From a phage, in sequence record PZ386948.1: a stretch of 64,000 nucleotides of DNA. One strand, 5' to 3'. The position numbers were made by a program, and so were the translations under genes. Positions 1 through 64,000 of this stretch are shown here, in pieces. The notes below the pieces were generated by a model. The model was given only the letters and a program-made list of their open reading frames with translations. It had not been told where the DNA came from and did no database searches. The number at the start of each line of letters is the position of its first letter. Within the stretch, counting starts at the first letter, position 1.

Positions 1-243
1 CATCCACAGTTCAACTAAAAGTTCTTTCTTATTTGTGCTGTTTATTAATTGACCTTTCTTTACATCACGAAATGGTTTGCCAAAAAGCCCAAATGTGATG
101 GCTTCTAACATAGTAGACTTACCACCGCCATTTCGGCCAGTAATAAGAGTTTTTTGAACCTTATCTAATTGAATGTCAACTCCATTTTGACCAACTGACA
201 TTATATTTTTATATTTTACTCTATTAAGTTTAAATGATTTCAT
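1..243 (-). CDS. 46: Recombination nuclease ATPase subunit gp46 (Rad50/SbcC-like), N-terminal 81 codons; gene runs off the window start
   Basis: Minus-strand ATG at 241-243 gives MKSFKLNRVKYKNIMSVGQ...GRNGGGKSTMLEAITFGLFGKPF (P-loop), open to position 1; lies downstream of gene 47 as in T4. Confidence 0.85.
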   Translation of the reverse strand, partial: MKSFKLNRVKYKNIMSVGQNGVDIQLDKVQKTLITGRNGGGKSTMLEAITFGLFGKPFRDVKKGQLINSTNKKELLVELWM

Positions 244-258
244 TTTGTATCCAATTGT

Positions 259-1113
259 TCACAATGAAGAAAATTCTTTAACTAAAGCCTGTAATGAAGC
301 CTCTATTGGATATCCATTCTTAACTAACATTTTCCTAAACATTACATGTTTAGGACGATTATATGATATCCACAATTCATACAATTTATCTTTATTATCC
401 CAATGATAGCCTTTTCGTCGAGATGCTATATGAGCTTTTCTAATCTCCGGATTTTTCCAACTAGCAGCTACTGAATTTGATATAGCTATTTTATATTCAG
501 GTTTTGATAAAGCAGCACGAACAGCCTTTTGGTGTTTAATTTTATTTTCTTCGTTATTAAACCATTCCCTTGAAGCCATTGAAATTTTTTGTTTTGTTTT
601 AAAATTATTTAATCTTTCTTTATTATCTTTCCTATTTTTTGCTACTGAAAAATATTTTAATGCCCTTTCTCTAGCAGCATTTCTATTTTGCGGATTTGAA
701 TAATACTGTTGAAGCCTTTTTGATATTGTGTCACTTACATCTTGTTTTATAAAACTATATTCAGCAGCTATTAAATCAACTTCGGCTAAAGATAAATTTT
801 TATATGTTTTTCCTGACATCATTCTATTTAAAGCATTTAGCATTTTTCCATTTTTACCTTTTGCTAATAAGAAGTGTGCTTTAAAATGATTAAAATGACT
901 TAAATTAACTAAATTCCATGTAGATTTTAAATATTCAGGAAATATTGATTTAGGAAGCACGTGGTGTGCTTCCGTTTTACCTGGAGTTTTAACAGTTGAA
1001 TTCACAGAAATAAAATTAATGTAAGACTTGGCGTCTTCTTCACTCAACGCTAATTTTTCAACTAATTCCTTTATTAAAAATTCATCATTAATGTCAAGTT
1101 TAAAATTCTTCAC
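259..1113 (-). CDS. Freestanding HNH-family homing endonuclease (mob-like)
   Basis: 284-aa ORF with HHVLPKS...NLVNLSHFNHFKAH motif; probable GTG start at 1113 with AAGGAA RBS; paralog of ORF 20989-21768. Confidence 0.8.
   Translation of the reverse strand: MKNFKLDINDEFLIKELVEKLALSEEDAKSYINFISVNSTVKTPGKTEAHHVLPKSIFPEYLKSTWNLVNLSHFNHFKAHFLLAKGKNGKMLNALNRMMSGKTYKNLSLAEVDLIAAEYSFIKQDVSDTISKRLQQYYSNPQNRNAARERALKYFSVAKNRKDNKERLNNFKTKQKISMASREWFNNEENKIKHQKAVRAALSKPEYKIAISNSVAASWKNPEIRKAHIASRRKGYHWDNKDKLYELWISYNRPKHVMFRKMLVKNGYPIEASLQALVKEFSSL
1079..1113. repeat. Imperfect 35-bp direct repeat, copy A (5' end of the HNH gene); copy B at 1282-1316
   Basis: aattcatcattaatgtcaag... vs aattcatcattaatgtcaaa...; first 19 nt identical, 28/35 overall. 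Confidence 0.7.
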
Positions 1114-1316
1114 AAAAGATTCCTTTTAATGTATCTTTTAGACCATTCTATCATATCATCATAATCTAAAAAGTATTCATCAAATTCAGCCATGCAAACA
1201 ACGCCTTGTGCTGCTTTTGATGTGATATAAATTATTCCAACATATCTAGAATCTTCTTCGGTGTAATCAATATTTGCTATGAATTCATCATTAATGTCAA
1301 ATGTCGAAAACTTCAC
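1110..1316 (-). CDS. Hypothetical small protein; N-terminus homologous to the HNH N-terminus
   Basis: ORF with probable GTG start at 1316 plus RBS (VKFSTFDINDEF... vs HNH VKNFKLDINDEF...); track ORF 1110-1373 is probably over-extended. Confidence 0.4.
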   Translation of the reverse strand: MKFSTFDINDEFIANIDYTEEDSRYVGIIYITSKAAQGVVCMAEFDEYFLDYDDMIEWSKRYIKRNLL

Positions 1317-1560
1317 AGTATGCATCCTTAATACAAGATACAGCCATATCTCGTAATGATTTAGGTGTGTCATTATCTAAAATGTTGAAGTTAAAAGATA
1401 CAGCCCAGTCAGTGCAGACTGTAACCTTTTTAATACAATTATCTTCAACCTCTAGCGGTTCAAACCAATATTCAATAATTTCTTTATGACCAATATCATC
1501 TTTTACTTCGCATTCAAAATGCTGACTCATCATAACATTTTTAAATTCATCAAAAGTCAT
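1297..1560 (-). CDS. Hypothetical protein
   Basis: 87-aa ORF; start overlaps the gp47 stop (translational coupling geometry). Confidence 0.45.
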   Translation of the reverse strand: MTFDEFKNVMMSQHFECEVKDDIGHKEIIEYWFEPLEVEDNCIKKVTVCTDWAVSFNFNILDNDTPKSLRDMAVSCIKDAYCEVFDI

Positions 1561-2576
1561 TGTGTTGCCTCTACATATAGCTGATTCGCATATTGAATAA
1601 GTGCTTCACGGTCAGAATCAGTGATGTCTGGAATTGCATTAATGTATTCTTCCATCAACGTCTGAAGAGATTGAACTTCAACTTCTTCACTTTCATCTGA
1701 CTCGACAGAGTTATCAATTTTTGACACAACTCGTAATGAATGCACAACTTTTTCTAGTTCAGATTCGAACTTCGTCAGATTTTTGTCTACCTCAGTTACT
1801 ATAACACGTACTGATAGATTTGTAAAATCTTTATAGTCAATTTTTCCTTTAAATGGATAATGAATTCTACGATGCCAGGTAGTATTGTTTGGAATAAATT
1901 CCATTCGTTCTGTTTCTGTATCAAACATCCAGAACCCACGAGGGTCATTCTCGTCACCTGCAGTTAGTGTCCATGGTGTCCCAATATATCTGACGTTAGC
2001 AGCCTCAGAGATAGTATGGAAGTGACCAGACCACACCTCTTTATAAGTCTTAAGGAAATCAGGTTCAAGACCGTGAGATTTCATTCCTTTATAAAAATAA
2101 AATCCATTCAGCTCCCAGTGACCAACACAAAAAGAAGCAGATGAAGTTTTGATGTGTTCAAGAATTTCACCAGTATTTTCTTCACACATCCAAGGAATTA
2201 AATCAATCAAACATCCGTCAAAATCTACTGTAGTAGGCTTATCATACACTTTAACATTAGGATATTTAGCCAAAAGCTCAGTAGAGGCATTTGGAGTTAA
2301 AGTATTTTTAAAGTGCATATCATGGTTTCCTACAACAGTATGTAGGGTAATACCAGCATCATCAAGCATTTGAACTATTTCACGAGCGAACTCCATAGTT
2401 TTATGTGTGATTGCTTTTCGCACATCAAAAATATCACCATATTGAATCCATACAGTAATTCCATTTTTCTTAGAATATTCTATCGCTTGCTTAATTCCAT
2501 CAATTTGAATACCGCGAATCCACTCATCATCGGCTTTAACGCCTAAATGCCAATCACCTAAATTTAAAATTTTCAT
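1557..2576 (-). CDS. 47: Recombination endonuclease subunit gp47 (Mre11/SbcD-like phosphoesterase)
   Basis: 339 aa; LGDWHLG...GDIFD...GNHD metallophosphoesterase motifs; T4 order a-gt/47/46. Confidence 0.9.
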   Translation of the reverse strand: MKILNLGDWHLGVKADDEWIRGIQIDGIKQAIEYSKKNGITVWIQYGDIFDVRKAITHKTMEFAREIVQMLDDAGITLHTVVGNHDMHFKNTLTPNASTELLAKYPNVKVYDKPTTVDFDGCLIDLIPWMCEENTGEILEHIKTSSASFCVGHWELNGFYFYKGMKSHGLEPDFLKTYKEVWSGHFHTISEAANVRYIGTPWTLTAGDENDPRGFWMFDTETERMEFIPNNTTWHRRIHYPFKGKIDYKDFTNLSVRVIVTEVDKNLTKFESELEKVVHSLRVVSKIDNSVESDESEEVEVQSLQTLMEEYINAIPDITDSDREALIQYANQLYVEATQ

Positions 2577-2737
2577 ATATCAAGAACCGTCATTGAAATG
2601 CAAAATAAAATTATTGAAATAAACCCATCTGGTGTGCTAAAGAACCCAATCCAACATGCTCTAGTGAATAGATAAAATGCAAGAAAAAGTATCACATATC
2701 CAAGAAATATCATTATATCAAACTCCGTATAAAGCTA

Positions 2738-2756
2738 AAGGGCCGAAGCCCTTTAT
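2738..2756. terminator. GC hairpin (aagggc-cgaa-gccctt) at the a-gt 3' end; possible terminator/attenuator
   Basis: Perfect 6-bp stem with CGAA loop followed by T-rich tract; overlaps the a-gt stop codon. Confidence 0.35.
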
Positions 2757-3955
2757 TTTGTAATAATGTCAAACTGTTCTTTAAAGCAGAAGCTTGAATC
2801 TTGATGCTGATACAAAAATTCATATGCTTTTTCTCGCTCACGGTCATAAAGAGCTCGGTCAGATGACAGTTCTTTAATACGTTCAAATGTTGATTCCATA
2901 TCATTTTCATCAAACCAAATGATACCGCTATCATGCGAGGTCAAAGGAGTATTATCAACACGGAATTTTAAATTTTCGCCAGTAGATTTCCAAAATACCG
3001 GAATTGTTCCACATGCACCAAGCTCGAGATGAGTATATTCTAAAGAACGTTGTAGATATTTTTTATCCAACTTACTCAACTGATAACCAAATCCGGATTT
3101 ACTCATACGTTCAAGCATTTCGCTATTTACATAACGGTCAAGAATTTGCGTTGGCAAATTAGGAGCAATTTTAATTTGGTCTACTTGATGAAGACGATAA
3201 TACTCGTATGGAATTCCTTTTTCTTTAATAGGAATGAACGCTGGAGAACGTTCCAGACCTTCCATAATAGTACTTAGTCCTGCAGGTTTAAGATGTTTTT
3301 CGTGAAAATCAAACATCTGATAAAAACCTTTCCATGTAGTCGTACGACCAATCCAACGGTTGATATTCATGTTAATTTCAGAAACATCTTTCCAGTAGGT
3401 TGACCGAACCTTCGCAATATCCATAGGAGGCTGAAAGTTATATACTGTCGGTGCTTCTTCAATATCATCAAACAGAGAAACTGTTTCTGGATACCATTCT
3501 TTCATCAGAACTTTATTAAAATCGCCATTATCAGAATGACTAAAAATAACATCAGCTCGACGAACAGTTTCTTCTAATCCCAAATTTCGGCGCAAAGAAA
3601 GAGAAGAATGGTCATGTTGATAAACTACAACACGAACAGAAGGTTTAATGTTATCAATAATTTTTTTATAGTTATTAATAGTGTCTTCTTCAACCGAAGT
3701 AGCAGGAACTGAATTGATAATTAGAATATCACAATCATTTACCAGCTTAAGTGTTTTATCATATTCTTTTGCCAATAAAACCGGAATTGAAAATGATTTA
3801 TAATCATGCGCGCAATTACGAGTAAATGATTTATCTTTAGCATAAACCAAAGTTACTTCATGACCATTTTTAATAAACCAATCACGTTGCTCAAGAGAAA
3901 ATTTAGTTACACCACAACCTTCAAGACCTCGAGCCATAAAAATACATACTTTCAT
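2753..3955 (-). CDS. a-gt: DNA alpha-glucosyltransferase
   Basis: 400 aa; MKVCIFMARGLEGCGVTKFSLEQRDWF... matches my recollection of T4 AGT; position between 55 and 47. Confidence 0.9.
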   Translation of the reverse strand: MKVCIFMARGLEGCGVTKFSLEQRDWFIKNGHEVTLVYAKDKSFTRNCAHDYKSFSIPVLLAKEYDKTLKLVNDCDILIINSVPATSVEEDTINNYKKIIDNIKPSVRVVVYQHDHSSLSLRRNLGLEETVRRADVIFSHSDNGDFNKVLMKEWYPETVSLFDDIEEAPTVYNFQPPMDIAKVRSTYWKDVSEINMNINRWIGRTTTWKGFYQMFDFHEKHLKPAGLSTIMEGLERSPAFIPIKEKGIPYEYYRLHQVDQIKIAPNLPTQILDRYVNSEMLERMSKSGFGYQLSKLDKKYLQRSLEYTHLELGACGTIPVFWKSTGENLKFRVDNTPLTSHDSGIIWFDENDMESTFERIKELSSDRALYDREREKAYEFLYQHQDSSFCFKEQFDIITK

Positions 3956-4370
3956 TTAATATCCTCTTTGTTTTGGTTTATTTTACCAAAAATTTATAAA
4001 GCAATATAGGAGCCGAAGCTCCTATCCACATAATACGCCATACAGAGACTCGTTAGAACTTTTAAATTTTATGCGCTTATATGTTATAGTTCCTTCTGCT
4101 TTAGCTTTATCATGAGACTCTTTAAAGCGTCTCATCATTTCCTCTTTAGAGGAACGAATTTTATTATAATCTATTTCAGAAGTCTGGATGTTCATCTTTC
4201 ACAGTTGCCACCATTTTTTGACTTGATAAGAATCAACCCACACTTTCATATTAGGGTCTGCTCTTACAATAGGAGGATTAACTTCTTTAATTGAACTATC
4301 ATGGTATTCTTTTTCAGAAATTTTCACACAAAGATGACCATTCAAAGATTCAGTAAATCCTGCATTAATT

Positions 4371-4688
4371 TTAAGACGCTTGAATTTTACGTGTGTAAGC
4401 ATCAATCATATCCTCAATTTGCGATCTAGTAGTCTTCCAAAGAATACTGATGAGTTCATCGTTATATGGCTGTTTTAGAATATCCCGACTTTTCTTGATA
4501 GCATATTCGTATTGAGCAAAATTATTGTTTTCAGCTGCGATCTGAGCGTGCTTATAAAGACGATTCAGTTCGCGTTTGTTTTTAGACAATAACTTATTTG
4601 CTTTTCTTTCTGCTTCAAGACGGTTCTTTTCTTCAATAGAAGAAATAAGCTTTTCCACTTCATCATTAATTTCGGGTTTATCAGTCAT
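4371..4688 (-). CDS. Hypothetical protein (coiled-coil, charged)
   Basis: 105-aa ORF in the minus-strand early gene run. Confidence 0.5.
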   Translation of the reverse strand: MTDKPEINDEVEKLISSIEEKNRLEAERKANKLLSKNKRELNRLYKHAQIAAENNNFAQYEYAIKKSRDILKQPYNDELISILWKTTRSQIEDMIDAYTRKIQAS

Positions 4689-4689
4689 A

Positions 4690-4908
4690 TTATTTCTCTA
4701 ATATAAAATAAAAATCATCATCTGTTAAATGATACCTGTAATTTAATTCTACACCATTAGATTTAAAAGCGGTATCATACGGATTTTCTGGATCAATATC
4801 AATGTCAAGAGCTAAAACTTCCCTGAGATACATTTTAAGTAAATAGGGAATAGCTTCAACTTCAGGTATTTCTTCCAAGAATCCGGAGAGGTTAATCGTT
4901 AGCCTCAT
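4690..4908 (-). CDS. Hypothetical protein
   Basis: 72-aa ORF immediately downstream of gene 55. Confidence 0.5.
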
Positions 4909-5449
4909 ATAAAAAATCCAAACTAGGAGAATCGTCTACAACACTTTTCTTTTCAGCCCCCGGTGTTCTATAGGTTGATTCTTCGTAATGCGTCATTTTA
5001 TCGTAAATGTCTTGAATAAAAGTTTCATCTACTAACGCAACCATATCGTCGTCACGGCTGTCATAGACATTGTGAACGAAGTAACTATATTTCTTTGCAA
5101 CTTCCTTACGTTCTTTTTTAATACGTTGGACGAATGCATTAAAACAAGCTTGAGTTATATACGCATGTGGGTTTTTATATTTCGTTTCATCAAAATTATG
5201 AAGCCCCTTAATAGAAGCTTCTATACCATCTGCAATCATTTCTTGTTTCCAAGACTGGGTGTATCCTGAAAAGTTGAAACGTTTAGATAAGCCTTCTGCA
5301 ATAAGCATAATGGCTAATCCGATAGTATCATTCTGACGAACTACTTTATTTGGGTCTTTATTATTTGCTAATTCTGTTTTCCAATCAATAATAGCTTGTA
5401 AAAGCTCTTTATTGTTTACGTAATTATATTTAGGCTTAGTTTCTGACAT
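4892..5449 (-). CDS. 55: Late-transcription sigma factor gp55
   Basis: [24 protein letters not shown]...; 185 aa from ATG at 5449 with RBS; track ORF starts 2 codons earlier at GTG. Confidence 0.85.
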
Positions 5450-5527
5450 TTTCACCTCTTAGCTCAATTCATAGATCTATTATATCATAATATTTGAAGA
5501 TCTATCTTAAAGCATAGAGGATATCAG

Positions 5528-5797
5528 TTATCTAAGTAAACAGTATGCTTGGAACACTTTATCCATCATCTTTTTAAATTCATGAATATCTATATAATGA
5601 CTAGTTAGATCAGCATGATATAAAAAGTCTAAAAACTTTTCATGTGTACTAACATATTCACTTTCATTTAATTCAGAAACATGACTTTCCCAATATCCAA
5701 CACCAGTCTTATTTGGGAAAAATGAAATTTTCATGTATTGGTCAACATAGAAAATGCCATAATTTTCAATAGTAATAGAAATATTAATAAATTTCAT
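5528..5797 (-). CDS. Hypothetical protein
   Basis: 89-aa ORF, tightly packed with neighbours. Confidence 0.5.
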   Translation of the reverse strand: MKFINISITIENYGIFYVDQYMKISFFPNKTGVGYWESHVSELNESEYVSTHEKFLDFLYHADLTSHYIDIHEFKKMMDKVFQAYCLLR

Positions 5798-6015
5798 ACA
5801 TTCATCAACTTAGCCGCTTCAAGAGCTGCATCTAGTGAATCAAATTGATCAACATATTCAATCAATTCGCCGTAATTGGCATATAACCACCATTGGCTAA
5901 ATTCATACTCAAGGATGAATCCGTTTCCTTCAATTTGAGTTAAACCAATGCCATTTGTATTTACTTCATATCCGGCAAGACGCAAATCGTTAATAAGAGC
6001 TTCGTTCATATTCAT
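5794..6015 (-). CDS. Hypothetical protein
   Basis: 73-aa ORF; overlapping start/stop with neighbours. Confidence 0.5.
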   Translation of the reverse strand: MNMNEALINDLRLAGYEVNTNGIGLTQIEGNGFILEYEFSQWWLYANYGELIEYVDQFDSLDAALEAAKLMNV

Positions 6016-6338
6016 ACCTTAGCAATTTTCAGGTCTGCAAATTTTTTCTTGCGTTGATTTTTCATGCGACGAATAGTTTTATCGGAAATTTCATGCTTTT
6101 GATAAGCTTTAGATTCTACGCCAAAAGCTTTAACATCAAATTCCGACAAGATATATTGAACCAGCAATTCACGGACAGTATTACGTCCAATCTTCTGATC
6201 ATTCTGTTTCATCGTCTGATGAAGCTCTTTTTCCCATTTATCCAAAATTTGAGGAGTTACAATATCGCCTTTTTCTAACAAAGAAACTACTTTATCATAT
6301 GCGTAAGAATTGATGGCGTTTTTAATTTGAATAGTCAT
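6012..6338 (-). CDS. Hypothetical protein
   Basis: 108-aa ORF. Confidence 0.5.
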   Translation of the reverse strand: MTIQIKNAINSYAYDKVVSLLEKGDIVTPQILDKWEKELHQTMKQNDQKIGRNTVRELLVQYILSEFDVKAFGVESKAYQKHEISDKTIRRMKNQRKKKFADLKIAKV

Positions 6339-6371
6339 ACATTATCCTCAATTACGTTAAAATTTTATTAT

Positions 6372-6393
6372 CCAAAAAGGGCCGAAGCCCTTA
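6372..6393 (-). terminator. Rho-independent terminator
   Basis: Minus-strand RNA forms aagggc-uucg-gcccuu followed by UUUUU. Confidence 0.6.
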
Positions 6394-6591
6394 GCTAAAC
6401 TTTTTGGCACCCTTCCAGCCTTCATACATCATTGCGGCTGATATTAATATTGCTCCTGAGCAACTTGAATATTTGTGATTCCAAAACCAGTTTAGAAAAA
6501 CTTCATCATCAATACCTTGGGCTATCATATTTTCAAAGAACTGACGACGAGATTCGGCAATTCGTTGTGATAATTTAGATTCAGGATTCAT
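6391..6591 (-). CDS. Hypothetical protein
   Basis: 66-aa ORF. Confidence 0.45.
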   Translation of the reverse strand: MNPESKLSQRIAESRRQFFENMIAQGIDDEVFLNWFWNHKYSSCSGAILISAAMMYEGWKGAKKFS

Positions 6592-6723
6592 TTAAATTTT
6601 CCAGTTACCGTTTTCATCAATAAATTTAATCCAGTCATTTACTGACCACTTAGTTGTATCGCCTTTTGGAGTAGCATTTAAAGTATATAGTCCTTGCTTA
6701 AAAAGCATTCGTTTGATATTCAT
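6592..6723 (-). CDS. Hypothetical small protein
   Basis: Internal ATG at 6723 with GAGGA RBS; track ORF 6592-6807 is likely over-extended. Confidence 0.35.
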   Translation of the reverse strand: MNIKRMLFKQGLYTLNATPKGDTTKWSVNDWIKFIDENGNWKI

Positions 6724-6730
6724 ATTTTCC

Positions 6731-7024
6731 TCAGCTATAACGATAACACTCGTTTGATTTACGTTTAGCAACTCGTTGAGAAGTATTATAATCAAAATCA
6801 TCGTCAATGTAAACAGATTTTTTCAACTTTCTTACTTCGCCGCGTAATTGACGATTTAGCTCATCTTTAACTTCTGAATCAATACCTTTCATTCTACGCC
6901 ATTTATCTGAGCGAAAAATGTTTTCAACCATATCTTTATGACTTACACCATCAGGAGCTTTACGCTTTCCGAAATAGTCATAATCACGCACTTTTAAGTC
7001 TTTACGACGATACGTTTTACCCAT
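6731..7024 (-). CDS. Hypothetical basic protein
   Basis: ATG at 7024 with AAGGAAA RBS (MGKTYRRKDL...). Confidence 0.45.
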   Translation of the reverse strand: MGKTYRRKDLKVRDYDYFGKRKAPDGVSHKDMVENIFRSDKWRRMKGIDSEVKDELNRQLRGEVRKLKKSVYIDDDFDYNTSQRVAKRKSNECYRYS

Positions 7025-7199
7025 GGAGTTTAATTTCCTTAGCAACTGAACTAAATACAGCACGATCACAAATCATACGTTTATGTAACTTGAGTATAAT
7101 ATAGCAAACTTCAAAACTATTTACATGAGTAACACGAACAGCATTACCATTAATGAGATAATACTGTCCCTTTTTAATTTCTTTATCAACCACAACCAT
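7017..7199 (-). CDS. Hypothetical protein
   Basis: 60-aa ORF with GAGG RBS, downstream of the promoter at 7228-7260. Confidence 0.45.
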   Translation of the reverse strand: MVVVDKEIKKGQYYLINGNAVRVTHVNSFEVCYIILKLHKRMICDRAVFSSVAKEIKLHG

Positions 7200-7227
7200 A
7201 TCAATTCCTCAAAGGTAATTCATATGT

Positions 7228-7260
7228 TAATAATACCACGGTTTGAACTTGTTGTAAACA
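7228..7260 (-). promoter_or_regulatory. T4-type early promoter
   Basis: Minus strand GTTTAC (7254-7259), 18-bp spacer, TATTAT. Confidence 0.5.
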
Positions 7261-7330
7261 ACTTTGTGAAAATTATTTTAGGGAATGATAAGAAAGGAAC
7301 GATAGCTTAGAATGGTAATATACAGAATGT

Positions 7331-7354
7331 GAGAAAGAAAGGCCCAGAGGGCCC
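7331..7354 (-). terminator. Rho-independent terminator after nrdH
   Basis: ggccc-aga-gggcc hairpin followed by U-rich tract on the minus strand. Confidence 0.55.
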
Positions 7355-7357
7355 GTC

Positions 7358-7666
7358 TTAATCTTCTATGATATCTCTATCATATCCAAGTGAAATGAGA
7401 GTTTCTTTGAAGTGTTTAATGTTCTTTTGTCTAGAATCATTAATGAAAATGACTGGATAACGAATGTTAAGAGATGTGAATCCAGCGCGTTTAGCAAGAG
7501 ATACAATCAGTGGACGATCATACTCAATCTTACCGTTATTTGTAAGAACTTTATAGAAAGTAAAAGGAGCATTGAGCTCCTTTAGAAGTTTTGTAACTGA
7601 TTGACATCCAGGACAACGACCTACTTCATCTGGAATTCCATAGACTTCAATCTTATTTTGTTTCAC
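7358..7666 (-). CDS. nrdH: Glutaredoxin-like protein NrdH
   Basis: 102 aa; CPGC redox motif near the N-terminus; adjacent to nrdG/nrdD. Confidence 0.7.
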   Translation of the reverse strand: MKQNKIEVYGIPDEVGRCPGCQSVTKLLKELNAPFTFYKVLTNNGKIEYDRPLIVSLAKRAGFTSLNIRYPVIFINDSRQKNIKHFKETLISLGYDRDIIED

Positions 7667-7668
7667 AA

Positions 7669-7881
7669 CTATTCCTTACTAAGAGCAGCATTCAGCTTGT
7701 TAGTAATTTTATCCAGACGCTCATTGAACTCACTAGAAGATAAGCCTTTTTCTGGAGAAATTAAGCTAATCACGAAAAATACAACAATAAAAGGAATAAG
7801 GAAAATAGCTCCAACTGCCATAAACAGAAAGAATGTTACAGTTGTAAGAAAATCAGCTAAACCTTTACGAAATTTATACAT
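7669..7881 (-). CDS. Small membrane protein
   Basis: 70 aa with one hydrophobic helix (FFLFMAVGAIFLIPFIVVFFVISLI). Confidence 0.5.
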   Translation of the reverse strand: MYKFRKGLADFLTTVTFFLFMAVGAIFLIPFIVVFFVISLISPEKGLSSSEFNERLDKITNKLNAALSKE

Positions 7882-7996
7882 ATTTTACCCTTAATTGATT
7901 AACCAAGCATTGATAAGCACTAAACTATACTGCGAATAAAATTCTGGACCAAAATGAAAAATCATATCATTTATAGTATCCATAATGTAATTCAAT

Positions 7997-8467
7997 TTAA
8001 TCATGTTTCCACACCCCATCGGTATTTGACCAAAGCCGCTGATTATCTGATCCTCTCCACAGCTTTTTGGTCGGAAGATTTTTCTCATACTTCCCATCAA
8101 TAATAACATCAACATATTTAAGCATTTCTAGTTGTTTAATATCTTCAAACTTATATCCTGTCCACAACCAAATGCTTTTATTTGGATAAAGATTTTTTAC
8201 TGTTTGAACAATGCAATGAATAACATCTCGATTATCAGGATAGAGAGGGTCTCCTCCAGTTATAGTTAATCCTTCTATATAATCATTATTCAAACATTCA
8301 ATTAATTGTTCTAGTGTTTCACCAGTAAATGGAATACCATTTCTAGCATTCCATGTTGATTTATTATAACACCCTTCGCATTTATGCAAACAACCTGTAA
8401 CGAAAAGAACGGCCCTGCATCCAGGGCCGTTCACAAAATCGCAAGGATAAAATCTATCATAATTCAT
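7997..8467 (-). CDS. nrdG: Anaerobic ribonucleotide reductase activating protein (radical SAM)
   Basis: 156 aa; CLHKCEGC radical-SAM cysteine motif; overlaps the nrdD stop. Confidence 0.9.
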   Translation of the reverse strand: MNYDRFYPCDFVNGPGCRAVLFVTGCLHKCEGCYNKSTWNARNGIPFTGETLEQLIECLNNDYIEGLTITGGDPLYPDNRDVIHCIVQTVKNLYPNKSIWLWTGYKFEDIKQLEMLKYVDVIIDGKYEKNLPTKKLWRGSDNQRLWSNTDGVWKHD

Positions 8468-10281
8468 TGGTGTTTAACCCTATGCATGATTTCTTTATTT
8501 TTACCGAGATTAAATCCGCGTTCGTTCGGATTTCCCAAATAACCACATGTTCTTCTTATTGTGTTCATCTTTTTAGGATCAGTTTCTCCACAAATAGAAC
8601 AAACAAATCCGTTTTCAGTAGGAGTCATTTCATGGGTACTTCCACATGTAAAACATTTATCTACTGGCATATTAACACCAAAATAATCTAAATGTTGTGC
8701 AGCATAATCCCATACGGCCTCAAGACCCTTTAAGTTATTTTTCATATCAGGAAGTTCAACATAAGAAATGTGACCACCTGTCGCAATGAAATGATATGGC
8801 GCTTCACGAGAAATCTTTTCAAACGGAGTAATATTTTCTTCTACTGAAACGTGGAAACTGTTAGTGTACCAGCCTTTATCGGTAACATCTTTTACACTTC
8901 CATATTTTTCTGTATCAAGTTTACAGAAGCGATAACAAAGGTTTTCAGCAGGAGTCGAATATAAACTAAAAGCAAATCCAGTTCTTTCAGTCCACTGTTT
9001 AAGATGAGCATTCATTTTAGTTAAAATTTCTTGTCCAATATCACGACCGACAAGAATATTCAATTCGTGAATACCAATGTATCCTAGGGACACTGAACTT
9101 CTACCGTTTTTAAATAACTCAATTATGTCGTCATCAGGTTTAAGACGAACCCCGAATGCACCTTCTTGGTAAAGAATAGGAGCAACAGTAGCTTTAACTC
9201 CTTTTAAGGAACTAATTCTACACATCAATGCTTCAAAACATAAATCCATTCGTTCATTGAACAATTCAACAAATTTCTGTTCATTGAATTGTGTTCCAAT
9301 ATAAGAATCTAACGCGATGCGAGGAAGATTCAATGTTACAACACCAAGATTATTACGTCCATCAAGAATTTCATTGCCAGTCGAATCTTTCCATACGCTC
9401 AAGAAACTACGGCATCCCATCGGAGAAACAGGAACAGATGAACCAGTGATAGCTTTATTGTTCTTAGCCGAAATGATGTCAGGATACATTCTTTTGCTTG
9501 CGCACTCTAAAGCAAGCTGCTTAATATCATAGTTCGGGTCGTCTTTATAAAGATTAACACCTTCTTCAACGAACATAACAAGCTTAGGGAAAATAGGAGT
9601 TATCCCATCACGACCAAGACCTTTAATACGATTTTTCAGAATTGCTTTCTGAATCATTCGTTCAGTCCAGTCAGTTCCCGTACCAAATGTAATTGTTACA
9701 AAAGGCGTTTGTCCGTTTGAACTAAAGAGAGTATTTACTTCATATTCATAAGCTTGGAATGCATCGTATACGTCTTTTTCTGTTTTAGATTGAGCATAAT
9801 TTAACGCATCAGCGATTTGCCATTTTTCTGCATCCTCAATATGTTTTGCATAGGTGCGTTTAACATAAGGAGAAAGTACTTTATCTACATTAGCAAAAGT
9901 CGTTCCGCCGTATTGATGGGAAGCAACCTGTGCAGTAATTTGTGCCATAATTGCAGTAGCAACACCGATTGATTTAGGAGTTTCAATCTGTGCATTACCA
10001 AGCTTAAATCCATTCTCAAGCATTCCTTTTAAATCTACTAAACAACAATTAGTAAATGGAAGAGCAGGGGAATAATCAATATCGTGGAAATGAATAATTC
10101 CGCTTTCATGCGCTTTCATAATAAAAGACGGGACCATATTTTTGGCAATGTGTTTAGACACAATACCAGCCATAAGGTCCCGTTGAGTTGGAAAAACACG
10201 AGAATCTTTATTAGCATTCTCGTTTAAAAGGTCTTTATTAGTTTTATGAATCAATCCTTCAATTTCTTTTTCAATTGTCAT
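8464..10281 (-). CDS. nrdD: Anaerobic ribonucleoside-triphosphate reductase, uninterrupted
   Basis: 605 aa; C-terminal glycyl-radical motif RRTCGYLG and Zn-ribbon cysteines; continuous ORF with no intron. Confidence 0.95.
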   Translation of the reverse strand: MTIEKEIEGLIHKTNKDLLNENANKDSRVFPTQRDLMAGIVSKHIAKNMVPSFIMKAHESGIIHFHDIDYSPALPFTNCCLVDLKGMLENGFKLGNAQIETPKSIGVATAIMAQITAQVASHQYGGTTFANVDKVLSPYVKRTYAKHIEDAEKWQIADALNYAQSKTEKDVYDAFQAYEYEVNTLFSSNGQTPFVTITFGTGTDWTERMIQKAILKNRIKGLGRDGITPIFPKLVMFVEEGVNLYKDDPNYDIKQLALECASKRMYPDIISAKNNKAITGSSVPVSPMGCRSFLSVWKDSTGNEILDGRNNLGVVTLNLPRIALDSYIGTQFNEQKFVELFNERMDLCFEALMCRISSLKGVKATVAPILYQEGAFGVRLKPDDDIIELFKNGRSSVSLGYIGIHELNILVGRDIGQEILTKMNAHLKQWTERTGFAFSLYSTPAENLCYRFCKLDTEKYGSVKDVTDKGWYTNSFHVSVEENITPFEKISREAPYHFIATGGHISYVELPDMKNNLKGLEAVWDYAAQHLDYFGVNMPVDKCFTCGSTHEMTPTENGFVCSICGETDPKKMNTIRRTCGYLGNPNERGFNLGKNKEIMHRVKHQ

Positions 10282-10751
10282 TTTAAACTCTTTCTAAGCT
10301 GCTTCTTAAATGAAGCTATTAATTGTGTTTTGGTGTCAGATTCATTATATTCAAATCCTCTTTGAAGCATCTCGGCCATCATTTCCTCTTTTCCTAAACG
10401 AGAAAATTCCTTTGTTTTATCTCCAACAAAGTTAGGGTGAATATTATTTTGGGTGTAATCGGATTTTAAATAAGTAAGTAAATTTTCTAACCATTCAAGA
10501 TAATCAACACCTTGTCCCTTTAAGCCAGAACGATTAAATTTGTGCTTCATTTGACCTTCTGCGGCATTACAGAGATTACAAAGCAATCCACGTACCTTTC
10601 CTGCTTTTGGTCCATTTAATTCATGGTCATGATCAAGATGATTAGCTTGAACATCAGGATTTAGTTCTCGTTGGCAAATTAAGCATTTACCGTTTTGTGC
10701 ATCATAAAATTTCTGTTTTTCTTCTTTATATAATTTGCCAGTCAATAACAT
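10278..10751 (-). CDS. 49: Endonuclease VII (Holliday junction resolvase)
   Basis: 157 aa; MLLTGKLYKEEKQKFYDAQNGKCLICQREL...HLDHDHEL matches T4 gp49 as I recall it. Confidence 0.9.
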   Translation of the reverse strand: MLLTGKLYKEEKQKFYDAQNGKCLICQRELNPDVQANHLDHDHELNGPKAGKVRGLLCNLCNAAEGQMKHKFNRSGLKGQGVDYLEWLENLLTYLKSDYTQNNIHPNFVGDKTKEFSRLGKEEMMAEMLQRGFEYNESDTKTQLIASFKKQLRKSLK

Positions 10752-10792
10752 AATAAACCCTTACCTTAAATAGATAAGGGTATTTATTATTT

Positions 10793-11278
10793 TCAAGTAT
10801 TGTAAAACATTTGATGCAATCGCTTATATTGCCGAATCTTTTGGTCAGAAAAAGAAATTTGGGTTTCAAGCCATTCAATATATTCTGCCGCAGCTTGCAT
10901 CAAATTTCCTTCATAGCCATCGTTATTTTCTTGTGCAGCTAATTTAGCTAATGCGTATGAAATACGTTCACCCTGAAAATCGGCTTTAGGCTTCTGAACA
11001 ACTTGATTAGTTCGCTCTACAACTTCTTCAATTTCGCCATTTTCGACTGATTCAGTATTCCACAAACACCAATACGTAATTGGCTTATCGTAGATGTTAA
11101 TAATCTTTCCATCAGAAAGTTCAATTTCAATAATTCCAGTATCAGGTTCTATATCATCTTCACATTCTTTTGCAAGTTCACGAACCTTAAAGACAGTACC
11201 TGCACTAAGTTCCGGCCAGTAATTACACAGCCCTGTATCAGCACGATTAATTCTAAACCACTTATCTACTGTAATCAT
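10793..11278 (-). CDS. pin: Protease inhibitor Pin-like protein
   Basis: 161 aa from ATG at 11278; position between 49 and nrdC as in T4. Confidence 0.6.
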   Translation of the reverse strand: MITVDKWFRINRADTGLCNYWPELSAGTVFKVRELAKECEDDIEPDTGIIEIELSDGKIINIYDKPITYWCLWNTESVENGEIEEVVERTNQVVQKPKADFQGERISYALAKLAAQENNDGYEGNLMQAAAEYIEWLETQISFSDQKIRQYKRLHQMFYNT

Positions 11279-11401
11279 GTCCCATCTCCATATCAATTAA
11301 GTCATTTATCGTTGGTTCATTATATACTGTTTCTTCATCAGTGTAAACCGGTTCTTCCGGCTCTGGCTCTACAGTTTCCCATCTAGCCGCCCACCAAGGT
11401 T

Positions 11402-11722
11402 TTATAGCGTAATCCATTCTCGTACTGTCTGAGTTACTACACGTTCATGGGGCTCGACTAGTTCAACAGTCGGAACTGCATAATACCAGTCAGAATGATA
11501 AGAACCTGACCGAGATTCATTTACCGCTACATGTACATTATGTTTTGGACTAAAGTAAACAAACTGACGATATTGGCATTTACCATCTTGCACCCAGTCT
11601 TCTATTTCGATAGGTTTAAGATAGTCGGAAAAATCGAAATCATAGTTTTCCGAAAATGCATCATGGTCTTCAATGATTTCGCTCAGAACTGCATCAACAT
11701 CTAATTTATTTTCAATAGTCAT
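11402..11722 (-). CDS. Hypothetical protein
   Basis: 106-aa ORF. Confidence 0.5.
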   Translation of the reverse strand: MTIENKLDVDAVLSEIIEDHDAFSENYDFDFSDYLKPIEIEDWVQDGKCQYRQFVYFSPKHNVHVAVNESRSGSYHSDWYYAVPTVELVEPHERVVTQTVREWITL

Positions 11723-11732
11723 TTTTCACCAA

Positions 11733-11903
11733 TTAATTTCGCAATTTATTAAGTTCTTCATAATCAATCCAGGATTCTAATCCTGATGGCAAATCACATT
11801 CAATTTCCCAAAGAAGTTCTTCAATTTTATGAAGACGATCTAGTTCTTCAGCAGGAATAGTAACCATTGACGGAGCTCTTGCTACATTAATATCGTAAAT
11901 CAT
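11733..11903 (-). CDS. Hypothetical small protein
   Basis: ATG at 11903 (MIYDINV...); track ORF begins earlier. Confidence 0.4.
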   Translation of the reverse strand: MIYDINVARAPSMVTIPAEELDRLHKIEELLWEIECDLPSGLESWIDYEELNKLRN

Positions 11904-11905
11904 AT

Positions 11906-12121
11906 TTACACCAGTTTGACCATACAATCGCCGTATTTCCACTTAGAAATAGACTTTTCACCATTAGAATAATAAACTTCAAGTTTAGCACGATTATTTT
12001 TAATTTGAATAACCTTTGCTGTCATCAAAGTTCCATACCCATAATAAACTGCAACTTCATCACCTACATATACAGCGCTTCCGCGGTAATCGTGAATATA
12101 GTCAGTTCCTTCGAGCATCAT
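11906..12121 (-). CDS. Hypothetical protein
   Basis: 71-aa ORF. Confidence 0.5.
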   Translation of the reverse strand: MMLEGTDYIHDYRGSAVYVGDEVAVYYGYGTLMTAKVIQIKNNRAKLEVYYSNGEKSISKWKYGDCMVKLV

Positions 12122-12381
12122 TTAAAATATTCTCGCAGTTGGTCAAATCCACCAATATGACTTCCATCAGGAGCAAATACCTGAGGCATTGTCAAGCCGA
12201 TTTGAGTATCACGACCTAGTTTAGTCAGAAGCTCAGCGATTTTCTCATCATCAAAAACACCTTTTTCCGGCATAATGTTGATAAATTCAAACGGCTGTTT
12301 CTTCACGGTCAAAAGACGTTTTGCATTATCGCAATACACACATTTATGAATGTTGCTATCATAACCATATACTTTAAACAT
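12118..12381 (-). CDS. nrdC: Thioredoxin/glutaredoxin
   Basis: 87 aa; CVYC redox motif; MFKVYGYDSNIHKCVYCDNAKRLL... Confidence 0.9.
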   Translation of the reverse strand: MFKVYGYDSNIHKCVYCDNAKRLLTVKKQPFEFINIMPEKGVFDDEKIAELLTKLGRDTQIGLTMPQVFAPDGSHIGGFDQLREYFK

Positions 12382-12382
12382 A

Positions 12383-12625
12383 TTATTCCTTAATTCCTAG
12401 TACTTGTTTAAAAGTCTCGTCGTAATCAAGACTTTGGCCCGTTTGTTCTTTATGTTTGTATATAATATCACTTACTTCTGATAGCATATTTTTATATGAA
12501 CGAGTTAAAGCAGATTTAAGCACGCTGTATCTATCAGGAAATTTACCATGTTCATTATAATAAGCTATTGCTAATTCATGGACTGCCTTTTCAGCAGCCT
12601 CCATATATTCTTTACGCTTGGTCAT
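12383..12625 (-). CDS. Hypothetical protein
   Basis: 80-aa ORF. Confidence 0.5.
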
Positions 12626-12627
12626 TT

Positions 12628-13017
12628 TTAATCCAAAATATTATTAGGCATTGGTTGAACACTCACAAGTTCTTTAAAGAACTCAGTAGAGTCAGGCAAT
12701 TTAACCATTTCCGGAGCATGCTTACTGAATTTATGTTTACATTGACGGCATTTATATTCAAGCTCTGGTTTACGCCAGTTAATCAATTGAACTTGTTCAG
12801 TACCGCATTCAGGGCAATTAGGAACGTTTTTAGAAGCTCTTTCACGTCGTTCAACCATAGCCATAATAGCATCCCATGCTGGAGGTTTAAAATCTAAATC
12901 GTCGCAGCCGTGAATCTTTCCACGCATTTCCATATCATCTTCCTCACCAGCCATAATAATTTTAATTAGACTAGAATTACTTGAAGCTGCAATATCTTCT
13001 AATAAACGCTTTTTCAT
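12628..13017 (-). CDS. Hypothetical protein with Zn-ribbon-like CxxC...CxxC
   Basis: 129 aa; CPECGTEQ...CRQCKHKF. Confidence 0.5.
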
Positions 13018-13940
13018 TTCAGTACCTCAATAGCATCACGTAAACCATTTGCTTTGGCGGTTAAAGCCTTAAGAACTTTAGTATGCTCTTCAATTTGTTT
13101 TTCAACTTCAATCAAACGAGCATTGAGATATTCGCGTTCTTCTTTCATAGTATCATTTCCATGATTAGATTTTGGTGTAGGTTTAAATTCACTAGGGTCC
13201 TTTAATTTAATAACAAATTTAGTTTCAAACAGTGAAAGACCATAATTCGTATTATCATCAAAGGATTTGACTACATCCATATCAGATAATAACACGCGCA
13301 AATTATAAGCCAAAGAACTAATAGTTTCATTGTGTTTATTAGCTTCGCGTGGTTTCATATACGGAAGATTTTTATATATCTCATGCGGAGCGCAAACGAT
13401 AATTGACAATTCAAATTGTCCATTCTGGGACGATGGAATGAATTTAGCCGTAACCCAGTCTTTTACATTCACATTAATAGTACGGTTATCACCATGACAA
13501 AACAGTCTACGAGAATGCTTAAAAAGCATATTCACGTTATTATTGAATTCGTGTGAAAATTCACTAGCAAATTTTTCTTTACTATCTTTAGAAAACCATT
13601 CTTCTAAATAAGTTCTTTTCACATCGTTAATAATATTAAATGTAACAACACTAGCATTTGATACATTAGTCTCAATGTAGCTTGGATACATAAATTTTTT
13701 AACATTATTAACAGCTATCACAGAAGATAGTAATCGGGAACGTTTGAACCACTCGAGCAAAGAACCAAGAGAATGTGAATACGCATTTTGTGTATCTTTA
13801 CAAATATGGTTTTCCCATCCAATATAGTCTAAAAAATCACGAAGAATATTATTGATTACTGCTCTGTGTCCTATCTGATAATCACGATGTTTAGTAATAA
13901 GACTGTCAAAATAATCAATATAATGTTTACGAGTTTTCAT
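13014..13940 (-). CDS. Hypothetical protein, paralog family member D (C-terminal coiled coil)
   Basis: 308 aa; shares SRLLS and C-terminal heptad-repeat tail with ORFs 13995-14993, 15051-16070 and 16079-16981. Confidence 0.6.
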   Translation of the reverse strand: MKTRKHYIDYFDSLITKHRDYQIGHRAVINNILRDFLDYIGWENHICKDTQNAYSHSLGSLLEWFKRSRLLSSVIAVNNVKKFMYPSYIETNVSNASVVTFNIINDVKRTYLEEWFSKDSKEKFASEFSHEFNNNVNMLFKHSRRLFCHGDNRTINVNVKDWVTAKFIPSSQNGQFELSIIVCAPHEIYKNLPYMKPREANKHNETISSLAYNLRVLLSDMDVVKSFDDNTNYGLSLFETKFVIKLKDPSEFKPTPKSNHGNDTMKEEREYLNARLIEVEKQIEEHTKVLKALTAKANGLRDAIEVLK

Positions 13941-13994
13941 GTTCTTCTCACTTGGTTAATGATTTATACTCCGAGCCATCCTTGGCTTTAAATT

Positions 13995-14993
13995 TTACTT
14001 AATTAACTGTAAAGCTTGTTCAAGACGATCCAAGCGATTGACAGATTCTTCCCAAATCCTTTTAGCCTGCTCATATTCTTTCTGCGCTTTATTAGAAATT
14101 TCTAGAACTTCTTTATAAGCTTTTTCTAATGCAATAACTTCTGGACGAATTTCTACCGGTTCAGGTGAATCATCAAGACATTCCATTAGTTCCTCAAGGG
14201 TAGTTTCTTCTTTAGGAGTATTCACAATTTCATCACATTTTTGTTGGTAAATTTCTTTACTAGTAGGTGAATAAGTACATTTCACTTCACGAAGACTAAC
14301 TACAATTTTATATCCTTCCCAACCGCATATATTCTTAAAAGGATATGTATGAATATTTTCTACTGTTTCCATACAGCCCAAAACCGCCTTTAATTGATAA
14401 GTTATAGTGCTAGCAATTGAGAAAAATTTATTAATATTCTTTTGGTTAGCGTTTGGTGTAAAAAATCCATAATTCACAAAAATAGCTACTTTATTTTCAT
14501 CAAGCTCATATTCTTTTACGATAATCATATCAGAAGCCAAAGGATGAATTTGACGATAATCGCCATAACATAATTTAGAAGCTGATTTTAGAATTTGTCC
14601 TTTGAAAAGTCTGAAATTACTAATCCAACGACGAGTAAAAATATTCTCAGGGGCTTCTTTATTAAGATGATAAGAATTAACATCACCGAACCAATTATAT
14701 CCTACTACATCTTTAGTTCGTTTAATTTCTTTCCCAAATTTACTAAGAATATCTCTGTTGACTAAGTATGAAAGAAGACGAGACCCTTTAAAGGTTTTCT
14801 TAATGTCATCTTTATCTACACGGCTAGAAATTTCACGAACTTCATGAATAAATTTGCCGGAAGAAACAATACTTGCATCAGTATTATTGAGCCATTGATT
14901 GATAATAGAAATCACACTATTCTTACTAGACATAGGTTTAACTTTATCATCAATAACGCTATTGAATGATTTGATATATTCGTTACGAGTCAT
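13995..14993 (-). CDS. Hypothetical protein, paralog family member C
   Basis: ATG at 14993 with GGAGG RBS; the track N-terminal extension overlaps the promoter. Confidence 0.6.
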   Translation of the reverse strand: MTRNEYIKSFNSVIDDKVKPMSSKNSVISIINQWLNNTDASIVSSGKFIHEVREISSRVDKDDIKKTFKGSRLLSYLVNRDILSKFGKEIKRTKDVVGYNWFGDVNSYHLNKEAPENIFTRRWISNFRLFKGQILKSASKLCYGDYRQIHPLASDMIIVKEYELDENKVAIFVNYGFFTPNANQKNINKFFSIASTITYQLKAVLGCMETVENIHTYPFKNICGWEGYKIVVSLREVKCTYSPTSKEIYQQKCDEIVNTPKEETTLEELMECLDDSPEPVEIRPEVIALEKAYKEVLEISNKAQKEYEQAKRIWEESVNRLDRLEQALQLIK

Positions 14994-15020
14994 AATAATC
15001 TCCTCAGTAGAAAGTAAGAA

Positions 15021-15050
15021 CATTATACCACATCCTTGTGGCAAAGTAAA
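15021..15050 (-). promoter_or_regulatory. T4-type early promoter
   Basis: Minus strand GTTTAC (15045-15050), 18-bp spacer, TATAAT (15021-15026). Confidence 0.65.
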
Positions 15051-16070
15051 CTAGTTCAGTGCATTTAGTGCATTGTTCAGTTTAGAACGTTGCTTCGTGA
15101 GATTTTTGACTTTTTCTTGAGCTTTTTCTAGCATCTTTTCAGCTTCTAGCACTTCATTGGTCGCTTTAACGAGTTCATCATCTACTGCCTTGATAGACTT
15201 CTCAATCGCATCCGCGTGCCATTTTTCAACAGGTTTAAGACTCGGATTTTCAATAGGAAGAAAATTCACTTTATTGAATTTCCATGCATCTTTATTACCT
15301 GAACTATACATCCAAAATTTAGGATCGTTTGATGAGTAATTAGATGAATTTAAGTTATCTTGCACTTCTTGCTTTTTCTCTTGCGGGACTTCGTCCTTTC
15401 TCAAAAAATCGTATTTAAATGAAACGATCATATCAAGTTCATATGTTGTTGTATGTTCCCAATTTCGCTCAAAACGAGGTAAAATCTTAGAATGAACAGC
15501 GGCAACAACATCCATATACTTAAATGCTTCTGTCAACTGCGATTTAAGGCATTCGCAAATTGAAAGAGAATTTTTTGTATTAGGTTTAAAGCTAATTCGT
15601 GCAGTTCTATTATTTTCTTTTAATGGTCTTACTTCCATCTGAAGAGTATAACCATCAAATTTCAGGTTCTTTAAGTTAATATCAGAACCTTTTAATCGAC
15701 TAGCCGTCGACAAAATTTGCTTTAATTGTTTACGGAATAGAGCAATAAATCTCCATTCAATACGATAATGATTTGGATTGAAAAATCCAGATGATAAATC
15801 GACCTTACTCTGACCAACACCTTGAACAAACAGAGGATTTTTATAATCAATAGTTTTACAGAAATCGGTGAGCTGCTCACGAGCAGTCATTTGTGTAATA
15901 TATCCCGCTTTACTAAAATGACGTAACCATTCACTGCTATTCATATACTTAAAGTGAATGGAACTATTAACTCTATCAGGGTCTAAATTATTTTGGCACA
16001 AAAATGTCATAACATCACGAGTATAGCTGGCATTACGAACCATATCTTCAATTTGAGAACGAGTTTTCAT
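15051..16070 (-). CDS. Hypothetical protein, paralog family member B
   Basis: 339 aa; QILSTASRL motif shared with member C (QILKSASKL); coiled-coil C-terminus. Confidence 0.6.
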   Translation of the reverse strand: MKTRSQIEDMVRNASYTRDVMTFLCQNNLDPDRVNSSIHFKYMNSSEWLRHFSKAGYITQMTAREQLTDFCKTIDYKNPLFVQGVGQSKVDLSSGFFNPNHYRIEWRFIALFRKQLKQILSTASRLKGSDINLKNLKFDGYTLQMEVRPLKENNRTARISFKPNTKNSLSICECLKSQLTEAFKYMDVVAAVHSKILPRFERNWEHTTTYELDMIVSFKYDFLRKDEVPQEKKQEVQDNLNSSNYSSNDPKFWMYSSGNKDAWKFNKVNFLPIENPSLKPVEKWHADAIEKSIKAVDDELVKATNEVLEAEKMLEKAQEKVKNLTKQRSKLNNALNALN

Positions 16071-16078
16071 AGTGTTCC

Positions 16079-16981
16079 TTAAGATTTAAGTAAATCAACA
16101 ATTTTAATTAATTTTTCACGCTCAGATTTAGCTTTACTACTCAATCCAGATAGTCTGAAAATTTCATCGTCATATTGTTGAATAGAAATATTCAGCTCTT
16201 CAATTTGCTTATTAAAATAATCAATTTGTTCAGAATGTTTTTCGTTACTACGAACTGGTACAGGTTTTGTAGGCAATTTAGTTGAACTGGATTCATCCGG
16301 GCGATAAATTAAAATACAACTTGAACCAATAGGGCATTTAGCACCAGATGAATATTCTAACGTTCCAGCTTCTTTTAAAACTTCAAAAGCTAAACAGAGA
16401 TGATGCCCCATATTAACATAATCTGTAGAGCGAGCTCTGATATAATAATCATCGCCGCGAATACTAAATTTAAAGCATTTAAGGTCTTCTGTATTATTGG
16501 TCTTAAAAATCATTTGTTTATCTAGACCTTTAGCTAATCGAGCGCCTAATGCTAATAATCGTCGTTGATTTTCCCACAAATCCGCAATCATTTGATCGAA
16601 TGATAATTTCGGCATTAGTCGACCATAAAGGTCATATCCTTTATTATAATTGCGAAGGATTTCACTCGCATTAATACGAGACAACGCTCCAATTTTATTA
16701 AGGGCTTTCATAATGCGATTAGATAAACCCATTCCAGACCCGTTTGTTCGTTGTAAATGTTTATCTAATCCAAACCCAATATCAACTTTAAATTTATCTA
16801 AAATTTCAGCATGAACATCTCTGTCAATAACATTCAAATCCAAAGTTGGGTTAAATCTATGAAAAAATTTATCTGGCTCTCCACGACGAAGTACAGTCCA
16901 TTCATTTAATTTTTTATTAACTAAAGATTTAATTACTGCATTGACATTATTAATTACTACTGACATATTTTTCTCACTCAA
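16079..16981 (-). CDS. Hypothetical protein, paralog family member A
   Basis: 300 aa; coiled-coil C-terminus. Confidence 0.55.
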   Translation of the reverse strand: MSEKNMSVVINNVNAVIKSLVNKKLNEWTVLRRGEPDKFFHRFNPTLDLNVIDRDVHAEILDKFKVDIGFGLDKHLQRTNGSGMGLSNRIMKALNKIGALSRINASEILRNYNKGYDLYGRLMPKLSFDQMIADLWENQRRLLALGARLAKGLDKQMIFKTNNTEDLKCFKFSIRGDDYYIRARSTDYVNMGHHLCLAFEVLKEAGTLEYSSGAKCPIGSSCILIYRPDESSSTKLPTKPVPVRSNEKHSEQIDYFNKQIEELNISIQQYDDEIFRLSGLSSKAKSEREKLIKIVDLLKS

Positions 16982-17382
16982 TTTTCAATTTTACTAAATA
17001 CACAGAATATGATGGAAAAGACTATATAAGCACAACACACAGATTGAACTAATACCATTCCAAAGAACCAAACAATATTATCAAACAATGTCTGTTTTAC
17101 GTCGAAAGGACGTAAACTTACAGTAATATTATCGCCTTTTTCTATTGATGAATACATCTCTGGTGAAATATATTCGCTAAATCTATAACCGTCATTGAGT
17201 TCATATACGGCAATAAACGATAAACTAGACCCCTTTCCTTGAGTTCCTGTAAGGGTATTAACTACAGTAACATCATAATCTTTATAATGCATATAATCAT
17301 TAATTGCGTAATAACCATATGCAACTACTACACATAAACAACATATCAATAAATTCAATCTTTTAATTATCAACTGTTTCAT
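16978..17382 (-). CDS. Membrane protein (N- and C-terminal TM helices)
   Basis: 134 aa; hydrophobic N- and C-terminal segments. Confidence 0.5.
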   Translation of the reverse strand: MKQLIIKRLNLLICCLCVVVAYGYYAINDYMHYKDYDVTVVNTLTGTQGKGSSLSFIAVYELNDGYRFSEYISPEMYSSIEKGDNITVSLRPFDVKQTLFDNIVWFFGMVLVQSVCCAYIVFSIIFCVFSKIEN

Positions 17383-17437
17383 AATAATCTCAATTAAAAG
17401 GGCTTAGAACCATTATACCATCCTTGGTATAAAGCGG

Positions 17438-17965
17438 TTATGCGAGTACCGTCTTTAACCGTTCTTCAAACTTCCGAAGAGTATTCTGGCGTTCAGCTCT
17501 TTGCTTTTTGTAAGTTTCAATACGCTCTGAAATGAGAGTGTATCGTTCATTTACTGATTCTTTCATAAAATCAGGAATTTCACGAGAAGCTTTAATCTCA
17601 TCAAATTTATCAATAACAGCTTGCTCTTCAGCAATTAAGTTATCATACATCAAAATATCTTTCTTGATGAACTCAATATCTTCTTGAGTTACACGAGATA
17701 ACTTAGATGCTTTATCCTTTTTGTACTGTTCGTTAGTATCACGAGACCAGTGTAATGTACGATTTTTATTCGTATTCTTGTAAATTTCTACAATACCAAT
17801 CTCATCAATAATAACGATCCAATTCCAACGAGATTTGTAAATTTGTCCTCCGTCAACCGTGATTTCACCTCCGATTGAGATGTCATTAAAGAACTTGCTT
17901 TGTGCTTCTGATTTAAATTTACCATCGTTGTAATTTACCAGGTTGAAAATATCTTTAGCGTTCAT
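17438..17965 (-). CDS. Hypothetical protein (coiled-coil C-terminus)
   Basis: ATG at 17965 with GGAGG RBS; track extension (..CGTIQLS..) is translated promoter sequence. Confidence 0.55.
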   Translation of the reverse strand: MNAKDIFNLVNYNDGKFKSEAQSKFFNDISIGGEITVDGGQIYKSRWNWIVIIDEIGIVEIYKNTNKNRTLHWSRDTNEQYKKDKASKLSRVTQEDIEFIKKDILMYDNLIAEEQAVIDKFDEIKASREIPDFMKESVNERYTLISERIETYKKQRAERQNTLRKFEERLKTVLA

Positions 17966-17989
17966 TTTGTGTTCCTCCGTAGTTGATAG

Positions 17990-18025
17990 TTGTATAGTAC
18001 CACAGAGGAACGGTCTTGTAAACAA
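17990..18025 (-). promoter_or_regulatory. Early-promoter repeat
   Basis: GTTTAC (18018-18023) plus the conserved TGTATAGTACCA block seen in several intergenic copies. Confidence 0.5.
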
Positions 18026-18340
18026 CTAAAAGAAACTTCTTTCACAATTTTTTCCACTGAACCACGCACTCACTGCTTTCTTAGTCTCAGGAGCAGTGTT
18101 ATCCATAAACCATTCAAAGGCAGCCTTTTTATGATTCTGGAGGTCTTCTCGGGCTTTAATCTGCTCACGGTCTATTAACACTAACATATGAGCCTTTCTT
18201 GTCACCATGGGCTTCTTATGATTTTTTGAATACTCCCAGTCATTTGTCCATCGCATTGTCGTTGCGAATTGAAATACAGCTTCTTTAATTTTAGTTTCGT
18301 AAATTTCACGAGCCTTTGAGTATAACATCATTACCTCCAT
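18026..18340 (-). CDS. Hypothetical protein
   Basis: 104 aa; GGAGG RBS before the ATG at 18340. Confidence 0.55.
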   Translation of the reverse strand: MEVMMLYSKAREIYETKIKEAVFQFATTMRWTNDWEYSKNHKKPMVTRKAHMLVLIDREQIKAREDLQNHKKAAFEWFMDNTAPETKKAVSAWFSGKNCERSFF

Positions 18341-18429
18341 TTACCAGTTTAATTCTAGTCATCTTTTTGATGGCAGTCCATATAATCTATTTCTGAACTG
18401 CCTTTTTATCTTAGAAGGCCTCTTATGAA

Positions 18430-19398
18430 TTATTTCAGAAGAGTAACCTCAGCGATTTCTTCCCAACCGTTTTTGTCGGTCATAATAAAGTCAGCAAGAT
18501 AAAGAGCAGTACGCAGTGAAACATTGCGTAAACGATTAACATTGACTTTCATCCATGATAATGCTTTATAAGTTTCTTCATCAGAAAGACCGCGCTTTTG
18601 CATCATGTCAGTTGAAAGAATAACATCTTCAACCCTGACCATAATTTCTTCATTAGTGTGAACACCCAAATCTAAATAAACTGAGCGGGACACTAATGCT
18701 TGTAAATGTGGAGCAAGTTTAGTACCACGGTCTAATTCGCGGTCAATATCAACGTTTGTGATAAAAACAATCGTTCCTTTAAATTCAAACTCACGCTCAA
18801 TGCCTTTTTCTTCTAAGTAAGAAGATGCAGTGCTCCAGCAGACTTTACGGGTCTCTCCGGTGTCCAGAGCAGCTTTCAGAAGATTAAGAATGTCCATATC
18901 AGAGAAAACATCCACATCATCAATCAAAAGGACAGAATTCTCTTCACGATTATTCCAAAGCTGTTCATAAAGACCGATACCAGAGATTTTACCATTAATG
19001 CTTTTATACTCAATGTATCCAATATCATTTGCTTTATTTAAAGCTTTATCTAAAGAATACGTTTTACCAATACCTGCTGCTCCCGAGATAATTAATGAAC
19101 GAATGTTTCCGTTAATAATACCATTCGTCATCATTCCCATAACATTAAATCTTTTATTAATGCGGGTTTTCATATCTTCATACGATTCTTTAACTTCTTC
19201 AACTTTTACACCATCATATGAAATGTCTGATTTGTAAACCCAAACACCGCGACGTTTACCGTCAATTTCAACAAAAACTTTACCATCTCCTTGTGCATCT
19301 ACCGGAGCATTATCTGGGAACCATTCGCCTAAGAGCTCAAAAGTTCCAGAGATTTCTTTACCGAAGTAGATACCCTTATTGATAGTTACAGTTTTCAT
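18430..19398 (-). CDS. AAA+/P-loop ATPase
   Basis: Walker A GAAGIGKT and Walker B VLLIDDVD; ATG at 19398 with GGAG RBS. Confidence 0.65.
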   Translation of the reverse strand: MKTVTINKGIYFGKEISGTFELLGEWFPDNAPVDAQGDGKVFVEIDGKRRGVWVYKSDISYDGVKVEEVKESYEDMKTRINKRFNVMGMMTNGIINGNIRSLIISGAAGIGKTYSLDKALNKANDIGYIEYKSINGKISGIGLYEQLWNNREENSVLLIDDVDVFSDMDILNLLKAALDTGETRKVCWSTASSYLEEKGIEREFEFKGTIVFITNVDIDRELDRGTKLAPHLQALVSRSVYLDLGVHTNEEIMVRVEDVILSTDMMQKRGLSDEETYKALSWMKVNVNRLRNVSLRTALYLADFIMTDKNGWEEIAEVTLLK

Positions 19399-19432
19399 TT
19401 TGTTCTCCAATTTCACATTTGTTTTGATAGGG

Positions 19433-19465
19433 TAATAATATCACACTACTACCCTGCTGTAAACA
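19433..19465 (-). promoter_or_regulatory. Early-promoter repeat
   Basis: GTTTAC (19459-19464), A/T -10, inverted repeat agggta/taccct around the -10. Confidence 0.5.
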
Positions 19466-19467
19466 AT

Positions 19468-19731
19468 TTATTTTAATGTTTGCCAAATTTTTACTGCTTC
19501 ACGACGAGATACTTCTACAGCTCCAAGTTCTACAGCTTTTTGGCGTCGCCGAGCGTGTAAGTCATAATGTTTAATGCGTTTATCTTGAAACCAAGAACGT
19601 TTCATTCCTATTGCTTCTGCCATTTCATGAAGCTCTTCAATATCTCCATCAGTGAACATATGACAATTTTTAGTTGGATGACCGCGAAGTTTCCATCCAT
19701 GATTCATTAAAACATCTACGTAAACTGTCAT
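19468..19731 (-). CDS. Hypothetical protein
   Basis: 87-aa ORF. Confidence 0.5.
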   Translation of the reverse strand: MTVYVDVLMNHGWKLRGHPTKNCHMFTDGDIEELHEMAEAIGMKRSWFQDKRIKHYDLHARRRQKAVELGAVEVSRREAVKIWQTLK

Positions 19732-19877
19732 TGATTCTTCTCCAAATAAGTTTCGATAATTTTCTGAGCGAGATAAACTGCATTATCTTCAGTTGCATCT
19801 TCTAAGAAACTTTCAAAACACTCTGAAATTTCTTCTGTGTCAATCAACTTTTTTACTTCAATTGGTGTAATTTTCAT
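19728..19877 (-). CDS. Hypothetical small protein
   Basis: ATG at 19877 (MKITPIEV...); track N-terminal extension is promoter sequence. Confidence 0.4.
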   Translation of the reverse strand: MKITPIEVKKLIDTEEISECFESFLEDATEDNAVYLAQKIIETYLEKNQ

Positions 19878-19911
19878 TTTGTTTTTCCGTTTAAGTGTTT
19901 GTTTTGATAGT

Positions 19912-19946
19912 TGTATAGTACCATAAAGCTTTATGCTTGTAAACAA
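19912..19946 (-). promoter_or_regulatory. Early-promoter repeat
   Basis: GTTTAC (19939-19944) plus the TGTATAGTACC block. Confidence 0.5.
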
Positions 19947-19964
19947 TTTTGTGAAAAATTTTTG

Positions 19965-19992
19965 AAATAAAAAAGGGAGCCCGAAGGCTCCC
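19965..19992 (-). terminator. Rho-independent terminator
   Basis: gggagcc-uucg-ggcuccc hairpin followed by UUUUUU on the minus strand. Confidence 0.7.
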
Positions 19993-19994
19993 TA

Positions 19995-21005
19995 TCATTT
20001 ATAATAACTTCGGTGGTTTTCAAGATAAACCCTCTCAAGGAAGTCATCCCAAAAACCCATGTCTACTTTTTGCTGCATACCGTTCTTAGAAGCTTCAGTA
20101 GATGCTGCTTCTACTTGATCGACCACATCTTCCAAAAACTCTTGAACCGTTTTAAATGGATGTTTACCCAACTTCACGTCGAGAATAAATGGAGCATCTT
20201 GGAGTGGATAAACCAAGTCACCAGTTTTGTAAATTTCCAATAGTTGGAGTCCACCACGGCAAGCATGACTCATAGCTTTCCAGTCAATACCTTCATTGGC
20301 TTCGGCCTTACGAGCACGTTCACCGTATTCAGCATCTAATTTGTTCAGTGACTGCTTAAGCTCAATAAGAGAAAGCGTTGTCTGATATTTACGACCCAAC
20401 ACTGTGTAAAACGTCTGTGGGCCTGTTTTCTCATGATTATGGAACACCCATTCACAGAATTCGTTTTCTGGAAGACGATGCTTAATATCTTCAACTTTAG
20501 TACGACGCTGCTTAATGGAACCGTCTTCTTGGTAATCAACCCATTGCTCAGGGATTTGATTAACTACTTTCAATACATCGCGTAATGCAGCCAAACGAGA
20601 ACCCTTAACGCCGTATTTAGAAGCTTGCTTACGGACATATCCTAAATAGGATTTCATGTTAGTCGTATAAAAACGAGAACGGTTGTCTTGAATAAACTTC
20701 CACACATCAGGCAAATCAGATTTAACCACTAACTCAGGTGGAGTGTGAAGCATATCTAACGCTACAGTTTCACCATCTGCTGCTAATTTAAAGAAATATT
20801 TAAGACTATACAATTCGTGGTCAATATCATCTTTAGTGTTTTTAGATGATGTGTTGTTAGTGTTTTTACTCATATGCTCTTTAACATTTCCGATAAGAAT
20901 ATCGCGAGCAGGAGGAACAAAAATTTCTTTAAAATCTACATCAGATTCTGGAGTAGAAGTTCCATAAAGATGACTACCAAAATAAGACTTAACTACAGTT
21001 TTCAT
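19995..21005 (-). CDS. Nucleotidyltransferase-fold protein (putative)
   Basis: GSHLYGTSTPESDVDF resembles the G[SG]-x-D-h-[DE] NTase signature; start codon ambiguous (21041/21020/21005); 5' end overlaps the HNH gene. Confidence 0.5.
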   Translation of the reverse strand: MKTVVKSYFGSHLYGTSTPESDVDFKEIFVPPARDILIGNVKEHMSKNTNNTSSKNTKDDIDHELYSLKYFFKLAADGETVALDMLHTPPELVVKSDLPDVWKFIQDNRSRFYTTNMKSYLGYVRKQASKYGVKGSRLAALRDVLKVVNQIPEQWVDYQEDGSIKQRRTKVEDIKHRLPENEFCEWVFHNHEKTGPQTFYTVLGRKYQTTLSLIELKQSLNKLDAEYGERARKAEANEGIDWKAMSHACRGGLQLLEIYKTGDLVYPLQDAPFILDVKLGKHPFKTVQEFLEDVVDQVEAASTEASKNGMQQKVDMGFWDDFLERVYLENHRSYYK

Positions 21006-21768
21006 TATTAGACCTTTCATAATCTTCATTAAATTGTACAATCAATCGATGATAATTAGATTTTGGATATCCTAATTTACTTATATAAGTTCCGAATGAC
21101 CCACGTTTAGGTCTATTTAATTTAATCCATAACTTATAAAGTAAGTCATAGTCTTGCCAATGTTTACCAGTTCTTTGTCTAATTTTAGATGAATTTGATT
21201 GTTTCTTTTTAGTTTCAAAATTATTCAAAGATTTTTTGACTGCAGCAGAGTGTTTTTCTTTAACTCCCGGTCGTTTAAAAGCAGCTTTCACCCCTTTAGA
21301 TATTTTTTCTTTAACTTCCGGTTTGTTTTGTGCTTCTAACTGGGATTCTGAAATTTTAGCCCTTATTTCAGGAAGACTTAATGTTATCGAACGTTTTTCT
21401 CTGTATTCATTAGACTTCCACATTTCTTTCATTGTATTAGAATGTATTTTTGAAAATTTTTCTCTAACTAACTGATATCCTCTTGAAGTTAATTTGAGAT
21501 TTCTTCCTAAAGAATCTTCTCCAAAATTATAAAATGACCACCATGCATAAATTAATCCAGGCGAATTATAATGAATTTTAGCTAAAAGCCAATGGGCTAT
21601 AAAATGCTCTCTAGCTGTTAATAAAACTAGATTATCAGAATCATCATTACCACCAATACAAGATGGAATAATATGATGCTTTTCCGTATAAAAATTTAAT
21701 TTAGATTTATCTAATTTTCTGAGTTTTCCTTTCTTAATTAAATTATTATATACTTTAGTATAATTCAT
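20989..21768 (-). CDS. HNH homing endonuclease, mobD-like by position
   Basis: 259 aa; EKHHIIPSCIGG...NLVLLTAREHFIAHWLLAK; C-terminal similarity to ORF 259-1113. Confidence 0.8.
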   Translation of the reverse strand: MNYTKVYNNLIKKGKLRKLDKSKLNFYTEKHHIIPSCIGGNDDSDNLVLLTAREHFIAHWLLAKIHYNSPGLIYAWWSFYNFGEDSLGRNLKLTSRGYQLVREKFSKIHSNTMKEMWKSNEYREKRSITLSLPEIRAKISESQLEAQNKPEVKEKISKGVKAAFKRPGVKEKHSAAVKKSLNNFETKKKQSNSSKIRQRTGKHWQDYDLLYKLWIKLNRPKRGSFGTYISKLGYPKSNYHRLIVQFNEDYERSNNENCS

Positions 21769-21842
21769 TGGTTTTTCGTCTCATTTAATTTTGCTTTGCA
21801 TTTATAACACATGTCTGTTCCACTTGAAATAAACATATTTCC

Positions 21843-22400
21843 TCACTTTGAAATCATAGTTGGAATGACAGAATCAAGATAAGTCTTTAGTGCAATAGCT
21901 TCGTCTTTGGTAAATGTGACAATATGTGCTCGAAAATCATCAATTTGACGAATAGTTAAGACATCTCCATCTTCATAACATTTTGATACGTTTAAAACAG
22001 TTTCATCATTCTGATTGCAAGCGTTAGTAATAATAGCATTGCAATTTTTAAACCATTTTAAACTATGTTTTCTTTCATTAGAATAATAAAAATATTTAAT
22101 CTTATCTATAAAACTATCCCAATGGATAACTGATAAACACATTGACTCACTTTTAATATTAAATCCTGGGCATGAAGAATAAAAATGAATTTTGTGCTCA
22201 TCATTGATGCTTACTATTTTATCAGTATAAGGATATTCAATTTGGGTTAAATGAATGATTTCACTAGGCGTAAAATATAGCATATCGTCTTCTTGTGTCA
22301 AACGATACATATTATTTACTTTTTCTATAGCTAATTCACCAAAAAGCGGACTAACTTCTAATACTAATCGTTTCATATTGATTCTCTTCGACTCACTCAC
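21843..22400 (-). CDS. Hypothetical protein
   Basis: 185-aa ORF. Confidence 0.5.
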   Translation of the reverse strand: MSESKRINMKRLVLEVSPLFGELAIEKVNNMYRLTQEDDMLYFTPSEIIHLTQIEYPYTDKIVSINDEHKIHFYSSCPGFNIKSESMCLSVIHWDSFIDKIKYFYYSNERKHSLKWFKNCNAIITNACNQNDETVLNVSKCYEDGDVLTIRQIDDFRAHIVTFTKDEAIALKTYLDSVIPTMISK

Positions 22401-22532
22401 AATTACATACTCCTTTGAATAATATCAATAATGTTGTTCACCAGATTATAAGTAAACATTGGATAATTATATTGAATCATCACATACACAACAAACAAAA
22501 CTTTCATTCTCTTCTCCTTGGAAGTTGACAAG

Positions 22533-22566
22533 ATTACTATACCATAACCTTGCCAACTTGTAAACC
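22533..22566 (-). promoter_or_regulatory. Early-promoter repeat
   Basis: GTTTAC (22560-22565) and TATAGT-like -10. Confidence 0.45.
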
Positions 22567-22567
22567 A

Positions 22568-22741
22568 TTAAATGGCGTTTTCAATAAAATTCTGAAGCTT
22601 TGTGTGAGCATCAACCATGATTTTCATTTCTTCTTTGGCGAAAGCTGTACCTCTTTCCCGAGAAGAACATTCATAGTCAGAAACTGCATTAGCATATTCT
22701 TCAATTAGTTTCATTAAAAACATCTGCTTTTCAGTTTTCAT
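22568..22741 (-). CDS. Hypothetical small protein (57 aa), below the ORF-track cutoff
   Basis: ATG at 22741 next to the upstream stop (coupled geometry). Confidence 0.3.
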   Translation of the reverse strand: MKTEKQMFLMKLIEEYANAVSDYECSSRERGTAFAKEEMKIMVDAHTKLQNFIENAI

Positions 22742-22925
22742 TATTCCACCTAATCATTTCAAGATATTGAACTAACTTAGCTTTAGATTTATCCAAATCC
22801 TTTTTAGCTGCTTCTATACCATCGTATGAATATCCTTCACAATGCTCAACTGCTAATTGATATGAATCTATTTCAATATCACGTGCTAATTTAATGATTT
22901 TTTCAAACTGTTCGCGTGTTAGCAT
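22731..22925 (-). CDS. Hypothetical protein
   Basis: 64-aa ORF. Confidence 0.45.
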   Translation of the reverse strand: MLTREQFEKIIKLARDIEIDSYQLAVEHCEGYSYDGIEAAKKDLDKSKAKLVQYLEMIRWNNEN

Positions 22926-22927
22926 AC

Positions 22928-23131
22928 TTACACTCTCGTATTATGATCGATAATTTCATCAAGAAACATATCTAACGCTTCTATAGCATTATCCACTTTA
23001 GTTTCAAAGTCTTTAATGCCTTTATTCGAAATACCCGATGAATACCAAGCAAAGTCAATCAGCTCTTCATCTGCTTTACGAATTGAAGCCACTAATTCCT
23101 TGATTTTATCTGCTTGCTCTATACTAATCAT
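22928..23131 (-). CDS. Hypothetical protein
   Basis: ATG at 23131 overlapping the upstream stop (TAATG). Confidence 0.4.
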   Translation of the reverse strand: MISIEQADKIKELVASIRKADEELIDFAWYSSGISNKGIKDFETKVDNAIEALDMFLDEIIDHNTRV

Positions 23132-23319
23132 TATTCCACCACATATGACAGAGAGAATATTGCACACGCCATGTGAGTTGCAACTTCATCACACATATCA
23201 TAACGTTTCTTAAGAAGTTCTACAAGTTCTTCACTAGTGACTTCATCCATGTCGACGAAAAAATCACCATTAATGATGACATAGATATTTCCTTCTTGAT
23301 TAAGTGCTTCAATTTTCAT
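23131..23319 (-). CDS. Hypothetical small acidic protein
   Basis: ATG at 23319 (MKIEALNQ...); track extension is promoter sequence. Confidence 0.4.
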
Positions 23320-23344
23320 GATGTTCTCCTCTTTATCCGATGGT

Positions 23345-23379
23345 TGTATAGTACCACAGCTCAAACGGAAAGTAAACCG
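23345..23379 (-). promoter_or_regulatory. Early-promoter repeat
   Basis: GTTTAC (23372-23377) plus the TGTATAGTACC block. Confidence 0.5.
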
Positions 23380-23385
23380 GTAAAA

Positions 23386-23409
23386 TGAAAAAAGTCTCCC
23401 GAAGGAGAC
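23386..23409 (-). terminator. Rho-independent terminator
   Basis: gucucc-uucg-ggagac hairpin followed by UUUUUU. Confidence 0.7.
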
Positions 23410-23414
23410 TAATG

Positions 23415-23801
23415 TTATTCGAGGGAAAGAAGATACTTACTCTGGTAAAACATTCCAGTAATATCATCTATCGTGCTTTGGATGGCTGGAGGCATTTCTT
23501 TATAAATGCTGTTAGATTGGTCTAGTATGTGATCAATCATTCTAATTGTGTCGGTAGGAAGTTTACTAGCATCTGGAATTGAAGGTGTGTATTTTCTACC
23601 AGAATACCCCAAATATTGCTCACCAAATTTATCAATCAAATCTGGCAACTCGGAGAAAATAAAATCGTATGCTTTGTGTCTAGCATAACTTTTAGTTTCA
23701 AAATGTGCAGAATGAAAATAAGCTTGTGCAGCCATTAATAAACCTAAGTATTCATCTGCCTTTGAAGGTTTTCCACTTTGTGAAAAGTCGCTGAATTTCA
23801 T
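23415..23801 (-). CDS. Hypothetical protein
   Basis: 128-aa ORF downstream of the rI-like gene. Confidence 0.5.
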
Positions 23802-24091
23802 TCAGTCTCCAATTTAATGTTCATAATTCTAGCGTATGATTGTGCCATCTCCGCGCCTCGCTCTATACATTCAAAATCGGAAGAGCACGGGTCATTTTTA
23901 TAAGTCGTTCGCATAAAACTATAGAACTGTTCAGATGATTCTACGCTTTTGTTTTCAAAAAGCATATAAACGTGTCTAATACCAGATTCCATAAATTTAT
24001 CAAAATGAGGATCGACATTCGCTTCAATTGGTGGAGATAAAGCAAACGCTAATCCTAGCATGGCAAATAGTGCCGTTGCTTTTAAGGCCAT
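23798..24091 (-). CDS. rI: Lysis-inhibition regulator RI-like (secreted)
   Basis: 97 aa with N-terminal signal/SAR-like segment MALKATALFAMLGLAFALSPPIEA; located just upstream of tk region as in T4. Confidence 0.7.
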   Translation of the reverse strand: MALKATALFAMLGLAFALSPPIEANVDPHFDKFMESGIRHVYMLFENKSVESSEQFYSFMRTTYKNDPCSSDFECIERGAEMAQSYARIMNIKLETE

Positions 24092-24103
24092 AAAGGCCTC
24101 CTA

Positions 24104-24316
24104 TCATTTTTGTCCTGTATTTACTTTATGCCGATGCACGGCCTTAACTTTATCAAGGTATTTTTCAAAATTTCGCAATCTAGTATAGTCTGCCGGAGAT
24201 TGGTTGAGTGATACTTCTCGACGCAAAGCTGAAATGATATTTCCAACTTCCCTACGAATTTCATCTAATTGAAGAACAGTAAGATTGCGAAGTTGCTTTT
24301 CAGTTAATTGTAGCAT
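24104..24316 (-). CDS. Hypothetical protein
   Basis: 70-aa ORF. Confidence 0.45.
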
Positions 24317-24358
24317 ATATACCCCTTTAGTTAGATAAACCTATTTATAACTTTTGCA

Positions 24359-24940
24359 CTAACCGAGCTTTTTAGTTAATTCATTCCAATGTTTTCTACA
24401 CAAAGAAACATAAATTTCATCACCAATACAGATTTGATTACCTTCTTTAACTGGTGTTCCATCTTCCATTAATCGAGCTGTCATAATAGCTTTTTTACCA
24501 CAATGACAAACTGCCTTTAGTTCAATAAGTTTATCTGCAATCGCCAAAAGTTCTTTAGAACCTTCAAATAATTTTCCAGCGAAATCAGTCCTTAGCCCAT
24601 AAGCCATAACAGGAACATTATATGTATCAACAATTCGACTTAATTGATGCACCTGTTTAGTTTTTAAAAACTGAGCTTCATCTACAAATACACAATGAAT
24701 ATCTTTTTGTGCTTCAGCCCATTTATAGAACTCAAAAATATCCATATCATCCGTAATAATATTCGCTTCCTGCTTAATTCCAATGCGAGAAACGACTTCA
24801 CAGACAGAATCACGAGTATCAATAGCAGGCTTAAGAACTAATACACCCATTCCGCGTTCTTTATAATTATGTGCAGCAGTCAAAAGAGAAGCAGATTTTC
24901 CAGCATTCATTGCTGCGTAAGTAAAAATTAAACTCGCCAT
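24359..24940 (-). CDS. tk: Thymidine kinase
   Basis: 193 aa; P-loop MNAGKS, C-terminal Zn-binding CHCGKKA...C; classic TK1-type. Confidence 0.92.
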   Translation of the reverse strand: MASLIFTYAAMNAGKSASLLTAAHNYKERGMGVLVLKPAIDTRDSVCEVVSRIGIKQEANIITDDMDIFEFYKWAEAQKDIHCVFVDEAQFLKTKQVHQLSRIVDTYNVPVMAYGLRTDFAGKLFEGSKELLAIADKLIELKAVCHCGKKAIMTARLMEDGTPVKEGNQICIGDEIYVSLCRKHWNELTKKLG

Positions 24941-24949
24941 ATCACCTTC

Positions 24950-25135
24950 TTAAAGCGTATTCACATAAGCTATTAATTCGTTTTCTTTCTTATCAAACCG
25001 ATCAGCAAATTCTTCTTGCTGATCGGGAGATAGCGGGCCGTATTCATCATAAAAGGTGTTTGCTTCTGTATGCTCATCTAGAAGTTCATGGATAAGCTCA
25101 AACAATTTATCTTTTTGTTCTTTACTCAGACTCAT
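24950..25135 (-). CDS. Hypothetical acidic protein
   Basis: 61-aa ORF. Confidence 0.45.
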   Translation of the reverse strand: MSLSKEQKDKLFELIHELLDEHTEANTFYDEYGPLSPDQQEEFADRFDKKENELIAYVNTL

Positions 25136-25301
25136 ATATTAATTTCCAGGAGTTTTAAAATAATTCGCTTTTGCTTAAATATTTCCATAGTTAAATGACC
25201 AGTATCTTTTTGACCGATTCCAATGGCAAAACCTTTATTGACAGCGAGTTCAATTAAATTATCAAGCTCACGTAACACTTCATATTGTAACTCAAAACTA
25301 T

Positions 25302-25529
25302 TCATTTCGGTTTACCTTCTTTAACGAAATCAGGATAAGGATAAAATCCTGAATAAAATCCTTCACCTTTATGATTGATGCATCCTTTATTAGAACAATA
25401 GCACCAATAATCGAAATCACAAGCCATTTCATCATTACATAAAGCAAAAACAACTGGCCATTCACACTTTTCGCAGTGGGCATTTTTAAGAATACTGGTT
25501 TGGCTCATAACCATGTAACCTTTAAACAA
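25302..25529 (-). CDS. Cysteine-rich small protein (possible Zn-binding)
   Basis: 75 aa containing 9 Cys/His-rich positions (CEKCEW...CDFDYWCYCSNKGCINH). Confidence 0.45.
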   Translation of the reverse strand: MFKGYMVMSQTSILKNAHCEKCEWPVVFALCNDEMACDFDYWCYCSNKGCINHKGEGFYSGFYPYPDFVKEGKPK

Positions 25530-25717
25530 TATTCTTCTACATGTTGTTTACGACCTTTCCTATCAATAAAGGTATATTCAACGAATGTTCCAATATAGTC
25601 TTTATCTACATCATGTGGACTATTAATTGGGCATTTAGTACGGCAAATGCGTTCCCATTGACGAATAATTTCCACTTTGTTTTTAGGATCAAACGGATGC
25701 GGGTAATGTACTTTCAT
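25505..25717 (-). CDS. Hypothetical protein
   Basis: 70-aa ORF. Confidence 0.45.
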   Translation of the reverse strand: MKVHYPHPFDPKNKVEIIRQWERICRTKCPINSPHDVDKDYIGTFVEYTFIDRKGRKQHVEEYCLKVTWL

Positions 25718-26168
25718 AATCCACCACTATTAAATCAATATCAGGAGTAAACATGTCGATTAATTTAGAAACCTTATCCCAATCGCCGCCAGCAATACCG
25801 CAACCTATGCGTGGAATGTAAATTACTGGTTTAAACAAAAGGGTTTCTGCCTGTAGATTTAATTCTATCATGCAGTTTACTAAAGCACCATAATCAAGAT
25901 TAGGACCCGGTTCGTATTGTGTATACAGGTTATAGCATATACCAAATCCCGTAGGACTATGTTTAAAAACAATAGACATATCGCCTAATTTATCACGAGA
26001 ACCGTACTCGGTAGTGGTTTTATCTATTTCTAAAATTTTGGGATAGGCTCTTGCTAATTGACCCGCTACGCCAGAGCCCATTGTGTGGAAGCAATTGCAC
26101 CCGTGCGCAATAATATTACCTTGAAGAAATAGGGCGACAATATCGCCCTTGATATATTTTACAATCAT
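25689..26168 (-). CDS. Macro-domain protein (putative ADP-ribose binding/hydrolase)
   Basis: 159 aa; GDIV...GNIIAHGCNC..MGSGVAGQLA...IPRIGCGIAGGDW, typical macrodomain motifs. Confidence 0.65.
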   Translation of the reverse strand: MIVKYIKGDIVALFLQGNIIAHGCNCFHTMGSGVAGQLARAYPKILEIDKTTTEYGSRDKLGDMSIVFKHSPTGFGICYNLYTQYEPGPNLDYGALVNCMIELNLQAETLLFKPVIYIPRIGCGIAGGDWDKVSKLIDMFTPDIDLIVVDYESTLPASV

Positions 26169-26506
26169 CTAGTACTCAATCCTCGATTATAAGAATCTAC
26201 TAAACGGTCAACCATTGAATGACAAGCGGCTTTATCTTTCTCCTCCGCAACTGAACATTCTAAAGTATTCCACTTTTTAGCATATCGTTTTAACAATGTA
26301 TCATTTTTATATCTGCTTGATTTATCTCTTTCTCCGTCTTTATATGCATATATTAATTTCTGCGCAAATTCAGCTTGGCATGCTTTATTTTTCCCACAAT
26401 AATCCGCGGCAGTACGGTTTACATACTCTCTAATTTCAGTATATGATGTATCTGCTAACGCAGAAAATGAAATTAATCCTATACATAAAACCAAAATTTT
26501 AGTCAT
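26165..26506 (-). CDS. Secreted small protein (signal peptide, conserved Cys)
   Basis: 113 aa; MTKILVLCIGLISFSALA signal peptide. Confidence 0.5.
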   Translation of the reverse strand: MTKILVLCIGLISFSALADTSYTEIREYVNRTAADYCGKNKACQAEFAQKLIYAYKDGERDKSSRYKNDTLLKRYAKKWNTLECSVAEEKDKAACHSMVDRLVDSYNRGLSTR

Positions 26507-27044
26507 TTACTATTTCCAAAAGTTTATTATTTTTAAGGTAATTAGCCTTTTCTAGGACTTCAGAAGCATATTTAGAACCAGCTTTAACATTCCATCCCGA
26601 ATTATAAGAGGATATTGCTTTTCTTATATCGCCCTTATGTATATTTAACCAATAAGAAAGTTCAATGTACGCCCAGGAAGCTGAATTGGATCGTTTATTC
26701 AACATTCTTTTTATTTCAGCATCGGTCATATTATAACCAAGTTCCTTAACTCTTGCTCGCATAGTAGGCAAATAATTTTGGAACATTCCATAAGCGTGAT
26801 GCTTTGGTTTAGATTTTAAATTAACTCCGCCAGAGCTTTCTTGCCATAAAATAGCAGCCATTATATGACCTAATCCGCTCTTGTGGATATTTTTGTGTGT
26901 TTTATATTTTCCATCCTTAGAAAATTGTTCCCCGAATTGATACGCGTAACGCATGTTATCGAGTTGGACATTACTGAAAGTATGCTCGGAGCTATGTGCC
27001 ATCATTGAAATGGCCAATAGACCAGCGAGTAGTGCTTTTCTCAT
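26499..27044 (-). CDS. Secreted lytic-transglycosylase-like (SLT domain) protein
   Basis: 181 aa; signal peptide plus ILWQESSG catalytic-Glu motif. Confidence 0.55.
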   Translation of the reverse strand: MRKALLAGLLAISMMAHSSEHTFSNVQLDNMRYAYQFGEQFSKDGKYKTHKNIHKSGLGHIMAAILWQESSGGVNLKSKPKHHAYGMFQNYLPTMRARVKELGYNMTDAEIKRMLNKRSNSASWAYIELSYWLNIHKGDIRKAISSYNSGWNVKAGSKYASEVLEKANYLKNNKLLEIVND

Positions 27045-27051
27045 GCTTACC

Positions 27052-27513
27052 TCATTGAGTTTTAATTACTGCTTTAGAAGCCTTTCCTGGTAAACGACGA
27101 CTGTTAATAATTGCCATCCTACATTGAAGTGACGGGTCTTTGAACTTCGCATTAGGTTTACAAACTGTAAATCCAAGCCAAAGATTTCCATCTGTGATTT
27201 CTAAACGTCCAGGACGGTATTCAACCCCATCAATAAAATCCTCGTCAATGTCAGGACGCGGAGGCATACTCAGGAATTCATTAACTTCTAAAACATGGTC
27301 TTTTATTTTGTGGAATAATTCAAAAACATATGTCTCATCAATCTCCCGTTGAATTGCACGATCAAGAAGATGCTGAGAATATTTTAGATGAAACGATGAG
27401 ACCCCTGCTGCTTTTGATGCCTCACGAATCTCATTGTTAATTTGACGAAACTCCGACTCAAAGTGACGACGAAGCTTATTTCGACGGATAAAAACTTCTG
27501 TGTTGATAGTCAT
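27052..27513 (-). CDS. regB: RegB-like endoribonuclease
   Basis: 153 aa at the T4 regB position with its own early promoter; assignment from memory of size/position. Confidence 0.6.
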   Translation of the reverse strand: MTINTEVFIRRNKLRRHFESEFRQINNEIREASKAAGVSSFHLKYSQHLLDRAIQREIDETYVFELFHKIKDHVLEVNEFLSMPPRPDIDEDFIDGVEYRPGRLEITDGNLWLGFTVCKPNAKFKDPSLQCRMAIINSRRLPGKASKAVIKTQ

Positions 27514-27538
27514 GTTATTCTCCTCTTAACTGATAGAA

Positions 27539-27572
27539 AAATTATACCACAGTCAAGAGGAAAAGTAAACAG
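27539..27572 (-). promoter_or_regulatory. T4-type early promoter
   Basis: GTTTAC (27565-27570), 18-bp spacer, TATAAT (27541-27546). Confidence 0.65.
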
Positions 27573-27851
27573 TTATTCTTTAAATCTAATCAATTTATTC
27601 ATAGACTTTGAAACTTCTGCACGGACCTCATGAAGGTTTTTGAGCTGTTCAAGACGTTGCTCATAGTAAGCAATTTCATCTTCTTCAAGACAGTCCTGTG
27701 AATCTTCTTTAAGATAACGTGCATAGTCCTGAAAAGCTTTACGGACTACTTCCTGGAAGTCATCAAGACTTTGAATTTTCTTAGGAGCAGCAGACACACG
27801 ACGAGGGGCAGTATAATACTCATAACCAAACCCTGCGCTTAATTGAGCCAT
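27573..27851 (-). CDS. Hypothetical protein
   Basis: ATG at 27851 overlapping the upstream stop (TAATG). Confidence 0.45.
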
Positions 27852-28117
27852 TAGTATTTTTCCTCTGGTTGGAACACAGCACGACAAGCCCACATACTGG
27901 CTTCTTTGAGTTTCGTTTTAGCAATAGCTAAATGATCGAGGCTTTCAGCGTAATTCTTCGCGAGTTCAAAGTCTTCGCAATTATCTAGTGCTTCCCAGAA
28001 TTCATCATATAAAGCATCAAAGATAAGTCCTAAACGAACTTCAGCGTCTTTAATAGCATTTACTTTACCGATTTTTTCGTCGGTATGTGGCTTATAACCT
28101 TTAATATCTTCAATCAT
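27851..28117 (-). CDS. Hypothetical protein
   Basis: ATG at 28117 with GAGGAAG RBS. Confidence 0.45.
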
Positions 28118-28331
28118 ATTTGACTTCCTCACCAGTACATAAATCGTATTCAACTAAACGAATAGGTTCATGAATGCCATATCCTTGAACAGAAATTTCT
28201 GTCGTAGGATAAATTCCATTAATATCACCCATGTTCCATGCTTCGTTAAATTGCTGTTCGCCTGAATTACTAAACCACTCGGCGAAAGCATTTAGCACAT
28301 CTTCAGAACCTTCAATAATTATCTTTGCCAT
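28110..28331 (-). CDS. Hypothetical acidic protein
   Basis: 73-aa ORF; start overlaps the GrcA-like stop. Confidence 0.45.
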   Translation of the reverse strand: MAKIIIEGSEDVLNAFAEWFSNSGEQQFNEAWNMGDINGIYPTTEISVQGYGIHEPIRLVEYDLCTGEEVKYD

Positions 28332-28693
28332 TACAAACTCTCGGTGAAGGTACGAGCGATAACGTCGCGCTGCTGTTCCGGAGTCAGAGAGTTAAAGCGA
28401 ACTGCATAACCGGATACACGGATGGTCAGCTGCGGATATTTTTCCGGATGCTTAACTGCATCTTCCAGAGTTTCACGACGCAGAACGTTAACGTTCAGGT
28501 GTTGACCACCTTCAATTTTAACTGTAGGCTGTTGCTCAATTTCAATTTCACGGGCATGCAAACCATAGAAAATTTCTGGGTCTACAAAAGAGTCCTCTTT
28601 AAAGGTTTTAGAGACAATAATTCGTGCTTGAATACCATCTTCAAAATAAATAGTACCTTTATGTGTGCCTTCAAGAATTTGATATGCTTTCAT
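28331..28693 (-). CDS. Autonomous glycyl-radical cofactor (GrcA/YfiD-like; T4 Y06I-type)
   Basis: 120 aa; C-terminus ...[33 protein letters not shown] carries the glycyl-radical RVSGY motif; 3' half is GC-rich. Confidence 0.85.
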
Positions 28694-28699
28694 ATAACC

Positions 28700-29029
28700 T
28701 CAATTAGAAAATAAATTTATCCAAGATTGTTCTTTAATTAAAAATGGCTCAGAATCATATGCCATTAAACTCTGTGTGATTAGTCCTTTAAAAGGCCCAT
28801 CAATAAATTCCATGGTAAAATATGGAATTTTATTCATTAGCCGTGCATTAGGAGCCGTGCACAAAACTCTGCATCCTTTGAATACGCCTTTTTGTAATTT
28901 GTATTGCTTGGGATAAAATTCGCTCAAAATGTTATTTTTTGCCAAAATTTCAAAATGATTCACCAATTTATTTTTAATAGTTTTTGGCGAAAAATAAAGA
29001 TATTCGAAAAGCTGAGTGTCTGTCATCAT
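28700..29029 (-). CDS. Hypothetical protein
   Basis: ATG at 29029 overlapping the upstream stop (ATGATGA). Confidence 0.45.
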   Translation of the reverse strand: MMTDTQLFEYLYFSPKTIKNKLVNHFEILAKNNILSEFYPKQYKLQKGVFKGCRVLCTAPNARLMNKIPYFTMEFIDGPFKGLITQSLMAYDSEPFLIKEQSWINLFSN

Positions 29030-29565
29030 TGCATTCCGATTACGAAAAACTGTGGACGAGTAATACCACCAATGCAACATTTAATATTACAGCAGCAGTG
29101 TACAGTGTCAATATGGACACTATAAATCTTATCCATATCAGGAGATTTGACAGGCTCATCAATTATATACAAAATTCGCGAAAGCGATAAACCTCTGAAC
29201 TTGCTTCCTTTATTACCAATAAAACTGCGCACAGAATCAGTAAATAAACGAAAACGTATATCATCATTAGAATAACGCGAAAATTCCTTTTTAATATTAT
29301 CTGCGGAAATTTTAGCGTAAGCTGAAGTATTAGAAAGAACAATAACTGTTCCACCGTCATACAACCAATTAGCGGCAAAATTAGTTACTGCAGTTGATTT
29401 ACCAGATTGACGCCCACCATCTAGTCGAAGTGTACAATACTGTTTAAGTAAGTCTTCAAATGGCGGGATATATTCGTTTTTACAAATTTCTTCTACTCTA
29501 GCATCAGAATGGTGTGTAAAAGCATTCATCAGGGATAGATAAGGACCAGTTAAAAATGTTCTCAT
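29026..29565 (-). CDS. P-loop NTPase
   Basis: Walker A GGRQSGKST and Walker B ILYIIDEP; start codon uncertain (29565 preferred). Confidence 0.5.
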   Translation of the reverse strand: MRTFLTGPYLSLMNAFTHHSDARVEEICKNEYIPPFEDLLKQYCTLRLDGGRQSGKSTAVTNFAANWLYDGGTVIVLSNTSAYAKISADNIKKEFSRYSNDDIRFRLFTDSVRSFIGNKGSKFRGLSLSRILYIIDEPVKSPDMDKIYSVHIDTVHCCCNIKCCIGGITRPQFFVIGMQ

Positions 29566-29710
29566 TTTGTTCTCTCTAGGTTTGGGCCATTCCATGGCGC
29601 ATGAATTGTCCATTTCTGTATTTACCCATTACCGCACTTGGGCTCGACCTTATTACAGGTTGGCGGGAATCCCTCACAGAATCATGAGGTCCAGGTTATT
29701 CCCATGTTAT

Positions 29711-30127
29711 TTAAATGTAAATATTTTTGCCGTAATACTTATACCAGTGTGGCTTCATTAAAATTTTTTCATCGAGTCGTTGTTGACTCAACTTAATAGC
29801 TGATTTGCATGGATTATAATCATTTTTCCATTCTACTGGAATATCGCTGATGTCAGGAACTTCAGTATCTTTTATACTGAACCCGCGTTTTAAGCATTCC
29901 GTTATAATGTCCGATTGACGCTTTCGCAAAAATTCTAACTTATCGTAAAAGAAAGTAACATGACCAGAACCTAAAATAAATTTAGAAGATATTTTAAAAT
30001 CTTTAACGCGCTTACCGTTTGCCACATGCTTACGAACTATACCAAAAACACGCGGCAATTCACGGTATTCTGCGATTAAATGTTGATCAGCAAGTTCAGA
30101 TACTAAAGTCAAATTAATACGAGTCAT
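29711..30127 (-). CDS. denV: Endonuclease V (pyrimidine-dimer DNA glycosylase)
   Basis: 138 aa; [39 protein letters not shown]..., roughly 75% identical to my recollection of T4 DenV. Confidence 0.9.
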
Positions 30128-30150
30128 TTTATCCCTCCAAGTAACTGTGA

Positions 30151-30183
30151 ATATACTATCACAATTCTAGGAGAAAGTAAACA
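30151..30183 (-). promoter_or_regulatory. T4-type early promoter upstream of denV
   Basis: GTTTAC (30177-30182), 17-bp spacer, A/T-rich -10. Confidence 0.5.
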
Positions 30184-30186
30184 ACT

Positions 30187-30717
<531 letters not shown>

Positions 30718-31158
30718 TTAAAAGAGGCTGTTCATTATTCGGTAAAGTGAAGGACCCATCACATATTGCCACTGAGTACGAGGAATAAGGGCAAAAGCAT
30801 CCATCTCTGGAATCATAACACCATCTTTATTTTCAAAATAAGACTCGCAATGGCAATTTCTGAACATCTCATGCTCTACTGGAATCGTATAATAAAATAA
30901 CTGTAAGTCTTTATTACTAGAATATTTAAATACACCTAGGTCTTCTAGAAGGTCTGGATTATAATTGCTAAAACCGGTCTCTTCTAAGCATTCTCTTTTT
31001 GCAGCTTCCAGTGCATTCAAATCAGAACTTTCTACGCGGCCCTTTGGAATATCCCAGCGATGTGCCATCATTCCAGGCTTACGAGAACCAGTAACCCGAC
31101 CCATAAATAAATCTTTATCTTCTGTCATAAAGATAATACCAGCTGATAGTGTTTTCAT
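30718..31158 (-). CDS. nudE: Nudix hydrolase
   Basis: Nudix box GRVESSDLNALEAAKRECLEETGF; ATG at 31158 with AGGAAA RBS (track starts at 31173). Confidence 0.8.
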   Translation of the reverse strand: MKTLSAGIIFMTEDKDLFMGRVTGSRKPGMMAHRWDIPKGRVESSDLNALEAAKRECLEETGFSNYNPDLLEDLGVFKYSSNKDLQLFYYTIPVEHEMFRNCHCESYFENKDGVMIPEMDAFALIPRTQWQYVMGPSLYRIMNSLF

Positions 31159-31346
31159 TTTAATTTCCTGCATTCAGTGATAAAGTTATTTAAATTTTGA
31201 GTATATTTCTTTTCATCAAAAATCTTTTGTTGTCTGCGTAAACGCCATGGCATTTCAATGAACATACGCCATATTCCTGATAATACTGCTGCTGTAAAAA
31301 TATTAACAAGTATAGTTAAAAGAACCCAATCTCCTATTCTGTCCAT
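31155..31346 (-). CDS. Small membrane protein, tandem paralog set (..ECRKLK tail)
   Basis: 63 aa; one TM helix; C-terminal tail related to the two ORFs upstream. Confidence 0.45.
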   Translation of the reverse strand: MDRIGDWVLLTILVNIFTAAVLSGIWRMFIEMPWRLRRQQKIFDEKKYTQNLNNFITECRKLK

Positions 31347-31644
31347 TGGATTTTTTTATAAAAAAGTAAAATACGAACGATGATATAGGAAGACTAATGA
31401 TATACCACAGAAGAACCTTCTTATCTGTGAACCAATCAGCATTCGTTAACTTAGCGCGACCGTTTTGAATACATACGAACTTATCATCTGTTACAGTAAA
31501 TGGCTTAGCTGCTTGATATCCCATTCTAAACTCCCTAATCAACAAATTTTTCATATCTTCGGAACAACCATTCCAGTCAACTCTATCAACTGAAATGCCA
31601 TCATCCCCATCATCTAAATCATACCAGCGAGTTTTTAAAATCAT
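31303..31644 (-). CDS. Hypothetical protein with C-terminal TM helix
   Basis: 113-aa ORF. Confidence 0.45.
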   Translation of the reverse strand: MILKTRWYDLDDGDDGISVDRVDWNGCSEDMKNLLIREFRMGYQAAKPFTVTDDKFVCIQNGRAKLTNADWFTDKKVLLWYIISLPISSFVFYFFIKKSNGQNRRLGSFNYTC

Positions 31645-32003
31645 TTAATTTTCCTACAATCACTCACAAACTCTTTCATTGACTCATTTTCAATATAAGA
31701 CATGTAGCTATTATATTCTTTTAATTGTATTTTGTAATCTTTTTTTCTTTGCCAATTTATTTTAAAATTATCATAATGAAAATATAAAATGATACCAAAG
31801 AATGAAAACAATGAAATAATTTTAGTATAACAAAGCTCACTCCAAACTTCTGTTATATTTACTGTGCCGTCGATGTTTAAAATAAGACAGTCAATTAACA
31901 ATCCAAAAAGACTACCTGCAAGAGCTGCAGCCAACGCCACAGCAAAAATTAAAAATGACTCAGAAAACGAATATTTGACTTTATTTAGTTTTGGCTTTTG
32001 CAT
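31641..32003 (-). CDS. Membrane protein, tandem paralog set
   Basis: 120 aa; two TM helices; tail ...MKEFVSDCRKIK. Confidence 0.5.
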   Translation of the reverse strand: MQKPKLNKVKYSFSESFLIFAVALAAALAGSLFGLLIDCLILNIDGTVNITEVWSELCYTKIISLFSFFGIILYFHYDNFKINWQRKKDYKIQLKEYNSYMSYIENESMKEFVSDCRKIK

Positions 32004-32398
32004 CGTGATTCCTTAACAAATTTCATAATTTCATCAAATTCATACGCAGCAAGTTTAAGCTGATGTTCCTTTTTAATCTTTTTACACTGTGCTTTCCAAT
32101 CACGCACGCGTTTACGATAATGCCTTCCTTGATACCAGTATCCTACCCAATTTACGGGTACTAATAAAAGTGGAACTATTAATGGAAGAATTAGCATTAA
32201 CACAAGTATTTCGCCAGAATCAATATCAGTCATAACATCTAAAACACCTCCAATAATCAATAGAATTACAAATGATATGAGTATAACAGGACCTATTAAC
32301 ACATCAGTAGAAATTATCTGACGCTTTAATTCATACTTCAACGGTTTACTTGGAAGGTATAGTGATGGCTTTGACATATTCTCTACATTCCTTAACAA
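31985..32398 (-). CDS. Membrane protein, tandem paralog set
   Basis: 137 aa; two TM helices; tail ...IMKFVKESRCKSQN. Confidence 0.5.
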   Translation of the reverse strand: MLRNVENMSKPSLYLPSKPLKYELKRQIISTDVLIGPVILISFVILLIIGGVLDVMTDIDSGEILVLMLILPLIVPLLLVPVNWVGYWYQGRHYRKRVRDWKAQCKKIKKEHQLKLAAYEFDEIMKFVKESRCKSQN

Positions 32399-32960
32399 AT
32401 TTTTCTAGTAATAAATCACTTTCAAAATTGGGATTTTCTACAAATTTATCAAAAAGATCATCAACAATAGTTAAGATATTCTTTTTACTAAGAATACGTT
32501 TATTTTCATGCTTCGTTTCAGAATCAACTATAAGAGTAAAGAAATATTTCTTGCCCTGAAATTTTACAGTAGTATCAATATAAAATAAATTTGACTTTTG
32601 TAAATTACGTTTAAACCATGCGTCACTTAAACTATAAACACCGAGATAATCAAAATCGTCGTTTAAATAACAAACCGTCCATTCAGGAGAAATGAAATCA
32701 GTAAATTCAACATCAAAATCACACGTCAATGAATGAATTGATTCAATACTGTTAATGAGTATTCCAGGACGTATTAAAGACTTTTTACCTCTAGAAAATC
32801 TTCCGGAAAGGCTTTCATCAGTTTCATATGAAGACCCCCAATAGTAATTACGTCCTTCTGCCATGCGTTTAAGAGCATTTAGTAATTGGTCTGGAACATC
32901 AACCTGTCTTTGGAACTCTTCAAACATTGAATTGAAATCACTTTGCATTTTCATTTTCAT
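32346..32960 (-). CDS. Hypothetical protein
   Basis: 204-aa ORF with GGAG RBS. Confidence 0.55.
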   Translation of the reverse strand: MKMKMQSDFNSMFEEFQRQVDVPDQLLNALKRMAEGRNYYWGSSYETDESLSGRFSRGKKSLIRPGILINSIESIHSLTCDFDVEFTDFISPEWTVCYLNDDFDYLGVYSLSDAWFKRNLQKSNLFYIDTTVKFQGKKYFFTLIVDSETKHENKRILSKKNILTIVDDLFDKFVENPNFESDLLLEKFVKECREYVKAITIPSK

Positions 32961-32974
32961 TCCTATTTACTCCA

Positions 32975-32996
32975 AGTATAAGGGGCCGAAGCCCCT
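32975..32996 (-). terminator. GC hairpin (aggggc-cgaa-gcccct), weak terminator
   Basis: 6-bp stem with CGAA loop; U-tract imperfect. Confidence 0.4.
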
Positions 32997-33001
32997 TATC
33001 A

Positions 33002-33595
33002 TTATTTCAGAGAATTAATGTATTCCTGAACATCGGCAGAGGTAGTTTCAACCCCAGAAATATTACCGTTAAAGGTTTCAACTCGAGCAAGGGTATCTTC
33101 AATATCAACCTTAGTCAGTGCTGCAATTTCAACTACATCATCAGCAGTACTAATTCCAAGGGCATTTGCTGCACGAGTTTCACGGATATATTCCAATTTA
33201 ACTGCAAGTTCTTGGCGAGCATCATCCAATTCAACTACTTTCTTGGCGATTTCAATTCGCATTTCAGCATAACCATCAGCTTTAGTAGTCAACTGTTCAG
33301 CTGTTCGACGATATAGCAAGCCGAGTTTAGCATGCATTGTTACATCTTGACTTTCAGAAAGAAGCTTGCGAATTTCACGCTCTTTTGATTCGGCCTGTCG
33401 ATTCTTTTCGACAATAAGTTCACGAATACGTTTTTCTTCATTAATAGATTTAACAGAAGCAGTTTTTAGATCTTTAATTTTATCAAGTAGTTTTGCTGCT
33501 GCAGCAGTATACTGTTCTTCGACAGATAGATTTTTAGCCATAGCAGAACCAAGTTTAGTGCGAATAAACTCAACAATTTTCTTCAGTGTGTTCAT
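33002..33595 (-). CDS. Coiled-coil protein of unknown function
   Basis: 197 aa, highly charged with heptad-like periodicity; AAGGAAA RBS. Confidence 0.55.
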
Positions 33596-33638
33596 AGTAT
33601 TTCCTTAGGTTGATTAAGATTTAAAATCCGTGAGAGTA

Positions 33639-33815
33639 TTATACTCCGGATAGTTTGTAAACTATTTCAACATCGCCTTTTGCTGCTTTATAACCTTCAG
33701 CCCAAGATATAACCGAGTTTTTATCTGAAGATTCAAATTCTGGCATTGGGCTTTCGCCAATGTTCACGCAGTATGTTTCTTCATTTTCGTCGAACCAAAT
33801 AATTAAAGTAGTCAT
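33639..33815 (-). CDS. Hypothetical small protein (58 aa), below the ORF-track cutoff
   Basis: ATG at 33815 with GGAG RBS: MTTLIIWFDENEETYCVNIG... Confidence 0.35.
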   Translation of the reverse strand: MTTLIIWFDENEETYCVNIGESPMPEFESSDKNSVISWAEGYKAAKGDVEIVYKLSGV

Positions 33816-33883
33816 TTATTTCTCCGTTTCTGTATTTGTTTTGATAAGTCTATAATAACACCGTCCTTGGTGTTTGTACACAA

Positions 33884-34147
33884 TTATTTCATATTATTGA
33901 AATATTCTTCTGCGATTTCGTCGTTATCATGGTAAACTTTAGAAGACAGTTTAACATAACCTTCAGCAGTGAACATGTTAATCACAACCTTTACAGTATA
34001 CCACTGACCATCTTCATTACCCATTACTGCGTAAGTTTCAAACATCGGATGGTCAGGACCGATAACTTTAATATCATTCACTGTACGACCGAAATCTTCT
34101 GAAACACATTTCATAAAGAAGTTGAACAGCTCACCGTAATTATCCAT
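33884..34147 (-). CDS. Hypothetical protein
   Basis: ATG at 34147 (MDNYGELF...); track extension is promoter sequence. Confidence 0.5.
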   Translation of the reverse strand: MDNYGELFNFFMKCVSEDFGRTVNDIKVIGPDHPMFETYAVMGNEDGQWYTVKVVINMFTAEGYVKLSSKVYHDNDEIAEEYFNNMK

Positions 34148-34187
34148 TTCATTCTCCAAGTTGTTTTCTGTATCAGTAGTTGATAGT

Positions 34188-34221
34188 TGTATAGTACCAT
34201 GGAAGGACAAGGATGTAAACC
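34188..34221 (-). promoter_or_regulatory. Early-promoter repeat
   Basis: GTTTAC (34215-34220) plus the TGTATAGTACC block. Confidence 0.5.
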
Positions 34222-34352
34222 GTTTTGTGAAAAAATTTTTAAAAAGTTTTGGGGAATTCTAGGGCAGGAAGGGGAAATCAAAGGATAGGATAATATATTA
34301 TAAAGGGTAGAAACTAAATGATGTCTAGAGAGGCCTGGAAAGGCCTAGATAC

Positions 34353-34380
34353 CAAAAAGCCCCAACCTTTCGGTCGGGGC
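34353..34380 (-). terminator. Rho-independent terminator, copy 1 of an identical 31-bp element
   Basis: gccccgacc-gaaa-gguuggggc hairpin followed by UUUUU; identical to 34909-34939. Confidence 0.7.
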
Positions 34381-34388
34381 TAAGAATG

Positions 34389-34862
34389 TTATTTGATTTG
34401 TTTAGCAGACCAAATGCGATCTTTAATAATTTTTTGGATGTCTTCAACATACACAAGAGAGTGAGCATGTGGATTATCTTTGAAACTATAAGCACGAGCT
34501 AGTTTTTGGCCTTCAGTTTTGATTACTAAAAGCTCTTTAAGGATAGCTTCATATTTGGAGATAATTCCTTTAACAATATTTTTTTCTTGTGCAGCTTTAG
34601 GATCTGCTTTAGGAGCAGGTTTACCCGAAGCCTTTGCAAAAGCAGCGCCAGTAGCAACTAAACTTTTCCAGGCCATACTAACTGCATTTCCCGTAAATCC
34701 TTCCGCTTTCATGTCGCGTGCGAACTGGAATCGCGATTCATCAGAAGCATCTTTATAAGAATATTTACCCGCTGCAATGGCTGCTTTTGCGACAGCTTGA
34801 ATTTCGGTGCTAGATGCTTCATTTAACACCGCTTCATTTAAAAATTGAGTATATGATTTCAT
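34389..34862 (-). CDS. Internal-protein-like protein with capsid-targeting sequence
   Basis: 157 aa; N-terminus MKSYTQFLNE|A resembles the T4 IP targeting sequence MKTYQEF... with an LxE cleavage motif. Confidence 0.6.
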   Translation of the reverse strand: MKSYTQFLNEAVLNEASSTEIQAVAKAAIAAGKYSYKDASDESRFQFARDMKAEGFTGNAVSMAWKSLVATGAAFAKASGKPAPKADPKAAQEKNIVKGIISKYEAILKELLVIKTEGQKLARAYSFKDNPHAHSLVYVEDIQKIIKDRIWSAKQIK

Positions 34863-34898
34863 CTTATTTCCTGTTTTAATTCGTGGTTTTAATATACT

Positions 34899-34906
34899 TA
34901 TTTATA
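34899..34906 (-). promoter_or_regulatory. Late promoter (TATAAATA) for the IP-like gene
   Basis: Exact TATAAATA on the minus strand about 37 bp upstream of the ATG. Confidence 0.55.
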
Positions 34907-34907
34907 C

Positions 34908-34935
34908 TAAAAAGCCCCAACCTTTCGGTCGGGGC
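34908..34935 (-). terminator. Rho-independent terminator, copy 2 of the identical 31-bp element
   Basis: Same hairpin as 34353-34380 with U-run. Confidence 0.7.
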
Positions 34936-34941
34936 TAAGCC

Positions 34942-35235
34942 TTGCGGCAACCTTGTCGGGGTTCCACCTGCTAAGGCAAGTGTTTGTACGAAACGCCGGG
35001 ATTCGAACCCGGTTATTAAGCAGTTGACGCTACTCAATATTTTTAAAAGGCCATATCTCGACCATATCCGAACGTTCCGTCAAAAACGCTACTCGGCTTA
35101 CGGCAAAGATATTTCCTCGAATCGATAATTCGGTGCGCCGTTTCTGCTGTGATGTAAGAGGGCATCAATAAACGCAAAGATTATTAACGCAATTCCTTAC
35201 TCAGGGAACATCAGTCCGACGACTTACCGGTAGCG
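34942..35235 (-). ncRNA. Structured GC-rich non-coding region, candidate stable small RNAs (T4 rnaC/rnaD-like position)
   Basis: No ORF; tRNA-like T-arm CCGGGTTCGAATCCCGG on the minus strand; sits between tRNA-Arg and the terminator as species 1/2 RNAs do in T4; boundaries approximate. Confidence 0.35.
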
Positions 35236-35245
35236 ACCCGGTTTC

Positions 35246-35596
35246 TTAATATTCTTTTAAAGCATCAATCTGTTTACGGCGTTCACGCCATAAATCAATT
35301 GCTTCATACGCGGATTCAACATTTCGAATTGGACGGCATTTATATAAAGATTTGTGATTTTGATATTGCGTAGATAACGGAATTTTATCTAAAAGGTCTT
35401 TACGTTCAAAGTATTCGTAACCATCTAAGCCAAATGAACGATTTTTGAGAAATTGCCAATGACCAAATTCGTTTTGAATATAAATATAATCCGCATGTTG
35501 ATAAAGTAAATTAATTTCACGAAATGAGATATGTTTTTCATATTCATTGAAGTAAAATGTTAAATCATGAACTACTAAATAAACATTACCTTTCAT
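35246..35596 (-). CDS. Hypothetical protein
   Basis: 116 aa with GAGG RBS, immediately downstream of tRNA-Arg. Confidence 0.5.
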   Translation of the reverse strand: MKGNVYLVVHDLTFYFNEYEKHISFREINLLYQHADYIYIQNEFGHWQFLKNRSFGLDGYEYFERKDLLDKIPLSTQYQNHKSLYKCRPIRNVESAYEAIDLWRERRKQIDALKEY

Positions 35597-35614
35597 ATTT
35601 TCCTCACTTATAAT

Positions 35615-35690
35615 TGGTCGAGGCAGTAGGGATCGAACCTACGACCTAGGACTTAGAAGGTCCTTGCTCTTCCTTCTGAGCTATGCCCCG
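35615..35690 (-). tRNA. tRNA-Arg (anticodon UCU)
   Basis: Manual cloverleaf: acceptor CGGGGCA/TGCCTCG, anticodon loop CTTCTAA, T-arm GTAGG-TTCGATC-CCTAC, 3' ACCA. Confidence 0.8.
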
Positions 35691-35694
35691 TAAT

Positions 35695-35781
35695 TGGGGT
35701 GACCGATGGGAGTCGAACCACCCGAGTCGCAATGACAATGGATTTACAGTCCACACCGCTACCTCTACGGGATAACTCCCC
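35695..35781 (-). tRNA. tRNA-Tyr(GUA)-like class II element, probably degenerate
   Basis: Canonical anticodon arm GTGGA-CTGTAAA-TCCAT, long variable arm, TTCGACT T-loop and 3' CCA, but acceptor and T stems pair poorly. Confidence 0.4.
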
Positions 35782-35794
35782 TTAATTCTTAATT

Positions 35795-35869
35795 TGGTGG
35801 CCCTGGGTGGAATTGAACCACCATCTGGCGATTATGAGTCGCTTGCTTGAACCTTCCAGCTACAGGGCC
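35795..35869 (-). tRNA. tRNA-Ile/Met (anticodon CAU)
   Basis: Acceptor GGCCCTG/CAGGGCC, anticodon loop CTCATAA, T-arm GGTGG-TTCAATT-CCACC, 3' ACCA. Confidence 0.75.
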
Positions 35870-35870
35870 T

Positions 35871-35946
35871 TGGTGCTGATTGACGGAATCGAACCGCCGA
35901 CCTTCTCATTACAAGTGAGTTGCTCTACCTACTGAGCTAAATCAGC
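35871..35946 (-). tRNA. tRNA-Thr (anticodon UGU)
   Basis: Acceptor GCTGATT/AATCAGC, anticodon loop CTTGTAA, T-loop GGTTCGATTCC, 3' ACCA. Confidence 0.8.
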
Positions 35947-35951
35947 AAAAC

Positions 35952-36041
35952 TGGCGGAGGCGATAGGATTTGAACCTATGAGTCGCCGGAGCGACTGCCG
36001 GTTTTCAAGACCGGTGCATTAAACCACTCTGCCACGCCTCC
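35952..36041 (-). tRNA. tRNA-Ser (anticodon UGA), class II
   Basis: 90 nt; acceptor GGAGGCG/CGCCTCC, anticodon loop CTTGAAA, long variable arm, T-loop GGTTCAAATCC, 3' GCCA. Confidence 0.8.
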
Positions 36042-36047
36042 AAATAT

Positions 36048-36698
36048 TTATATATTGTTAATTTGATTTAGAATTCTTTTTGCTTGAGTATGACTTACGC
36101 CAATATGCTTAGCATATTTAGACAATTCGCCACGTTTAGAAAAATCATATAATTTAGAAATTTCTATTCTTCTTTTTCTTTCATCCGCAGAAACTTTTGC
36201 TTCGTTTGCTTTTGCTATTTTACGTTTAGCTTCTTGAGAATGAGTTTTACCAGCAAAGCCATTCTTCATTAATCCATTTGAAGACCATCCTTTTAATTTT
36301 CCGTTAGAATGTGCCTTTTTAACACCCAATGAAATTAATTCGCGTTGCTGATCTGTCATAGGATAATTATTTATATGATCCCATCCACCTTCACCTCCAA
36401 GTTTTAAATTATACACATCTGGTCTATTTAAAAACTCTTCTGTGACAATATTTTTCTCGGCTTCAAGCATAGATTCTTTATCGTCAAAATACTCTAATAT
36501 TTCTTTAGAAAAATTTTCTATACCATATTTATCTTGGGCTCTTTTTAATAATTTACCAGAACCCATATATCCATCATCTAAATTTTCGGTAGAATGCACA
36601 CCAATATAAATTTTATTATTAATTTTATTTGTTATTTTATAAAGATAAAAATGCATATCAGTCCCTAATAAAGAACTGAGCGTCTCACGACGAGTCAT
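36048..36698 (-). CDS. segB: GIY-YIG homing endonuclease (SegB-like, within the tRNA cluster)
   Basis: 216 aa; N-terminal GIY-YIG module (YLYKITNKINNKIYIGVHST...GYMGSGKLLKRA); lies between tRNA genes as segB does in T4. Confidence 0.75.
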   Translation of the reverse strand: MTRRETLSSLLGTDMHFYLYKITNKINNKIYIGVHSTENLDDGYMGSGKLLKRAQDKYGIENFSKEILEYFDDKESMLEAEKNIVTEEFLNRPDVYNLKLGGEGGWDHINNYPMTDQQRELISLGVKKAHSNGKLKGWSSNGLMKNGFAGKTHSQEAKRKIAKANEAKVSADERKRRIEISKLYDFSKRGELSKYAKHIGVSHTQAKRILNQINNI

Positions 36699-36702
36699 AA
36701 AT

Positions 36703-36776
<74 letters not shown>

Positions 36777-36781
36777 AAATT

Positions 36782-36868
36782 TGGTGCGAGAAGTGGGACT
36801 CGAACCCACAAGGAAATCATTCCGCAGCATTTTAAGTGCTGTGCCTTTACCAATTTGACCATTCTCGC
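36782..36868 (-). tRNA. tRNA-Leu (anticodon UAA), class II
   Basis: 87 nt; acceptor GCGAGAA/TTCTCGC, anticodon stem-loop CAGCA-CTTAAAA-TGCTG, long variable arm, T-loop GGGTTCGAGTCCC, 3' ACCA. Confidence 0.8.
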
Positions 36869-36874
36869 GCTATA

Positions 36875-37507
36875 TTATTTATTACGTGAAAAAGACTGTT
36901 CTATCAATTCTGGACACTTTCGTTCTATCCATTTTCTAGCTTTTTGTGGGCTTATACCTATTATTTTAGCAGCTTTACTAACCCATCCAAATTTAGAATA
37001 ATCGATTTTAACTAATTCTTCGTAAATTTCATCAGTTAAAATCTTTTCATTAATATTTACCAGTAAATGATATAATTTATTATCATTAGCAATTTTAATG
37101 AATCTTTTATAGTTTCCGCCTTTACTTAAACCTAATGAAGTAATTGCAGATGATATAGTAGCCGAATTTAATAGTGCGTTTAAAATTTCTTCATCACTAA
37201 CATTATAACGCTTTTTATTATTTTTAATATTTTTACCAGCAAAAGTATCAGTTTGCGAATGGCAGTTTGGACATAATAATCTTAAATTTGATTTAAGATG
37301 ATTTTTGTTATTTCCATCAATATGGTCTAATTGCAGAACAATATGCTTATTTTGCCATTTTGAAATTTTACAAATTGCACACTCATATGGAAAAATATTT
37401 TCTTTTATTATTTTGTCTTTCAGCTTTCCTGTACTAAAATTTGGATGTTTTCCTTCAAAAATTTCAGCTAATTTAGTATCCATAATATGATTCCCAATTA
37501 TTAACAA
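36875..37507 (-). CDS. HNH homing endonuclease
   Basis: 210 aa; LQLDHIDGNNKNH...LRLLCPNCHSQTD (HNH with Zn-binding Cys); stop abuts tRNA-Leu. Confidence 0.75.
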   Translation of the reverse strand: MLIIGNHIMDTKLAEIFEGKHPNFSTGKLKDKIIKENIFPYECAICKISKWQNKHIVLQLDHIDGNNKNHLKSNLRLLCPNCHSQTDTFAGKNIKNNKKRYNVSDEEILNALLNSATISSAITSLGLSKGGNYKRFIKIANDNKLYHLLVNINEKILTDEIYEELVKIDYSKFGWVSKAAKIIGISPQKARKWIERKCPELIEQSFSRNK

Positions 37508-37582
37508 AGGCTCTCTAACAAGAACCCTTGATGATAGAGGGTATTAATCAGTGCGGTATGAGTTAATAATAACAAATAATTC

Positions 37583-38098
37583 TTAAAGCAAATTAAACAT
37601 TTTAACGGTCGGCAAAACAATTTCTTTTTCTATATAAGAGTATTTAACACTCTCAACTACACGCAAAAAATCATAATCATAATACTCAGAAGCATTACCT
37701 AAAATATTAATAAGTCCTTCAAGCACTTTATTACCATTCACAAAGAATAAGTCAAATACGCGTTCTTCGTCTTCTTCGGATTTATTACCAAGGTCAACTT
37801 CTATATCAAAGACCTTTTTAATGAATTCTGGATAAAGTTGTTCTGAGAACAGTCCTTCAACCAAGTATTCATAAATAAAAAGCGATTGCTCGCTGAACAA
37901 GCCATTACCACAATAACGTTCAGCTTTAGTACTAGAATGTCTACTTTTAAACTTCTTTAAAAGATATTGAAATTGTAAGATTTCATGCTCTTCTACGCCA
38001 AACAGTGTTTTAGTTTTATAGTTGTCACCATCATTTTCCCAGGTAGTGACATCAATTACGTAACCCTGTGGAATTGTAGTACCTAAACAAATATTCAT
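37583..38098 (-). CDS. Hypothetical protein
   Basis: 171-aa ORF. Confidence 0.5.
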   Translation of the reverse strand: MNICLGTTIPQGYVIDVTTWENDGDNYKTKTLFGVEEHEILQFQYLLKKFKSRHSSTKAERYCGNGLFSEQSLFIYEYLVEGLFSEQLYPEFIKKVFDIEVDLGNKSEEDEERVFDLFFVNGNKVLEGLINILGNASEYYDYDFLRVVESVKYSYIEKEIVLPTVKMFNLL

Positions 38099-38388
38099 TT
38101 GCTCACCATATTAATGTAAGTATATTCAATACATTCAAGACCCAAAGGATTCTTGAAAATATCATATTCAAGAGGACCTTTTTCTGTTTCAATAAAGAAA
38201 TCAAAATTTACTGTATTAAATTTACGGTCTTCCTTCACTAATTTAACCTGAGAAGATGAACGGTCAATGTAAACCTTTTCAACTTCAAAACATGTTAAAA
38301 CGCCATAATCATCAATCAAGGCTTTAGCCGCGTCTTGATCATATTTATATCCATTTTCAATTGACGATACTTTAGCATAAAGAATCAT
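38095..38388 (-). CDS. Hypothetical protein
   Basis: 97-aa ORF. Confidence 0.5.
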   Translation of the reverse strand: MILYAKVSSIENGYKYDQDAAKALIDDYGVLTCFEVEKVYIDRSSSQVKLVKEDRKFNTVNFDFFIETEKGPLEYDIFKNPLGLECIEYTYINMVSK

Positions 38389-38390
38389 TA

Positions 38391-38771
38391 TCAGCCTTCA
38401 TCAACAATAGTATGAGTGTGGGCATTTACAATTTGCCACCAATCAAAGCGATTAGAACCACACATCGGTTTGTTTTCATTTTCTTTGATAATATCACGAA
38501 GTTCATCTTCGGTAGCGGCTTTCGCGATTAAATCAGCATATCCACCGCGAGGATAATAATTATCACCTGCAAAAAGTAAAAAGTTCGGTTTAATATTATT
38601 GAACTCTTCAAGAGTAATAACTTTTCCTGTCGGTTGAACAATCTCTACATATTTATATCCTAATTTTTGAGCAGCATCTACTGCTTCAAGCAAAGTATCA
38701 TGAGCCCATCCAATTTGACAACCTGGCTTTTCAGATGGATTAGCCTGATAATCCGCGTACACTTTATACAT
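38391..38771 (-). CDS. Hypothetical protein
   Basis: ATG at 38771 (MYKVYADYQ...); track start is further upstream. Confidence 0.5.
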   Translation of the reverse strand: MYKVYADYQANPSEKPGCQIGWAHDTLLEAVDAAQKLGYKYVEIVQPTGKVITLEEFNNIKPNFLLFAGDNYYPRGGYADLIAKAATEDELRDIIKENENKPMCGSNRFDWWQIVNAHTHTIVDEG

Positions 38772-38772
38772 T

Positions 38773-38958
38773 CTATTCACCTTTAGAAATTTTATCCATA
38801 ACGATAGCAATTAAACCAATTAAAAATGCTACTACAAGTGAAAAAACATTTTCTGCTGTAGTTAATAATCCGCATATAAATCCAACAAACATTGAAAAAC
38901 TAAAAGCAGAAGCAGAAATTGCAATAGCAACATTTCGAATTAATTCACAACGTTTCAT
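38773..38958 (-). CDS. Small membrane protein (two TM helices)
   Basis: ATG at 38958 (MKRCELIRNVAIAISASAFSFSMFVGFICGLL...); track extension is promoter sequence. Confidence 0.45.
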   Translation of the reverse strand: MKRCELIRNVAIAISASAFSFSMFVGFICGLLTTAENVFSLVVAFLIGLIAIVMDKISKGE

Positions 38959-38984
38959 TTTATTCTCCTCAGTAGCTGATAGGG

Positions 38985-39018
38985 TAATAGTATCACTACT
39001 AAAACCCAATGTAAACAA
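38985..39018 (-). promoter_or_regulatory. Early-promoter repeat (IP-array type)
   Basis: GTTTAC (39011-39016), 18-bp spacer, TACTAT; shares about 50 bp with copies at 39279, 39645 and 39975. Confidence 0.55.
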
Positions 39019-39019
39019 T

Positions 39020-39244
39020 TTATTCAACGCCAGCGGCTTTCAAAAGTTTCTTAAGATTGGCAACACCTTGAGCAGAAAATGTGACCTTGCCACCTTTTTC
39101 ACTGATAGAACCAACCAATTTAGCAAGTTTATCATTAGGAATTTTTTTAAAATCAGCCAATGTTCCATCAAAGGTTTTTGAAACAAAAGGCAGTTCGTCT
39201 TCGCGTCTTTTAGCTTCTACAATAAATTCTTGATATGTTTTCAT
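39020..39244 (-). CDS. Internal-protein-like protein (capsid-targeting sequence MKTYQEF)
   Basis: ATG at 39244 with RBS; N-terminus MKTYQEFIVEAKR resembles the T4 IP targeting sequence. Confidence 0.6.
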   Translation of the reverse strand: MKTYQEFIVEAKRREDELPFVSKTFDGTLADFKKIPNDKLAKLVGSISEKGGKVTFSAQGVANLKKLLKAAGVE

Positions 39245-39278
39245 TTTAGTTTCCATTTGAGTGTTTGTTTTGATAGGG

Positions 39279-39312
39279 TAATAGTATCACTACTAAAACC
39301 CAATGTAAACAA
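39279..39312 (-). promoter_or_regulatory. Early-promoter repeat (IP-array type)
   Basis: GTTTAC (39305-39310), 18-bp spacer, TACTAT (39281-39286). Confidence 0.55.
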
Positions 39313-39328
39313 CTTTGTGAAAAATTTA

Positions 39329-39616
39329 TTACAAAAGATTTTTAGCAATAATCTTGAGATGTGCCGCAGAAATGTGTTTAGCTTTAAACAACGCAGTTTC
39401 TTCAGCAGGAGAGATAACGATTGTAGCACCATCCTTTTTAGCAGACCACCCATCGCCTAGGTAAACAGTACCTTTGATTTCTTCGCCATCAACCAGACTA
39501 ATCATTGGTTTACCTTCTCGTCCTTTATTTGCTTTAATAACTTCAGAAGTAAGAGTAGCTTCGGTAATAGTAGAAACCGGGGTAGTTGTAGAAGTAAATT
39601 CTTTGAAAGTTTTCAT
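39329..39616 (-). CDS. ipI: Internal protein I-like
   Basis: 95 aa; N-terminal MKTFKEF targeting sequence with a likely ITE|A cleavage site; position next to 57B as ipI in T4. Confidence 0.65.
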   Translation of the reverse strand: MKTFKEFTSTTTPVSTITEATLTSEVIKANKGREGKPMISLVDGEEIKGTVYLGDGWSAKKDGATIVISPAEETALFKAKHISAAHLKIIAKNLL

Positions 39617-39644
39617 TTTATTTTCCTAATTAATTTTGATAGGG

Positions 39645-39678
39645 TAATAGTATCACAACTAAAACCCTATGTAAACAA
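39645..39678 (-). promoter_or_regulatory. Early-promoter repeat (IP-array type)
   Basis: GTTTAC (39671-39676), TACTAT (39647-39652), flanked by inverted repeat ataggg/ccctat. Confidence 0.55.
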
Positions 39679-39688
39679 CTTTGTGAAA

Positions 39689-39946
39689 TTATTTTAAATC
39701 TTCTAATCGTTTCTTCATCTTAGAACCGTTCTTAGCGATTTCGCCTGCATCAGAGCATAATGCTAAAAGCGCTTTAACTTTAGTTTGGTCTCCTTTAAAA
39801 GATGAAGGATCAACAGCAGCAGCAAGTTCTTTAATACGAGAGAAAAGACGCTCAGCTTCAGCTAAAGCCATTCCAAGCTTTACTTCCATACCGCGGGAAG
39901 ATTCAGTAATAGTAGTTTTTGTAGCAAACTCTTTGAAAGTTTTCAT
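39689..39946 (-). CDS. Internal-protein-like protein (MKTFKEF)
   Basis: 85 aa; first ~7 codons and upstream leader near-identical to the ipI-like gene. Confidence 0.6.
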   Translation of the reverse strand: MKTFKEFATKTTITESSRGMEVKLGMALAEAERLFSRIKELAAAVDPSSFKGDQTKVKALLALCSDAGEIAKNGSKMKKRLEDLK

Positions 39947-39974
39947 TTTATTTTCCTAATTAATTTTGATGAGG

Positions 39975-40008
39975 TAATAGTATCACTACCTCATCAGTAT
40001 GTAAACAA
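39975..40008 (-). promoter_or_regulatory. Early-promoter repeat (IP-array type)
   Basis: GTTTAC (40001-40006), TACTAT (39977-39982), flanked by perfect 9-bp inverted repeat gatgaggta/tacctcatc. Confidence 0.55.
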
Positions 40009-40018
40009 CTTTGTGAAA

Positions 40019-40703
<685 letters not shown>

Positions 40704-40704
<1 letters not shown>

Positions 40705-41429
40705 TATAGTACCTTTAGTGTATTTTTAATTTTAGAAAAAAGTTCTTCAAGAGAACCATCGTTTGTAATTACTAAATCGCCATCACGAATTGGCAATCCA
40801 GCTTCTGTAATATGTGTATCATTGGATTTTTGACCAGGACGAACTACATGAATTACTGTAGCACCCATCGCCCTAGCCGCATCCATTTCATGATCTTGAC
40901 GGGTATCAGGAACGATATAATAATCATAACCTGAGTTAAATTTATCAAGATAATCTAAAGCAAATAATTTTACCCAGTACATGCGGTCGAAGTTATTAAC
41001 AATCAAATCCGTACCTAGGGCTTGCATCAGACGACGGACTGACCATTGATCTTCAATATTATTTATAACGTCAATAATCTTGTTAAATGCTACGGAATTA
41101 ACTGATTCTTGTCCTTCGTCATCAAAAACAAACACACCCTTAATTGGGCTTTTACCGTTAAGATAGCAAAATGCTTGTTCCATAATCGTGATTACTTCTG
41201 ATTTAGTCAGATTTAAATTAGTCTCACGATCATAGTCAATTCCTTCAAACTCTTTACGAGTTAAGCAAGGATAGTCAGTGTTTGCTGCAAATACTCCCCA
41301 TGCATAAGCCAATGCATCCTTAATAGGACCAGCAAGTTGGTATTTAACTGCAGAATAATTGCTCATGATAAAATCAGCAGTAGTATCTTTTCCACTACGC
41401 TTTACACCGCTTAAAAAGATTAGTTTCAT
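40704..41429 (-). CDS. 1: Deoxynucleoside monophosphate kinase gp1
   Basis: 241 aa from ATG at 41429 with GGAG RBS; MKLIFLSGVKRSGKDTTADF P-loop. Confidence 0.9.
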
Positions 41430-41478
41430 GTGTTTCTCCTCAAATTTAATTAAGATTATAACACACAAAACTGAAGCA

Positions 41479-42009
41479 TTAAACTTCTGCTATAATTTTA
41501 CCATCTTTTTCTACTTGAAAATACGTATAAGGAATCGTAGCTGTACATACTAAAGCCGGGTCTGAATCTTCTGTGTAGCTAAATTCTACTTCAGATAGGT
41601 CAGAAACCCAAGGCTTATAAAAATTTATTGACATCACGATTTCAGTTTTGCTATTATCTAAGATGTAAAGCGTAATGTACTCAGGACCTGTTTTTTGGGC
41701 AGTATTTTCACCTGTAAGATAGTTGCTAGTTCCTAGCATCCATTCATACATTCCTATCCACGACTTAAGTTCTTCATCAACTATAAATCTCACAATGAGT
41801 GGATCATACTCAAATGTAACACCTGGACGTTGTGCTCTACCCAGTCCAAACGGCCCAGTCACGGTATCAGTAACAGGTATTCTAATTCCTGGAATAGGAA
41901 CTGACTGAGCATTTAAAGTAAAAGCAGATGTAGTATTACTATGTGGTATTGATACTACAAAGTTAGTTGTATTTGCTTGGTTAAAAATTTGTTGCAGAGC
42001 TTGCGACAT
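41479..42009 (-). CDS. 3: Tail completion / sheath stabiliser gp3
   Basis: 176 aa from ATG at 42009 with GAGGAA RBS (MSQALQQIFNQ...); T4 order 1-3-2-4. Confidence 0.8.
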   Translation of the reverse strand: MSQALQQIFNQANTTNFVVSIPHSNTTSAFTLNAQSVPIPGIRIPVTDTVTGPFGLGRAQRPGVTFEYDPLIVRFIVDEELKSWIGMYEWMLGTSNYLTGENTAQKTGPEYITLYILDNSKTEIVMSINFYKPWVSDLSEVEFSYTEDSDPALVCTATIPYTYFQVEKDGKIIAEV

Positions 42010-42115
42010 ATATTCCTCATAATGCTTTATAACTGTTGGTGGTATAATGGGTCTAAGTCCCTTCCATTCAATTCCATTTAGAACAAACAACAGAAAAGAA
42101 TGGAAGATAATAGAA

Positions 42116-42940
42116 TTAGATATTTGACCAGACTTTGTTTGCAGAGAAACGTTTTCCTTTTGAAACGAACTGCTGAAGTGGCATCAACACAACGTTCGCC
42201 CAGTCTTTCGGGGCGATTTCAACAAGGCTACCCATAATATTACCAGGTATATATGCCTTAATCATTTGGTCTGCACCCCTAAATCCTTTCACTTGACTCC
42301 AATCAATTTTTAATTTCGTTTTATTAGTAATAGTAGGTGTATTTGCATATTGCTTTAAAAGCTCTTCTAGGAATTGCTGACGAGCTTTAGGTGGAATATA
42401 GTGCAAGTTTAATCCGTACATTAAATTATGCTTACCTAAACCAAGGTAAATTATCAAAGGAAATTTATCCCAGTAAGGAAGAGTTTCCTTGTGTTTAGCA
42501 TCATAAGCAAAAGCATATATTCGTCCCGGCTGCGGGCGAACAACTTTATGTCCTTTTACTTGCTTAATAGTTTCAGCAAACCATTTTCTGGTTTTATTAT
42601 TAATTGCTGCACCTTCATTACGAATTTTATCACGCAATGTTTGTCTGAATGAATTTATCATAAGCAGTTGTCTTTCTTGCTTATTGAGCTTATTCATTGG
42701 TTTTGATTCAAGCTTTTGAATCTTTTCAGCCGTTTTAATTCCTGAAGCATATTTTGACATTGCCGAAGTAAACGTAGAGTATTTGATTCCTCTTTCTTCA
42801 GCAAATTGCTTTCCTGTCATTCCTTTTGCTTTGGCCTTTTTATATTCAAGACCTATCTGAATCCATTTCTTTTCGTTTAATGATTGCTTAACCTTTGGAA
42901 CTTGGGGAGTGCTTTCATTAATTATTTGAAAAATAGCCAT
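42116..42940 (-). CDS. 2: DNA end-protector protein gp2
   Basis: 274 aa, basic protein; position and size as T4 gp2. Confidence 0.8.
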
Positions 42941-43392
42941 TATGCCCCCTTAAAGCCAAGAGCTCGTAATCCATCTTCTGTTAAAATTCTAAATTTTATT
43001 CCACGCTTTTCAGCTAAAGATTGTGCTGCTTTCCATTTGTCGGTGTTAACAGACCAGGTATAAATTTCATTCATAAATCTTTTCTTCGCTGCGGTTGTTA
43101 GATGCGCCGGTTTAACTGGTGGTTGTGTTTCTTTTTTAGGTTTTATTTCAATAAAAAATTCTTGTCCAGAAGAATCTTTCATCCAAATATCCATGAAGTA
43201 TCTACGTTTTTTCCCTTCTGCATTACAAAAATAAGGAATTACTGCTGTTTCACTACCCCATGCAATAATTTCTGGATTTTTATCTAACCATTCAAAAAAG
43301 AATTTTTCCCAATTTGATCTATACGTAATTTTTTTAGGGTCACCTCTATACTTTGATATATTTTTAGGAACCCATTTTCCAGAATATGCCAT
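42940..43392 (-). CDS. 4: Head completion protein gp4
   Basis: 150 aa; stop overlaps the gp2 start; divergent from gene 53. Confidence 0.8.
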
Positions 43393-43403
43393 TGGATTCT
43401 CCT

Positions 43404-43411
43404 TATAAATA
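43404..43411 (+). promoter_or_regulatory. Late promoter (TATAAATA) for gene 53
   Basis: Exact TATAAATA 28 bp upstream of the gp53 ATG, followed by AGGAGG RBS. Confidence 0.65.
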
Positions 43412-43418
43412 GATAATA

Positions 43419-43426
43419 TATTTATA
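43419..43426 (-). promoter_or_regulatory. Late promoter (TATAAATA) for gene 4, divergent
   Basis: Exact TATAAATA on the minus strand 27 bp upstream of the gp4 ATG. Confidence 0.6.
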
Positions 43427-43439
43427 AACAGGAGGGCCC

Positions 43440-44030
43440 ATGCTCTTTACATTTTTTGATCCGATTGAATATGCGGCCAAAACGGTGAATAAAAACGCGC
43501 CGACTATTCCTATGACAGATATTTTTAGAAACTATAAAGACTATTTTAAACGCGCTCTTGCGGGATACCGCTTACGTACTTATTATATCAAAGGTTCACC
43601 ACGCCCGGAAGAATTAGCAAATACTATATATGGAAATCCACAGTTGTATTGGGTTTTATTGATGTGTAATGATAATTATGACCCGTATTATGGATGGATT
43701 ACTTCACAAGAAGCAGCTTATCAAGCATCTATACAAAAATACAAAAATGTAGGTGGAGACCAAATAGTATATCATGTGAATGAGAACGGTGAAAAATTTT
43801 ATAATTTAATATCATACGATGATAATCCATATGTTTGGTATGATAAAGGCGATAAAGCTAGAAAATATCCTCAATATGAAGGAGCACTTGCTGCGGTCGA
43901 TACGTATGAAGCTGCTGTTCTTGAAAATGAAAAACTTCGTCAAATAAAAATAATAGCAAAATCAGACATCAATTCATTTATGAACGACCTTATACGTATA
44001 ATGGAGAAATCTTATGGAAATGATAAGTAA
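43440..44030 (+). CDS. 53: Baseplate wedge protein gp53
   Basis: 196 aa; first late gene preceding gene 5. Confidence 0.85.
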   Translation: MLFTFFDPIEYAAKTVNKNAPTIPMTDIFRNYKDYFKRALAGYRLRTYYIKGSPRPEELANTIYGNPQLYWVLLMCNDNYDPYYGWITSQEAAYQASIQKYKNVGGDQIVYHVNENGEKFYNLISYDDNPYVWYDKGDKARKYPQYEGALAAVDTYEAAVLENEKLRQIKIIAKSDINSFMNDLIRIMEKSYGNDK

Positions 44031-45741
44031 TAACCTTAATTGGTTTGTTGGTGTTGTTGAAGATAGAATGGACCCATTAAAATTAGGTCGTGTTCGTGTT
44101 CGTGTGGTTGGTCTGCATCCACCTCAAAGAGCACAAGGCGATGTAATGGGTATTCCAACTGAAAAATTACCATGGATGTCAGTTATTCAACCTATAACTT
44201 CTGCAGCAATGTCTGGAATTGGAGGTTCTGTTACTGGTCCGGTAGAAGGAACTAGAGTCTATGGTCATTTTTTAGACAAATGGAAAACTAACGGAATTGT
44301 CCTTGGCACGTATGGTGGAATAGTTCGCGAAAAACCTAATAGACTTGAAGGATTTTCTGATCCGACTGGACAGTATCCTAGACGTCTAGGAAATGATACT
44401 AACGTATTAAACCAAGGCGGAGAAGTAGGATATGATTCGTCTTCTAATATTATCCAAGATAGCAATCTAGACACTGCGATAAATCCTGATGATAGACCAC
44501 TATCAGAGATTCCAACTGATGATAATCCAAATATGTCAATGGCTGAAATGCTTCGCCGCGATGAAGGATTAAGACTAAAAGTTTATTGGGATACTGAAGG
44601 ATATCCGACAATTGGTATTGGTCATCTTATCATGAAGCAGCCAGTTCGTGATATGACTCAAATTAATAAAGTTTTATCAAAACAGGTTGGTCGTGAAATT
44701 ACCGGAAATCCAGGTTCTATTACAATGGAAGAAGCGGTAACTTTATTTGAACGTGATTTGGCTGATATGCAAAGGGATATTAAATCACATTCTAAAGTAG
44801 GACCAGTCTGGCAAGCTGTCAACCGTTCTCGTCAAATGGCATTAGAAAATATGGCGTTTCAGATGGGTGTTGGCGGTGTAGCTAAATTTAACACAATGTT
44901 AACTGCTATGTTAGCCGGAGATTGGGAAAAAGCATATAAAGCCGGTCGTGATTCATTGTGGTATCAACAAACAAAAGGCCGTGCATCCCGTGTTACCATG
45001 ATTATTCTTACGGGGAATTTGGAATCATATGGTGTTGAAGTGAAAACCCCAGCTAGGTCTCTATCAGCAATGGCTGCTACTGTAGCTAAATCTTCTGACC
45101 CGGCTGACCCTCCTATTCCAAATGACTCGAGAATTTTATTCAAAGAACCAGTTTCTTCATATAAAGGTGAATATCCTTATGTGCATACAATGGAAACTGA
45201 AAGCGGACATATTCAGGAATTTGATGATACTCCTGGGCAAGAACGATACAGATTAGTTCATCCGACTGGAACTTATGAAGAAGTATCACCGTCAGGAAGA
45301 AGAACAAGAAAAACTGTCGATAATTTGTATGATATAACCAACGCTGATGGTAATTTTTTGATAGCCGGTGATAAAAAGACTAACGTCGGTGGATCAGAAA
45401 TTTATTACAACATGGATAATCGTCTTCACCAAATAGATGGAAGCAATACAATATTTGTACGTGGCGATGAAACTAAGACGGTTGAAGGTAATGGAACTAT
45501 CCTAGTTAAAGGTAATGTTACTATTGTAGTTGAAGGTAATGCTGACATCACAGTTAAAGGAGATGCTACCACTTTAGTTGAAGGTAATCAAACTAATACA
45601 GTAAATGGAAATCTTTCTTGGAAAGTTGCTGGGACAGTTGATTGGGACGTTGGTGGTGATTGGACAGAAAAAATGGCATCTATGAGTTCTATTTCATCCG
45701 GTCAATACACAATTGATGGATCGAGGATTGACATTGGCTAA
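44014..45741 (+). CDS. 5: Baseplate hub / cell-puncturing protein gp5 with lysozyme domain
   Basis: 575 aa; OB-fold N-terminus, internal lysozyme domain (MAEMLRRDEGLRLKVYWDTEGYPTIGIGHL, paralog of e), C-terminal VxGxxxxx beta-helix repeats. Confidence 0.95.
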   Translation: MEMISNNLNWFVGVVEDRMDPLKLGRVRVRVVGLHPPQRAQGDVMGIPTEKLPWMSVIQPITSAAMSGIGGSVTGPVEGTRVYGHFLDKWKTNGIVLGTYGGIVREKPNRLEGFSDPTGQYPRRLGNDTNVLNQGGEVGYDSSSNIIQDSNLDTAINPDDRPLSEIPTDDNPNMSMAEMLRRDEGLRLKVYWDTEGYPTIGIGHLIMKQPVRDMTQINKVLSKQVGREITGNPGSITMEEAVTLFERDLADMQRDIKSHSKVGPVWQAVNRSRQMALENMAFQMGVGGVAKFNTMLTAMLAGDWEKAYKAGRDSLWYQQTKGRASRVTMIILTGNLESYGVEVKTPARSLSAMAATVAKSSDPADPPIPNDSRILFKEPVSSYKGEYPYVHTMETESGHIQEFDDTPGQERYRLVHPTGTYEEVSPSGRRTRKTVDNLYDITNADGNFLIAGDKKTNVGGSEIYYNMDNRLHQIDGSNTIFVRGDETKTVEGNGTILVKGNVTIVVEGNADITVKGDATTLVEGNQTNTVNGNLSWKVAGTVDWDVGGDWTEKMASMSSISSGQYTIDGSRIDIG

Positions 45742-46270
45742 TATACTTCCAATGAGCGCTGATTTAGGAGAATCCATGGAAGGTTCTTCTATCGACGTCA
45801 CCTTTACCGCTCAATTAGAAACAGGTGAAACGTTAGTATCTATAAATATAACTAGTTACGAAGAAACTCCTGGGGTTTTAGTAGAAGAAAATCGCTTATA
45901 TGGAACATATGAATCTGTGTTTGGATTTGGAAATGACGCGTTGAAATATCGTTTAGGCGATGAATTTAAAACTGCTGCTTCATGGGAAGAACTTCCTACT
46001 GATTCTGATACTCAGTTGTATTTGTGGAAAGCTCCTCAAAATCTCCAGAAGACATTCACTTACGAAGTAACATTAATATATGACTACCAAGAACAAAGTG
46101 AATCTGGAGGTTCTGGCAGTAATTCTAGGTCATCTTCTGATACTACTGAACCGACGGATCCTCCTGCTCCAGTAAGAAAAACTCTCGTTAAAAATTATAC
46201 TAAAACTATAGTTGGAAATTGGAGTCGTTGGGCTAATAAATTAAGAAGCTATGTGTATGAGAGGTCATAG
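45713..46270 (+). CDS. Hypothetical protein (gp5.1-like position)
   Basis: 185-aa ORF between gene 5 and 5.4. Confidence 0.6.
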
Positions 46271-46564
46271 ATGTCAGGATTAAGTTATGATAAATGTGTT
46301 ACTGCTGGTCATGAAGCATGGCCTCCAACAGTTGTGAATGCTACACAAAGTAAAGTATTCACTGGAGGAATTGCTGTTCTCGTAGCAGGTGATCCAATTA
46401 CAGAACATACAGAAATTAAAAAGCCATATGAAACACATGGCGGAGTGACACAACCCAGAACTTCTAAGGTATATGTCACTGGAAAGAAAGCTGTTCAAAT
46501 GGCTGATCCAATATCATGCGGTGATACTGTGGCTCAGGCATCATCTAAAGTATTCATTAAATAG
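46271..46564 (+). CDS. 5.4: PAAR-repeat spike-tip protein gp5.4
   Basis: 97 aa; small Cys/Gly-containing protein directly after the gene 5 region. Confidence 0.8.
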
Positions 46565-46572
46565 GATTTAAA

Positions 46573-48555
46573 ATGGCAAATACCCCTGTAAATTATCAAT
46601 TAACAAGAACAGCAAATGCTATTCCCGAGATATTCGTCGGGGGTACGTTTGCTGAAATAAAACAAAATCTCATTGAATGGCTTAATGGCCAAAATGAATT
46701 TTTGGATTATGATTTTGAAGGCTCAAGATTAAACGTTCTGTGTGACCTTTTAGCTTATAATACATTGTACATTCAACAGTTTGGTAATGCTGCTGTGTAT
46801 GAAAGCTTTATGCGTACTGCTAACTTACGAAGTTCAGTTGTTCAAGCTGCACAAGATAACGGATATTTACCTACTTCAAAATCCGCTGCGCAGACCGAAA
46901 TTATGTTAACATGCACCGACGCATTGAATAGGAATTACATTACTATTCCTCGCGGAACTCGCTTTTTAGCATATGCAAAAGATACTTCTGTTAATCCATA
47001 TAACTTCGTTTCTACCGAAGACGTTATTGCTATTCGTGATAAAAATAACCAATATTTTCCGCGTTTAAAATTGGCCCAGGGACGTATAGTAAGAACTGAA
47101 ATCATTTATGATAAATTAACACCTATTATCATTTATGATAAAAATATTGATAGAAACCAGGTTAAATTATACGTTGATGGAGCAGAATGGATTAACTGGA
47201 CAAGAAAGTCAATGGTTCATGCTGGTTCTACATCGACAATTTACTACATGCGTGAAACTATTGATGGAAATACTGAATTCTATTTTGGTGAAGGTGAAAT
47301 TTCTGTTAATGCTTCTGAAGGAGCTTTGACCGCTAATTATATCGGAGGTCTTAAACCTACTCAGAACTCTACGATTGTTATTGAGTACATCAGTACTAAT
47401 GGTGCTGACGCGAACGGAGCAGTCGGATTTTCATACGCAGATACATTAACAAATATAACTGTCATCAATATTAATGAAAATCCAAACGATGACCCAGATT
47501 TTGTTGGGGCAGATGGCGGCGGTGATCCAGAAGATATTGAGCGTATCCGCGAATTGGGTACTATTAAACGCGAAACCCAGCAACGCTGCGTAACTGCGAC
47601 TGACTATGATACATTCGTTTCAGAGAGATTTGGTTCTATTATTCAAGCAGTTCAGACTTTCACTGATTCTACTAAACCTGGTTATGCATTTATTGCTGCT
47701 AAACCTAAATCAGGTCTGTATTTAACTACCGTACAGCGTGAAGATATTAAAAATTATCTCAAAGACTATAATTTAGCTCCTATTACGCCATCAATTATTT
47801 CTCCTAATTATCTTTTTATTAAGACTAATTTAAAAGTCACATATGCTTTAAATAAACTGCAAGAATCCGAGCAGTGGCTTGAAGGTCAAATAATTGATAA
47901 AATTGATCGCTATTATACCGAAGATGTAGAAATTTTTAACTCGTCTTTCGCTAAATCTAAGATGTTGACATATGTAGATGATGCAGATCATTCTGTCATT
48001 GGTTCATCAGCGACTATTCAAATGGTTCGTGAAGTACAAAACTTCTATAAAACGCCTGAAGCGGGTATTAAATATAATAATCAAATAAAAGATCGTTCTA
48101 TGGAATCTAATACGTTTTCATTTAATTCTGGACGAAAGGTTGTAAATCCTGATACTGGTTTAGAAGAAGATGTATTATATGATGTTCGTATAGTATCAAC
48201 AGACCGAGATTCTAAAGGAATTGGTAAAGTTATTATTGGTCCATTTGCTTCTGGCGATGTTACAGAAAATGAAAACATTCAGCCGTATACAGGCAATGAT
48301 TTTAATAAATTAGCAAATTCTGATGGACGTGACAAATATTATGTTATCGGTGAAATAAATTATCCAGCTGACATGATTTATTGGAATATCGCTAAAATTA
48401 ATTTAACATCTGAAAAATTTGAAGTTCAGACTATTGAATTATATTCTGACCCAACCGATGATGTTATCTTTACTCGCGATGGTTCACTGATTGTATTTGA
48501 AAATGATTTACGTCCGCAATACTTAACTATCGATTTGGAGCCTATATCACAATGA
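46573..48555 (+). CDS. 6: Baseplate wedge protein gp6
   Basis: 660 aa; gene order 5-6-7-8. Confidence 0.9.
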   Translation: MANTPVNYQLTRTANAIPEIFVGGTFAEIKQNLIEWLNGQNEFLDYDFEGSRLNVLCDLLAYNTLYIQQFGNAAVYESFMRTANLRSSVVQAAQDNGYLPTSKSAAQTEIMLTCTDALNRNYITIPRGTRFLAYAKDTSVNPYNFVSTEDVIAIRDKNNQYFPRLKLAQGRIVRTEIIYDKLTPIIIYDKNIDRNQVKLYVDGAEWINWTRKSMVHAGSTSTIYYMRETIDGNTEFYFGEGEISVNASEGALTANYIGGLKPTQNSTIVIEYISTNGADANGAVGFSYADTLTNITVININENPNDDPDFVGADGGGDPEDIERIRELGTIKRETQQRCVTATDYDTFVSERFGSIIQAVQTFTDSTKPGYAFIAAKPKSGLYLTTVQREDIKNYLKDYNLAPITPSIISPNYLFIKTNLKVTYALNKLQESEQWLEGQIIDKIDRYYTEDVEIFNSSFAKSKMLTYVDDADHSVIGSSATIQMVREVQNFYKTPEAGIKYNNQIKDRSMESNTFSFNSGRKVVNPDTGLEEDVLYDVRIVSTDRDSKGIGKVIIGPFASGDVTENENIQPYTGNDFNKLANSDGRDKYYVIGEINYPADMIYWNIAKINLTSEKFEVQTIELYSDPTDDVIFTRDGSLIVFENDLRPQYLTIDLEPISQ

Positions 48556-51500
48556 CAGTAAAAGCACCTTCAGTCACTAGTCTCAGAATTTCCAAGTTAT
48601 CCGCAAATCAGGTGCAAGTACGCTGGGATGACGTTGGTGCTAATTTCTACTATTTTGTAGAAATCGCTGAGACAAAAACAGACTCGGGGGAAAATCTCCC
48701 GAGTGATCAATATCGTTGGATTAATTTAGGATATACAGCAAACAATAGTTTCTTTTTTGATGATGCTGATCCACTAACATCATACATCATTAGAGTAGCT
48801 ACAGCTGCACAAGATTTTGAGCAATCTGATTGGGTTTATACGGAAGAGTTTGAAACTTTTGCTACGAATGCTTACACATTTCAAAACATGATTGAAATGC
48901 AATTAGCCAATAAATTCATTCAGGAAAAGTTTACTCTTAACAATTCTAATTATGTCAATTTTAATAATGACACTATAATGGCTGCATTGATGAATGAATC
49001 GTTCCAATTCAGCCCATCATATGTTGATGTTTCATCAATCAGTAATTTTATTATTGGTGAAAATGAGTATCATGAAATACAAGGTTCCATTCAGCAAGTA
49101 TGTAAGGATATTAACCGAGTTTATTTAATGGAATCAGAAGGGATTCTATATCTTTTTGAGCGTTATCAACCCGTGGTTAAAGTATCTAATGATAAAGGAC
49201 AAACCTGGAAAGCTGTAAAGCTCTTCAATGACCGTGTAGGATATCCTTTATCTAAGACAGTATATTACCAATCTGCGAACACTACATACGTTCTAGGATA
49301 CGACAAGATTTTCTATGGCCGCAAATCTACTGATGTTAGATGGTCAGCCGATGATGTCAGATTTAGTTCACAGGATATAACATTCGCTAAACTTGGCGAC
49401 CAATTACATCTAGGATTTGATGTAGAAATTTTTGCCACTTACGCGACTTTACCAGCGAATGTATATCGTATAGCTGAAGCCATTACTTGTACGGATGATT
49501 ATATCTATGTTGTCGCCAGAGACAAAGTTAGATACATAAAAACGAGTAATGCACCTATAGATTCTGATCCATTATCTCCAACATATTCGGAAAGACTTTT
49601 TGAACCTGATACCATGACTATAACCGGAAATCCTAAAGCAGTATGCTATAAAATGGATTCTATTGGTGATAAAGTTTTTGCTCTTATTATCGGTGAAGTT
49701 GAAACATTAAATGCTAATCCTAGAACGTCAAAAATAATTGATTCTACTGATAAAGGAATATATGTTTTAAATCATGACACAAAAACGTGGAAAAGAGTTT
49801 TTGGCAACACTGAAGAAGAAAGAAGACGTATTCAACCTGGGTATGCGAATATGTCAACTGATGGTAAATTAGTTTCTCTATCTTCGAGTAATTTTAAATT
49901 TTTAAATGATAACGTTGTTAATGACCCTGAAACTGTAGCAAAATATCAGTTAATCGGTGCCGTTAAATATGAATTTCCTCGTGAATGGTTAGCTGATAAG
50001 CATTATCATATGATGGCATTTATAGCAGATGAAAAGTCTGATTGGGAAACTTTTACGCCTCAGCCAATGAAATACTACGCAGAACCGTTCTTTAATTGGT
50101 CTAAAAAATCTAACACACGCTGTTGGATAAACAACTCTAATAGAGCTGTAGTAGTTTATGCTGATTTAAAATACACTAAAGTTATAGAAAATATTCCGGA
50201 AACATCACCAGATAGATTAGTTCATGAATACTGGGATGATGGTGATTGTACGATAGTAATGCCAAATGTTAAATTCACGGGATTTAAAAAATATGCGTCT
50301 GGGATGCTTTTTTATAAATCTTCTGGTGAAATAATTTCTTATTATGATTTTAACTATCGTGTGAGAGATACAGTAGAAATTATTTGGAAGCCGACTGGAG
50401 TATTTTTAAAAGCATTTTTACAAAACCAAGAGCATGAGACTCCTTGGTCGCCAGAAGAAGAGCATGGATTAGCTGACCCTGATTTAAGACCATTAATTGG
50501 CACAATGATGCCTGATTCTTATTTGTTGCAGGATTCGAATTTTGAGGCATTTTGTGAAGCATATATTCAATATCTTTCTGACGGATACGGAACTCAGTAT
50601 AATAATTTACGAAATTTAATTCGTAATCAGTATCCACGAGAAGAGCATGCGTGGGAATATTTGTGGTCAGAGATATATAAAAGAAACATTTATTTAAATG
50701 CTGACAAACGTGATGCTGTTGCAAGATTTTTTGAATCACGTAGTTATGATTTTTATTCTACTAAAGGAATTGAAGCATCATACAAATTTCTTTTTAAAGT
50801 TCTTTATAATGAAGAAGTTGAAATTGAAATTGAATCTGGAGCTGGTACTGAATATGATATAATCGTTCAATCTGATTCTTTGACTGAGGATTTAGTAGGA
50901 CAAACGATTTATACAGCTACAGGAAGATGTAATGTTACTTATATAGAAAGAAGTTATTCTAACGGTAAATTGCAATGGACCGTGACTATACATAATCTTT
51001 TGGGGCGTTTAATAGCAGGGCAAGAAGTTAAAGCAGAAAGACTTCCTAGTTTTGAAGGCGAAATTATTCGTGGGGTTAAAGGAAAGGATTTGCTTCAAAA
51101 TAATATAGACTATATTAATAGAAGTCGATCATATTATGTAATGAAAATTAAATCCAATTTACCTTCTTCTCGTTGGAAATCTGACGTTATTCGTTTTGTT
51201 CATCCAGTAGGATTTGGATTTATAGCAATCACGCTTTTAACTATGTTTATTAATGTCGGTTTAACTCTTAAACACACAGAGACAATAATTAATAAATATA
51301 AAAACTACAAATGGGATTCTGGATTGCCTACTGAATATGCTGATAGAGTAGCTAAATTAACTCCAACTGGCGAAATTGAACATGATTCAGTAACAGGAGA
51401 AGCAATTTATGAACCTGGCCCAATGGCTGGTGTAAAATATCCTCTTCCTGATGACTATAATGCTGAAAATAATAATTCAATATTTCAAGGTCAATTGCCT

Positions 51501-51650
51501 TCTGAACGACGCAAGTTAATGAGTCCTCTATTTGACGCATCTGGAACAACATTTGCACAATTTAGGGATTTAGTTAATAAACGTCTAAAAGATAATATAG
51601 GAAATCCAAGAGACCCTGAAAATCCAACACAGGTTAAAATAGATGAATGA
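48552..51650 (+). CDS. 7: Baseplate wedge initiator gp7
   Basis: 1032 aa. Confidence 0.9.
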   Translation: MTVKAPSVTSLRISKLSANQVQVRWDDVGANFYYFVEIAETKTDSGENLPSDQYRWINLGYTANNSFFFDDADPLTSYIIRVATAAQDFEQSDWVYTEEFETFATNAYTFQNMIEMQLANKFIQEKFTLNNSNYVNFNNDTIMAALMNESFQFSPSYVDVSSISNFIIGENEYHEIQGSIQQVCKDINRVYLMESEGILYLFERYQPVVKVSNDKGQTWKAVKLFNDRVGYPLSKTVYYQSANTTYVLGYDKIFYGRKSTDVRWSADDVRFSSQDITFAKLGDQLHLGFDVEIFATYATLPANVYRIAEAITCTDDYIYVVARDKVRYIKTSNAPIDSDPLSPTYSERLFEPDTMTITGNPKAVCYKMDSIGDKVFALIIGEVETLNANPRTSKIIDSTDKGIYVLNHDTKTWKRVFGNTEEERRRIQPGYANMSTDGKLVSLSSSNFKFLNDNVVNDPETVAKYQLIGAVKYEFPREWLADKHYHMMAFIADEKSDWETFTPQPMKYYAEPFFNWSKKSNTRCWINNSNRAVVVYADLKYTKVIENIPETSPDRLVHEYWDDGDCTIVMPNVKFTGFKKYASGMLFYKSSGEIISYYDFNYRVRDTVEIIWKPTGVFLKAFLQNQEHETPWSPEEEHGLADPDLRPLIGTMMPDSYLLQDSNFEAFCEAYIQYLSDGYGTQYNNLRNLIRNQYPREEHAWEYLWSEIYKRNIYLNADKRDAVARFFESRSYDFYSTKGIEASYKFLFKVLYNEEVEIEIESGAGTEYDIIVQSDSLTEDLVGQTIYTATGRCNVTYIERSYSNGKLQWTVTIHNLLGRLIAGQEVKAERLPSFEGEIIRGVKGKDLLQNNIDYINRSRSYYVMKIKSNLPSSRWKSDVIRFVHPVGFGFIAITLLTMFINVGLTLKHTETIINKYKNYKWDSGLPTEYADRVAKLTPTGEIEHDSVTGEAIYEPGPMAGVKYPLPDDYNAENNNSIFQGQLPSERRKLMSPLFDASGTTFAQFRDLVNKRLKDNIGNPRDPENPTQVKIDE

Positions 51651-52647
51651 TTCAAGTGTTATCTATCGTGCGATAGTTACTTCAAAATTTAGAACAGAAA
51701 AAATGTTGAATTTTTATAATTCAATTGGGAGTGGTCCGGATAAAAACACTATCTTTATCACATTTGGAAGATCAGAACCGTGGTCATCAAATGAAAATGA
51801 GGTGGGCTTTGCCCCACCTTATCCAACCGATTCTGTATTAGGCGTAACTGACATGTGGACGCATATGATGGGAACAGTAAAAGTTCTTCCATCAATGCTT
51901 GACGCTGTTATTCCTCGCAGAGATTGGGGAGATACTAGATATCCGGATCCATACACATTTAGAATTAACGATATTGTAGTGTGTAACTCAGCTCCTTACA
52001 ACGCTACTGAATCAGGCGCAGGCTGGTTAGTATATCGTTGTTTAGATGTTCCTGATACCGGAATGTGTTCAATAGCATCTTTAACTAATAAGGATGAATG
52101 CCTCAAATTAGGCGGAAAATGGACTCCTTCTGTTAGGTCAATGACTCCTCCTGAAGGTCGAGGAGATGCGGAAGGAACAATCGAACCTGGAGACGGATAT
52201 GTTTGGGAATATCTTTTTGAGATTCCGCCCGATGTATCTATAAATAGATGCACAAATGAATATATCGTAGTTCCTTGGCCTGAGGAATTAAAAGAAGATC
52301 CAACTAGATGGGGGTATGAAGATAATCTCACTTGGCAACAAGATGATTTTGGATTAATTTACCGGGTTAAGGCAAATACTATCCGTTTTAAAGCATATTT
52401 AGATTCAGTTTACTTTCCTGATGCTGCATTGCCAGGAAATAAAGGATTTAGACAAATATCAATAATCACAAATCCTCTTGAAGCTAAAGCTCATCCAAAT
52501 GACCCAAATGTTAAAGCTGAAAAGGATTATTATGATCCAGAAGATTTAATGAGGCATTCGGGCGAAATGATTTATATGGAAAATAGGCCACCTATTATCA
52601 TGGCAATGGATCAGACAGAAGAAATCAATATTCTGTTTACATTTTAA
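51643..52647 (+). CDS. 8: Baseplate wedge protein gp8
   Basis: 334 aa. Confidence 0.9.
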   Translation: MNDSSVIYRAIVTSKFRTEKMLNFYNSIGSGPDKNTIFITFGRSEPWSSNENEVGFAPPYPTDSVLGVTDMWTHMMGTVKVLPSMLDAVIPRRDWGDTRYPDPYTFRINDIVVCNSAPYNATESGAGWLVYRCLDVPDTGMCSIASLTNKDECLKLGGKWTPSVRSMTPPEGRGDAEGTIEPGDGYVWEYLFEIPPDVSINRCTNEYIVVPWPEELKEDPTRWGYEDNLTWQQDDFGLIYRVKANTIRFKAYLDSVYFPDAALPGNKGFRQISIITNPLEAKAHPNDPNVKAEKDYYDPEDLMRHSGEMIYMENRPPIIMAMDQTEEINILFTF

Positions 52648-52652
52648 ATTAA

Positions 52653-52676
52653 GGGAGCCCATGGGCTCCCTTTTTC
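52653..52676 (+). terminator. Rho-independent terminator after gene 8
   Basis: gggagccc-atg-ggctccc hairpin followed by TTTTT. Confidence 0.65.
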
Positions 52677-52678
52677 TT

Positions 52679-52686
52679 TATAAATA
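52679..52686 (+). promoter_or_regulatory. Late promoter (TATAAATA) for gene 9
   Basis: Exact TATAAATA 25 bp upstream of the gp9 ATG. Confidence 0.65.
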
Positions 52687-52710
52687 CTATAAACTCATAA
52701 GGAAACCGCT

Positions 52711-53577
52711 ATGTTCATTCAAGAACCAAAGAAATTGATTGATACCGGCGAAATTGGTAACGCTTCTACTGGTGATATCTTATTCGACGGTGGTAATAAA
52801 ATTAATAGTGATTTTAACGCAATTTATAATGCGTTTGGCGATCAGCGTAAAATGGCAGTAGCAAATGGCACTGGAGCAGATGGTCAAATTATCCATGCTA
52901 CTGGATATTATCAAAAACACTCTATTGCTGAGTATGCAACTCCAGTAAAAGTTGGCACTAGACATGATATTGATACCTCTACTGTAGGTGTTAAAGTTAT
53001 CATTGAAAGAGGAGAACTTGGCGATTGTGTTGAATTCATTAATTCTAATGGATCAATATCAGTTACTAATCCTTTAACGATTCAGGCTATTGATTCAATT
53101 AAAGGTGTTTCAGGTAATTTGGTAGTAACTACTCCATATAGTAAAGTTACTTTACGCTGTATTTCATCTGATAATTCTACGTCGATTTGGAATTATTCTA
53201 TTGAAAGCATGTTTGGTCAAAAGGAATCACCAGTTGAAGGTACGTGGAATATTTCTACATCTGGATTAGTTGACATTCCATTGTTTCATCGCACTGAATA
53301 TAACATGGCTAAATTGTTAGTTACATGCCAGTCAGCAGATGGAAGAAAAATTAAAACAGCAGAAATAAATATTCTTGTGGATATTGTTAATTCAGAGGTC
53401 ATTTCTTCTGAATATGCTGTCATGCGAGTTGGGAATGAAACCGAAGAAGACGAAATCGCTAATATTGCATTTAGTATTAAAGAAAATTATGTAACGGCGA
53501 CTATAAGTTCTTCAACTGTCGGTATGAGAGCAGCAGTTAAAGTTATCGCTACGCAGAAAATCGGGGTGGCTCAATAA
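52711..53577 (+). CDS. 9: Baseplate protein gp9 (long tail fibre socket)
   Basis: 288 aa. Confidence 0.9.
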   Translation: MFIQEPKKLIDTGEIGNASTGDILFDGGNKINSDFNAIYNAFGDQRKMAVANGTGADGQIIHATGYYQKHSIAEYATPVKVGTRHDIDTSTVGVKVIIERGELGDCVEFINSNGSISVTNPLTIQAIDSIKGVSGNLVVTTPYSKVTLRCISSDNSTSIWNYSIESMFGQKESPVEGTWNISTSGLVDIPLFHRTEYNMAKLLVTCQSADGRKIKTAEINILVDIVNSEVISSEYAVMRVGNETEEDEIANIAFSIKENYVTATISSSTVGMRAAVKVIATQKIGVAQ

Positions 53578-55382
53578 TGAAACAAAATATTAATATCGGT
53601 AATGTTGTAGATGATGGTACCGGTGACTACCTGCGTAAAGGTGGTATAAAAATAAATGAAAACTTTGATGAGCTTTATTACGAGCTTGGTGACGGTGATG
53701 TTCCATATTCAGCTGGTGCCTGGAAAACTTATAATGCTTCATCAGGACAAACATTAACAGCAGAATGGGGAAAATCATATGCCATTAACACTTCATCTGG
53801 AAGAGTAACTCTACAACTTCCTAAAGGAACCGTTAATGATTATAATAAAGTAATTAAAGCTAGGGATGTATTTGCAACATGGAATGTTAATCCAGTTACT
53901 CTAGTAGCCGCTTCTGGTGATACTATTAAAGGATCATCGTCATCAGTTGAAATTAATGTTCAATTTAGCGATTTAGAATTAGTTTATTGTGCTCCAGGAC
54001 GTTGGGAATATGTCAAAAACAAACAAATTGACAAAATTATTAGTTCAGATATTAGTAATGTAGCACGTAAAGAATTTTTAGTCGAAGTTCAAGGACAAAC
54101 AGACTTTTTAGATGTTTTCCGTGGAACTAGCTATAATGTTAATAACATCCGAGTAAAACACCGCGGTAATGAATTATATTATGGCGATGTATTTAGTGAA
54201 AACAGTGACTTTGGCTCTCCTGGGGAAAATGAAGGAGAATTGATTCCTCTTGATGGATTTAATATTAGGTTAAGACAGCCTTGTAATATTGGTGACACTG
54301 TTCAAATTGAAACATTTATGGATGGTGTATCACAATGGAGAAGTTCATATACAAGACGCCAAATAAAAGTACTGGATTCAAAACTAACATCAAAGACTTC
54401 TTTAGAAGGAAGCATTTATGTTACTGATTTATCAGCGATGAAATCAATTCCATTTTCTGCATTTGGATTAATTCCTGGTGAACCCATTAATCCTAACTCT
54501 CTTGAGGTTCGTTTTAATGGAATTTTACAACAACAAGCTGGAACAGCCGGATATCCTCTGTTTTTGTGTGAAGGTGCTAATTCAGATACGCAAGAAGGAT
54601 GTATATCTCTTGGTGGTGAATGGAAGGAATCGAATACAGATTATTCTATAGAATATGAAGATGGAAAACCTGTCAGTCTTTTATTTGATAGAAAATTTGA
54701 ATCCGGTGATATAATCGTTATAACATGGTTCAATAATGATTTAGGAACTCTTTTAGAAAAAGATGACATTATTGAATTAACTGATGACCGTTATGTTAGT
54801 AAAGGATCATCTACTGAAGTTACTGGTGATGTAGCCTTAACAGATTTTGATAAAATCGGTTGGCCAAATGTTGAAAAAGTTGATTCTTATACTAGAACGT
54901 ATAATTCAATATCATCTATTTTCGACAGCATTTATCCTGTTGGTTCAATTTATGAAAATGCTATAAATCCAAATAATCCAGTGACTTATATGGGATTTGG
55001 TTCATGGAAATTATTTGGTAAAGGGCAGGTTTTAGTAGGATGGAATGATGATGTTACAGATCCAAACTTTGCATTAAACAATAATGATTTAGATTCTAGC
55101 GGAAATCCTTCACATACCGCCGGTGGAACAGTTGGTACAACATCAGTAACGCTTGAAAACGCAAATCTTCCTGCGACTAAAACTGATGAAAGAGTTTTAA
55201 TTGAAGACGAAAATGGATCAGTTATTATTGGAGGATGTCAATATGACCCAGACGAAACTGGTCCTATATATACAAAATATCGTGAAGACTACGCAACAAC
55301 AAACTCTTCACATACTCCTCCTACTAATATTAGTAATATTCAACCGTCTATTACTGTATACCGTTGGATAAGGATTGCATAA
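53577..55382 (+). CDS. 10: Baseplate wedge protein gp10
   Basis: 601 aa. Confidence 0.9.
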
Positions 55383-56041
55383 TGAGTTTACTTAATAATA
55401 AAGCGGGAGTTATTTCCCGCTTAGCAGATTTTCTTGGTTTTAGAACTAAGAAAAATGATATTTCGGTTATGAATAATCAGCCGGTAGGCGCTGTAACAAT
55501 TTCACAAATAGCAAAAGGTTTTTATGACCCAAATGTAGAATCTGCTATCAATGATGTTAGAAATATGGCAGAGCAACAGGTTGGAGCTGTATTAATTAAT
55601 ATAAGCGGCGTATCTCCTACTGGAGTGCAACAAACAGACTATTGGTCATTTGAAGGAACTGTTACTGATACTTCAGCCAAACCAGGTGACCCAGTTATTG
55701 TTAACATGTTTGGTATTCCAGTTAAAGCTACTAACGGAATGACTTCAATTGAATTTACCAGTGCCGTTAGAATAGCTCTACAGGAAATGGTTGCAAAATT
55801 TATTGCAATTGATTCATTTGAAGACCATCCTACCATAGGAAATAAAATACAAGTTAAGTATTTAGATAACCAAGAACATATCTTAGAGCAATACTCTGAT
55901 AAAGGAATTACTTTCAAGCAAGAAATAATTTCTCCTTCTAAACCTGGATATGGAACTTGGCAATTATTAGGTGCGCAAACTGTCACGTTAGATAGTCACA
56001 CACAACCTACAGTATTTTATTATTTTGAGAGAATAGCATGA
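55382..56041 (+). CDS. 11: Baseplate wedge protein gp11 (short tail fibre attachment)
   Basis: 219 aa from the ATG overlapping the gp10 stop (TAATG); track ORF begins 6 codons upstream. Confidence 0.85.
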
Positions 56042-57621
56042 GTAATAATACATATCAACACGTTTCTAATGAATCTCGTTATGTAAAATTTGATCCAACT
56101 GGTACAAATTTTCCGGAAGAGATTACTGATGTTCAGGCTGCTATAGCAGCCATTTCTCCTGCTGGCGTAAATGGAGTTCCTGATGCATCGTCAACAACAA
56201 AGGGAATTTTATTTCTTGCCACTGAACAGGAAGTTATAGATGGAACTAATAATACCAAAGCAGTTACACCAGCAACGTTGGCAACAAGATTATCATATCC
56301 AAATGCTACCGAAGAAGTTTATGGACTTACACGTTATTCAACAGACGATGAAGCTGTAGCTGGTGTTAATAATGAATCATCTATAACTCCGGCTAAATTT
56401 ACTACAGCAATTAATCACATTTTTGATACACGAATTTCTTCTGAAAGTTCACTTGGCGTTATTAAGTTATCATCTCTACCGCAAGCATTAGCTGGTGCAG
56501 ATGATACTACTGCAATGACTCCATTAAAAACGCAGCAGTTAGCTATTAAATTAATTGCGCAAATTGCTCCTTCTGAAACCACAGCTACCGAATCGGACCA
56601 AGGTGTTGTTCAATTAGCAACAGTAGCGCAGGTTCGTCAGGGAACTTTAAGAGAAGGCTATGCAATTTCTCCTTATACGTTTATGAATTCATCTGCTACT
56701 GAAGAATATAAAGGCGTAATTAAATTAGGAACACAATCAGAAGTTAACTCGAATAATGCTTCTGTTGCTGTTACTGGTGCAACTCTTAATGGTCGTGGTT
56801 CTACAACGTCAATGAGAGGCGTAGTTAAATTAACTACAACTGCCGGCTCACAGAGTGGAGGTGATGCTTCATCAGCACTAGCTTGGAATGCTGACGTTAT
56901 CCATCAAAGAGGCGGTCAAACTATTAATGGAACACTCCGCATTAATAACACGCTTACAATAGCTTCAGGTGGAGCAAATATTACCGGAACAGTTAACATG
57001 ACCGGTGGTTATATTCAAGGTAAGCGTGTCGTAACACAAAATGAAATTGATAGAACTATTCCTGTCGGAGCTATTATGATGTGGGCCGCTGATAGTCTTC
57101 CTAGTGATGCTTGGCGTTTTTGTCATGGCGGAACTGTTTCAGCATCAGATTGTCCATTATATGCTTCTAGAATTGGAACAAGATACGGCGGAAGTTCATC
57201 AAATCCTGGATTACCTGATATGCGCGGTCTTTTTGTTCGCGGCTCTGGTCGCGGCTCTCACTTAACAAATCCAAATGTTAATGGTAATGACCAGTTTGGT
57301 AAGCCTAGATTAGGTGTAGGTTGTACTGGTGGATATGTTGGTGAAGTACAGAAACAACAGATGTCTTATCATAAACATGCTGGCGGATTTGGTGAGCATG
57401 ATGATTCTGGAGCATTCGGTAATACCCGTAGATCAAATTTTGTTGGTACACGTAAAGGACTTGACTGGGATAACCGTTCATACTTCACCAATGACGGATA
57501 TGAAATTGACCCGGCATCACAACGAAATTCCAAATATACATTAAATCGTCCTGAATTAATTGGAAATGAAACACGTCCATGGAACATTTCTTTAAACTAC
57601 ATAATTAAGGTAAAAGAATGA
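56038..57621 (+). CDS. 12: Short tail fibre protein gp12
   Basis: 527 aa; Gly/Ser/Thr-rich fibre repeats. Confidence 0.9.
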
Positions 57622-57630
57622 GGATTACAA

Positions 57631-59088
57631 ATGATTGAATTAAAAGAGTTACCTTTTGTTGATAGCGTTCCTGACGAAGGTCAGGAACGTATTTCATGGA
57701 TTAAAAATGGTGAAGAAATATTAGGAGCTAGTACTAAGTATGGAAATGATGGATCAATGAATAGACCAATTGTTTCCGTGTTTAAAAACGTCGAAGTTCT
57801 TGATGAAAATGTGGGAATTCTTAAAACTGCCATTGAAACATCACAGAAAGATATTAAAACAATTCAAGGAGTTTTAGATGTATCAGGAGATATAGAAGCA
57901 CTATCGCAGATCAGTGTTAATAAAAATGACATATCGAATTTAAAGACACTTACCAGTGAACACACTGATATATTAACTGGAACTAATAATACAGTTGACA
58001 AAATTATTGCTGATATAGGTCCATTTAATGATGAAGAAAACTCTGTTTATAGAACAATTAGAAATGATTTATTGTGGATTAAACAGGAATTAGGACAATA
58101 TTCTGGCCAAGACATTAACGGTCTTCCTGTTGTTGGTAATGCTAGCACAGGAATGAAACACAGAATAATAACAAATAGTACATTATTATCTTCACAGGGC
58201 ATTCGTTTAAGCGAATTAGAAAATAAATTTACTGAATCTGACGTAGGATCATTAACTGTTGAAGTTGGTAAATTACGTGATGAACTTGGTAATAAACCAG
58301 TAGATTTTGGGCCAAATATTTATAATAGATTAAACACCATAGATGATAAACAAACTTTAATAATTTCTGATATAGCAGAAATTAAATCTTCTATTGGATA
58401 CCCAGAAAATGTTTCTATAATAACAGAAATTAATAATAACAAAAGTAGCATTGAAGCTATTAATAATGAATTAAATCAGAGTGAAGGTGTTAAACAGCGC
58501 TTAACGGCTATTGAAACTTCTATAGGTTCAGATGATATTCCTTCTAGTATTAAAGGAAAAATTAAAAATCACACAACTTCTATTGAGTCTTTAAACGGAA
58601 TTGTTGGTGAAAACACTTCGTCTGGTTTAAGAGCGAATGTTTCGTGGTTAAATCAAATTGTTGGAACTGACTCCAGCGGAGGACAACCGTCTCCTTCTGG
58701 ATCTCTATTAAATAAAGTTTCAGTGCTTGAAGGAGAAGTTTCAGTTTTAAACAATAATGTTCAAAATATACAAGTTGAAATAGGAAATAATAGAACAGGA
58801 ATTAAAGGTCAAGTTATTGAACTTACTTCACTTATAAATGGAAATAATCCTGACGGATCAACTGTTGAAGAACGAGGATTAACTAATTCTATAAAAACGA
58901 ATGAAACCAACATTGCGGCAGTCACACATGAAGTAAATACAGCTAAAGACAATATATCCTCTTTACAGAGCAGCGTTCAAGCTCTACAAGAAGCAGGTTA
59001 TATTCCTGAAGCTCCAAAAGATGGCCAAGCTTACGTTCGTAAAGACGGCGAATGGGTACTACTTTCTACCTTTTTATCACCAGCATAA
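57631..59088 (+). CDS. wac: Fibritin (whisker antigen control)
   Basis: 485 aa; long coiled-coil repeats; C-terminal foldon-like [27 protein letters not shown]. Confidence 0.95.
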
Positions 59089-59091
59089 CAT

Positions 59092-59107
59092 GGGGCCGCA
59101 AGGCCCC
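59092..59107 (+). terminator. GC hairpin after wac (ggggcc-gcaa-ggcccc), weak terminator or stabiliser
   Basis: Perfect 6-bp stem with GNRA-type loop; no immediate U-run. Confidence 0.35.
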
Positions 59108-59119
59108 AAAGGATTTTAA

Positions 59120-60822
<1,703 letters not shown>

Positions 60823-60863
60823 TAAATATTATAAACTAATTAAAGCCCAGATTAGGAGAAATC

Positions 60864-64000
<3,137 letters not shown>

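Follow-up and report, generated by a model that had tools for sequence, protein, structure and literature searches.

A host-identical tract in the glycyl-radical cofactor gene vs.6 of a T4-type phage: probable conversion of an old phage homologue by Escherichia coli grcA

Introduction

How does a virulent phage come to carry, within one gene, a stretch of DNA that is letter for letter that of its host? The question is raised by gene vs.6, found in a 64,000-nt stretch of phage DNA (the window). It codes for a homologue of GrcA (also called YfiD), the autonomous glycyl-radical cofactor that serves Escherichia coli as a spare part for pyruvate formate-lyase (PFL).

Neither the gene nor its function is new (Wagner et al. 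2001), and GenBank contains annotated identical sequences. Nolan et al. (2006; PMC1524935) found vs.6 conserved across all the T4-like genomes they compared, and otherwise gave only a Pfam hit. The present analysis adds the history of the gene at the DNA level: 169 nt of vs.6 are the sole match to a host chromosome in 64 kb, and an equivalent tract, matched to Klebsiella alleles, is present in Klebsiella phages. In the literature searched, which did not extend to PMC150520 (a review of the T4 genome) or PMC6754787 (an NMR study of YfiD), no mention was found of the exact match to host DNA, nor of its counterpart in Klebsiella phages.

The best explanation, to which we give a probability of roughly 0.85, is that vs.6 encodes a glycyl-radical cofactor and is an old phage homologue of grcA carrying a patch converted on a host template, by a process that recurs. 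The evidence is set out below, together with the alternatives.

Identity and setting of the gene

The window is T4-type phage DNA. The open reading frame lies exactly where a model's reading of the letters (the sequence-only reading) had placed it, at 28331-28693 on the minus strand (120 aa, 13.86 kDa), and is the Tequatrovirus gene vs.6, the product of which is known in T4 as Y06I. The features of the gene and its upstream region are as follows.

28331..28693, minus strand: coding sequence of vs.6 / Y06I, phage autonomous glycyl-radical cofactor (GrcA homologue), from the ORF, Pfam, TIGR04365, 6OWR and synteny
28409..28411, minus strand: codon of Gly95 in the RVSGY motif, predicted glycyl-radical site, aligned to GrcA Gly102 and PFL Gly734
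28698..28701, minus strand: Shine-Dalgarno-like GAGG, 4 nt upstream of the vs.6 ATG, read from the sequence
29084..29111, minus strand: sigma-70-like promoter candidate, TTGACA-16-TAATAT, upstream of the vs.7-vs.6-vs.5 run, from a promoter scan

The surroundings include homologues of lysozyme e, denV, regB-like, nrdD (8464-10281) and nrdG (7997-8467). The immediate neighbours are homologues of vs.7 and vs.5, in the order vs.7-vs.6-vs.5, which is also that of T4; relatives carry the labels vs.7, vs.5 and vs.4 on the neighbouring genes, and in several of them the ORF itself is labelled vs.6 or 'autonomous glycyl radical cofactor GrcA' in GenBank. The gene is 100% identical in nucleotide sequence to that of the Tequatrovirus phages Lutter and Pinarejo. 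It agrees with the T4 copy at 358 of 363 nt and 119 of 120 residues, the sole substitution being Q54 here for P54 in T4.

Family searches agree on the assignment. Pfam Gly_radical (PF01228) matches residues 60-101 with E = 2.5e-18. The best-scoring family is NCBIfam TIGR04365 (spare_glycyl), which covers residues 20-120 with 154.9 bits and E = 1.2e-45; the score is below the curated equivalog cut-off of 170, because the N-terminal half has diverged. Using phmmer, residues 22-120 match the YfiD structure 6OWR (E = 9e-42), and residues 58-120 align with residues 697-759 of PFL (PDB 2PFL/1H16; E = 5e-26). The radical-site motif RVxG[FWY] is present as RVSGY, and its conserved glycine is residue 95. 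The radical role predicted for this glycine follows PMC8683613.

The Shine-Dalgarno-like site overlaps the stop codon of the vs.7 homologue (28700-29080) upstream of vs.6. The promoter candidate may, from its sequence, serve early transcription of the vs.7-vs.6-vs.5 run; the number of sites in the promoter and terminator scan was not above the shuffled expectation. In the annotation of phage Lutter, a promoter is placed between the two ORFs upstream of vs.6.

Salmonella phage Lv5cm (H19, MZ150757.1) matches vs.6 at two places, and its record annotates an autonomous glycyl radical cofactor twice, which may represent a duplication.

The host-identical tract

BLASTN against 5,426 complete E. coli genomes matched vs.6 positions 179-363 to grcA in all of them, at 97.3%. 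The donor of the DNA is grcA and not pflB, because this 97% match is annotated grcA in every genome. In a pairwise alignment, identity is perfect over 169 nt, where window 28347-28515 corresponds to E. coli grcA nt 200-368, and similarity is absent past the vs.6 stop codon and upstream of 28515. The gene is divided as follows.

[quoted passage not shown]
28347..28515, minus strand: host-identical tract of 169 nt, 100% to E. coli grcA, a putative conversion tract; GC 0.497
28334..28346, minus strand: 3' junction, with the last codons F T E S L, from the alignment to E. coli grcA

The tract codes in full for residues 61-115 (GrcA 68-122), inside the structured glycyl-radical domain. At the protein level, residues 61-120 are 100% identical to GrcA 68-127, as had been anticipated in the sequence-only reading, where the C-terminal domain was taken to be identical or nearly so to that of E. 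coli GrcA.

The composition changes at the same place. The GC content of the tract is to be compared with 0.337 in the 5' half and 0.347 in the window as a whole (z = 3.3, top 0.5% of 169-nt windows), and similar values elsewhere in the window occur only in the tRNA region. The host-type codons CTG, CGT and CCG are confined to the tract and are missing from the 5' half. The sequence-only reading had described 28331-28510 as GC-rich and host-like: the step is real, and these limits are correct to within 15 nt or so on the 3' side and 5 nt on the 5' side. Of the checks that it had proposed, alignment to grcA and to T4 Y06I and a GC profile gave the perfect run, the near-identity to T4 and the step in GC.

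The match is also specific. The longest exact match is 169 nt in E. coli, 77 nt in Escherichia sp. MOD1-EC7003, and at most 47 nt in the 79 other species compared, which belong to the Enterobacterales and Pasteurellaceae. The 5' half (28516..28693) has no BLASTN similarity to the host, and megablast of the remaining window (1-28346 and 28520-64000) gave no match to the E. coli chromosome, and only weak tRNA matches to phage-plasmids. The host-identical tract is thus confirmed as an observation far beyond chance.

An equivalent tract in Klebsiella phages

A second case is provided by the Jiaodavirus phages of Klebsiella. In KPV15 (L108) and other members of Jiaodavirus, the 3' tract agrees with E. 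coli grcA at only about 85-87% of positions. Its perfect runs are to the metagenome contigs L167-L169 instead, of 131 nt in Jiaodavirus 15882-6-2 and 140 nt in KPV15. The GrcA encoded by these contigs is exactly GRCA_KLEP7 of K. pneumoniae, and the adjoining gene is a bacterial helicase of the SrmB type (srmB); the Klebsiella alleles used here are metagenome contigs, with the species inferred from the protein. When K. pneumoniae grcA was used as query, 106 phage records matched at 95-99%, and among the matches listed all are Klebsiella phages. The alignments therefore give good support to the view that the Jiaodavirus tract is an independent, equivalent patch derived from grcA of the K. pneumoniae complex.

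The variation among these phages is informative. Polymorphism is 4-4.6% in the tract, as against 0.6-1.1% in the 5' half beside it. The Klebsiella alleles L167 and L170 are combined as mosaics in three Jiaodavirus genomes: all five of the sites in the tract that distinguish the two alleles are also polymorphic among the three phages, with the same bases, for which the chance expectation is about 2e-5, on a small sample. A mosaic of two Klebsiella alleles argues for repeated transfer from host to phage.

The KPV15 homologue of vs.6 (L108, 401-762) has 362 nt where other Jiaodavirus phages have 363, and is either a frameshifted pseudogene or the result of a sequencing error.

Distribution among T4-type phages

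The E. coli tract is carried by about 639 GenBank records of T4-type phages, at 95-99.5%, and its start is nearly always at grcA nt 199-200. The carriers belong to Tequatrovirus and its relatives, and some of them were isolated from Yersinia, Hafnia and Salmonella. With grcA of Salmonella enterica and of Enterobacter as queries, no phage exceeded 84-86% among the matches listed; the Enterobacter query gave one further record at 90-95%. A patch from the phage's own host was accordingly not detected for grcA of Salmonella or Enterobacter.

The comparison of the window phage with the lineage of Av-05 and phiE142 bears on the age of the tract. The divergence is about 30% in the flanking genes, 10% in the 5' half of vs.6 and only 1-2% in the tract. 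The synonymous difference is 0.33 in the 5' half and 0.045-0.09 in the tract (Fisher p = 0.001-0.012). This low divergence implies that the tract is younger than the split of the lineages, or else that it has spread between them. Four variants within the T4 group (17T, 26A, 41C and 158T) coincide with variants of E. coli alleles; the sites are few, and the coincidences are only suggestive of repeated exchange.

The gene in Escherichia phage OES_C-2 (L163, 329-685) has lost 6 nt in frame from the 5' half and encodes 118 aa. It is the closest to E. coli grcA among the phages listed, at 99.5% over nt 200-384, the only change being GAA to GAG. A 19-kb 'viral' contig (L111, IMGVR_UViG_2706794630_000006) carries a full-length grcA of bacterial type, 88.8% identical over 384 nt to that of Yersinia artesiana, which is probably bacterial DNA beside a prophage call and not a phage gene.

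A single event or repeated conversion

The variation just described could in principle have arisen from just two conversions, one ancestral to the T4-type phages and the other in Jiaodavirus, without any exchange since then, all later differences being due to mutation and to recombination between phages. On such an account it is natural that the T4-type members all share one 5' junction, including a phage-specific ATT codon, and mostly the same 3' region, and that within Tequatrovirus the tract and the 5' half are similar in synonymous divergence. The account is harder to reconcile with the Jiaodavirus variants, which reproduce every one of the five differences between two Klebsiella alleles in a tract that is more polymorphic than its surroundings, and with a tract that is far less diverged than the 5' half between Tequatrovirus and Av-05/phiE142. 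Moreover, closely related phages differ at the 3' junction: T4 has a perfect run of 178 nt, L084 and L088 have runs of 175 nt and the window phage has one of 169 nt, and in UFV-AREG1 the match is shorter and interrupted. The run is shorter here than in T4 because the window phage has the phage-type codons TTC ACC GAG near the 3' end; TTC ACC is the phage-type allele, also found in CC31. We consider the single-event account unlikely, though it deserves to be taken seriously.

The pattern suggests instead that, during infection, the domain-coding part of vs.6 undergoes gene conversion that depends on homology to DNA of the host chromosome. Pieces of this chromosome, once degraded, would probably recombine with phage DNA at vs.6, and the tract extends, on both sides, almost exactly to the limits of the phage/host similarity sufficient for recombination (about 80%). 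Over the domain part, relatives that have not been converted share about 80% identity with host grcA because the domain is almost invariant. Given this figure, and given that the tract is the only host match at megablast level in 64 kb, vs.6 is probably the sole place where host fragments can recombine. Repeated copying from whichever host allele is available would homogenise divergent phages if that allele is near-invariant, as in E. coli, and would diversify close phages where host alleles differ, as in the Klebsiella complex. Conversion might be neutral, or might be favoured by selection as a way of keeping the domain suited to the PflA and PflB of the host; the E. coli type has LEDAVKH and the Klebsiella type LLDAVEH.

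Recurrence is well supported by Jiaodavirus and Klebsiella and only suggested for the T4-type phages and E. coli, and it is documented in two host genera only. Going further, we lean towards the proposal that vs.6 is a hotspot for ongoing, homology-guided flow of DNA from host to virulent phage, in which each lineage repeatedly copies the grcA domain segment of its current host, so stays matched to PflA and PflB, and carries the tract as a barcode of the host. If this is true, the tract is a natural barcode of the recent host species and allele, and T4 with E. coli would offer a tractable assay of the way in which strictly lytic phages take up host genes and renew them. As an example, the E. 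coli tract is retained in Tequatroviruses isolated on Yersinia, Hafnia or Salmonella.

The N-terminal half

The sequence-only reading had regarded the N-terminal half as phage-specific, and the gene as a relatively recent chimera between a phage gene and host grcA. A fusion of this kind, joining an unrelated gene to the 3' part of grcA, would fit the sharp step in composition and identity at 28515/28516, and also the result that the N-terminal half alone matches no family in Pfam or NCBIfam. With no such match, its homology can be recognised only by comparing profile with profile. When this was done with hhalign, using profiles of the N-terminal halves of 10 phage and 10 bacterial GrcA sequences, the two aligned end to end, over all 60 columns, with a probability of 97.4%, E = 1e-11 and 28% identity. 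Inspected by eye, phage sequences from metagenomes such as L101-L106 seem to be intermediate between the phage and bacterial forms. Furthermore, CC31, L096, L098 and T5-like phages have the same N-terminal half together with a C-terminal domain at ordinary divergence from any host (72-86% in nucleotides). That distant relatives have the two-part gene with an ordinary 3' half implies that the two-part gene predates the host-identical tract.

A recent fusion of unrelated parts is thus very improbable. Of the earlier proposal, the recent host derivation of the 3' half stands, and the joining to an unrelated, phage-specific gene does not: the N-terminal half is a diverged GrcA N-terminal half. The profile alignment and the relatives together indicate that vs.6 is an old phage homologue of grcA over its whole length, of which the domain-coding part appears to have been overwritten by host sequence.

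Two IMG/VR sequences of 109-119 kb (L115 and L117) contain GrcA-domain ORFs of 154 aa with an architecture that differs from vs.6; at the N-terminus they have a long region with no relationship to the bacterial or to the T4-type half.

Host origin and protein constraint

The glycyl-radical C-terminal domain is almost invariant in protein sequence across the Enterobacterales and many phages. It could therefore be argued that no transfer has occurred, and that the identity reflects extreme purifying selection on the protein combined with convergent codon usage. This is refuted by the IMG/VR loci L096 and L098, which are probably the E. coli phages RB16 and RB43. They encode respectively the same final 60 residues and 58 of the 60, yet their nucleotide identity to E. 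coli grcA is only 82-83%, with longest runs of 17-20 nt. The tract identity is therefore not a matter of protein constraint. In CC31 the nucleotide identity to E. coli grcA is 79.6%. Bacterial species with identical protein segments likewise differ by about 10-14% in nucleotides. In vs.6 itself, the last five sense codons are as conserved in protein as the rest, yet contain 5 synonymous mismatches to E. coli (28336, 28337, 28340, 28343 and 28346), and the tract is specific to E. coli and not to sister Escherichia species. We give the argument from constraint practically no credence.

A wider comparison gives the same picture. When 80 phage homologues from IMG/VR were compared with the best of 81 host species, nucleotide identity was 72-86%, save in the T4-type and Klebsiella-phage groups; the T4-type group L083-L086 reaches 96.8-98.9% to its best host. 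Among these 80 loci, compared with the 81 species and later with 161 host loci, no host-like tract was found outside the T4-type and KPV15-type groups. Each of these groups has its own donor, E. coli for the T4-type tract and Klebsiella alleles for the Klebsiella phages. The sequence-only reading had named two outcomes that would speak against a host origin, a nucleotide identity no higher than protein conservation predicts and a uniform GC profile; what was found is 82-83% in the controls, and a step in GC. Recent host origin of the 3' half is supported by these alignments.

Transfer from phage to host, conceivable in principle, and host contamination or assembly chimerism, of which one metagenomic E. 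coli grcA contig that looks chimeric with pflB (L199) might be an example, have nothing specific in their favour and can be dismissed, since the tract has host GC and host codon usage, all 5,426 E. coli genomes have grcA, whose similarity to grcA of other species declines with taxonomic distance, each phage group matches its own host genus, and the tract has been sequenced independently in over 600 phage genomes, T4 among them.

Function and comparison with known systems

According to PMC8683613, which cites Wagner et al. 2001, T4 Y06I is activated by PFL activase and restores oxygen-cleaved PFL, and YfiD is activated and restores PFL in the same way. The protein here differs from Y06I by one residue (Q54P), and by analogy it is expected to be a spare part for oxygen-cleaved PFL. 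The sequence-only reading had pointed to the same repair function, in agreement with this biochemistry. In PMC8683613, residues 1-60 of YfiD are described as disordered and 61-127 as structured, with the N-terminal half aiding binding and activation. The tract, which corresponds to GrcA 68 to about 124, takes up most of the structured domain without reaching beyond it, and the unconverted part corresponds to the disordered half.

The mechanism would then be as follows. Oxygen cleaves host PFL at Gly734, and the spare part binds the damaged enzyme, helped by its N-terminal half, which would also assist activation. The host activase PflA would install the radical on Gly95 of vs.6. The C-terminal domain would slot into the cleaved PFL in place of the lost piece carrying Gly734, and full activity would be regained.

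Compared with T4 Y06I, the protein and the locus are the same apart from the residue at position 54 and the length of the host-identical run noted above. With E. coli GrcA/YfiD (6OWR; TIGR04365; IPR011140), vs.6 shares the last 60 residues, the 169 nt and the layout of an N-terminal half followed by a structured C-terminal domain. It differs in length (120 aa against 127) and in the N-terminal half, which is only about 28% identical in the profile alignment. The genetic settings also differ: E. coli grcA lies between ung and eamB, whereas vs.6 is in a phage early-gene cluster. The part of vs.6 that aligns to PFL corresponds to the C-terminal domain of PflB, the piece that the spare part replaces; unlike PflB, vs.6 is a stand-alone 14-kDa protein without the catalytic barrel.

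Intragenic recombination between host and phage is a known type of event in cyanophage photosynthesis genes; for psbA and psbD it was reportedly described by Zeidner and colleagues in 2005 and by Sullivan and colleagues in 2006. The resemblance is that a host-derived metabolic gene in T4-like phages swaps patches with the host copy. By comparison, the vs.6 patch is one structural domain with an exact match to a host allele, and it is found in virulent coliphages that contain hydroxymethylcytosine and degrade host DNA, with two host genera involved.

Implications

The vs.6 protein is one of only two biochemically validated spare parts for PFL. Its presence means that T4-type phages invest in host fermentation during oxygen intrusion, alongside their own anaerobic ribonucleotide reductase NrdD/NrdG. 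The sequence-only reading had drawn a connection to nrdD and nrdG. Both genes are indeed in the window, but they are about 18 kb away and the connection is merely thematic. If the pattern of conversion is general, vs.6 would be a rare clean case of repeated gene conversion from host to virulent phage, testable in T4 and E. coli.

There are also practical consequences. Reads or primers from the tract do not distinguish phage from host. A phage-typing study from 2026 (PMC12845203) uses grcA as a core marker gene for Straboviridae qPCR primers. Because 170-180 nt of this gene agree letter for letter with E. coli grcA, host DNA would be amplified too by primers sited in that part. Filters for host decontamination or for binning may similarly clip or misassign the region of the tract.

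Other features

In the window, 34906-35099 is a GC-rich gap poor in ORFs (169-nt windows of at least 0.50), between the ORF at 34389-34862 and the tRNA cluster. ARAGORN, and Rfam at the gathering threshold, find nothing there; our guess is a small stable RNA like rnaC/rnaD of T4. The cluster is as follows.

35615..36041, minus strand: tRNA cluster of four tRNA genes, Arg-TCT, Met-CAT, Thr-TGT and Ser-TGA

The cluster has no match on the E. coli chromosome. Part of it (about 35665-35787) matches tRNA genes on some 213 E. coli plasmids of about 93-116 kb, at 81-90%.

Several IMG/VR contigs classed as 'viral' (L152-L162) carry a pflB-like sequence ending ...SLTKEQQQDVITRTFTQSM, which is not GrcA. 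Some of the frames are cut by the contig end, and one reaches far upstream into PflB. They may be bacterial pflB at the borders of prophage predictions, or truncated pieces of PFL carried by phages. Finally, contig L199 (OHAV01008836.1) has a grcA at about 701-1081 that is of E. coli type, with a segment ...VMNREMLLDAMENPEKYPQ... of PflB type, and shares a 101-nt exact run with pflB-like sequences (L156-L161). It is either a natural conversion of grcA by pflB inside a bacterium or a chimera of metagenome assembly.

Follow-up and report, generated by a model that had tools for sequence, protein, structure and literature searches.

A conserved structured RNA of phages encoded between denV and the ATPase gene vs.8

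The stretch of phage DNA analysed here (sequence record PZ386948.1, 64,000 nucleotides, hereafter the window) holds a gap of 145 bp between two genes, at positions 29566-29710, in which nested inverted repeats can be recognised. The question raised by this gap is what it encodes, in which direction it is read, and whether it acts for a neighbouring gene or on its own.

The locus and the Vs.8 ATPase

A sequence-only reading of this DNA had taken the plus strand as the sense strand and had placed the gap upstream of denV, and both points have to be reversed. All genes of the locus lie on the minus strand, in the transcription order e, denV, element, P-loop ORF, so that the gap is located downstream (3') of denV and directly upstream (5') of the P-loop ORF, which is vs.8 in T4. 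The flanking features are the following:

29711-30127, minus strand: denV (endonuclease V), an ORF matching Pfam Pyr_excise (E = 1.4e-13)
29563-29576, minus strand: Shine-Dalgarno-like GAGAGA (29571-29576) and start ATG of vs.8 (29563-29565)
29026-29565, minus strand: vs.8 (T4 ORF 64.0), encoding a 179-aa P-loop ATPase that matches phrog_1488 (function unknown; E = 1e-79)

The gene denV is so annotated in phages 100% identical to the window, and 7 nt separate its stop codon TAA (29711-29713) from the first helix (P1) of the RNA described below. The gap is indeed GC-rich, as had been noticed, with 46.2% G+C versus 34.7% for the window as a whole, which places it at the 98.9th percentile among stretches of 145 nt, and its structured part (29584-29703) reaches 50%. 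No promoter-like site was found on the minus strand of 29566-29710, and no terminator on this sense strand within or near the element.

The proposal that ORF 29026-29565 is real and encodes a small stand-alone P-loop NTPase has been borne out. Its 179-aa product, 97% identical to T4 ORF 64.0, holds a Walker A motif (DGGRQSGKST) and a Walker B motif (ILYIIDEP) that vary little or not at all among 18 homologues: DGGRQSGK[ST] and the Walker B residues I134, I135, E137, and P138 do not vary, and D136 is kept in at least 90% of them. The structure prediction that had been suggested as a check (AlphaFold, pLDDT 81, pTM 0.82) yields one RecA-like domain in which strands alternate with helices, as in P-loop NTPases of the ASCE division, whose marks are Walker A GxxxxGK[ST], Walker B hhhhDE, and a RecA-like beta-alpha-beta core. 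Foldseek relates this model to helicase, terminase, and KaiC ATPase domains with probabilities of 0.9-1.0, the fold matches to helicases, KaiC, F1-ATPase, and packaging ATPases being equally weak. The description of the protein as terminase-like therefore holds for the generic ASCE/RecA fold and not beyond it, since the score obtained with Pfam Terminase_6N, 14.2 bits, stays below the cut-off of 22. Large terminases have in addition a C-terminal nuclease domain, and helicases a second RecA domain, while Vs.8 is a single domain with neither. Searches of PDB sequences, Pfam, PHROGs, and folds gave no specific family beyond the generic ASCE ATPases. As modelled, Vs.8 is a generic single-domain RecA-like ATPase, resembling the small stand-alone ASCE/RecA-like ATPases of large phages, which also combine Walker A and B motifs with a single RecA-like alpha/beta domain. 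Uncharacterised Vs.8-like proteins of 140-180 aa occur in Proteus, Vibrio, Aeromonas, Acinetobacter, and jumbo phages. The label "RegB endoribonuclease" attached to vs.8 and vs.7 appears unsupported, because Pfam and PHROG scans of both proteins gave no RegB family match.

Fold and covariation of the RNA element

A covariance model applied to the collected sequences identified 83 copies of the element, 80 of them at E<1e-4, while sequences that match the DNA pattern by chance stay below 17 bits with this model. In the window, the model spans 29615-29705 and gives a single match (96.6 bits, E about 1e-24), with no second occurrence of either the core or the model. The predicted features of the RNA, in which 5' and 3' refer to the minus strand, are the following:

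29584-29703, minus strand: whole structured RNA in its T4-like form, with the conserved core and a T4-specific 3' domain
29698-29703, minus strand: P1 5' arm GGGAAU, partner of 29665-29670
29665-29670, minus strand: P1 3' arm AUUCCC, partner of 29698-29703
29672-29689, minus strand: P1a, optional hairpin CCUCA-UGAUUCUG-UGAGG inside the P1 loop
29662-29664, minus strand: Px 5' arm GCC, adjoining P1, partner of GGU 29624-29626
29624-29626, minus strand: Px 3' arm GGU, partner of GCC 29662-29664
29647-29660, minus strand: P4 hairpin ACCU-GUAAUA-AGGU, near-invariant stem with the loop rule G-U-R-R-N-A
29627-29646, minus strand: junction J, CGAGCCCAAGUGCGGUAAUG, near-invariant core
29614-29619, minus strand: candidate 3' strand of the P2 pseudoknot, ACAGAA (tentative)
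29601-29613, minus strand: P5 hairpin AUGGA-CAA-UUCAU of the T4-specific 3' domain (limited covariation; tentative)
29586-29598, minus strand: P6 hairpin GCCAU-GGA-AUGGC within the conserved GYGCCANGGAAYGGCCC block (no covariation)

The two inverted repeats that first drew attention to the gap are the DNA counterparts of P1 and P1a. The outer one (GGGAAT/ATTCCC, 29665-29670 with 29698-29703, matching at 6 of 6 positions) forms P1, a helix of 5-6 bp, and the inner one (CCTCA/TGAGG, 29672-29676 with 29685-29689), nested within it, forms P1a. Other versions of P1a are CCUUA/UAAGG (L077), CACAU/AUGUG (rV5), CUAUA/UAUAG (L049), and CUACG/CGUAG (L040), and the PsgM04F and EcoPhCCP1 types lack this hairpin. 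Px, of 3-4 bp, closes a domain that consists of the P4 hairpin and the 20-nt junction J. It appears as CUGG/CCAG in Melville, GCG/CGU in EcoPhCCP1, ACU/AGU and ACC/GGU in the tRNA-array type, GGC/GCU in L040, and CCA/UGG in L041. The P4 loop also occurs as GUAAAA, GUAACA, GUAGCA, GUAAGA, and GUGAAA, and J hardly departs from the consensus CGAGCCnAAGYGCGGUAAUG.

Pairing between the 5' portion of the P1 loop and the strand immediately 3' of Px is seen in many lineages, and this comparison supports P2 as an H-type pseudoknot in several of them. P2 comprises 5-7 bp in other lineages. In the lineage of the window it does not exceed chance, and two candidate partners of its 3' strand exist there: CUG 29692-29694 (3 bp), present in all T4-type copies, and UUCUGU 29676-29681 in the P1a loop (6 bp), not preserved in T4 itself. 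Regarding the 3' domain, P5 has counterparts in Melville and W15-2 (AUGGA/UCCAU) and in L010 (UGG/CCA), and the P6 block is kept in every Tequatro-, Mosig-, Dhaka-, Jiaoda-, and Gelderland-type copy.

The sequence-only reading had proposed RNA folding as a check. The minimum free energy of the single sequence is unremarkable (z = +0.48 for the sense and -0.05 for the antisense strand), and the fold of minimum energy lacks P1. Single-sequence folding being uninformative, comparative data were used instead, and the structure is nevertheless backed by conservation and covariation. Pairs were counted in an alignment of 62 distinct sequences fitted to the covariance model, a procedure that favours the model; in it, 94.2% of the P1 and Px cells are paired, a value reached by 0 of 500 shuffles (73.7% in shuffles), with a covariation score of 0.593 versus 0.189. 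When the 3' partner was shifted by 1-3 columns as a control, 27-55% were paired. Both sides have changed at 8 of 8 pairs of P1 and Px in the 62 sequences: all five modelled pairs of P1, with 95% of cells paired, show compensatory changes, and the three pairs of Px have changed on both sides. P4 is paired in 98% of cells, and its sole change is A-U to G-C, in 4 sequences. One position of Px is a G-U pair in 21 distinct sequences, which on the opposite strand would give A-C. The inverted repeats thus go beyond chance, the outer one being the P1 helix of the model, and their absence from relatives, which had been named as grounds for abandoning the idea, was not observed; the element is conserved, with covariation, well beyond related phages.

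Two other pairings of the core were rejected. CCGC/GCGG is incompatible with the Px versions of Melville (CUGG/CCAG) and EcoPhCCP1 (GCG/CGY), which put the 3' GGG opposite the strand that follows P1, and a D-arm-like GCCC/GGGU pairing is contradicted by covariation in the same two phages. On these comparative grounds, the minus strand of the gap has been shown to encode a member of a family of structured RNAs that is conserved in phages.

Distribution and comparison with known RNAs

Blastn finds the element in about 1035 phage records, and 1010 records hold vs.8. In T4-like phages the element always lies directly 5' of vs.8, which is the first or second gene after it at 34 of 34 sampled Straboviridae loci, down to 37% protein identity; in Karamvirus, Winklervirus, and Kanagawavirus, retrieved via the Vs.8 protein alone, the element was found directly 5' of vs.8 in 3 of 3 cases, with 64-72 bits. 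Outside this group the settings are different. The rV5-like phages carry it upstream of tRNA genes, with an annotated promoter between the element and the next ORF in rV5. Pseudomonas and Shigella phages of about 150 kb hold it within a tRNA array (flanked by tRNA-Thr and tRNA-Gly in PsgM04F and SF1-1), 44-kb coliphages after the endolysin gene, and one 371-kb jumbo phage also has it. Same-strand tRNA genes occur within about 1 kb of the element at ten loci, and its orientation is always that of the flanking genes. The genes beside the element have no protein family in common across phage groups, and no vs.8 homologue was found near the non-T4 copies in the sampled loci.

A core of roughly 35 nt (hairpin and junction) is nearly invariant across these unrelated phage groups, an invariance that is partly built in, most copies having been retrieved by DNA patterns that fix part of the core; J varies only slightly in copies found independently of the pattern, including a second copy in L042. 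Over P4 and J, a 43-nt stretch is 95% identical between T4-like and rV5-like phages, an identity that could partly reflect recent transfer among coliphages.

A host origin was rejected, as 5,426 complete E. coli genomes contained no match. Among 185,579 species genomes, searched for bacterial or prophage copies, there were 2 pattern matches, neither of which scores with the covariance model. The element therefore appears to be confined to phages, no convincing bacterial copy having been found.

Scans of a 1.4-kb region and of the 156-nt element alone with Rfam 15 (4227 models) gave no match overlapping it at E<=10, and the only gathering-score Rfam matches in the window and 13 diverse loci are tRNAs. 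As far as these searches reach, the element matches no catalogued RNA family. A search of the literature, including full text for strings of the core sequence, found no description of it; it may be included among the 10,006 candidate viral RNAs listed by Fremin et al. 2023 (PMC10690425). ARAGORN locates 6 tRNAs at 35.6-36.9 kb of the window, and neither this program nor Rfam RF00005 detects a tRNA or tRNA-like gene at the element.

The large orphan structured RNAs GOLLD and ROOL, of 580-800 nt, are found in phages and prophages. Like the element, they are phage-borne, defined by covariation, often located beside tRNA genes, and of unknown biochemical function. They differ from it in that the element has no Rfam match, measures about 80-135 nt, occurs in virulent coliphages including T4, and takes the position of an mRNA leader in T-even phages. 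HDV-like ribozymes are also similar in some respects, being phage-borne and linked to tRNA genes (theta ribozymes are associated with tRNA clusters). They form a nested double pseudoknot and cleave themselves at the 5' end of P1. Where P2 and P1a exist in the element, the predicted helices follow the same order (P1, P2, inner hairpin, P1', P4 domain, P2'), although P2 does not rise above chance in the lineage of the window. Their P3 is short and obligatory, with an L3 that forms P1.1, and their P4 is variable or dispensable. In the element, by contrast, some types do without an inner hairpin, and conservation is highest in the P4 domain. Moreover, their catalytic C in J4/2 has no conserved equivalent between the 3' strands of Px and P2, and P1 of the element starts with A in many lineages instead of a first-position G. 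With a similar topology, these defining features lacking, and no Rfam match of HDV type, identity with HDV-like ribozymes was rejected.

PeSL, reportedly described by Arbiol et al. in 2010, are said to be mobile regulatory cassettes of T4-type phages made of an early promoter and a simple stem-loop. The element is likewise a conserved non-coding block bordering variable genes, and in one phage its copies flank an internal-protein cassette; it differs in having no promoter-like site in the window, in its several covarying helices, and in its presence in non-T4 phages. T4 translational operators, among them the gene 32 pseudoknot, each belong to one gene and are bound by its product. Like the T4-type element with its candidate pseudoknot, they are pseudoknotted RNAs that immediately precede an early or middle gene of T4, but the core of the element is also found in phages without vs.8, and without a downstream ORF. 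The gene 32 pseudoknot is mentioned in PMC10690425. RNAC and RNAD (species 1 and 2) are the only small RNAs named for T4 in PMC9697503; they come from the tRNA region and their function is unknown, and relatives of the element lie in tRNA arrays. Their locus is nevertheless about 6 kb from the element in the window, and a relation to RNAC was rejected, the element being unlike the sequence of the RNAC probe given in PMC9697503.

Possible roles of the element

The explanation that we favour, and which we regard as somewhat probable, is that the element is an autonomous structured RNA module that doubles as the vs.8 leader in T-even phages. The P4-junction core would provide a sequence-specific recognition or active surface, held in position by the variable helices P1, Px, and P2, for a partner that may be a host or phage protein, a small ligand, or another RNA. 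In most phage groups, the RNA, located in or beside tRNA operons, would probably be excised by host tRNA-processing RNases as a stable small RNA. In phages of the T-even type, the module would have become fixed between an upstream gene and vs.8, and would have acquired a 3' extension (P5 and P6) whose end lies about 20 nt ahead of the ribosome-binding site of vs.8. Co-transcribed with denV and vs.8, it would form the 5' leader of the vs.8 message, a position that would link the RNA to the Vs.8 ATPase in a physical and possibly also a functional sense. This agrees with the promoter that separates the element from the next ORF in rV5, with the tRNA-array copies, and with the lack of a protein neighbour common to the phage groups. 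Less favourable to the module are the minimum-energy fold without P1, the chance-level P2 of the window's lineage, and the invariable leader position in T4-like phages, with which a purely cis role would agree just as well. The structured RNA leader suggested by the sequence-only reading is right in that the RNA is structured, and is only part of the story as to its role, because the core occurs elsewhere with no ORF behind it.

A purely cis-acting leader is an unlikely alternative. It would bind a ligand or a protein, possibly Vs.8, and set the translation of vs.8 or the stability of its message as a riboswitch-like device or an autoregulatory operator, and the copies of other phages would regulate their downstream genes. 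The constant position 5' of vs.8 in Straboviridae is what such a leader predicts, and so is the fixed end of the T4-specific 3' domain, with P6 ending 18-25 nt from the vs.8 AUG. This domain is complementary to the invariant junction over 12 bp (4-5 of them G-U), and RNAalifold offers an alternative in which the GYGCCANGGAAYGGCCC block pairs with J rather than forming P6; at -27.0 versus -26.6 kcal/mol for the core fold, the pair of structures has the look of a two-state switch. As in riboswitch aptamers, whose ligand pockets are typically invariant junctions within covarying helices, P1 and Px covary around the near-invariant J. An expression platform was not recognised, however: a terminator is absent, and neither candidate fold sequesters the Shine-Dalgarno sequence. 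Furthermore, no compensatory changes back the alternative pairing, which in CIP9 is weakened with nothing to make up for it and is missing from 3' domains of the L035, L042, and L051 types. Instead of lying consistently 5' of genes, copies occur in tRNA arrays or upstream of promoters, where the core has no ORF to regulate.

That the element is a self-cleaving ribozyme of a new class, or a signal dedicated to RNA processing by which polycistronic transcripts are cut, is considered improbable. It would split denV from vs.8 in T4-like phages and help to mature tRNA-operon transcripts in others. A pseudoknotted RNA of small size (about 80-110 nt) with a near-invariant core and variable helices fits the profile known from twister, pistol, hatchet, and HDV-like ribozymes, and the restriction to phages in varied contexts, the HDV-like topology, and the theta-like association with tRNA clusters would suit this idea. 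Against it count the lack of any Rfam ribozyme family match at E<=10, the conservation pattern, reversed with respect to HDV-like ribozymes (P4 domain invariant, P3 equivalent dispensable, no conserved C between P4 and P2), and the initial A of P1 in many lineages.

Very improbable is a role as DNA, be it a recombination junction for internal-protein cassettes, a promoter, or a protein-binding site, with an incidental RNA-like structure. It could draw on Klebsiella phage W15-2, in which copies of the element, one of them chimeric, lie on both sides of an ipII-like gene, on the variable gene 5' of the element (denV, Ip4, and others), and on the GTTTAC-17 nt-AATTAT of the group-B copies, similar to a T4 early promoter. 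A "regulatory DNA element", the other option of the sequence-only reading, is disfavoured by the Px G-U pair, whose counterpart in the complementary strand would be A-C. Neither pairing-preserving covariation nor strand-specific G-U pairs are expected of a DNA site, the orientation always matches the flanking genes, the window copy has no promoter-like site, and recombination at the element would be a by-product of sequence conservation and not its explanation.

Protein coding, either as an N-terminal extension of Vs.8 or as a separate 33-aa peptide (29576-29677), can practically be dismissed: set against the 219-, 203-, and 190-aa alternatives annotated in the old T4 record and the 194-196-aa versions given by gene callers (195 aa in the window), the window frame corresponding to the 219-aa ORF 64.0, which crosses the element in T4, ends at a TAG, the frame is disrupted by indels of a length not divisible by three (8 nt between T4 and the window, 1 nt relative to group B, a 40-nt insert in some copies), conserved nucleotides fall in different frames in T4, the window, and group-B phages, helix substitutions are compensatory, the same sequence is found inside tRNA arrays, and protein conservation begins precisely at M1. 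As Vs.8 homologues align from this residue (MRTFLT / MKTFLT), the 195-aa extension is not conserved, and the alignment places the correct vs.8 start at 29565. In GenBank records, the element is taken for the N-terminal part of a longer vs.8, is overlaid with spurious antisense ORFs, or carries no annotation.

A bolder proposal, put forward tentatively and thought rather unlikely, is that the window holds the T-even copy of an undescribed, widespread class of phage ribo-elements with their own activity (a new self-cleaving ribozyme, or a decoy or tRNA mimic) which together with Vs.8 forms a two-component RNA-ATPase module. In the decoy or tRNA-mimic version, the RNA could neutralise a host defence that targets RNA, or capture a host factor.

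T4 is among the best-studied genomes, yet the element is unannotated there. The near-identity of its core of roughly 35 nt in T4-like, rV5-like, tRNA-array, 44-kb, and jumbo phages points to strong selection on an RNA function. For Vs.8, an ATPase that is conserved across about 1000 sequenced phages, the element also offers a first lead to a function. If it proves to be catalytic, ligand-binding, or an anti-defence decoy, it would represent a new RNA class in a genetically tractable model system.

Gene order and the Vs.8 protein

The window belongs to a Tequatrovirus and is, over 28300-30700, 100% identical to phages CM8, DalCa, Pinarejo and others. All genes of this region are carried by the minus strand.

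Features of the region in order of transcription
30187-30681, minus strand: e, lysozyme
29711-30127, minus strand: denV
29566-29710, minus strand: gap of 145 bp
29026-29565, minus strand: vs.8 (ORF 64.0), the P-loop ORF, 97% identical to T4
following vs.8, minus strand: vs.7
28331-28693, minus strand: vs.6, GrcA-like

Because of this orientation, the order proposed in the sequence-only reading, an ATPase ORF followed by a GC-rich element upstream of denV, is reversed: the element lies 3' of denV and serves the ATPase gene vs.8 as its 5' leader. The features themselves are present as described, including the Walker A (DGGRQSGKST) and Walker B (ILYIIDEP) motifs of the ORF, the high G+C content of the gap (46.2% versus 34.7% for the window, 98.9th percentile), and its nested inverted repeats GGGAAT/ATTCCC and CCTCA/TGAGG. 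Other unusually GC-rich 145-nt windows are found at 34581-35101, just downstream of tRNA-Arg (35615-35690); they have no Rfam match and probably represent the T4 RNAC/RNAD region. At 29711-30681, e is followed directly by denV without ipII or ipIII, the order in T4 being e, ipIII, ipII, denV. The product of vs.6 resembles the autonomous glycyl-radical cofactor GrcA/YfiD (Pfam Gly_radical, E = 2.5e-18).

Vs.8 is a member of phrog_1488 (unknown function, E = 1e-79), with homologues confined to T4-type phages of enterobacteria. Pfam yields only sub-threshold matches (AAA_14, AAA_30 and Terminase_6N), and a PDB sequence search returned no close relative. The AlphaFold model is a single alpha/beta RecA-like domain (pLDDT 81, pTM 0.82), for which Foldseek gives weak matches (E>=5e-4) to SLFN11, SF1/SF2 helicases, RecD, KaiC, F1-ATPase and phage packaging ATPases, and also to uncharacterised 140-180-aa proteins from Proteus, Vibrio, Aeromonas, Acinetobacter and jumbo phages. 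The description as a small stand-alone P-loop ATPase is correct; the term terminase-like holds for the generic fold and not beyond it, as Terminase_6N scores 14.2 bits for a cut-off of 22 and the fold matches are scattered. The label "RegB endoribonuclease", given to vs.8 and vs.7 in several GenBank records, appears unsupported, because neither product matches a RegB family in Pfam or PHROG scans.

Covarying structure of the element

The architecture of the element has been derived from a side-by-side comparison of its variants, which include those of group B, a subset of T4-like phages.

Helices and junction of the element
P1: 5-6 bp; GGGAAU/AUUCCC in the window, AAAGG/CCUUU in group B, GGGG/CCCC in rV5, GAGGG/CCCUC in EcoPhCCP1, GAAUGU/ACAUUC in PsgM04F; further variants AAAGC/GCUUU and AAAGA/UCUUU
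P1a: optional hairpin in the P1 loop, the inner repeat of the sequence-only reading; CCUCA/UGAGG in the window, elsewhere CCUUA/UAAGG, CACAU/AUGUG, CUAUA/UAUAG, CUACG/CGUAG; missing in PsgM04F and EcoPhCCP1 types
Px: 3-4 bp, abutting P1, with its 3' strand just after GGUAA; GCC/GGU in the window, other variants CUGG/CCAG, GCG/CGU, ACU/AGU, ACC/GGU, GGC/GCU, CCA/UGG
P4: hairpin ACCU-GUAAUA-AGGU, enclosed by Px, almost invariant
J: 20-nt junction CGAGCCnAAGYGCGGUAAUG, enclosed by Px, almost invariant
P2: candidate pseudoknot; CGCCGA/UCGGUG, CACAC/GUGUG, GCCAGC/GCUGGU, CUCCGG/CCGGAG, GUGAGGG/CCCUUAC, and CGGA/UCCG against CGGG/UCCG
P5: hairpin AUGGA-N3-UYCAU in an extra 3' domain of T4-like copies, some covariation
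P6: hairpin in the same 3' domain, invariant block GYGCCANGGAAYGGCCC, 3' end 18-25 nt ahead of the vs.8 AUG

A covariance model comprising P1, Px and P4, trained on 55 sequences and run against all DNA collected, gives 80 matches at E<1e-4 (chance matches to the DNA pattern stay below 17 bits), with a sole match in the window at 29615-29705 on the minus strand (96.6 bits). In an alignment of 62 distinct sequences fitted to this model, standard pairs occupy 94.2% of cells versus 73.7% after shuffling (0/500 shuffles as high), the covariation score is 0.593 versus 0.189, and sliding the 3' partner by 1-3 columns leaves only 27-55% paired. Both-sided changes occur at every pair of P1 (five) and of Px (three), and the only change at P4 pairs is A-U to G-C, in four sequences. 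One Px position holds G-U in 21 distinct sequences, which would be A-C on the opposite strand; the RNA therefore corresponds to the minus strand, in the sense of the flanking genes. This comparison shows an RNA structure conserved on the sense strand around an invariant core, although most copies were retrieved by patterns that fix parts of P4 and J. Five copies are independent of these patterns, three found through the Vs.8 protein and two through the model (second copies in loci L029 and L042), and in all of them the core is retained with minor changes (a GUGAAA loop, GCGUGG, AGCGCAA-CGCGG, AGUCCGCGACGG), which indicates that its conservation is strong, though not absolute.

P2 would form, in many lineages, between the 5' part of the P1 loop and a complementary strand a few nucleotides 3' of Px. 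The best loop-tail helix averages 4.2 with a copy's own tail versus 3.1 with cross-family or shuffled tails, and helices of at least 4 bp form in 66% versus 32%; the pseudoknot is therefore likely to be real in several lineages. The T4-type lineage of the window has 3 bp only (CUG/CAG), the chance level, and a 6-bp alternative in the window, UUCUGU of the P1a loop with ACAGAA, is not preserved in T4 itself.

RNAalifold favours a 12-bp pairing, with 4-5 G-U pairs, in which the P6 block joins J and the 3' arm of P4. In the window, the complementarity of J and this arm to the T4-specific 3' block GYGCCANGGAAYGGCC spans 29585-29649. Since this alternative is as stable in the window as the core fold supported by covariation (-27.0 versus -26.6 kcal/mol), this RNA may be bistable. 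The changes in the block-J pairing are one-sided U/C changes only, without compensatory support, and the divergent 3' domains of loci L035, L042 and L051 lack the pairing.

Distribution and genomic context

As a blastn query, the gap matches about 1000 phage records, and conservation extends far beyond related phages. Of the gap, 43 nt (29623-29667, minus strand) recur with 95% identity in rV5-like phages (Vequintavirus), where the copy is intergenic, unannotated and closely followed by the tRNA cluster; in rV5, an annotated sigma-70 promoter separates the element from the next ORF. Pseudomonas phage PsgM04F and Shigella phage SF1-1 (146-151 kb) carry a copy between tRNA-Thr and tRNA-Gly inside a tRNA array, the 44-kb coliphage EcoPhCCP1 has one directly 3' of its endolysin gene, and further copies come from uncultivated viral contigs (38-75 kb) and one jumbo phage of 371 kb. 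No similar sequence was found in 5,426 complete E. coli genomes, and a degenerate pattern gave two matches, neither scoring with the model, in 185,579 species-representative genomes of bacteria and archaea. The searches thus show a core that is conserved among phages and of which bacterial genomes yielded no convincing copy.

Among the Straboviridae, vs.8 is the first or second gene 3' of the element in 31/31 loci first collected, vs.7 comes next in most of them, and the linkage persists down to 37% Vs.8 identity. Karamvirus, Winklervirus and Kanagawavirus, reached by tblastn with Vs.8 alone, all have the element directly 5' of vs.8 (3/3, 64-72 bits). The gene on the 5' side differs (denV, Ip4 or another internal-protein gene, others). 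Loci outside this family have no vs.8 homologue nearby; in ten of them, same-strand tRNA genes lie within about 1 kb, and the neighbourhoods of the different phage groups have no protein family in common. Given these varied contexts, the core is not the leader of a particular gene; the comparison shows an element autonomous in most lineages, a module that T-even phages have fixed before vs.8 as its leader.

Copies of the element also flank internal-protein (IP) cassettes (L029 489-2201, L014 10270-10441, L042 5087-5305). In L029, from Klebsiella phage W15-2, the order is an IP gene, copy 1 (980-1087), an ipII-like gene (1162-1464), copy 2 (1520-1612), which is chimeric with a broken Px, and vs.8. 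In L014 an IP gene is inserted between element and vs.8, and L042 holds a tandem pair with a shortened junction in the second copy. In these arrangements the element resembles a junction at which the hypervariable IP locus recombines.

In Pseudomonas/Shigella phages of about 150 kb, the element occupies a roughly 500-nt tRNA-free gap of the tRNA array (L026 1372-1866, L033 1870-2367, L038 about 10630-10720), where a stem of 7 bp (GUUGUGA/UCACAAC) and long hairpins (AAGAGCACUG/CAGUGYUCUU) bracket it; the element may therefore form one section of a larger structured RNA. Behind it, L038 has a tRNA-like unit that is degenerate but keeps its T-arm intact. In EcoPhCCP1 (L032 2040-2160), a strong promoter-like site at the 3' edge of the element (TTGACA, 17 nt, GATACT) and, about 60 nt past it, a strong intrinsic terminator (CCCGGC...GCCGGG then T9) look like an unannotated small transcription unit. 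T4 early promoters have the hexamers GTTTAC and a TATAAT-like -10, which are matched in group-B copies (L004, L007, L010, others) by a linker UUUACAU just 3' of Px and AAUUAU 17 nt on. The non-T4 copies L036 and L041 have a similar linker, UUUAAUU; it is therefore probably an RNA feature, with a possible second role as a vs.8 promoter in group-B phages.

Relation to known RNAs and possible roles

No Rfam 15 family matches the 156-nt element alone, even at E<=10, and only tRNAs attain the gathering score in the window and 13 diverse loci; the element is not a tRNA. Closest in kind are GOLLD, ROOL and the T4 RNAs RNAC and RNAD, orphan phage RNAs clustering with tRNA genes, none of which is homologous to it. 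RNAC and RNAD are the only small RNAs named in a T4 multi-omics paper (PMC9697503). Full-text literature searches, including core sequence strings, found no description of the element, which may be listed anonymously in a large-scale catalogue, such as that of 10,006 candidate viral RNAs (PMC10690425). The element belongs among the orphan structured phage RNAs, and the inverted repeats form two helices of a widely distributed phage RNA family, T4 included, which appears to be undescribed.

An autonomous RNA module is, with moderate confidence, the best explanation. A purely cis-acting regulatory leader is a rather unlikely alternative, since neither a terminator nor sequestration of the Shine-Dalgarno sequence is seen and some copies are followed by no ORF; the same features speak against a classical riboswitch, and the lack of a promoter-like site against a PeSL cassette. 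Even less probable is a new self-cleaving ribozyme or processing signal: the helix order is similar to that of HDV-like ribozymes, but the element can do without the inner hairpin, has its invariant part in the P4 domain and lacks a conserved catalytic C. The RNA structure suggested in the sequence-only reading is upheld by covariation, whereas its other option, an element acting as DNA, is very improbable in view of the Px G-U pairs, which fit a minus-strand RNA.

A coding function deserves hardly any credence, as T4, the window and group B share no reading frame and Vs.8 homology starts at M1. The 1986 T4 record gives ORF 64.0 five alternative starts, the longest (219 aa) crossing the element; this frame stops at a TAG in the window (33-aa ORF, 29576-29677), and the 195-aa ORF often reported there by gene callers is another frame. 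Indels of 8, 1 and about 40 nt lie between the conserved blocks when T4, the window and group B are compared, which puts the blocks in different frames, and the alignment of 18 Vs.8 homologues (down to 40% identity) begins at M1 (MRTFLT/MKTFLT), none earlier; together these comparisons place the vs.8 start at 29565 and show the gap to be non-coding. Public annotations place doubtful ORFs over the RNA (window 29566-29613, L026 1446-1556, L098 727-855), among them 194-196-aa "extended" Vs.8 calls and small opposite-strand ORFs in PsgM04F and KaAlpha.

In such a module, the variable helices P1, Px and P2 would hold the P4-J core in a defined shape, and through the surface of this core the RNA would recognise or act on a partner conserved across hosts; base-specific contacts are suggested by the near-invariance even of the P4 stem. 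The position of the RNA in tRNA operons points to a stable species with high expression, which would be freed by tRNA-processing RNases. In T-even phages, it would be transcribed together with denV and vs.8, possibly also affecting Vs.8 or cooperating with it; that it represents a new ribozyme or decoy class coupled to this ATPase is rather unlikely. The finding is real and of more interest than the sequence-only reading supposed.

Follow-up and report, generated by a model that had tools for sequence, protein, structure and literature searches.

Overlapping gene junctions and a recurrent C-terminal tail around the e.2, e.3 and e.4 genes of a T4-type phage

Results

Gene content of the locus

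The window, by which we mean the whole 64,000-nucleotide stretch of record PZ386948.1, has 100% DNA identity to Shigella phage CM8 (Tequatrovirus). Its minus strand carries homologues of the Tequatrovirus genes e.5, e.4, e.3, e.2 and nudE, and synteny comparison gave the same order as in T4 (e-nudE-e.2-e.3-e.4-e.5), with CM8 differing from T4 in being without ipII and ipIII beside e. Three open reading frames (ORFs) singled out in an original prediction, at 31155-31346, 31641-32003 and 31985-32398 on the minus strand, are indeed present; they are homologues of the already catalogued T4 genes e.2, e.3 and e.4 and not new genes. Homologues number in the hundreds, with lengths of 162 aa (e.2), 120 aa (e.3) and 130 aa (e.4) and about 70-100% identity within Tequatrovirus, and the T4 genes, which share these lengths and the order between e.5 and nudE, are direct orthologues. 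The features of the region are as follows.

30718..31158, minus strand: nudE (Nudix hydrolase), the next gene after the array; Pfam NUDIX, E=3.8e-13; its Shine-Dalgarno (AGGAAA) and ATG lie within the e.2 tail codons
31155..31346, minus strand: C-terminal fragment of e.2 (the first ORF of the original prediction), 63 aa, with the predicted second transmembrane (TM) helix and cytoplasmic tail ...NNFITECRKLK; PHROG 2203 positions 106-166, E=1.5e-28; unannotated in MK962750
31303..31644, minus strand: N-terminal fragment of e.2, a 113-aa ORF with the predicted soluble N-domain and first TM helix (hydrophobic segment at residues 78-96); PHROG 2203 positions 1-107, E=9e-44; PHROG 35263, E=2e-64; annotated CM8_00120; out of frame past the A7 run
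31351..31357, minus strand: homopolymer A7 (T7 on the plus strand), which shifts the e.2 frame; A6 in the intact relatives compared, A5 in T4 and T4T
31641..32003, minus strand: e.3 homologue, 120 aa; predicted TM helices 19-37 and 57-75; tail ...KEFVSDCRKIK; PHROG 2330, E=1e-58 (residues 1-118); its stop overlaps the e.2 start (ATGA)
31985..32377, minus strand: e.4 homologue, 130 aa from ATG 32377; predicted TM helices 31-49 and 57-75; tail ...KFVKESRCKSQN; PHROG 2604, E=5e-71; overlaps the e.3 start by 19 nt
32346..32960, minus strand: e.5 homologue, 204 aa, no TM segment; tail ...EKFVKECREYVKAITIPSK with the shared motif; PHROG 2607, E=4e-110; overlaps the e.4 start

PHROG matches for e.3, e.4 and e.5 ranged from E=1e-58 to 4e-110. 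A full-length match to PHROG 2330 and its place between e.4 and e.2 assign e.3 to its family, as do a full-length match to PHROG 2604 and a place between e.5 and e.3 for e.4; the latter gave no match in the Pfam copy searched, though its homologues carry PF26873. The third predicted ORF exists, but its start is the ATG at 32377, giving the 130 aa of all homologues, and not the TTG at 32398.

A split e.2

The e.2 gene of CM8 is by descent a member of PHROG 2203/Pfam PF26896 (166 positions) that is disrupted or mis-sequenced here, with two fragments covering positions 1-107 and 106-166. Instead of an uninterrupted ORF of ~162 aa, the A7 run gives ORFs of 113 and 63 aa, and removing one A from the run (31351-31357) yields a 162-aa e.2 that is 99% identical to intact homologues (P0001). 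The run is A6 in ESh29, L003, L004 and UFV09 and A5 in T4 and T4T; ESh29, 99.8% identical to CM8, has an intact e.2 of 489 nt, and in a spread sample e.2 was intact as a single-piece match in 47 of the 49 full-coverage Tequatrovirus rows. In T4 the gene is split at the same run, with a second frame change downstream in the NC_000866 reference, and the T4T record labels e.2a and e.2b ‘probably split of e.2’. A sequencing error, and not a real mutation, could account for the A7 run. Programmed frameshifting or transcriptional slippage at the run was rejected, as the downstream frame needs +1, most relatives have A6 and T4 has A5.

The ORF at 31155-31346 makes up the C-terminal third of e.2 and does not stand as a separate gene. 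No Shine-Dalgarno was seen in the sequence upstream of its ATG, and its separate translation was therefore judged unlikely. It should not be handled as a 63-aa small membrane protein, being the tail end of a frameshifted e.2. It follows that the three ORFs, which had been described as consecutive, are not strictly so, because the first is part of e.2, whose 113-aa ORF at 31303-31644 went unmentioned.

Membrane architecture

Using Kyte-Doolittle hydropathy (19-residue window, threshold 1.6), one segment over the threshold was found in the 63-aa ORF and two each in e.3 and e.4, bearing out the one or two TM helices foreseen for each. Intact e.2 has two hydrophobic helices, as do e.3 and e.4, and all three share an architecture of two TM helices followed by a basic tail of 37-49 aa. 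They are predicted to be small two-pass inner-membrane proteins, and the distribution of charge suggests an N-in/C-in topology in which a short acidic loop faces the periplasm and a basic, helical tail lies in the cytoplasm.

An AlphaFold2 model of e.4 (pLDDT 66.8) has helices at 24-48, 54-108 and 111-127, and a Foldseek search of BFVD with it returned its own family and one unnamed 119-aa protein (E=1.3e-3), with no others. The e.2 model, built from 18 homologues, was set aside as unfit for a fold search because its pLDDT was 51.5. Herpes LMP1, CrgA, the Bfi1 immunity protein and the AKT1 channel came up in Pfam, NCBIfam, PADLOC and PDB sequence searches and were rejected as sub-threshold matches driven by TM composition.

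Similarity is confined to the termini

The three proteins had been proposed to be paralogues. Profile-profile comparison (hhalign) of e.2 with e.3 matched 13 C-terminal residues only (probability 8.8%), and of e.3 with e.4 only 17 N-terminal columns (probability 1.7%). An e.3 profile run against 1.84 billion representative proteins found e.3 relatives and no e.2 or e.4. Once the first 12 and last 14 residues were removed, shuffle-controlled Smith-Waterman alignments between families gave z-scores of -1.5 to 2.4. No similarity runs through the TM body as it would in a single family: e.2, e.3 and e.4 are not demonstrable paralogues on these sequence comparisons, their similarity being confined to the termini.

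The tails are another matter. The ends quoted in the original prediction (FITECRKLK, EFVSDCRKIK and FVKESRCKSQN) are correct, and an alignment of tails does find them alike above chance. When the last 22 residues of the 133 window ORFs of >=60 aa were compared, the best non-self match of the e.2 tail was e.3 with a score of 43, against 23 for the best unrelated ORF. The e.4 tail departs from this pattern; it is closest to the tail of e.5, not to those of e.2 or e.3, and, reading FVKESRC, it is a poorer fit to the consensus than the other tails. Six-frame translation of the 64 kb gave 5 matches to F[VI]x[ED][CS]R, a motif defined after the data had been seen, against 0.35 expected from shuffles, and four of the five lie 3-11 residues ahead of the stop in the consecutive genes e.5, e.4, e.3 and e.2.

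The soluble e.5 thus also bears the motif F-[VI]-x-[ED]-[CS]-R, and the motif coincides with the ribosome-binding site and start of the next gene; because of these two facts the likeness of the tails is in part a property of the gene junctions and not a trait of a membrane family.

Codon layout of the junctions

The codon layout at the four borders, read on the minus strand, is given below, with the next gene's signals in capitals.

31155..31184, minus strand: e.2/nudE junction, ttt atc act gaa tgc AGG AAA tta aaA TGA
31641..31670, minus strand: e.3/e.2 junction, ttt gtg agt gat tgt AGG AAA att aaA TGA; TGYAGGAAA in common with the e.2/nudE junction
32001..32023, minus strand: e.4/e.3 junction, aaa ttt gtt AAG GAA tca cgA TGc; holds one copy of a 16-nt repeat, 32008-32023
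32375..32402, minus strand: e.5/e.4 junction, aaa ttt gtt AAG GAA tgt aga gaa tAT Gtc; holds the other copy, 32387-32402

At e.3/e.2 and e.2/nudE the stop and start overlap as ATGA, with AGGAAA 5 nt ahead of the ATG, whereas the overlaps are 19 nt at e.4/e.3 and 32 nt at e.5/e.4. The e.4 and e.5 tails have an exact 16-nt repeat in common, a length reached in 1 of 300 shuffles. Counting against a start signal of this kind at e.5/e.4 is the long Shine-Dalgarno spacing, 11 nt after AGGA. Because the tail codons contain the next start and Shine-Dalgarno, the translation of these genes is probably coupled across the junctions.

Conservation and gene absence

The arginine codon of the motif varies by genus (AGG in Tequatrovirus, AGA or CGA in Mosigvirus, CGT in Dhakavirus), and the other motif codons vary as well (Cys TGT/TGC, Phe TTT/TTC, Ile/Val ATT/ATC/GTT/GTG). 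The residues F, I/V, C and R are retained in orthologues only 29-39% (e.2) and 36% (e.3) identical overall, and an additional two-helix Mosigvirus protein has the C-terminus NLENFIKECRGK. Scanning IMG/VR with the e.3 alignment gave 4 loci only; a degenerate junction pattern gave 52 stretches, 11 of them real (Dhakavirus e.2-like and Mosigvirus e.3-like) and the remainder rejected as chance matches or a ParA ribosome-binding site.

In ~10% of Tequatrovirus records e.2 is missing. Its absence is precise in T2, PST, ECO07P5 and L006, where the e.3 tail is joined to the nudE start through GATTGCAGGAAA followed directly by ttaaaATG; the absent stretch lies exactly between two copies of TGCAGGAAA, and the join occurs on two different flank backgrounds among these four. 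The arrangement without e.2 could instead be the ancestral one, into which the gene was inserted later, and not the outcome of a deletion. In UFV05 and UFV09, e.4 and e.2 are naturally fused in frame as an e.4::e.2 chimera.

Expression and dispensability

In T4 the transcripts of these genes are classed as early and all four proteins have been detected (PMC9697503 supplements), and CRISPRi knock-down of e.2, e.3 and e.4 was scored ‘Not Fit’, that is, no fitness defect (PMC11879866 supplements). The HIDEN-SEQ main text does not mention e.2, e.3 or e.4. No late promoter was found within 31100-33000, and the nearby minus-strand TATAAATA sites are only those at 30695-30715, ahead of e. No holin, antiholin or spanin family was matched in Pfam, PHROGs or NCBIfam, and neither sequence nor profile comparison gave a family match to Imm or Sp.

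Discussion

We consider it likely that the locus is a set of T4-type membrane genes, e.2 (split here) to e.4, whose tails are dual-coded gene junctions also selected as peptide, and whose products are dispensable early factors. The shared tail is best read as a dual-coded junction whose consensus, TTT-RTN-AAG-GAA-TGY-MGN-AAA-TGA, spells F-I/V-K-E-C-R-K-stop. The Shine-Dalgarno of the next gene would be supplied by AAGGAA (the K-E codons) or AGGAAA (the R-K codons), and that gene's start codon falls within K-stop (AAATGA) or, in e.4, within the R-C codons (cgATGc). Some version of this junction occupies four successive borders, e.5/e.4, e.4/e.3, e.3/e.2 and e.2/nudE. Such repeats also provide short stretches of homology at which recombination could occur, in keeping with the clean lack of e.2 in certain relatives. 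We infer that the proteins act as accessory factors of early infection that the phage can do without.

Could the likeness of the tails be a mere nucleotide by-product, the peptide being functionless and reflecting only T4-type initiation regions (AAGGAA or AGGAAA plus ATGA) lying in upstream genes? The next Shine-Dalgarno and start fall exactly on the K-E, R-K, K-stop and R-C codons, unrelated contigs use the same nucleotide string, there non-coding, as the ribosome-binding site of a ParA-like gene, and the motif is also on the soluble e.5. We nevertheless think this explanation improbable, since F, I/V, C and R, none of which lies at a Shine-Dalgarno or start position, persist in three genera through synonymous switches (Arg AGG/AGA/CGA/CGT), and since only 5 six-frame matches occur in 64 kb despite many genes with similar ribosome-binding sites. 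The persistence of these residues makes it look as though the tail peptide is itself also under selection, and it is most likely a cytoplasmic contact motif common to proteins made together. A second possibility, somewhat doubtful in our view, is that e.2 (its C-terminal half), e.3 and e.4 are true paralogues after all, arising by serial tandem duplication of a two-helix gene with its upstream junction, the bodies having diverged while the doubly constrained ends stayed alike. It would account for their common architecture of two helices and a basic 37-49 aa tail, for the alike N-termini of e.3 and e.4 (MQKPKL and MSKPSL) behind upstream junction DNA with 16 nt identical, and, if the duplicated unit was offset, for the tail on e.5. 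The e.3 protein also matches the e.4 PHROG over residues 9-118, nearly its full length (E=1.1e-3), the e.4 model has its 119-aa BFVD match (E=1.3e-3), and the UFV05 and UFV09 chimera is in frame. Against it, none of the hhalign, 1.84-billion-protein and shuffle-controlled comparisons found similarity between the bodies, tblastn with e.4 or e.3 hit a single place in every record but one and showed no cross-match in the sampled rows, and e.2 bears an unrelated 75-aa N-terminal domain. Were duplication correct, e.2, e.3 and e.4 would have one function in common.

The original prediction had also suggested, from a position next to the lysozyme gene, that these are superinfection-exclusion, immunity or lysis-timing factors. 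They are not in fact adjacent to that gene, as nudE lies between. Since the lysis genes of T4 are scattered around the genome, position in any case carries little information on a role in lysis. Lysis timing is disfavoured because the T4 transcripts are early, 31100-33000 holds no late promoter and no holin, antiholin or spanin family is matched; neither late expression nor co-regulation with the endolysin, as for a lysis protein, was found. Being predicted small inner-membrane proteins made early is compatible with exclusion or immunity, laboratory dispensability is usual for accessory exclusion genes, and e.4 weakly matches a Bfi1 family immunity protein, though below threshold (E=0.02; 14.8 bits, where the cut-off is 100). 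Taking in also the lack of an Imm or Sp family match and the fact that T4, T2 and CM8 have e.2 either disrupted or missing, with no linked lysis or exclusion phenotype in the material examined, we regard this set of roles as unlikely.

Returning to the dual-coded junctions, a broader proposal can be put forward tentatively: that the F-[IV]-x-E-C-R-K tail, with its Shine-Dalgarno and overlapping start, is a junction cassette linking accessory genes in Tequatrovirus, Mosigvirus and Dhakavirus, and is at once a coupling device, a docking peptide and a recombination site. If so, the cassette would couple the translation of neighbours, and the otherwise unrelated e.5 (soluble), e.2, e.3, e.4 and APCEc01_171 would have a common cytoplasmic docking peptide. 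The motif is kept as peptide in three genera and marks borders where genes come and go, and for this reason it offers a concrete handle on the early T4 gene block. There is also a caution here: alike C-terminal tails of neighbouring phage genes may reflect overlapping translation-start signals, and a codon-level check should come before a protein motif is inferred.

Three known systems bear comparison with this locus. T4 Imm and Sp, from the same phage group, are inner-membrane proteins that are small, made early and non-essential; e.2, e.3 and e.4 would resemble them in each of these respects, although sequence and profile comparison found no similarity to either. Translationally coupled overlapping genes likewise show ATGA stop/start overlaps with a Shine-Dalgarno inside the upstream ORF; what sets this locus apart is that its upstream codons also keep their peptide in three genera and that the junction recurs at four borders in succession. 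PeSLs are intergenic units of an early promoter and a terminator stem-loop (PMC2839356; PMC4122927). Like them, the junctions are short repeated regulatory sequences bordering non-essential genes in a plastic region; no promoter or hairpin was found in the junctions, whose repeats differ from PeSLs in lying inside coding sequence and in carrying a ribosome-binding site, a start codon and a conserved peptide. Recombination between PeSL copies removes or exchanges a gene, and the loss of e.2 precisely between two junction copies points to a comparable presence/absence difference here. Should the cassette proposal hold, the junction would be a portable recombination site for precise gene gain and loss, a coding counterpart of the intergenic PeSL cassettes.

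Gene content and the split e.2 gene

Shigella phage CM8 (MK962750, Tequatrovirus) matches the 2.5 kb surrounding these genes at 100% identity, and ~500 other T4-like phages do so at 90-99%. The minus-strand order is denV, e (lysozyme), nudE, a split e.2, e.3, e.4, e.5 and e.6. From e to e.6 this is the order of T4; the internal-protein genes ipII and ipIII, which lie between denV and e in T4, are absent from CM8, where denV directly adjoins e (window 30127-30187, compared with 1356-2504 of the T4 locus, L002).

Features of the region
31155-31346, minus: 63-aa ORF, positions 106-166 of PHROG 2203
31303-31644, minus: 113-aa ORF, positions 1-107 of PHROG 2203
31351-31357: A7 run within e.2
31641-32003, minus: e.3, PHROG 2330 (E=1e-58)
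31985-32377, minus: e.4, PHROG 2604 (E=5e-71)
e.5, minus: PHROG 2607 (E=4e-110)
nudE, minus: additional Pfam match, NUDIX

The e.2, e.3 and e.4 genes are already catalogued. GenBank labels on homologues of e.3 and e.4 ('sulfurtransferase' or 'DNA primase') and of e.6 ('host specificity protein') look like annotation artefacts, as no support for them was found.

The original prediction named three small membrane-protein ORFs, of which e.3 and e.4 are genuine but the 63-aa ORF is only a fragment of a frameshifted e.2. It matches the C-terminal part of PHROG 2203, a 166-position "membrane protein" profile, and we do not regard it as an independent gene because no Shine-Dalgarno sequence precedes its ATG. 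The 113-aa ORF, missing from that set, supplies the remainder, and the overlap of the two sits around the A7 run; removing one A restores a 162-aa protein 99% identical to intact homologues (e.g., P0001). An A6 run with intact e.2 occurs in ESh29, 99.8% identical to CM8 along the compared stretch, and A6 is also found in UFV09 and two other comparison loci (L003, L004). Intact e.2 matched in a single piece in 47 of 49 full-coverage Tequatrovirus rows (tblastn, spread sample), and the 162-aa form accounts for ~580 member sequences, summed over protein clusters, versus ~40 for truncated forms. Given these run lengths and intact relatives, the CM8 split is a singleton homopolymer change, either genuine or caused by a sequencing error. 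T4 and T4T carry A5; the T4 reference record (NC_000866) has a second frame change farther downstream, and T4T is annotated with e.2a and e.2b, "probably split of e.2". Relative to the A6 of most phages, this homopolymer has thus both contracted (A5, T4) and expanded (A7, CM8), e.2 being broken either way; the site is either a mutational hot spot or one where sequencing repeatedly goes wrong.

A common C-terminal tail at four gene junctions

Related tails had been claimed for the three ORFs. On alignment the similarity is real and exceeds chance, but the set comprises four genes, including the soluble e.5. When the C-terminal 22 residues of each of 133 ORFs were ranked without bias, the e.2 and e.3 tails were reciprocal best matches (score 43 vs 23 for the best unrelated ORF), the top three matches of e.5 were e.2, e.3 and e.4, and the best match of e.4 was e.5. 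The e.5 and e.4 tails have in common an exact 16-nt repeat (32008-32023 and 32387-32402), a length seen in just one of 300 shuffles. The motif F[VI]x[ED][CS]R, picked after the tails had been inspected so that its count is illustrative, has five hits in the window translated in six frames vs 0.35 expected from shuffles, four of these lying 3-11 residues ahead of the stops of e.5, e.4, e.3 and e.2. The fifth, FINDSR (7430-7447, minus), lies in an unrelated 105-aa ORF, 23 residues short of its stop, and is probably chance.

Junction DNA: tail codons and start of the next gene
e.5/e.4: aaa ttt gtt AAG GAA tgt aga gaa tATG
e.4/e.3: aaa ttt gtt AAG GAA tca cgATG
e.3/e.2: gag ttt gtg agt gat tgt AGG AAA att aaATGa
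e.2/nudE: aac ttt atc act gaa tgc AGG AAA tta aaATGa

Within each tail, the codons for K-E or R-K form a Shine-Dalgarno-like AGGA 6-7 nt ahead of the next ATG (11 nt at e.5/e.4), and the terminal K-stop forms an ATGA overlap. The e.3 start codon is contained within the R-C codons of e.4, whose final residues CKSQN are the codons of e.3 MQKPKL in a different frame. Some of the resemblance, namely R-K and K-stop, is thus dictated by the start of translation of the gene that follows. Upstream of these junctions, between e.6 and e.5, lies a strong UUCG-tetraloop hairpin (ATAAGGGGCTTCGGCCCCTTAT, 32978-32999) with no T-run on the coding strand, followed by an e.5 ribosome-binding site containing GGAG, the RegB cleavage motif of T4.

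In L018, L020-L024, L032, L034-L036 and other ~52 kb IMG/VR contigs, a 276-aa ParA-like gene (MTRQATTYVIGNFKGGVGKT...) has the pattern ttYat.GAGGAATGCCGTAAATGA as its ribosome-binding site and start, so the junction nucleotides can exist without encoding a protein tail. The tail motif itself is found again in two further genera, Mosigvirus and Dhakavirus. Across lineages the tail codons vary: arginine is AGG, AGA, CGA or CGT, cysteine TGT or TGC, phenylalanine TTT or TTC, and isoleucine/valine ATT, ATC, GTT or GTG. Mosigvirus APCEc01 has tails ...QFIMECREY (e.5-like), ...EFVKEIRCK (e.4-like) and ...NFIKECRK (e.3-like); its two-helix, 101-aa protein APCEc01_171 (435-740 of the APCEc01 locus, L007) ends in NLENFIKECRGK; and Dhakavirus e.2 orthologues, 29-39% identical overall, end in NSFIEECRK or NEFIKECRK. 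Since change outside the Shine-Dalgarno and start codon is only synonymous, the comparison indicates that the tail peptide itself is under selection, beyond the translation-start constraint. Similarity to the e.2 protein's second transmembrane helix, DRIGDWVLLTILVNIFTAAVLS, is seen at the N-terminus of APCEc01_171, NRIGLLTIFVSLFYAALSV.

The three proteins had also been called paralogues. Most whole-protein pairs between families gave z=3.4-6 in shuffle-controlled Smith-Waterman comparisons, but with the first 12 and last 14 residues trimmed z fell to -1.5 to 2.4, whereas orthologues remained at 10-58. Family alignments compared with hhalign gave a 13-residue C-terminal match for e.2 vs e.3 (E=0.0038, probability 8.8%), a 17-column N-terminal match for e.3 vs e.4 (E=0.029, probability 1.7%) and nothing meaningful for e.2 vs e.4. 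The e.3 profile retrieved 7 of 1.84 billion representative proteins, all e.3 relatives or fragments thereof; tblastn with e.4 or e.3 hit one place per record, bar one record, with no cross-match between families in sampled rows. The sole hint of body-level similarity is e.3 vs the e.4 PHROG (E=1.1e-3). On these sequence comparisons e.2, e.3 and e.4 are not demonstrably paralogues.

Membrane topology

The predicted transmembrane character held up, with two hydrophobic segments in each protein and none in e.5 (Kyte-Doolittle, 19-residue window, threshold 1.6).

Hydrophobic segments
Reconstructed e.2: two, 78-96 and 106-124
e.3: two, 19-37 and 57-75
e.4: two, 31-49 and 57-75

N-termini and C-terminal tails carry a net charge of +3 to +9, and the inter-helix loop is acidic in e.3 and e.4 and neutral in e.2. 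Read by the positive-inside rule, these charges suggest hairpins of N-in/C-in orientation, with the tails in the cytoplasm. The AlphaFold2 model of e.4 (pLDDT 66.8) has helices at 24-48, 54-108 and 111-127; that of e.2 was discarded for poor quality.

Discussion

The original observation was partly confirmed and its interpretation partly supported. The junction-coded tail seems to be previously undescribed and is a modest feature. Family and structure searches gave no functional lead. In T4, RNA of e.2, e.3, e.4 and e.5 is classed early, and the proteins were detected early (e.4 and e.5), middle (e.2) and late (e.3) (PMC9697503 supplements). CRISPRi-ART knock-downs of T4 e.2, e.3 and e.4, listed as "conserved hypothetical, predicted membrane protein", were "Not Fit", that is, without fitness defect (PMC11879866 supplements). 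Early RNA and the absence of a late promoter motif on the coding strand in 31100-33000 disfavour the suggested role in lysis timing; the data are compatible with a possible role in exclusion or in another early host-directed process. We infer that e.2, e.3 and e.4 would be dispensable accessory inner-membrane proteins, their production possibly coupled with that of e.5 and nudE, and the conserved cytoplasmic tail may be a contact motif common to them.

The junctions may also bear on gene loss. Tequatrovirus records hold e.4 in 504, e.3 in 499 and e.2 in 448 cases, so e.2 is missing from ~10%. It is absent in T2, PST, ECO07P5 and an IMG/VR locus (L006), and in these four the e.3 tail runs directly into the nudE start, GATTGCAGGAAA/ttaaaATGaaaaca. 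Such a junction is the expected product of a putative crossover within TGCAGGAAA, common to the e.3/e.2 and e.2/nudE junctions. Flanks are CM8-like in T2 and T4-like in the PST group, and these two backgrounds suggest at least two events, or exchange at a later stage. An in-frame e.4::e.2 fusion, with e.3 removed, is present in UFV05 and UFV09. A 703-nt ENA contig (P0193) joins a 35-aa e.4 N-terminus to a helix-turn-helix domain (PF08279), probably through chimeric assembly.

Adjacent genes with a common C-terminal tail at the junction are found a second time at 2367-3161 of L007, where three small soluble proteins in a row have the ending G-x-W-V-(S/A)-S-S-x-x-C; in two of the three genes, TAAGGAA comes after the stop and is the next gene's ribosome-binding site.

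Elsewhere in the window, a 157-aa ORF (34389-34862) is flanked by two identical copies of a 24-nt stem-loop, AGCCCCGACCGAAAGGTTGGGGCT, at 34358-34381 and 34913-34936 (minus), each with a T-run after it, and a late-promoter motif, TATAAATA, lies at 34899-34906. The arrangement has the look of a PeSL-like regulatory cassette, repeated on either side of an accessory gene. For the tail junctions and the loss of e.2, PeSL-mediated modular shuffling in T4-type hyperplastic regions (PMC2839356) is the closest described concept, but PeSLs are intergenic promoter-terminator units.

Follow-up and report, generated by a model that had tools for sequence, protein, structure and literature searches.

Ip variants of T-even phages were reportedly described by Repoila et al. 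in 1994 and the capsid targeting sequence by Mullaney and Black in 1996, and Comeau et al. are said to have counted more than 30 IP variants in 2007. The T4 internal proteins IPI, IPII, and IPIII share the leader MK(T/S)(Y/F)x(E/Q)F(I/L)xE↓A (the arrow marks the cleavage point). Mutagenesis assigned targeting to positions 4 and 7 of the capsid-targeting sequence and processing to positions 8 and 10 (PMC9026906). T4 Ip1, Ip2, and Ip3 each inhibit a different GmrSD-family type IV restriction enzyme, and several active GmrSD groups have no known phage inhibitor (PMC12373910). Papers of 2010 and 2025 count two internal-protein loci.

The DNA analyzed here, a stretch of 64,000 nucleotides referred to below as the window, comes from a Tequatrovirus without ipII and ipIII and has 99.9% identity with Shigella phage CM8. 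Between e.8 and the rnaC RNA, it carries a gene (here, gene A) that has the critical leader residues of IPI to IPIII in common with those proteins and, like them, is small, basic, and nonessential, forms a single-gene unit, is patchily distributed among close relatives, and has a body unrelated to those of other Ips. Unlike them, gene A lies outside both classical Ip loci (denV/e and trna.4/57B) and has a late promoter only, right behind a strong GC-rich terminator. Classical placement is customary and not strictly defining; gene A probably adds a member to the T4-type internal proteins at a locus outside the two classical ones, and e.8-rnaC is a third internal-protein locus.

Juhala, Hendrix, and colleagues are said to have described, in 2000, the morons of lambdoid phages, which resemble the gene A unit in being autonomous promoter-gene-terminator units that lie between conserved genes and are patchy among relatives. 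Morons are typically expressed from the prophage, to the benefit of the lysogen, whereas the gene A unit resides in a virulent phage and is predicted to be expressed late, for loading into the virion. In RB49/phi1-type phages, repeated stem-loop elements of the GGGG...CCCC type (PeSLs) flank single accessory ORFs, and recombination between them deletes or inserts an ORF precisely while leaving the regulation of its neighbors undisturbed (Arbiol et al. 2010, PMC2839356; Comeau et al. 2014, PMC4122927). The gene A locus is similar in that the ends of its insertion/deletion (555 bp between T4 and the window) fall within repeated elements. However, a PeSL combines an early sigma70-like promoter with a stem-loop, whereas the gene A repeats consist of a terminator only and the promoter, TATAAATA, is of the late type and present once rather than on both sides. 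Moreover, PeSLs are dispersed, multicopy elements of hyperplastic regions, in contrast to the 31-bp repeat, with its two copies in the 64-kb window.

Results

A predicted late transcription unit between identical terminators

Gene A (34389..34862, minus strand; stop codon at 34389-34391) encodes a predicted internal protein of 157 aa that is a member of phrog_2280 and whose N terminus reads MKSYTQFLNEAVLNEASS. An earlier note on this DNA had described this ORF as starting with MKSYTQFLNE↓A, as preceded by an exact late promoter, and as bracketed by two identical 31-bp hairpin terminators, and all of these features are present as described. The T4-type late promoter, an exact TATAAATA at 34899..34906 on the minus strand, is located 36 nt upstream of the ATG, and a Shine-Dalgarno sequence, AGGAAA, can be read directly at 34867..34872 (minus strand), 4 nt upstream of the ATG. 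Terminator T1 (34909..34939, minus strand), whose T-run ends 3 nt before the promoter starts, consists of a hairpin at 34913-34936 (AGCCCCGACC-GAAA-GGTTGGGGCT) followed by TTTTT and ends the tRNA/rnaD/rnaC unit. The identical terminator T2 (34354..34384, minus strand; hairpin at 34358-34381) ends the gene A transcript. On the minus strand, both form a 10-pair hairpin with 7 GC pairs, then a T-run, and they are the top two terminator-like sites in 19 kb. The 31-mer AAAAAGCCCCAACCTTTCGGTCGGGGCTAAG occurs in exactly two copies in the window, as direct repeats, with no further copy at up to 3 mismatches; no such repeat pair arose in 100 shuffles, and the similarity between T1 and T2 reaches 36 bp with one mismatch. 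Relaxed patterns still gave two copies in the 64-kb window and thus no dispersed terminator family.

The TATAAATA octamer is by itself not rare, with 16 copies compared to 10.8 expected in this AT-rich window, so the late-promoter call draws its weight from placement and from conservation among relatives. RB27, ime09, KP1, and JS98 have TATAAATA at the identical position before gene A, Mosigvirus copies of the gene have AATAAATA in its place, and this position has retained both its late promoter and its terminator across genera. The Ip genes at the ipI locus of the same window each lie behind an early-type promoter (TTTACA-17-TACTAT), whereas gene A has a late promoter only. Downstream of the unit are the early-type T4 promoter of e.8 (34191..34219, minus strand; GTTTACA, 17 nt, TACTAT, with an A/T-rich tract upstream) and e.8 itself (33884..34144, minus strand). 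The upstream flank holds homologues of rnaC and rnaD, two stable RNAs of T4 (34985..35245, minus strand; approximate coordinates, carried over from the annotation of T4). Scanned against Rfam by E value, positions 33000-38000 returned tRNAs only, with no match at rnaC/rnaD or in the spacer between T2 and the e.8 promoter. From this arrangement, we infer late timing of gene A expression: T1 would halt transcription arriving from the tRNA/rnaC operon, TATAAATA would fire late, during prohead assembly, and T2 would shield the e.8 early promoter from the late gene A transcript.

A leader resembling the capsid-targeting sequence of T4 internal proteins

The first 15 codons of gene A (34818..34862, minus strand) encode a capsid-targeting-sequence-like leader, MKSYTQFLNE↓AVLNE↓A, in which LNE occurs at residues 8 to 10 and again at residues 13 to 15, both in keeping with the gp21 cleavage rule. 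Residues Y4, F7, L8, and E10 correspond to Y4, F7, I8, and E10 of IPIII, and Y4 and F7 are identical to those of both IPII and IPIII. Across the divergent family, F7 never varies and position 4 holds either Y or F, and the leader is kept in homologues from JS98 and from Klebsiella, Yersinia, and Serratia phages whose bodies are only 26 to 29% identical. The likeness to T4 capsid-targeting sequences that had been claimed for this ORF is thus borne out, both by the match of the four critical residues to IPIII and by a leader that outlasts the divergence of the body. The strict leader pattern matched two ORFs in the 64 kb, the second of which lies within the known ipI locus.

Cleavage had been placed after the LNE that ends at E10. 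The site aligned with E15 is kept in all close homologues, and gp21 cleavage after E15 is more probable than cleavage after E10. RB27-type alleles deviate from the canonical (L/I)xE, reading MTE at the predicted cleavage site. The predicted mature N terminus is ASSTEIQAVAK after a cut at E15 and AVLNEASSTEIQAVAK after a cut at E10.

An orthologue of gene A, g140 of Yersinia phage fD1 (157 aa, 98.7% identical), is marked PPAP, i.e., particle associated at the strict threshold, in purified virions (Table S3, PMC8309999). The protein is therefore not absent from virions, an outcome that would have spoken against packaging. However, the fD1 virion proteome comprises 113 to 137 of the phage's 277 gene products, with the enzymes Tk, DenV, and NudE among them (PMC8309999), so the detection of g140 is unspecific and lends weak support.

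A basic, helical body and the question of a DNA-associated role

No Pfam match was found for gene A, and neither by sequence nor by profile does the protein resemble IPI (PF11634), IPII, or IPIII, which fall into different PHROG families; BLASTP against IPIII gave an E value of 1.1, with nothing significant past the leader. A body unlike those of IPI to IPIII fits what is typical of Ips. An AlphaFold2 model built with 9 sequences had a mean pLDDT of 75. Foldseek searches with it gave a best PDB match at an E value of 1.3 and, in BFVD, family members only; with matches this weak, no function can be assigned by fold. The family has 13 representatives among 1.84 billion proteins, all from T4-like phages; the homologue of Yersinia phage fHe-Yen9-01 was identified as a protein only. 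Gross dN/dS values were below 1 throughout (~0.2 in the N-terminal domain and 0.04 to 0.08 in the C-terminal domain), and positive selection is thus not demonstrated.

These properties could also be read as those of a packaged protein whose role is not counter-defense, namely, a basic DNA-associated protein for genome condensation, neutralization, ejection, or end protection. The predicted mature form (142 to 147 aa) has a pI of ~9.6. It contains a Lys/Pro/Ala-rich linker, KPAPKADPKAAQEK, that in the JS98 homologue has grown to ~45 residues of histone-H1-like PAK repeats, and its C-terminal helical hairpin, probably common to a second cassette described below, is under strong purifying selection. 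All of this would suit such a role. However, the gene is dispensable, as indicated by empty sites in relatives (T4 and T6 included) and by the occurrence of frameshifted copies; the basic Ips IPII and IPIII of T4 proved to be specific GmrSD inhibitors; and a fast-evolving N-terminal domain with swapped alleles is more in line with an arms race than with a structural housekeeping function. We consider it unlikely that DNA association is the function of gene A and favor a packaged protein acting in counter-defense.

Occupancy states and history of the locus

T4 has a single copy of the same terminator and is missing exactly the 555 bp that lie between the repeats, a difference from the window that ends precisely inside the 31-bp repeat. 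Far from being invariant in all T4-like phages, the gene and its repeats vary among relatives, in which the locus is either empty or occupied in one of three ways, by gene A, by gene A together with a second cassette (cassette B), or by cassette B alone; e.8 is conserved in all four states. The site is empty, with a single terminator, in T4, T6, PST, and BP32 (many Tequatroviruses, T4 and T6 among them, have the empty site), ime09 has both cassettes, and Shfl2 and RB14 have B only. Gene A was found in 512 phage genomes and B in 165; IMG/VR yielded 10 loci for e.8, too few for counting occupancy states. Empty-site terminators come in two alleles, GACC (T4) and AGCC (BP32), and the AGCC form is that of both terminator copies in the RB27-type A allele. 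Junctions in the B-only and A-plus-B genomes coincide with terminator T-runs.

Cassette B (RB14ORF136c, ime09 gp250, and Shfl2p135), located at the e.8-rnaC locus of relatives, encodes a 187-aa protein with the leader MKTYAEFLTE↓A and is equipped with a late-promoter-like box, AATAAATA, and a terminator of its own. Like gene A, it bears a leader and belongs to phrog_2280, and the C-terminal helical domains of the two proteins are probably homologous (hhalign E = 1.9e-5, probability 78%). The N-terminal domains, in contrast, are unrelated (in BLASTP of A against B, the leader is the sole match), the terminator stems differ, and B is absent from the window. B hardly varies (164 of 165 records are 95 to 100% identical) and is common to phages across a genus boundary; in a Mosigvirus example, B is 97% identical, whereas A is only about 72 to 75% identical. 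Similarity between B and the Klebsiella homologue was not significant. In all 100 sampled records, A and B are labeled “hypothetical,” with no Ip annotation there or in PHROGs.

The locus is polymorphic and mosaic among the relatives compared. Relative to RB27, JK1, and L015, the flanks are 92 to 100% identical and the 5' half of gene A is 70% identical, and synonymous differences are 0.41 to 0.58 between A alleles versus 0.06 to 0.29 in the neighboring e.8. Synonymous divergence so far above that of e.8 indicates that alleles have been swapped inside conserved flanks. The earlier suggestion of a repeat-flanked module exchanged by recombination therefore holds with respect to occupancy polymorphism and allele swaps but not with respect to recent foreign origin: gene A is ancestral at the locus in at least four genera examined (five with the unplaced JS98 locus), and the empty state of T4 most plausibly reflects a deletion between the repeats.

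That the cassette is instead a recently acquired foreign module, inserted like a moron into a T4-like empty site, is improbable. A self-contained promoter-gene-terminator unit between identical repeats, missing from the reference genome T4 with a clean junction, is what such an insertion would look like. However, homologues lie between the tRNA/rnaC unit and the e.x genes in Tequatrovirus, Mosigvirus, Jiaodavirus, and JS98, and the family is restricted to T4-like phages. In JS98 and KP1, moreover, the downstream terminator is unrelated to T1, which indicates that the gene predates the pair of repeats. With gene A taken as ancestral and lost by T4, the identical terminators would also act as recombination substrates, crossover between them deleting exactly 555 bp to give the T4 state, and homologous exchange via the conserved flanks would swap alleles and add or remove the paralogous cassette B. 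Coinfection may also reinsert the cassette into empty sites by homologous recombination.

The purine-rich spacer belongs to the e.8 flank

The spacer from T2 to the e.8 early promoter (34225..34353), which had been noted as lying downstream of the gene, does so in the direction of transcription. Its plus strand is purine rich (a purine fraction of 0.686 for 34230-34350, in the top 0.05% of 121-nt windows), and it contains 8 six-bp palindromes in 125 bp, compared to a mean of 1.96, a count reached in none of ~2,500 sampled windows; the sites include GAATTC, TCTAGA, and two of AGGCCT. At 0.347, its G+C content is no different from the window mean; the spacer is thus unusual in strand asymmetry and not in base composition. 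It is conserved T-even intergenic DNA, matching natural T4, T2, and T6 DNA at 92 to 93% and present in 515 phage records. Its GC palindromes are not conserved, GAATTC alone being retained by T4. The oddity that had been ascribed to this stretch is thus confined to its purines and palindromes, its base composition being ordinary and its origin not anomalous, and it is part of the e.8 flank rather than of the cassette. A structured RNA was rejected as an explanation (folding z-scores of 0.14 and 0.07 for the two strands).

A vector origin had also been raised. Among plasmids, the sole match to the spacer was a 30-nt promoter fragment, and the phage records, T2, T4, and T6 included, rule out a cloning scar. 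Although this exact protein is known from sequence alone and the spacer packs four GC-containing restriction-type palindromes into ~100 bp, it is highly improbable that the region is engineered or a scar (a notion already refuted by the spacer's presence in 515 natural phage genomes) or that the leader is a coincidence or relic in an unpackaged late cytoplasmic protein, since it is the best-conserved part of a highly divergent family, its strict pattern recurs in the 64 kb only at the ipI locus, and an orthologue has been seen in virions.

Discussion

Taken together, these results indicate that gene A is probably an unannotated T4-type internal protein, expressed from a late unit, packaged, and likely injected as a counter-defense factor, and that it is probably subject to terminator-mediated loss. 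In the proposed sequence of events, the 10- to 15-residue leader would direct the protein to the prohead core, where the gp21 prohead protease would remove it by cutting at LNE↓A, most probably to give ASSTEIQ... as the N terminus of the mature form. The mature product, basic, all helical, and ~15.4 kDa, would stay in the head beside the DNA and would be injected into the host along with it. There it would most likely disarm a host defense at DNA entry, with the fast-evolving N-terminal domain (residues 16 to 75) setting specificity. By analogy with Ip1 to Ip3, the target would probably be a GmrSD-type restriction enzyme. However, when Silas et al. assayed ten Ip genes on five other active GmrSD systems, no additional inhibitory pair emerged (PMC12373910), so GmrSD is not a guaranteed target. 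The leader strings of A and B were not found in the supplements of Silas et al. or in the papers searched, and earlier naming of these proteins as Ips is possible.

A broader, tentative possibility is that A and B (phrog_2280) are modular injected effectors that combine a shared leader and C-terminal hairpin “chassis” with swappable N-terminal “warheads” directed at targets beyond those of Ip1 to Ip3. If this were true, the chassis would serve packaging, DNA association, or oligomerization; warheads would be swapped by intragenic recombination as well as at the terminators; and the targets might be, for example, GmrSD groups for which no inhibitor is yet known, or else a defense outside GmrSD. 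The e.8-rnaC locus would then be a third, overlooked, late-promoter-driven counter-defense hotspot of T-even phages.

With their packaging leaders, their “hypothetical” labels, and their position off the usual Ip loci, A and B are ready candidates for injected antidefense proteins, and the empty site of T4 offers a natural place for knocking in the gene A cassette. The locus itself is a clean natural case of terminator-bounded gene gain, loss, and allele replacement in a virulent phage.

A leader-bearing gene between two identical terminators

Every element that the earlier note had described for this cassette is present. A 31-mer occurs exactly twice in the window, as T1 (34909-34939) and T2 (34354-34384), where none would be expected by chance; we found no third copy in the window even with 3 mismatches allowed, and a relaxed hairpin pattern returned the same two sites and no others. 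On the minus strand, each repeat comprises a 10-pair hairpin followed by a T-run, and the two are the strongest terminator-like sites in 19 kb. The late promoter TATAAATA was confirmed at 34899-34906 (minus strand), 3 nt past the T1 T-run and 36 nt ahead of the start codon of gene A (34389-34862, minus strand; 157 aa), with a ribosome-binding site (AGGAAA) between promoter and ATG. The octamer occurs 16 times in the window versus 10.8 expected, which by itself is not significant in AT-rich DNA. In the direction of transcription (minus strand), the tRNA cluster and a 116-aa ORF come first, then homologues of two T4 stable RNAs, rnaD and rnaC, followed by T1, the late promoter, A, T2, a spacer, an early promoter, and e.8, then e.7 onward. 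The 1.2 kb around A is 99.9% identical to Shigella phage CM8 (Tequatrovirus) and 93-99% identical to several hundred T4-like phages. A is "hypothetical" in every public record sampled (AR1_137, RB32ORF132c, CM8_00127, and fD1 g140); it is assigned to phrog_2280 (PHROGs; function unknown) and had no match in Pfam.

The region upstream of the cassette, also on the minus strand, had several features of its own. The rnaC/rnaD homologues (about 34985-35245) are 97-100% identical to those of T4 and RB27 and had no match in Rfam; these stable RNAs apparently lack any Rfam family. The 116-aa ORF (35246-35596; phrog_3355, function unknown) lies between the rnaD-like RNA and tRNA-Arg, which are adjacent in T4 with no intervening gene. 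A weak tRNA-like match at 35708-35779 (22.7 bits; the gathering score is 29) occupies the position of tRNA-His in AR1. The Asn, Tyr, and Gln tRNAs of AR1 are absent from the window; thus, the tRNA set varies among near-identical phages. Two homing-endonuclease-type genes lie within the tRNA cluster (36048-36698 and 36875-37507); their CM8 annotations are SegB-like for one and HNH endonuclease for the other.

The leader and the predicted mature protein

The proposed resemblance to the T4 capsid targeting sequence holds, as Y4, F7, L8, and E10 are all present in A. Mutagenesis summarized in PMC9026906 assigns capsid targeting mostly to residues 4 and 7 and processing to residues 8 and 10. For comparison, the T4 N termini (slash, cleavage point) are MKTYQEFIAE/A for both IPII and IPIII and MKTFKEFTSTTTPVSTITE/A for IPI. 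A strict leader pattern matched 2 ORFs in 64 kb, namely, A and one in the classical ipI locus. The A family comprises very few proteins, all from T4-like phages (13 representatives in a search of 1.84 billion proteins; 13 clusters in a 5.8-billion-protein set), and the leader is kept in members whose bodies are only 26-29% identical, such as the JS98 homologue. In the window allele, a 5-residue duplication (FLNEA VLNEA, 34818-34847) creates two LNE protease-type sites; it is also found in the distant JS98 homologue (L020:1758-1805) and is absent from the RB27 and Mosigvirus alleles. An LNE site is indeed present where the earlier note had placed cleavage, after E10, but because alleles without the duplication have a single site and this lines up with the second one here, E15, A16 is more probable than A11 as the mature N terminus.

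Mature A is predicted to have a mass of about 15.4 kDa and a pI of about 9.6. In an AlphaFold2 model (9 input sequences; mean pLDDT of 75), the leader is poorly defined. Three helices form the N-terminal region, which runs to about residue 71; a Lys/Pro/Ala-rich linker at about residues 72-87 is disordered; and residues 88-154 fold into a long helical hairpin at the C terminus. A Foldseek search with this model produced no match in the PDB (best E = 1.3), and its viral-model matches were all family members. A 98.7% identical orthologue, g140 of Yersinia phage fD1, was scored as particle associated in a virion study that lists 113-137 of 277 gene products, several enzymes included; these virion-preparation data agree weakly with packaging of A.

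Predicted delivery and function

The best-supported account of A has five steps: A would be transcribed late as an insulated unit, its leader would direct it to the prohead core, gp21 would cut the leader off, and the protein would then be stored in the head and injected together with the DNA. Each of T4 Ip1, Ip2, and Ip3 blocks a single type IV restriction enzyme of the GmrSD family, without cross-protection, and no inhibitor is known for five further active GmrSD systems (PMC12373910). By analogy with Ip1 to Ip3, A may be an inhibitor of this kind. The main rival explanation is a non-defense, DNA-associated role, to which the basic charge and histone-like linker of A would be suited.

Both ipII and ipIII are absent from this phage, since denV (29711-30127) directly adjoins the lysozyme gene e (30187-30681), whereas T4 has the two genes in between. 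The ipI locus (39020-40005) holds three leader-bearing ORFs, the IPI orthologue (95 aa; PF11634) and two other Ips (74 aa, phrog_8765; 85 aa, phrog_3499). Four copies of an early-type promoter, TTTACA-17-TACTAT, are spread over this locus (38987-40005): each ORF has one upstream, and the fourth closely follows the 74-aa ORF. TATAAATA was not found directly upstream of any of the three ORFs. In contrast with these genes and their repeated early-type promoters, the sole promoter of A is a late one, placed behind a GC-rich terminator.

Occupancy of the locus and a second gene, B

T4 has the same flanks with a single terminator; what sets the window apart from it is exactly 555 bp, measured from one repeat to the equivalent position in the other. 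The gene and its repeats are thus not invariant, and four occupancy states could be read directly at the locus: empty (T4, T6, PST, and BP32), A only (this window, AR1, RB27, and JK1), A plus B (ime09 and Mosigvirus ChristianSchoenbein), and B only (Shfl2 and RB14). Of the 773 matching records, 60 taken at even spacing were classified by eye; about 39 rows were Tequatrovirus-like (about 22 A only, 9 A plus B, 1 B only, and 7 empty), figures that give rough proportions rather than a census.

B is a 187-aa ORF with the N terminus MKTYAEFLTE/A, a AATAAATA box of its own, and a terminator that differs from that of A; it lies outside the window, at L006:581-1144 (ime09), L007:588-1154 (Shfl2), and L011:2088-2651 (ChristianSchoenbein). 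B is found at the A locus in 165 phage records, in 164 of which it is 95-100% identical, even across a genus boundary. BLASTP of A against B aligned the leader and nothing beyond it. Profile comparison aligned the C-terminal half of B with the A family (E = 1.9e-5; probability, 78%), and B also belongs to phrog_2280. Together with the leader, these matches suggest that A and B are probably distant paralogues with a common C-terminal domain.

In the B-only genome, T1 is fused directly to the upstream region of B, exactly the product expected from a T1 x T2 crossover in an A-plus-B genome. Empty sites carry two stem variants, GACC in T4 and AGCC in BP32, the latter being that of both terminators in the RB27-type allele; this suggests that A may have been lost independently more than once. 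Several phages (P0006, P0008, P0017, P0032, and P0034; H72 and H74) carry A in truncated or frameshifted form (93-111 aa, or split into two BLAST pieces), which fits a dispensable gene that is being lost in some lineages.

Age of the gene and exchange of alleles

At the position of A, Mosigvirus (APCEc01), Jiaodavirus (Klebsiella phage KP1), and JS98 carry a homologue, in every case preceded by a terminator and a late-promoter box. JS98 and KP1 have a downstream terminator that bears no relation to T1, and the two terminator copies of Mosigvirus have diverged from each other. A is therefore old at the e.8-rnaC site, and the empty T4 state is best read as derived; the identical repeat pair is a Tequatrovirus feature.

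Within Tequatrovirus there are two deep A alleles. When the window was compared with RB27, JK1, and relative L015, nucleotide identity was 90-100% in the flanks (e.8, spacer, T2, T1, and rnaC), 87-89% in the 3' half of A, 70% in its 5' half, and 61-63% in the 5' untranslated region with the promoter (34863-34908). Synonymous differences were 0.41-0.58 in A versus 0.06-0.29 in adjacent e.8, indicating that the history of the cassette differs from that of its flanks and reaches further back. Such a divergent cassette in conserved flanks is the hallmark of alleles replaced by homologous exchange. The suggestion of a module exchanged by recombination is supported: the locus is polymorphic, the repeats mark the break points, and alleles have been swapped within conserved flanks. 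In one Mosigvirus, B is 97% identical, whereas A is only about 72-75% identical to that of the window. The N-domain is the faster-evolving part of A (dN/dS of about 0.2, versus 0.04-0.08 for the C-domain); these dN/dS values do not demonstrate positive selection.

The spacer downstream of T2

The spacer (34225-34353) had been described, over 34230-34350, as purine rich, full of palindromes, and compositionally unlike its neighbors. The purine excess (0.686, top 0.05%) and palindrome excess (eight 6-bp palindromes versus a mean of 1.96) are real, but G+C content is average. It is part of the e.8 side. Each of the four occupancy states has it in alignable form, and identity in T4, T2, and T6 is 92-93%. 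The GC-containing palindromes are not conserved (T4 retains GAATTC only), and one Mosigvirus lacks the middle of the spacer and another lacks all of it. Folding of either strand was no better than that of shuffled sequence, and Rfam gave nothing in the spacer. The possibility of an engineered construct with a vector-derived spacer, or cloning scar, is rejected, as the spacer occurs in 515 phage records and its sole plasmid match is 30 nt of promoter region; it is natural intergenic DNA with real strand asymmetry. Those 30 nt (34215-34244, the first of the e.8 promoter/upstream region) match at 100% in two places in each of three conjugative plasmids (AJ297913.2, NC_007635.1, and NZ_CP017779.1). 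Separately, an early promoter/transcription-start core of 21-24 nt (34176-34199) is repeated exactly at two other early promoters (17979-18002 and 19904-19924).

Relation to known internal-protein loci

Ips, the capsid targeting sequence, and Ip gene shuffling have been known since the 1990s. Terminator and promoter elements have been formally described as recombination linkers (PeSLs; PMC2839356). No sampled record annotates the A family as Ip, with older naming possible in the earlier Ip-variant literature. Relative to the accessible literature and annotation, the e.8-rnaC site is new as an Ip locus, as is a late-promoter-only Ip cassette behind a GC-rich terminator, and the probable A/B paralogy with a common C-terminal domain is new as well. 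The feature is real, the overall reading of the cassette in the earlier note is supported, and the A cassette is a testable lead.
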